Source: Promethearchaeota archaeon | GTDB lineage: Archaea > Asgardarchaeota > Lokiarchaeia > Sigyniarchaeales > SOKP01 | Assembly (NCBI GenBank): GCA_018238625.1 | Contig: JABCSY010000118.1 | Span: 1-11,848, forward strand | DNA: 11,848 bases | Reading direction: 5' to 3' | Shown: positions 1-11,848 of the stretch, one piece after another | Position numbering within the stretch: the stretch's first letter is position 1 | Layout: every line of letters starts with the position of its first letter | Translations under genes and position numbers: made by a program | The notes under the pieces: model-generated | Told to the model about the DNA's origin: nothing | The model's database searches: none | Seen by the model: only the letters and a program-made list of their open reading frames with translations

Positions 1-1116
1 TCAAAACCAATAGCATTATGGTTATCTCCTCTTTTTCCTCTAGGATTTCCTCTTTTTATCATTCTTGTAGCATTATTATGCATTGGGATCTTTTTGGTAT
101 TATTAAAGAGTAAAAAAGTAAGTTATAGCAGAAAAAAGATCAAGGAACATAAACTCACAGTTGCCGTAAACATAGCGGCGATTGCTCTGATTTCAGTAAC
201 TTTCTTATTATTCTTAATACAGTTAAACATTTTCAACAATACACTGATTCCAAATGAAAATATGACTAGCATTGTTATCAGCTTCCTGGTAGTTATTATT
301 ACATGGTATGGAACTTTACCACTAACCGCAGCGTTATACAATCGATTCGCTCCCAGATTTGCCTATACATTTGTAAAACTTCGCTCCTTATTTTTTAAGA
401 TATCTAAGAGTTATAACACAGATATTTTAGTGCTTGATATGAAAGATCGAAAAGAAATTGGCACAATAATACAACTAAAAAGAACTGTTTTGCCCTTAAT
501 GCTCTCCATAGCAATTGGTTTTTACACATATGGCGTGTTAACTCCAATTCTTGGCTATCCTCAAAATTTTGAGGTTTTCGGATCTACTGAATTTTTCCAG
601 TTCATGAACGGTTATTTATTAATGGCTGTCTTTCCTATGATCTTGACATTTCTTGTTTTCTCTTTTTTTATATCAGGAAATTTCCTTTTGGACGACGCTG
701 GAATTGTGTATTTCCGTCAATCTAAAAAATACCGTCAACCGGGTGACATCGAACCAATTAGTATATGGGCACAATCAATGGTAAAAGGAATGGCTGGAAT
801 TTCTGCAATAATAACATTGATAGGATTCTTAACAACTGTAGACTTTTCGGGATTCTTTCAAGAAGATAATCCTACCAGCATAATTTTTGGAGTTTTAATA
901 ATCACAGTTTTCTTCGCAGGAATTCCTTTTTTAACCGCATTTTCATACGTTCTATTAGCGGGTGAAGTTATGGAATTTTCAATAGATTTCAACACGCAAA
1001 AATTATATTCTTTAATGGAAGAGAAAGGATACGATACTACACCAAAGGATATAACCAATATTTATCCCGAAGGATTTTCTGAACCAAAAAAACCTATCTC
1101 CGACGATCTTGAATAA
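1..1116 (+). CDS. Multi-pass membrane protein of unknown function, 5'-truncated by the window edge
   Basis: Frame 1 is open from base 1 (SKPIALWLSPLFPLGFPLFIILVALLCIGIFLVLLK...) through to TAA at 1114-1116, so the TTG at 94 is probably not the real start. About 7 hydrophobic segments and an acidic C-terminal tail; no family motif recognised. Confidence 0.8.
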   Translation, partial: SKPIALWLSPLFPLGFPLFIILVALLCIGIFLVLLKSKKVSYSRKKIKEHKLTVAVNIAAIALISVTFLLFLIQLNIFNNTLIPNENMTSIVISFLVVIITWYGTLPLTAALYNRFAPRFAYTFVKLRSLFFKISKSYNTDILVLDMKDRKEIGTIIQLKRTVLPLMLSIAIGFYTYGVLTPILGYPQNFEVFGSTEFFQFMNGYLLMAVFPMILTFLVFSFFISGNFLLDDAGIVYFRQSKKYRQPGDIEPISIWAQSMVKGMAGISAIITLIGFLTTVDFSGFFQEDNPTSIIFGVLIITVFFAGIPFLTAFSYVLLAGEVMEFSIDFNTQKLYSLMEEKGYDTTPKDITNIYPEGFSEPKKPISDDLE

Positions 1117-1130
1117 CTAAAATAAACTAA

Positions 1131-1224
1131 TTTTATTTTTTTTTAACATTTTTTATTTTTAATTGAAATTAAAAAACAGTAAGGAACAATATCTTAACCT
1201 AAAATTAGTATAAAAATAAAAAAA
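1131..1224. terminator. Convergent archaeal oligo-T terminators
   Basis: T-runs on + at 1131-1160 directly after the 1116 stop, and A-runs at about 1212-1224 (T-runs on -) directly after the 1239 stop of the opposing gene. Confidence 0.55.
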
Positions 1225-1238
1225 TTATAGATTTTATT

Positions 1239-2210
1239 TTACATTCTTCTCGATTTGTTGAGCTTAAACTTTTTAAACAGCAAGTATGAAACAATGCCCG
1301 CAAAACTTATTCCAATTGTCAGTAGTATCGTAAAGAAGATCCATTCGGTATTAGAGCTAGTTATTTGGTAGATTATTTGACCACTTACGTCTTTTACGAC
1401 GAAAGTTGATAAAGTTCCTTTACTACCATACGATACTTCCACTGTATAATTTGTAACGCCAAATCTTTCGATTATAATAGTATTTTGGCTAACAGTGGCA
1501 TTTTGAACGTTGAGTGCGTTAATTAGAGCGTTTAAATAATCGTTGAAAGGGTTTGCCGTTGCTAATCCCTCAAAAATTAATTTCCATAACAACTCATCTG
1601 CCGTGATATTTGAAAACTGCATTTTAATTGGTAGTGGTACGATAGAATCGTTAATAATTGTATCTACGAGTTCGTTATAATCGTCTAAAATCTTGTTATA
1701 ATCCTCCGGATTCTTAAGTACAATAATTTTACTATTAGAATCGTCAGCCGTTTCGTTAAATTCTGAATCTGTAAAGTCCCACTCTGCCCCTAATCCATAC
1801 CATAACCAATAGCTATTAGTGTAATTATTGTTAATCTCAGTTTCGTTATAACCTAGATCAGAGAGAGCCATAAATGCCATAATTTGTTCAATAGTGAACA
1901 TTACTTGAAGAATTATATCATAGGTTTTCAAATTTAGATAGTTCCAACCCTTAACCGTATACTTGCCCTGCGCTCCAGTTTTATTAGAATCTCCTTCGAA
2001 CCAAACATCAGGCATAGTAGTGTTTCCTACTGTATCTTCCCATCCGTCGCTATCGAATTTTGTTACTTCGAAAATTTCAGTTCCTTTTGTTAAAGCTATT
2101 TCATACGTTGGATTTGCTGATACTGAAGTTGATATCAATCCCATCAAAATTACACCTAAGAGTAAAACACTTAGTAAACTTCTACTATTCAATTTCCTAT
2201 TTTTTAACAT
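1239..2210 (-). CDS. Secreted, C-terminally membrane-anchored cell-surface glycoprotein
   Basis: Basic N-region, hydrophobic core and ...SVSA|N signal-peptide-like end. Acidic ectodomain with 9 N-x-S/T sequons. C-terminal TM helix (WIFFTILLTIGISFAGIVSYLLF) followed by a basic tail. SD GAGGTGA at 2224-2218. Confidence 0.8.
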   Translation of the reverse strand: MLKNRKLNSRSLLSVLLLGVILMGLISTSVSANPTYEIALTKGTEIFEVTKFDSDGWEDTVGNTTMPDVWFEGDSNKTGAQGKYTVKGWNYLNLKTYDIILQVMFTIEQIMAFMALSDLGYNETEINNNYTNSYWLWYGLGAEWDFTDSEFNETADDSNSKIIVLKNPEDYNKILDDYNELVDTIINDSIVPLPIKMQFSNITADELLWKLIFEGLATANPFNDYLNALINALNVQNATVSQNTIIIERFGVTNYTVEVSYGSKGTLSTFVVKDVSGQIIYQITSSNTEWIFFTILLTIGISFAGIVSYLLFKKFKLNKSRRM

Positions 2211-2217
2211 TTTTTTA

Positions 2218-2224
2218 TCACCTC
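2218..2224 (-). promoter_or_regulatory. Shine-Dalgarno site GAGGTGA overlapping the permease stop codon
   Basis: Minus strand reads TGAGGTGATAAAAAAATG; the site is 7 nt before the ATG at 2210, consistent with translational coupling in an operon. Confidence 0.75.
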
Positions 2225-3053
2225 ATAATTGTCTTCTCTTAAATAACAGCGCTGCTAATACAAAATACGCTATTATAAAGACCACCATCAATGTAATTCC
2301 CATTTCTATGCTAGGAGTTAACCACATCCCAATAGTAAAGTTTCTCATTGTCATTTCAAAATATCTTGGATCTGGAAACGGGTTACTAAGTATTGAAGTT
2401 ATAAGATTTCCCATGTACGCTATAGAATATAATGGTTCAATGTTACCTCCGCCTACTAATGTGACTATGCTATCAGCTATTTGAAATCCAATTAGTAGTA
2501 TTAAAATAGTCGATATTATCGTCATGTTTACGCTTTTCATAAATGAGCTAAATAAAGTTACAAAACTACTTAATGTAATCATGTATAATATAGCAATAAA
2601 ATAAGAATAAAAGAAGCGTACGTTAATAGGTCCACCATAGTAATAGAAACCAAGCAATCCAAGAAAGAAATAGTAAGCTGATATGATAATAACTGCCAAA
2701 ACTAAATTGCCAAGGTAGCTTCCTATTATTAGCTTATATTTATTTATTTTAGGAAAAACGATAAATCCTGTTTTAGTGCTAAATTCAGAGCAAATTATTC
2801 CAGAAAACAATAGGCACGCTGTAAATAAGGATATTAAGGAATAAAATCCAAGTCCACTACTAAAGAATTCAGCTTGAGTATCAGATAATAAATTAAATGG
2901 GATTGTCACTTGGAGTATGACTCCTTGGAGGAAAACAATAAATATTGAAATGATGAGAAAAAAGATAAATTTCTTCTTTTGTTTTTTCATTTCAAAAACA
3001 AGCGTGTGTACGATTGGTTTAAGTCCAATATAAATTTTATTTTCTTTTATCAT
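2223..3053 (-). CDS. ABC-2 type transporter permease
   Basis: About 6 TM segments, with an ABC-2-like motif (SGIICSEFSTKTGFIVFPKINKYKLIIGSYLG). Starts 1 nt after the ATPase stop. Confidence 0.85.
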   Translation of the reverse strand: MIKENKIYIGLKPIVHTLVFEMKKQKKKFIFFLIISIFIVFLQGVILQVTIPFNLLSDTQAEFFSSGLGFYSLISLFTACLLFSGIICSEFSTKTGFIVFPKINKYKLIIGSYLGNLVLAVIIISAYYFFLGLLGFYYYGGPINVRFFYSYFIAILYMITLSSFVTLFSSFMKSVNMTIISTILILLIGFQIADSIVTLVGGGNIEPLYSIAYMGNLITSILSNPFPDPRYFEMTMRNFTIGMWLTPSIEMGITLMVVFIIAYFVLAALLFKRRQL

Positions 3054-3054
3054 C

Positions 3055-4098
3055 TTATTTATTCCTCTTTTTGAGTAATTCTATTCTACCGTTATCAGTT
3101 TTCATCATTTGCGCGTAAATCCGCTCTAAGCGAGAAGTTTTAGGTTTATAGAAAGATACGACCGTAAAATCCGATTCGAACTCCTTAACAAGTATCTTTA
3201 AAATTTCCCCTCGAACTTCTTTTTTTCCAACATAAAATATTTTTAACTCTTGCTCGTGAGTGCTATATTCGACTGGATCCTTCGAAATAGTAGGATCTAA
3301 ATTATGATCTAAATATCGGTCCAGTTTTTCAGTTACTGTTTCGATAATTGAACCTAATTTTTCCGGATTTAATGGATTTAATAATTTGACATCTATTGAT
3401 CTGATTTTTATCGCGCCTTCTAAATTATCAACTGTATCGAAACCAATTATTTCTCCGTGATTAATTAAAGCTATTTTATCGCATATTTCCGATATTTCGT
3501 GGAGCATATGAGACGCTATAAAAATTGTTTTACCTTGCTTTTGAAGCTCTCTAACGAACTTTCGGATCTCAATTCGAGCTAATGGGTCCAACCCCGTTTG
3601 TGGCTCATCTAAGACTACAAATTCGGGATCATGGATAATGGCTTGAATTATTCCTATTTTCTGTGTCATTCCTTTAGAAAATGTTTTAACATTCTTATAT
3701 TTCCATTCTGAAAGATTAAACAAGTCCAGAAGAAAATCGATTCTTTCTTCAATCCTATCTTTTGGATAATCTTGAAGGTTAGCAAAATATTTTAGTAGTT
3801 GATAAGCCGTCATGTTATAAAAGTTTGGAATGTCGATTAAAAAACCCATGTTGCTAATAGTTCTCGATAGCTTCTGTATATCTTGTAATTCATCGGTGTT
3901 TGTTCTAATTAAGATTTTCCCCGAATTTGGTCTCAAAATTTTAGCAATCATTTTAATTGTCGTAGTTTTTCCAGCCCCATTTGGCCCCACTAGTCCAATA
4001 GTTTCACCTCTACAAACTTCAAGGTTTAAATTGTTAACAGCGGTAAAGTTACCGAATCTTTTCGTTAAGTTTTCAAGTCTTATTATAGTTTCAGTCAT
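3055..4098 (-). CDS. ABC transporter ATP-binding protein (CcmA/DrrA-like ABC-2 exporter type)
   Basis: Walker A GPNGAGKTT, signature FSKGMTQK, Walker B/D-loop VVLDEPQTGLDP, H-loop ASH, plus a C-terminal extension of about 120 aa. Confidence 0.95.
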   Translation of the reverse strand: MTETIIRLENLTKRFGNFTAVNNLNLEVCRGETIGLVGPNGAGKTTTIKMIAKILRPNSGKILIRTNTDELQDIQKLSRTISNMGFLIDIPNFYNMTAYQLLKYFANLQDYPKDRIEERIDFLLDLFNLSEWKYKNVKTFSKGMTQKIGIIQAIIHDPEFVVLDEPQTGLDPLARIEIRKFVRELQKQGKTIFIASHMLHEISEICDKIALINHGEIIGFDTVDNLEGAIKIRSIDVKLLNPLNPEKLGSIIETVTEKLDRYLDHNLDPTISKDPVEYSTHEQELKIFYVGKKEVRGEILKILVKEFESDFTVVSFYKPKTSRLERIYAQMMKTDNGRIELLKKRNK

Positions 4099-4183
4099 AA
4101 TTTATGTGTTTTTTCTAATTTTTTGTTCTATTTTGTGCGATACAAAAAAGAATATCTCACTTATGGATATATATCATTAATCG

Positions 4184-4200
4184 ATATAAAAACTTATTAT
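4184..4200 (-). promoter_or_regulatory. Candidate BRE/TATA promoter of the ABC operon
   Basis: Minus strand ATAATAAGTTTTTATAT, about 85 nt upstream of the ATG at 4098. The AT-rich context makes this uncertain. Confidence 0.35.
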
Positions 4201-4572
4201 TTCTAAATTATTAGAACTTTTAAATTCCATTTTTTTGAGTATTTAATATTTAAAATTATTACCTCAAATTTGTATTAATTCAAAGATTTCATAAATTTCA
4301 CAAGATAATCTGAGTAAATTCTCCCAAAATATAAAAAATAAAGATTAATAAAACGTATATAGGCTTTAATACAGAAATTTTTTATTCATTCCTAATTAAA
4401 GAATCTGATATGCCTACTATGTAAGTAATAAAAAATGAAAATTTAACATAATTAGTTAGGATACATATTCGTGAAATGTTTGCGTGTTCTAAATATATTA
4501 TTCTCGTATTATACGGATATATTATTTTGTTTTCGTGCTTAGATATTAAAAACAACATAATTAACAGTTTAT

Positions 4573-4579
4573 AAGGTGG
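4573..4579 (+). promoter_or_regulatory. Shine-Dalgarno-like AAGGTGG for the RHH gene
   Basis: Ends 10 nt before TTG at 4590 and only 1 nt before the in-frame TTG at 4581. It resembles the GAGGTGA site at 2218-2224 and supports a start upstream of the ORF-track ATG at 4609. Confidence 0.6.
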
Positions 4580-4589
4580 TTTGAAAAAG

Positions 4590-4791
4590 TTGAAGTTAAT
4601 AACTTGCCATGTGCCCGAATTTATTTGAAATTTCTTCAAATACTAAAATTCTATGGGAAGCATATCTGGCAGGAATTGAAGATTTAGTAAATCAGAATAT
4701 ATACCCAAACCGATCTGAAGTTATTAGAGTTGCTATTCGAGATCTCTTAAAAACGGAGTTAAACACGGTATTTCAAAGAAAATCAGAATAA
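4590..4791 (+). CDS. Ribbon-helix-helix (CopG/Arc/MetJ, CdrS-like) transcription regulator in two exons: join(4590..4619,4660..4791), 53 aa
   Basis: 4590-4619 encodes MKLITCHVPE (TTG start), a typical alternating RHH beta-ribbon ending in Pro, then hits TGA at 4626-4628. 4660-4791 in another frame encodes AYLAGIEDLVNQNIYPNRSEVIRVAIRDLLKTEL..., the two helices with the YPNRSExIRxAIR motif. Removing 40 nt joins them with normal RHH spacing. Confidence 0.85.
4620..4659 (+). other. Putative 40-nt archaeal BHB (tRNA-splicing-endonuclease type) intron
   Basis: Exon helix AUGUG(4609-13)/CAUAU(4661-65); central 4-bp helix CCCG(4614-17)/UGGG(4654-57); 3-nt bulges AA^U(4618-20) and AA^G(4658-60) on opposite strands; closing pair U4621-A4653; internal hairpin 4622-4629/4635-4642. 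Folded by hand only. Confidence 0.78.
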
Positions 4792-4872
4792 AACTTTATT
4801 TTATTTAAATTTCCCTTATTTTTATTATTATTCGAATATAACCAATTGAAAATTCGATTTATACTGAACAGC

Positions 4873-4880
4873 TTTTTATG
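4873..4880 (+). promoter_or_regulatory. TATA box for a probably leaderless CaCA transcript
   Basis: TTTTTATG ends 23 nt before the ATG at 4904; no SD present. Confidence 0.5.
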
Positions 4881-4903
4881 TTACAATAAGTTATATAATT
4901 TCA

Positions 4904-5881
4904 ATGTTAGGAATAACAGTTTGGATTATATTTTTTATTGGAAGTTATTTTATTATTTTTTTTGCGGCTGACATCTTTTTGGATAATTTGAAAGATATTT
5001 GTATCATTTACAATTTATCACCTTTTATTATTGGAATGTTGGTTCTTGGAATTGATCCTGAAGAATCAATCGCATCCATAATCGCCGCTATTAACGGGCT
5101 ACCTTACGTTTCTATTGGAAACGTAGTTGGTAATTCTATAATTGCTATGACTTTACCGTTTTCCTTAGCTTTACTATTCTACACTTTGAAGTTTAAATCG
5201 CTATCAAGATTTTACTTTATAATATTATATATTTTATTAATTAATCTTCTTTTTAGCTTTGTATTTAACAATTTTATGTTTTTCTCCGGTTTAATCGCTT
5301 TAGGAGTATATGTAATCTACTTTTTGAGGAATCTAAGACATTACTCCCAAGAAAAGGATAGAAACACAGAGGATATTGAAAATGAAATTATATTTAACGA
5401 GAGAGAATCAACAGAATTACAAAGATCCTCTAAAAAAAGGAAGATCTTTTTGACAACTATAGCGTTAGTTTTTATTTTTATAGGAGGTGAACTGCTAATT
5501 TTATCTGCAGGTCAAATTATTGATATCCTACATATACCTGAAGCGTTTTTTGGATTCATTATTATAGGGTTTGTTACTAACGTTGAGGAATTAACCTTAA
5601 TTTTAAAATCCATAAAGAAAAAGACTGTAGATATTGGTTTCGGAGGTATGATTGGTAAACTAATTTGGAATTTGACAATTACTTTCGGAATTAGCGGAGT
5701 TATTATGACGAATATATCTTTTAAATTAATTTTACTATGGAATTGGTTAGTATTATCAATAATTATCGTATATTTCAACCTTTCTTCTAGAAGAGATAAG
5801 CTTACCAAAAAAGATGGATTAATTTTGTTGGTCATCTTTATTGTTTTTATCATTATTAATGTTTTTTTAGCTGAAATTTAA
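4904..5881 (+). CDS. CaCA-superfamily Na+/Ca2+ (cation) exchanger, YrbG/NCX_Mj-like
   Basis: Two 5-TM halves joined by a charged loop. Alpha-repeat-like segments LSPFIIGMLVLGIDPEE...SIGNVVGNSI and IPEAFFGFIIIGFVTNVEEL...GFGGMIGKLIWN. Confidence 0.85.
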   Translation: MLGITVWIIFFIGSYFIIFFAADIFLDNLKDICIIYNLSPFIIGMLVLGIDPEESIASIIAAINGLPYVSIGNVVGNSIIAMTLPFSLALLFYTLKFKSLSRFYFIILYILLINLLFSFVFNNFMFFSGLIALGVYVIYFLRNLRHYSQEKDRNTEDIENEIIFNERESTELQRSSKKRKIFLTTIALVFIFIGGELLILSAGQIIDILHIPEAFFGFIIIGFVTNVEELTLILKSIKKKTVDIGFGGMIGKLIWNLTITFGISGVIMTNISFKLILLWNWLVLSIIIVYFNLSSRRDKLTKKDGLILLVIFIVFIIINVFLAEI

Positions 5882-5903
5882 TTTCTATTTAATTTCTATT
5901 TAA
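5876..5903 (+). repeat. 11-bp tandem repeat, 2.5 copies (ATTTAATTTCT)
   Basis: ATTTAATTTCT ATTTAATTTCT ATTTAA; overlaps the CaCA stop codon and lies just before TTTTTATT at 5906-5913. Confidence 0.7.
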
Positions 5904-5935
5904 AATTTTTATTCATTGAACTATTCATATTTTTG

Positions 5936-6796
5936 ATGAGCTATTCACATAACGATTTCAAATACATTGATTCACACTGCCACTTTTTCCCACCGCAAAT
6001 ATTTGAAGCAATTTGGAATTATTTTGAACAACGAGATAGTGAAGGTAAAATAAAAGGATGGTCAATTAATTACAAGCTACCAATAGAGGAATTAGTAAAA
6101 ATTCTTGAAAGTAAAAATATAAAACATTTTACGGCATATAATTACGCTCATAAGACAGGTGTAGCAGAATTTATTATCGATTGGACCTATGAATTTAATC
6201 AAACCTATAAAAATTCCATTCCATTTGCTTGTGTTTGGCCGGAAGATAATAATCTCGTTGAATACATTAAAAAAGCGTTCGACGAATACGATTTTTACGG
6301 TATAAAAATTCAACCATTAGTCCAGAACTTCTACTTAAACGACAGTCGTTTGCATGAGATGTATGATTTAATCGTTGATAGAGGTAAATGGATGACTGTC
6401 CACATAGGAACAGCGCCATATCGAAACCAGTACGTAGGATACAAAAATTTTATGAATTTTTTTGAAAAATACCCTGAGATGAATATAATTATAGCTCATA
6501 TGGGAGCTTTTGAATACGATAAATTTTTAAAACTATTAGATAAACACGAGAACCTCTATTTGGATACCACCATGATTTACATACCTAATAATATATTTCC
6601 TGAAAGAGGAACAAAGCGTCCCAAACCGGATGTATTATTATCTTATCAAGATCGAATACTTTTTGGCTCTGATTTCCCTAATATCCCCTACGACTACGAA
6701 AATTCTACAAAAGGATTACTAAAAATGGATTTACCTAGATCTTTTTATGAAAATATTTTTTTTAATAATGCTAAAAGAATTTTTAAAATTCAATAG
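5936..6796 (+). CDS. Metal-dependent amidohydrolase (Amidohydro_2, TIM barrel)
   Basis: IDSHCH (HxH), VHIG, IIAHMG, LYLDT and ILFGSDFP motifs. ATG 5936 is preferred over TTG 5933; TATA-like TTTTTATT ends 22 nt upstream. Confidence 0.92.
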   Translation: MSYSHNDFKYIDSHCHFFPPQIFEAIWNYFEQRDSEGKIKGWSINYKLPIEELVKILESKNIKHFTAYNYAHKTGVAEFIIDWTYEFNQTYKNSIPFACVWPEDNNLVEYIKKAFDEYDFYGIKIQPLVQNFYLNDSRLHEMYDLIVDRGKWMTVHIGTAPYRNQYVGYKNFMNFFEKYPEMNIIIAHMGAFEYDKFLKLLDKHENLYLDTTMIYIPNNIFPERGTKRPKPDVLLSYQDRILFGSDFPNIPYDYENSTKGLLKMDLPRSFYENIFFNNAKRIFKIQ

Positions 6797-6815
6797 TTTC
6801 GCTATTTAGAGTTGT

Positions 6816-7649
6816 TTACAAGCTAAATAACGATAAACTTAGGGCCATGATTAACATCCCAGAAATGAGGCCTAAAATGGATATGTGTTCTTTACCTAGC
6901 GCTTTAGAGACGGGTAATAACTCATCTAAAGAGATATAGACCATAATTCCACCTACAATGCCTAATAAAGCACTTAATGAAACATTGTTGATAAAAGGGA
7001 AAAGGACAAGTCCCGTTATTAATGCGCCTATTGGTTCACTGATACCTGATAAGAAAGACCATTTAAAAGCTTTTTTTTTATCTCCTGTGCTAGCATAGAT
7101 CGGTACCGCAACAGCAATTCCTTCTGGAATGTTATGCAGAGCTATTGCTAAAGTTAATAACAAACCAAGTTCAACGTCCTTTACAGTTCCAATAAATGTT
7201 GCCATTCCTTCAGGAAAATTGTGAATAAACACACCTAAAAATATGAATAAAGAGCTTTTTGCTAATTTTACATTTTTTATTTCACCACGATACTTCTGAC
7301 GACTACGATGGCCACGATGAATATGTGGCTCATATTTGCCATTTTCGGTGACAAAAATTTCTATAGAATCCTCAAATTCATACTTATGGGATACAAAAAC
7401 GTCAATAGCAAGCATTATTAACATACCTATAAAGAAAAATACGAATCCTAGAAAAATTCCGTTTGTGTTTATACTTTCTTGTAGCAATTCTACGAAGGAA
7501 ATTAGTATCATTATTCCCGCTGAAAATCCCATTATAAAAGAAATAAATTTTGGACTAGGTTTTTTCATAGTAAACGCGATAAAGCTGCCCACTGTTGTAG
7601 ACAAACCAGCAAATAAACTCAATAAAAAAGCGAATAAAAAGATTTCCAA
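6816..7649 (-). CDS. zupT: ZIP-family zinc/divalent metal transporter ZupT
   Basis: AGLSTTVGS, GFSAGIMILISFVELL, IHNFPEG, LHNIPEGIAVAVP, SGISEPIGA and YISLDELLP motifs; His-containing loop HIHRGH; TTG start preceded by GAGGT. Confidence 0.95.
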   Translation of the reverse strand: MEIFLFAFLLSLFAGLSTTVGSFIAFTMKKPSPKFISFIMGFSAGIMILISFVELLQESINTNGIFLGFVFFFIGMLIMLAIDVFVSHKYEFEDSIEIFVTENGKYEPHIHRGHRSRQKYRGEIKNVKLAKSSLFIFLGVFIHNFPEGMATFIGTVKDVELGLLLTLAIALHNIPEGIAVAVPIYASTGDKKKAFKWSFLSGISEPIGALITGLVLFPFINNVSLSALLGIVGGIMVYISLDELLPVSKALGKEHISILGLISGMLIMALSLSLFSL

Positions 7650-7795
7650 ATTTTAAACCTCGTTACGATGAAATTCCAGTAATTTTACAAATCCCCTAAA
7701 TAATATCAAATAAATGCGAAATGATTTTATTTACATTATAAATAATATGGAATCGTTTTTTAACTATAGATAAAATCATTAAACGAGACTAAATC

Positions 7796-8824
7796 GTGAG
7801 AAATTTAAGCTTAGAGGACAAATTATTTTTTTTTGAAAGAAGTTTTTTTACTCTAGATGGACTTTGGATGATAGAGACGGAAGAGGAAACGAATTGGAAG
7901 GTCGCATTAAAGATTGATTTAGTTGTATGGAAGAAGTTGTTAAAAATCATTATTCGAAGGCTAACAAAATATTTAAAGATCGAGACAAATAATCTTAACG
8001 ACTTAATTGAAATTCTTACTTTTCGATGGTCTACAGAAGGTTGGGATTATGAACTGAAACAAAATGAATGCGATAAAGCAGAAATAATAATTAAAAAATG
8101 CCCTTATAAAGCGGCTATGGATCGAAATCCAGAACGTCAAGACAAAATTTCTTTAATCTGTAAAGACATGTGTATTCCATTCTATAAATCAATTATTAGA
8201 GATTTCAATACGGAAATAATTGTAAAAAGGACGATGTATATGGGATTAGGCGATGATTTCTGCGATTTCAACTTTTATTTAGATAAATCTCTTATAAGTG
8301 AAGAAGAAAAAGACGAATCTATTAAACCATTGAGGAGAATTAGTAAAGAAGATAAATTGTTTTATTTTGAAAGAAACTTTAGAACGCTCGACGGGTTGTG
8401 GGTAATAGAAACCGAAAACGAGATAGACTGGGATACGGCTCTAAAACTTGATATAATTGTATGGCAGAAATTATATAAAATCATATTTCGTAGAGTAAAA
8501 AAATATTTAAAGCTCGAGAGTAATTCTCTAAACGACTTAATAGAAATCCTTTCTTTTGTATGGAATTGTGAAGGCAATATCCATGAAATCATTCAAGAAG
8601 GCGAGAAGAAGGCAGTAATAAACATCACCAAATGTCCTTATATCGAAGCCATGGAAAGAAATCCTGATAGGCATCACAGAATAGAGTCAATTTGTAAAGA
8701 AATGTGCATCCCATATTTAAAACCAGTAATAACCGAATTCAACCCTAAAATTAAATATACGAGAGAGAAGTTTATCGGCACAGGGGATTCTGTGTGCGAT
8801 TTCATCCTAAAATTGGAGGAATAA
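7796..8824 (+). CDS. Tandem-duplicated DUF6125-like (V4R/ATC-hydrolase-like fold) Cys-containing protein
   Basis: Two ~160-aa repeats, each with EDKLFxFERxFxTLDGLW...KCPY..AMxRNP...ICKxMCIP...GDxxCDF. Family assignment is from recall of the DGLW and Cys pattern. Confidence 0.75.
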   Translation: MRNLSLEDKLFFFERSFFTLDGLWMIETEEETNWKVALKIDLVVWKKLLKIIIRRLTKYLKIETNNLNDLIEILTFRWSTEGWDYELKQNECDKAEIIIKKCPYKAAMDRNPERQDKISLICKDMCIPFYKSIIRDFNTEIIVKRTMYMGLGDDFCDFNFYLDKSLISEEEKDESIKPLRRISKEDKLFYFERNFRTLDGLWVIETENEIDWDTALKLDIIVWQKLYKIIFRRVKKYLKLESNSLNDLIEILSFVWNCEGNIHEIIQEGEKKAVINITKCPYIEAMERNPDRHHRIESICKEMCIPYLKPVITEFNPKIKYTREKFIGTGDSVCDFILKLEE

Positions 8825-8847
8825 AATAACATTGTATTAAATATAAA

Positions 8848-10713
8848 TTAATCATAAACCTTTTTGTAAAAACCAACTTGATTTTTAATAGTTGAGACTA
8901 TCAACTCTCTTTCATCGTCTGTTATTTCGTATAATTTAAATATTAAATCGTCAATCTCTCTTGATAAGTGAATGGTTTTATCATCTAATTTATCGTTGTT
9001 ATCGATAAGAGAATGGATTATCGCTTGTACTTTTTCGCTCAAATCTTTTTTATAATTGTGGTTAGCGTTTTTAATCGGTAAGTGTCTAATCATATATTGA
9101 TTTAAATTTATAGTCGTGTTCTTTTGGTTGTTTATCCCATAAAGACAATAGAATTGCATTAACGAAGAATTTAAAATTGCGCATAAGAATTTTAATTCGA
9201 TGTGGTCATCACTTATTATCGAATAAATTGAAGAGGTAAAACAAACATTTTCCCTACTGAAAGTTGCTTGAGGGAAAATATTGTTGTGCTTAATTAAAAG
9301 CTTTGGATTGGTATAAAATTCGAAATTTATTCCTTTTAAGATTTTTGGGTTTGCCATTTCGATGTTGAACGACTTATTCCTTTTAAAATTGTAATAATCA
9401 AAATCTTCCTTTGCTTTAATAAAAAAGCATGAGTTGTTAGTATTCTTTTCCATTAAACTCAAAATTTGCTTTAGACCTTTATCTTCTTCGCCTCGAATCA
9501 TATTTGGGATGTGTTTAATACTAAGATAATTTAAATCCCCTGTAATTTCTATTTTATTAATAAGGTCTATAATTTCCCTATTAGTTTTAATTCTAATTCG
9601 GTTTAAAGGAGTGGTTTTAGAATCGCAATAAGGGCATGTTCTATCAAATGTATAGGCGTAAATCTTTTTTTTGTGTGAACTGAGAGGGCATGTTGAATTA
9701 AAGCATATTCTTAAGGAATCGACATTTTGTTTTTGATATTTAGTAATTTTGCTATTTGGGTATTGATATATACTTAAGTCTTTGAGCGAGTTTAATTTTT
9801 TTTCGTAAAAAAGAATTTGAACTTCGTTTGTTGCATTTTTAAAAATATTAGGACCAACATCGTATATTCTAAGAAGATTCGCAATAGATAACAGACTTTC
9901 TCTAAAATTTACGTAGCCTTGCCTTAATAGAAAGCTTTTTGGTACTAAATATCCTATTATTCCATCCGTCCACGCAAGAGACTTTAGTAAAAATGCGCAG
10001 TAAATGTCGTTGTAAAAAATATTTTCTAATTTTAACTTTTTTTTTTGATTTCCGTCCAAAATATTCCCATAAGGAGGATTTCCAACAATAAGATCAAACT
10101 TAAACTTACTAGATTTTTCTAAACTATCTTCTAACAAAATATTCGACTTTAAAATCGATAAAAGTCTAGAATTATATGGATTTGATTCGTTATAACACCA
10201 CTTAAATAATTTTAAAATGCATAGTTTCCTAGCAGTATCATTAATTTCGGAGCCATAAAGATTTTCTAAAATTTCAAGCTTGATTTTGTTTACGTCAAAT
10301 TCAGAATTAAGTTTTTTAATTATTTTGCAAATTTGATTAGCGGAACTTAGGAGAAAAACACCGGAACCGCAAGCAGGATCGAAGATAGAAGCATTCAATA
10401 GATTCTGTTCGCAATCTTTCCTTACGCTATCCTCTAACTTAAAAATGTCGTTCAAGTTGTTAAATTGAGTATCCTTCATTTTTTTGCTTAAAAAAAGACT
10501 TAACGCTTGAGAAATCATAAAATCGGAAATATTTTTTTGAGTGTAATAAGCACCCTCTTTTTTTCTACTCCGATGCTCTTCTAAAAATTCTGCTTCAATA
10601 TTGCTTAGCTTTTTTAAGCTATCTGAAATTTCTTTATGATTTTGAGTTTCTATAGAATTGAGAATTGCTTTATATATTTCCTCAACTTTTTCGAGTTTTT
10701 CTTTCTCTCTCAT
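8848..10713 (-). CDS. N6-adenine DNA methyltransferase (gamma class, TaqI/Eco57I-M-like) with TaqI_C-like target recognition domain
   Basis: GAYYT (motif X), IFDPACGSGVFL (motif I), LYGSEIN, FDLIVGNPPY (motif IV), and C-terminal FLCAILNSSLMQFY...LPIK...IDDLIFKLYEITDDE. Confidence 0.92.
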   Translation of the reverse strand: MREKEKLEKVEEIYKAILNSIETQNHKEISDSLKKLSNIEAEFLEEHRSRKKEGAYYTQKNISDFMISQALSLFLSKKMKDTQFNNLNDIFKLEDSVRKDCEQNLLNASIFDPACGSGVFLLSSANQICKIIKKLNSEFDVNKIKLEILENLYGSEINDTARKLCILKLFKWCYNESNPYNSRLLSILKSNILLEDSLEKSSKFKFDLIVGNPPYGNILDGNQKKKLKLENIFYNDIYCAFLLKSLAWTDGIIGYLVPKSFLLRQGYVNFRESLLSIANLLRIYDVGPNIFKNATNEVQILFYEKKLNSLKDLSIYQYPNSKITKYQKQNVDSLRICFNSTCPLSSHKKKIYAYTFDRTCPYCDSKTTPLNRIRIKTNREIIDLINKIEITGDLNYLSIKHIPNMIRGEEDKGLKQILSLMEKNTNNSCFFIKAKEDFDYYNFKRNKSFNIEMANPKILKGINFEFYTNPKLLIKHNNIFPQATFSRENVCFTSSIYSIISDDHIELKFLCAILNSSLMQFYCLYGINNQKNTTINLNQYMIRHLPIKNANHNYKKDLSEKVQAIIHSLIDNNDKLDDKTIHLSREIDDLIFKLYEITDDERELIVSTIKNQVGFYKKVYD

Positions 10714-10784
10714 GGATTAAAACTTTTAACTAAAGAAATTTTACGATAATAATATCTTACTCCTTATGTTGTTTAATCTTTATC

Positions 10785-10792
10785 TTTTTATA
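10785..10792 (+). promoter_or_regulatory. TATA box for the 10821 gene
   Basis: TTTTTATA ends 28 nt before the ATG at 10821; no SD present. Confidence 0.5.
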
Positions 10793-10820
10793 GTTACATT
10801 TATTTATTATAATTAGAAGT

Positions 10821-11318
10821 ATGACGAATAACGAAGATGAAGAAGATTACAGTGGAGTCGCTCCAATCAAGCCTATCATAAAAAAATTGAAAAAAGAGTA
10901 CGATAAGGACCCTAGCGATTGGAGCGTTATAGGTTCAAAAGACGACCATGGAAATACAGATACTTTTATAATAAAAAAACCCAATACATATTGGTTAAAA
11001 TCTAAAATGCTCAGTCCTTATTCCTCGTTAACTATGGGTTCCGTTGTTCGAAATATTGACAGAGATATCGAGGAAGAAGCGGGAAAAGGAAAATCCTTAT
11101 CACCAGATGAAATTTTTCGTCTTTTTGGGATGGTTGTTCCCATAAAAAAAGATAAAAATATTGTAGCAGCGGGGATCGAAAAATACTCGCAACAACAGGG
11201 AAATTACTTAAAAAAAATCGTTGGCGAACGAAATTCGAATTTAGAATATCAAATGGCTAAAAGAATTGACGAGGAATTCACAAAGAAACATCCTCTAAGA
11301 AAGAATTTGTACATCTAA
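10821..11318 (+). CDS. Hypothetical soluble protein, 165 aa
   Basis: Non-overlapping ORF with ATG start, upstream TATA box and a downstream T-run near 11329-11335; no motif recognised. Confidence 0.75.
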   Translation: MTNNEDEEDYSGVAPIKPIIKKLKKEYDKDPSDWSVIGSKDDHGNTDTFIIKKPNTYWLKSKMLSPYSSLTMGSVVRNIDRDIEEEAGKGKSLSPDEIFRLFGMVVPIKKDKNIVAAGIEKYSQQQGNYLKKIVGERNSNLEYQMAKRIDEEFTKKHPLRKNLYI

Positions 11319-11375
11319 AGAAATGAACTTTTTTTGAAATACTCAGGAAACGAATTATAAGAAATTCAGAAAAAA

Positions 11376-11789
11376 TTAAATTTTGCTTGTTAAAGAGCTA
11401 AGCTCATCTTTGTTTTTTATAATTGGAAACTTTGAGGAATATTTTAACGAGTTATTGATTAATTCAGCAATAATGGTGCTCATTTTTTCGGGACCAGGTT
11501 TTCCTTCGAGCGTTTTAGCAAACTCCTTTATCATGGGTACTTTTAAGTCGTCAACATAAAAAGATACGCCTTTTTCAACTTCTTCAAGCAAAAATTGAAA
11601 AGACAAATCGGCAGCTCTCTCTGTGACAAAAAGGGGATTATCGGGTTCTTCGAAAGTATAGGAAATCTCTTTCCAGCGGGCTCCACTTGCATCTACAGGT
11701 ACCATACCAAAAATATAATCGCTGGTATAAATCCAGAACGGAATACCATTATCAAACGAAGAGTTAACAATTGTTACGAAGTCACTCAT
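11376..11789 (-). CDS. Hypothetical acidic soluble protein, 137 aa
   Basis: Non-overlapping ORF convergent on 10821-11318, with TTTATA about 23 nt upstream on the minus strand and protein-like composition; no family recognised. Confidence 0.75.
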   Translation of the reverse strand: MSDFVTIVNSSFDNGIPFWIYTSDYIFGMVPVDASGARWKEISYTFEEPDNPLFVTERAADLSFQFLLEEVEKGVSFYVDDLKVPMIKEFAKTLEGKPGPEKMSTIIAELINNSLKYSSKFPIIKNKDELSSLTSKI

Positions 11790-11848
11790 ATTAAATCAAT
11801 TTTCTCAAATTCTATAAATTTTCTTATATAAGTTGATAATTAAGATTT

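Follow-up and report, generated by a model that had tools for sequence, protein, structure and literature searches.

The 40 nt at positions 4620–4659 of the window (the whole stretch of 11,848 nt that was analysed) are most probably a constitutively spliced intron, removed by EndA and RtcB from the pre-mRNA of a gene for a small ribbon-helix-helix (RHH; CopG/CdrS-like) DNA-binding protein. The host is an uncultured Loki-type Asgard archaeon, in line with the sequence-only reading, which had considered an Asgard host possible. No RNA run was listed among the 23 runs with the stretch; splicing is inferred from the DNA, as are the cutting and joining steps and the enzymes that carry them out. Relatives carry similar inserts in the RHH gene and in two other genes, and it is therefore probable that Asgard relatives of eukaryotes splice some of their mRNAs with tRNA-splicing enzymes.

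Structure of the interrupted RHH gene

The RHH gene lies on the forward strand and is split at 4619/4620 and 4659/4660. Exon 1 (4590–4619) consists of a TTG start and nine codons (MKLITCHVPE) and encodes the RHH beta-strand. Exon 2 (4660–4791), which in the unspliced DNA lies in a different frame from exon 1, encodes RHH helices 1 and 2 and a tail (AYLAGIEDL...RKSE) and ends with the stop TAA at 4789–4791. The predicted intron between them (4620–4659, forward strand) has a length of 3n+1, shifts the frame and holds the in-frame stops TGA 4626 and TAA 4644. The sequence-only reading had placed MKLITCHVPE at 4590–4619 behind a Shine-Dalgarno-like site, AYLAGIEDL from 4660 in another frame and these two stops in the frame of exon 1, and all of this was confirmed.

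The Shine-Dalgarno-like AAGGTGG (4573–4579, forward strand) stands 10 nt before the start codon, and AAGGTGG or AAGGTGA is kept before the RHH start in the orthologues. Further upstream, the AT-rich box TTAGATATTAAAAA (4539–4552, forward strand) is likely to be a TATA-type promoter element of the gene; an AT-rich box reading CTAAATATTAAAAA or TTAGATATTAAAAA was found at an equal upstream distance in most of 34 orthologous loci.

Comparison with Pfam placed the protein in RHH_1 (PF01402; CopG family: strand, helix 1, helix 2), over the curated cut-off, with the full-profile match coming from uninterrupted orthologues, which scored 34.4 and 33.4 bits over profile positions 2–38. Exon 2 alone scored 22.8 bits. 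The 60-aa ORF at 4609–4791 scored 22.9 bits (cut-off 20.5) over profile positions 8–38 only; since this ORF lacks the first RHH_1 positions, which the intact orthologues have, exon 1 would supply the missing beta-strand. The 60-aa ORF was rejected as a real gene, because its frame is not kept with inserts of 39, 32 or 30 nt.

The best NCBIfam matches of an intact orthologue were CdrS and aCcr1, both cell-division regulators, and the orthologue fell outside both families, with 37.7 bits for CdrS (NF058555; cut-off 100) and 22.3 bits for aCcr1 (NF053762; cut-off 60). The RHH protein resembles CdrS/aCcr1 in that its roughly 53 residues make up a stand-alone RHH. In the window, its gene has an ABC ATPase and a Na+/Ca2+ exchanger as neighbours; the exchanger adjoins the RHH gene in 21 of 34 same-genus loci, and ftsZ is not the neighbour. 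Three other RHH paralogues were found in the genome.

Predicted fold of the pre-mRNA

In the predicted fold of the pre-mRNA, exon 1 (4603–4617) would pair with the 3′ end of the intron (4654–4657) and with exon 2 (4661–4673), leaving a 4-bp helix with two 3-nt bulges, one on either strand, as in the bulge-helix-bulge (BHB) type of motif. All elements are given on the forward strand. The central helix H would be formed by CCCG (4614–4617) and UGGG (4654–4657) through the pairs C4614-G4657, C4615-G4656, C4616-G4655 and G4617-U4654 (three G-C and one G-U). The 5′ bulge is AAU (4618–4620) and the 3′ bulge is AAG (4658–4660). Exon helix h has CUUGCC and AUGUG on its 5′ strand (4603–4613) and CAUAU, a 2-nt bulge CU and GGCAGG on its 3′ strand (4661–4673); 4609–4613 pairs with 4661–4665 and 4603–4608 pairs with 4668–4673, so that 11 of 11 pairs form (5+6). 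Inside the intron, the hairpin UAUUUGAA-AUUUC-UUCAAAUA (4622–4642) has 8 bp. The intron-side helix consists of one pair only, U4621-A4653; the BHB of the window is thus of the relaxed form, and the strict hBHBh′ form with both flanking helices is absent from the window.

EndA cuts after the second base of each bulge. Cuts are predicted after A4619 and A4659, and would remove exactly 4620–4659 and restore the PE-AY junction. The sequence-only reading had proposed this rule and product, and the same junction occurs uninterrupted in relatives; the BHB pairs, the bulges and the single intron-side pair of the relaxed form that it had described were likewise all present in the sequence. GAA is repeated at both borders of the insert, and four cut registers would therefore yield the same product.

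The unconstrained MFE of the window sequence favoured a competing pairing, GAAUU/AAUUC, and the strict BHB fold lay 4.0 kcal/mol above it. The fold of 4585–4690 had a z-score of only -1.97. The geometry of a 4/4 central helix with a flanking helix of 5 bp or more arose by chance at a frequency of 5e-4 among 2,000,000 random fixed site pairs in the window's genome.

Presence of the insert in sequencing data

Contigs of three of four runs crossed 4620–4659 without an indel, and the fourth run was without coverage there; the three runs belong to three studies, one of which is possibly the window's own source. The joined, insert-free form was seen in no contig of the four runs. An assembly artefact was rejected on the basis of these three runs.

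When the intron and 10 flanking nt at either end were compared with the genome by blastn-short, nothing beyond chance words of at most 19 nt turned up; the insert has no second copy or repeat there. A mobile element was rejected, since the insert is not repeated in the genome and no homing-endonuclease gene lies beside it. A target-site duplication (GAA..GAA) was also rejected, since it is not kept in the carrier genomes G119 (GAA vs GUA) and G009 (GAA vs GAG). The window gave no Rfam match at gathering thresholds and no tRNA gene with aragorn.

Distribution among relatives

The PE-AY junction was uninterrupted in 63 of the 154 genomes of the order, and an insert at exactly the same site was found in eight. 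No genome among the 154 held both forms, and each carrier held only the interrupted copy of the RHH orthologue. The carriers are eight species in two genera, five of which share the genus of the window; the site was empty in 29 of the 34 same-genus orthologues. Insert lengths in the eight carriers were 40, 40, 39, 32, 30, 30, 30, and 32 nt. Every insert shifts the frame or holds in-frame stops, and both exon reading frames are intact in 8/8 carriers.

The residues of exon 1 were identical in the five same-genus carriers, with all DNA differences there being synonymous. Among the carriers, dN/dS was 0.04–0.28. Between G000 and G009, about 34 synonymous sites carry 26 differences, and about 116 non-synonymous sites carry 15; synonymous sites are saturated between these two genomes, with both exons open and the exon 1 residues kept. 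The RHH gene of the carriers stays under purifying selection.

The RHH gene tree, which was built on 159 columns only and is poorly resolved, needs six changes of intron state, of which well-supported branches force at least three. This calls either for exact loss on repeated occasions or for some unexplained mobility. The sister species G017 is without the intron, which it either lost or never had.

Conservation of the fold among carriers

BHB geometry was found in 8/8 carriers, with at least 3/4 central pairs, 3-nt bulges on both sides and predicted cuts that land on PE/AY. The central helix had 4/4 pairs in three carriers and a mismatch in the other five (three have G.A, G106 has A.A and G099 has C.A). 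In G119, a C-G pair of the central helix is replaced by U-A, a compensatory change, and in exon helix h the pair of alignment columns 18/80 changes from C-G to U-A in two carriers. Every carrier has a flanking helix, which is either h with 4–5 contiguous pairs or h′ with 9–10. In G009, G106, G119, and G099, h′ has 9–10 contiguous pairs right after the bulge, and h has 0–4 contiguous pairs; in the inserts of 30–32 nt, it is the intron hairpin that abuts the 5′ bulge and forms h′. The hairpin helix is 91% paired across the carriers.

Exon helix h has 5, 6, 9, 10, 10, 11, 11, and 11 of 11 pairs in the eight carriers, and a mean of 6.3 and a maximum of 9 of 11 in 77 distinct intron-less sequences. 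Paired cells amounted to 85.9%, compared with 30–42% when the partners were slid by 1–3 columns. Five pair changes were double-sided, and the observed covariation score was reached by 0/500 shuffles; the set consists of eight related sequences, whose agreement is not equal to eight independent tests. The constrained BHB fold was within 1 kcal/mol of the MFE in 5/8 carriers, and the strict BHB fold was 3.2 kcal/mol worse than the MFE in G049 and 4.2 kcal/mol worse in G106. The sequence-only reading had looked to orthologues for interruptions at the same position with co-varying pairs, and these were found: inserts of 30–40 nt at the same site in eight species, with BHB geometry and compensatory changes, and 63 relatives with a continuous gene.

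Splicing enzymes and proposed pathway

Two EndA paralogues were found in the genome. The paralogue on contig C58 (7294–7518) scored 97.7 bits (TIGR00324, 117.1 bits), and its protein aligns with the catalytic half of fused EndA (alpha). The paralogue on contig C7 (25627–25875) scored 73.8 bits (TIGR00324, 88.5 bits); its protein aligns with the structural half of fused EndA and has weak matches to beta-subunit models. RtcB was found on contig C24 with 556.8 bits. With these enzymes, the sequence-level features of an archaeal BHB intron were found: the central helix and bulges, at least one flanking helix, an exact product, covariation, and EndA and RtcB in the host. Analysis of the genome with aragorn revealed only 20 tRNAs, 11 of which had introns of 5–35 nt. 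In the available text of PMC5829648, Asgard archaea are assigned an (alpha-beta)2 EndA with a loop tied to a broad substrate range, and the available text of a preprint describes Asgard tRNA genes as heavily interrupted (bioRxiv 10.64898/2026.10.13.758758).

In the proposed pathway, a heteromeric EndA (alpha from C58, beta from C7) would cut the folded pre-mRNA after A4619 and A4659. RtcB (C24) would then join the exons as ...CCC GAA/GCA UAU... in a 53-codon frame, and the intron would probably come free in circular form. Like that of tRNA introns and of the cbf5 intron of crenarchaea, the splicing is most likely constitutive.

Similar inserts in other genes

Split genes were searched for via paralogues by tblastn of 3,524 ORFs against the genome, a scan that sees only genes with paralogues. 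It gave nine loci, of which six were adjacent genes fused in a paralogue and one was an in-frame insertion; the remaining two were inserts in the genes of aIF2-gamma and of a BcrAD-type ATPase. The aIF2-gamma insert (29–32 nt, at GHVDHG/KTTL) was present in 24 of the 154 order genomes, with H at 4/4 in 19 carriers and at 3/4 in five; the BHB fold was within 1 kcal/mol of the MFE in only 8/24. In 5/5 carriers tested, the interrupted gene was the sole aIF2-gamma match. Among 135 family genomes, 11 carried the ATPase insert (27–35 nt), and H had 4/4 pairs in 11/11. Both kinds of insert split codons and are without matching in-frame take-off and landing codons. In the three genes alike, nearly every carrier has an A just ahead of each predicted cut, with bulges that read AA/N in most, and several insert hairpin loops read AUUUC.

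An intron census by structure alone (a 4/4 central helix, an A ahead of each cut, and frames open to either side) was abandoned as unspecific. The raw candidates numbered 205,161; stricter filters left 20,418 and the last one 657 loci, with the known cases buried in noise.

The RHH intron is probably one of a population of 27–40-nt mini-introns settled in protein genes of this archaeal family. Going further, we tentatively propose, with a little less than even confidence, that mRNA splicing by the tRNA machinery is routine in this Loki-type Asgard family, and that mini-introns of a common build (4-bp helix, mostly AA/N bulges, inner hairpin) have spread into many protein genes, the essential aIF2-gamma among them, and have been gained and lost repeatedly.

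Alternative explanations

The sequence-only reading had likened the gene to HAC1/XBP1, with the intron as a switch and the regulator made only when the tRNA-splicing machinery acts. The intron does interrupt a putative transcription factor at its codon 10, the unspliced mRNA would give a 12-residue peptide only, and the best NCBIfam matches are the cell-division regulators CdrS and aCcr1, both far below their cut-offs. However, inserts of like build in the housekeeping aIF2-gamma gene and in the ATPase gene leave this idea unsupported and favour tolerated, constitutively removed mini-introns over a regulatory switch. Moreover, 63 of the 71 genomes with the junction do without the intron, the sister species G017 lacks it, and the neighbourhood of the RHH gene shows neither a sensor nor a dedicated nuclease; regulated splicing is therefore considered unlikely. 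The carriers' genes might instead be pseudogenes, in which a deleterious insertion of 30–40 nt always stays in place and no protein is produced. This is very improbable in view of the dN/dS of 0.04–0.28, the exons that stayed open despite saturated synonymous sites between G000 and G009, the persistence of the insert with conserved pairing in eight species of two genera, the restriction of carriers to the interrupted RHH copy, and the like insert in the sole aIF2-gamma gene of all five genomes tested. It draws what weight it has from three other RHH paralogues that might cover the function and from the nature of the genome, a binned metagenome assembly with an estimated contamination of 7.59%.

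Ribosome hopping, of which phage T4 gene 60 is a case, would leave the insert in the mRNA, with peptidyl-tRNA-Glu taking off at GAA 4617–4619 and landing at GAA 4657–4659. We regard this as hardly credible. In its favour, 6/8 carriers have an exact GAA repeat at the two borders, a hairpin comes after the take-off codon, and UGA stands three codons downstream in the carriers of the same genus (five). However, exon 2 is preceded by the codon GUA in G119 and by GAG in G009, and the split codons of the aIF2-gamma and ATPase inserts offer no matching in-frame take-off and landing sites. Hopping would also leave unexplained the conserved, co-varying CCCG/xGGG helix and the exon-exon helix. Removal from the RNA by another route, such as a different pair of nuclease and ligase or a hairpin-recognising ribonucleoprotein, is very doubtful. 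The only feature common to three unrelated genes is the geometry of an EndA substrate (4-bp helix, opposite 3-nt bulges, and cuts two bases in), and ribozymes of group I or II are far larger than these inserts. Such a route would nevertheless suit the relaxed BHB of the window, with h′ of one pair, the AUUUC of several hairpin loops, and the A before each cut in nearly all carriers of the three genes, which to our knowledge is not a requirement of EndA. Constitutive removal by EndA and RtcB is thus the preferred reading.

Significance and comparison with known systems

If the RHH intron is spliced, interrupted protein genes and enzyme-driven mRNA splicing would be placed on the archaeal side of eukaryogenesis. 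With an intron 30 nt past the start codon, it would become testable how a cell with coupled transcription and translation avoids translating unspliced mRNA. Annotation would wrongly call genes of this kind pseudogenes or, as with the 60-aa ORF here, truncated ORFs, and marker sets such as aIF2-gamma would look broken in these genomes.

In HAC1/XBP1, a short intron is removed from the mRNA of a transcription factor without the spliceosome, and the ends are ligated by tRNA ligase. In that system the stress sensor IRE1 acts as the nuclease, and splicing is regulated. The likeness of the RHH gene to this system is an analogy only, since no sensor or sign of regulation was found here.

A literature search found no report of mRNA introns in Asgard archaea. 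The available text of PMC7714728 reports only cbf5 (Crenarchaeota) and the leader of Haloferax HVO_1309 as archaeal mRNAs that are substrates of the splicing endonuclease. The sequence-only reading had named cbf5 as its precedent, which holds; its list was incomplete, as the BHB intron in the 5′ UTR of HVO_1309 has been published (PMC7714728). HVO_1309 of Haloferax volcanii is like the RHH gene in being an mRNA substrate of the tRNA-splicing endonuclease, and its intron was demonstrated, according to the same available text, by CRISPRi knock-down and in vitro cleavage (PMC7714728). However, that intron lies in an untranslated leader and breaks no reading frame, whereas the RHH intron breaks one.

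The BHB introns of Asgard tRNAs, as described in the available text of bioRxiv 10.64898/2026.10.13.758758, share with the RHH intron the same organisms, the presumed enzymes, similar lengths and repeated gains. In contrast to these, the host of the RHH intron is an mRNA, so that removal must be base-exact to keep the frame, and translation of the unspliced form is possible.

The cbf5 intron of Desulfurococcales and Sulfolobales is likewise short, of BHB type and located in a coding sequence (Watanabe 2002 via PMC7714728; Yokobori 2009, PMC2738675), and, as far as the available texts describe them, its hosts have a two-subunit endonuclease and show patchy gain and loss among relatives, as here. 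The two cases differ in phylum (Crenarchaeota vs Asgard) and in gene, with the RHH intron at codon 10. Splicing of cbf5 was shown by experiment, whereas that of the RHH gene is predicted here from sequence. In contrast to cbf5, at least three genes in one family of organisms carry such inserts here.

Interruption of the RHH gene

The assembly holding the window comprised 4.29 Mb in 201 contigs with 32% G+C, and the window was the entire contig C115. On the plus strand, sequence inspection located a Shine-Dalgarno-like AAGGTGG (4573–4579), a TTG start codon at 4590 and the ten codons of exon 1 (MKLITCHVPE, 4590–4619). These were followed by an AT-rich insert of 40 nt (4620–4659) with TGA (4626) and TAA (4644) in the frame of exon 1. 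Exon 2 (AYLAGIEDL...RKSE, 4660–4791) lay in a different frame and ended with TAA at 4789–4791. The sequence-only reading had described a ribbon-helix-helix (RHH) gene interrupted by 40 nt, with exons in different frames, an SD-like site and these two stops; every sequence statement was checked, and the observation was confirmed.

The mechanical ORF list contained at this gene solely a 60-aa ORF starting from ATG 4609. This ORF matched Pfam RHH_1 above the cut-off (22.9 bits) starting at profile position 8, whereas two uninterrupted orthologues matched positions 2–38 (34.4 and 33.4 bits), so exon 1 supplied the missing beta-strand. Paralogues on contigs C84, C181 and C58 of the same genome read ..I(T/S)(I/V)N(L/V)PE(S/K)Y(L/I).. 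without interruption. The 60-aa ORF was ruled out as the true gene because it was not conserved among the genomes carrying the insert. On the minus strand, an AT-rich, low-complexity 85-aa ORF (4382–4639), running opposite the promoter, the whole of exon 1 and some of the intron, was probably spurious. A 621-aa protein with Eco57I, N6_Mtase, MmeI_Mtase and TaqI_C domains, encoded elsewhere on the minus strand (8848–10713), was predicted to be a type IIG/IIL-like restriction-modification enzyme or methylase.

DNA support for the insertion had been set beforehand as a check. Three runs, each from a different study (X1, X2 record 13 and X5 record 19), had contigs that crossed 4620–4659 without an indel; the window may itself derive from X1. 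The contigs of a fourth run did not span the insert site. The joined, insert-free form was absent from the run contigs examined, and the genome contained no second copy of the 40-nt insert. One X2 contig (depth 8.8) matched the window to 4582 and resumed at 4816, skipping 233 bases; in this co-occurring strain the RHH gene may have diverged, been replaced or be missing.

Occurrence among relatives

The orthologue was present in 34 of the 42 genomes of the genus. It was continuous across ..PE|AY.. or ..PE|QY.. in 29 and interrupted at exactly that point in five, with inserts of 40 nt in the window's genome (G000), 40 nt in G049, 39 nt in G013, 32 nt in G007 and 30 nt in G009. A pattern search of 154 genomes of the order found eight carriers, the three additional ones, G099 (32 nt), G106 (30 nt) and G119 (30 nt), all belonging to a second genus. 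The gap-free form of the same flanks was found in 63 of the 154, and no genome had both forms. Among the best 80 of 154 relatives in the species-representative collection, the gene was continuous in 77 and interrupted in three. All three length classes (3n, 3n+1 and 3n+2) were represented among the inserts, with in-frame stops in those of length 3n.

In the carriers, dN/dS was 0.04–0.28. Between G000 and G009, 26 of about 34 synonymous sites differed, but dN was 0.14, and among the five same-genus carriers the exon 1 residues were kept while the DNA differences were synonymous. Such purifying selection indicates that the gene is functional in the carriers. The nearest relative of G009 was the insert-free G017 (dS 0.20). 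The gene tree, built from 85 distinct sequences and 159 columns with weak support, required six changes of intron state, at least three of them forced by well-supported branches, and the insert has therefore been exactly lost, or gained, several times.

Predicted bulge-helix-bulge structure

Structures were compared in all eight carriers with the cuts set where the protein frame demands, and the geometry by which bulge-helix-bulge (BHB) structures are defined was seen in every one. At least three of the four positions of the central helix (CCCG/UGGG in the window) were paired in all carriers; the partners changed from C-G to U-A in G119, and mismatches occurred in G106 (A.A) and G099 (C.A). 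Two 3-nt bulges lay on opposite strands, the 5' one reading AAU or AAA and the 3' one AAG, AGG or UAG, and each carrier had one or more flanking helices. In the 30–32-nt inserts the inner hairpin abutted the 5' bulge, and the intron-side helix had 9–10 pairs in G009, G106, G119 and G099. Carriers of the G000 group had 7–10 additional bases 3' of the hairpin, which loosened this helix to 1–2 pairs, while the exon-exon helix was strong; the window motif is therefore the relaxed form (hBH), as the sequence-only reading had suspected.

Of its 11 possible pairs, the exon-exon helix formed 9–11 in six carriers; 77 distinct intron-less sequences averaged 6.3 and did not exceed 9. In the eight-row alignment 85.9% of cells were paired, compared with 30–42% when the partners were slid; five pairs were altered on both sides, and the covariation score was reached by none of 500 shuffles. 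The proposed search of relatives for 3n+1 or stop-bearing inserts with covarying BHB pairs returned eight carriers at one site. Forcing the BHB fold cost no more than 1 kcal/mol in five of the eight carriers; in the window the penalty was 4.0 kcal/mol, and a competing pairing was favoured there. At random site pairs in G000, the combination of a 4/4 helix and a neighbouring flanking helix of 5 bp or longer occurred at a frequency of 5e-4.

Inserts in other genes

A within-genome scan of G000 for genes broken with respect to a paralogue yielded nine loci. Seven were rejected as introns, being neighbouring genes or in-frame length differences, and two were short disruptive inserts. One, of 29 nt, separated GHVDHG from KTTLV in an aIF2-gamma gene (C165, about 258–288, minus strand; L161), with counterparts in relatives (L145–L168, L183). 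G000 also had an uninterrupted aIF2-gamma on C106 (559 bits against the NCBIfam aIF2-gamma model), and the C165 insert was letter-identical to that of G050, so C165 may be a contig of a co-binned relative. Of the 154 genomes of the order, 24, from seven genera, had 29–32 nt at this site. The central helix, AUGG with CYAU, had 4/4 pairs in 19 of the 24 and 3/4 in five; the bulges were mostly AAU and AAA. In all five carriers tested the interrupted gene was the only aIF2-gamma match; in four of them the match began with the K of KTTLV, and in the fifth it read through one TAG. A phylum sample of 400 genomes gave one further carrier from another family (G269), whose GC-rich insert, shifted by one base, formed 4/4 helix pairs (CGGC/GCCG) between AAU and AAA bulges. 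Because an essential single-copy gene is broken in the same way, removal of the inserts at the RNA level would be hard to avoid.

The other insert, of 35 nt, lay between ..DFQMNDK and CAAGTG.. in a BcrAD_BadFG-type ATPase gene (C59, about 8911–8947, minus strand; L170, L180), with counterparts at L172–L182. Inserts of 27–35 nt occupied this site in 11 of 135 genomes of the family, all with a 4/4 helix (UGAY/GUCA) and AAN bulges; their hairpins co-varied, differing in sequence and sharing one shape.

In all three genes (window 4618–4620 and 4658–4660; L137–L183), an A preceded nearly every predicted cut and most bulges read AA|N. An AUUUC loop recurred in the inner hairpins of the RHH insert in the window, aIF2-gamma on C165 and the ATPase on C59. 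Neither is known to be required by the archaeal splicing endonuclease (EndA); common origin, insertion preference or enzyme preference could account for them.

Splicing enzymes and tRNA introns

The genome encoded two paralogues of EndA, 200 and 201 residues long. In alignments to fused EndA models, the paralogue on C58 corresponded to the catalytic second half and that on C7 to the first; the latter also aligned weakly with beta-subunit models. On visual inspection, the C58 protein had Tyr, His and Lys at the putative catalytic-triad places, and the C7 protein was without the His. The RNA ligase RtcB was also encoded. Aragorn found only 20 tRNA genes in this genome, 11 with introns. A 2026 preprint (bioRxiv 10.64898/2026.10.13.758758) describes mostly interrupted tRNA genes in some Asgard archaea and two EndA paralogues in 44 of 60 genomes. 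Asgard EndA has been assigned, in another report, as (alpha-beta)2 with a loop associated with broad substrate range (PMC5829648).

Gene product and start codons

The predicted product was a stand-alone RHH protein of 53 residues, taken as a putative DNA-binding regulator. Its best NCBIfam matches were CdrS and aCcr1, both far under the cut-offs, and then NikR N-terminal domains. A Na+/Ca2+ exchanger gene lay downstream in 21 of the 34 loci from the genus, but in a wider set of 80 loci only 18 showed this arrangement. Where the window has TTG (4590), orthologues (L023–L056, L137–L139) had mostly ATA or ATT, with ATC in G106 and ATG in two other-genus carriers. The same SD-like AAGGTG(G/A) preceded the orthologue starts; an in-frame GTG lay within it in some ATA-form and no ATT-form orthologues. 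Non-canonical initiation is possible. Elsewhere in G000, two MvhD/FlpD-like genes downstream of HdrA-like genes (C32, about 14204–14150, and C119, about 2888–2840, both minus strand) had an in-frame TGA where paralogues had Cys (..CWK*GYGAGD.. versus ..CNWCSYAGAD..), likely a selenocysteine codon.

Discussion

From the comparative evidence we infer splicing, and the reading of the 40-nt insert as a BHB intron is well supported. That the RHH gene is a pseudogene is contradicted by the purifying selection in carriers and by the interrupted aIF2-gamma. Hopping of ribosomes from one to the other of the GAA codons that flank the insert is contradicted as well: G119 has GUA and G009 has GAG in place of the repeated GAA, the inserts of aIF2-gamma and the ATPase split codons, and hopping leaves the co-varying helices unaccounted for. 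Removal by a route other than EndA, for which the A before nearly every cut and the recurrent AUUUC loop could speak, is considered very improbable.

The sequence-only reading had likened the intron to non-spliceosomal HAC1/XBP1 splicing. Nothing was found in support of regulated splicing of this kind, and the intron is missing from most relatives, which do without it. Full-text literature searches of a library with few subscription journals returned no publication describing a BHB intron in aIF2 or in an Asgard protein gene. According to a 2020 paper (PMC7714728), cbf5 is the only further archaeal BHB intron reported besides that paper's own 5'-UTR case.
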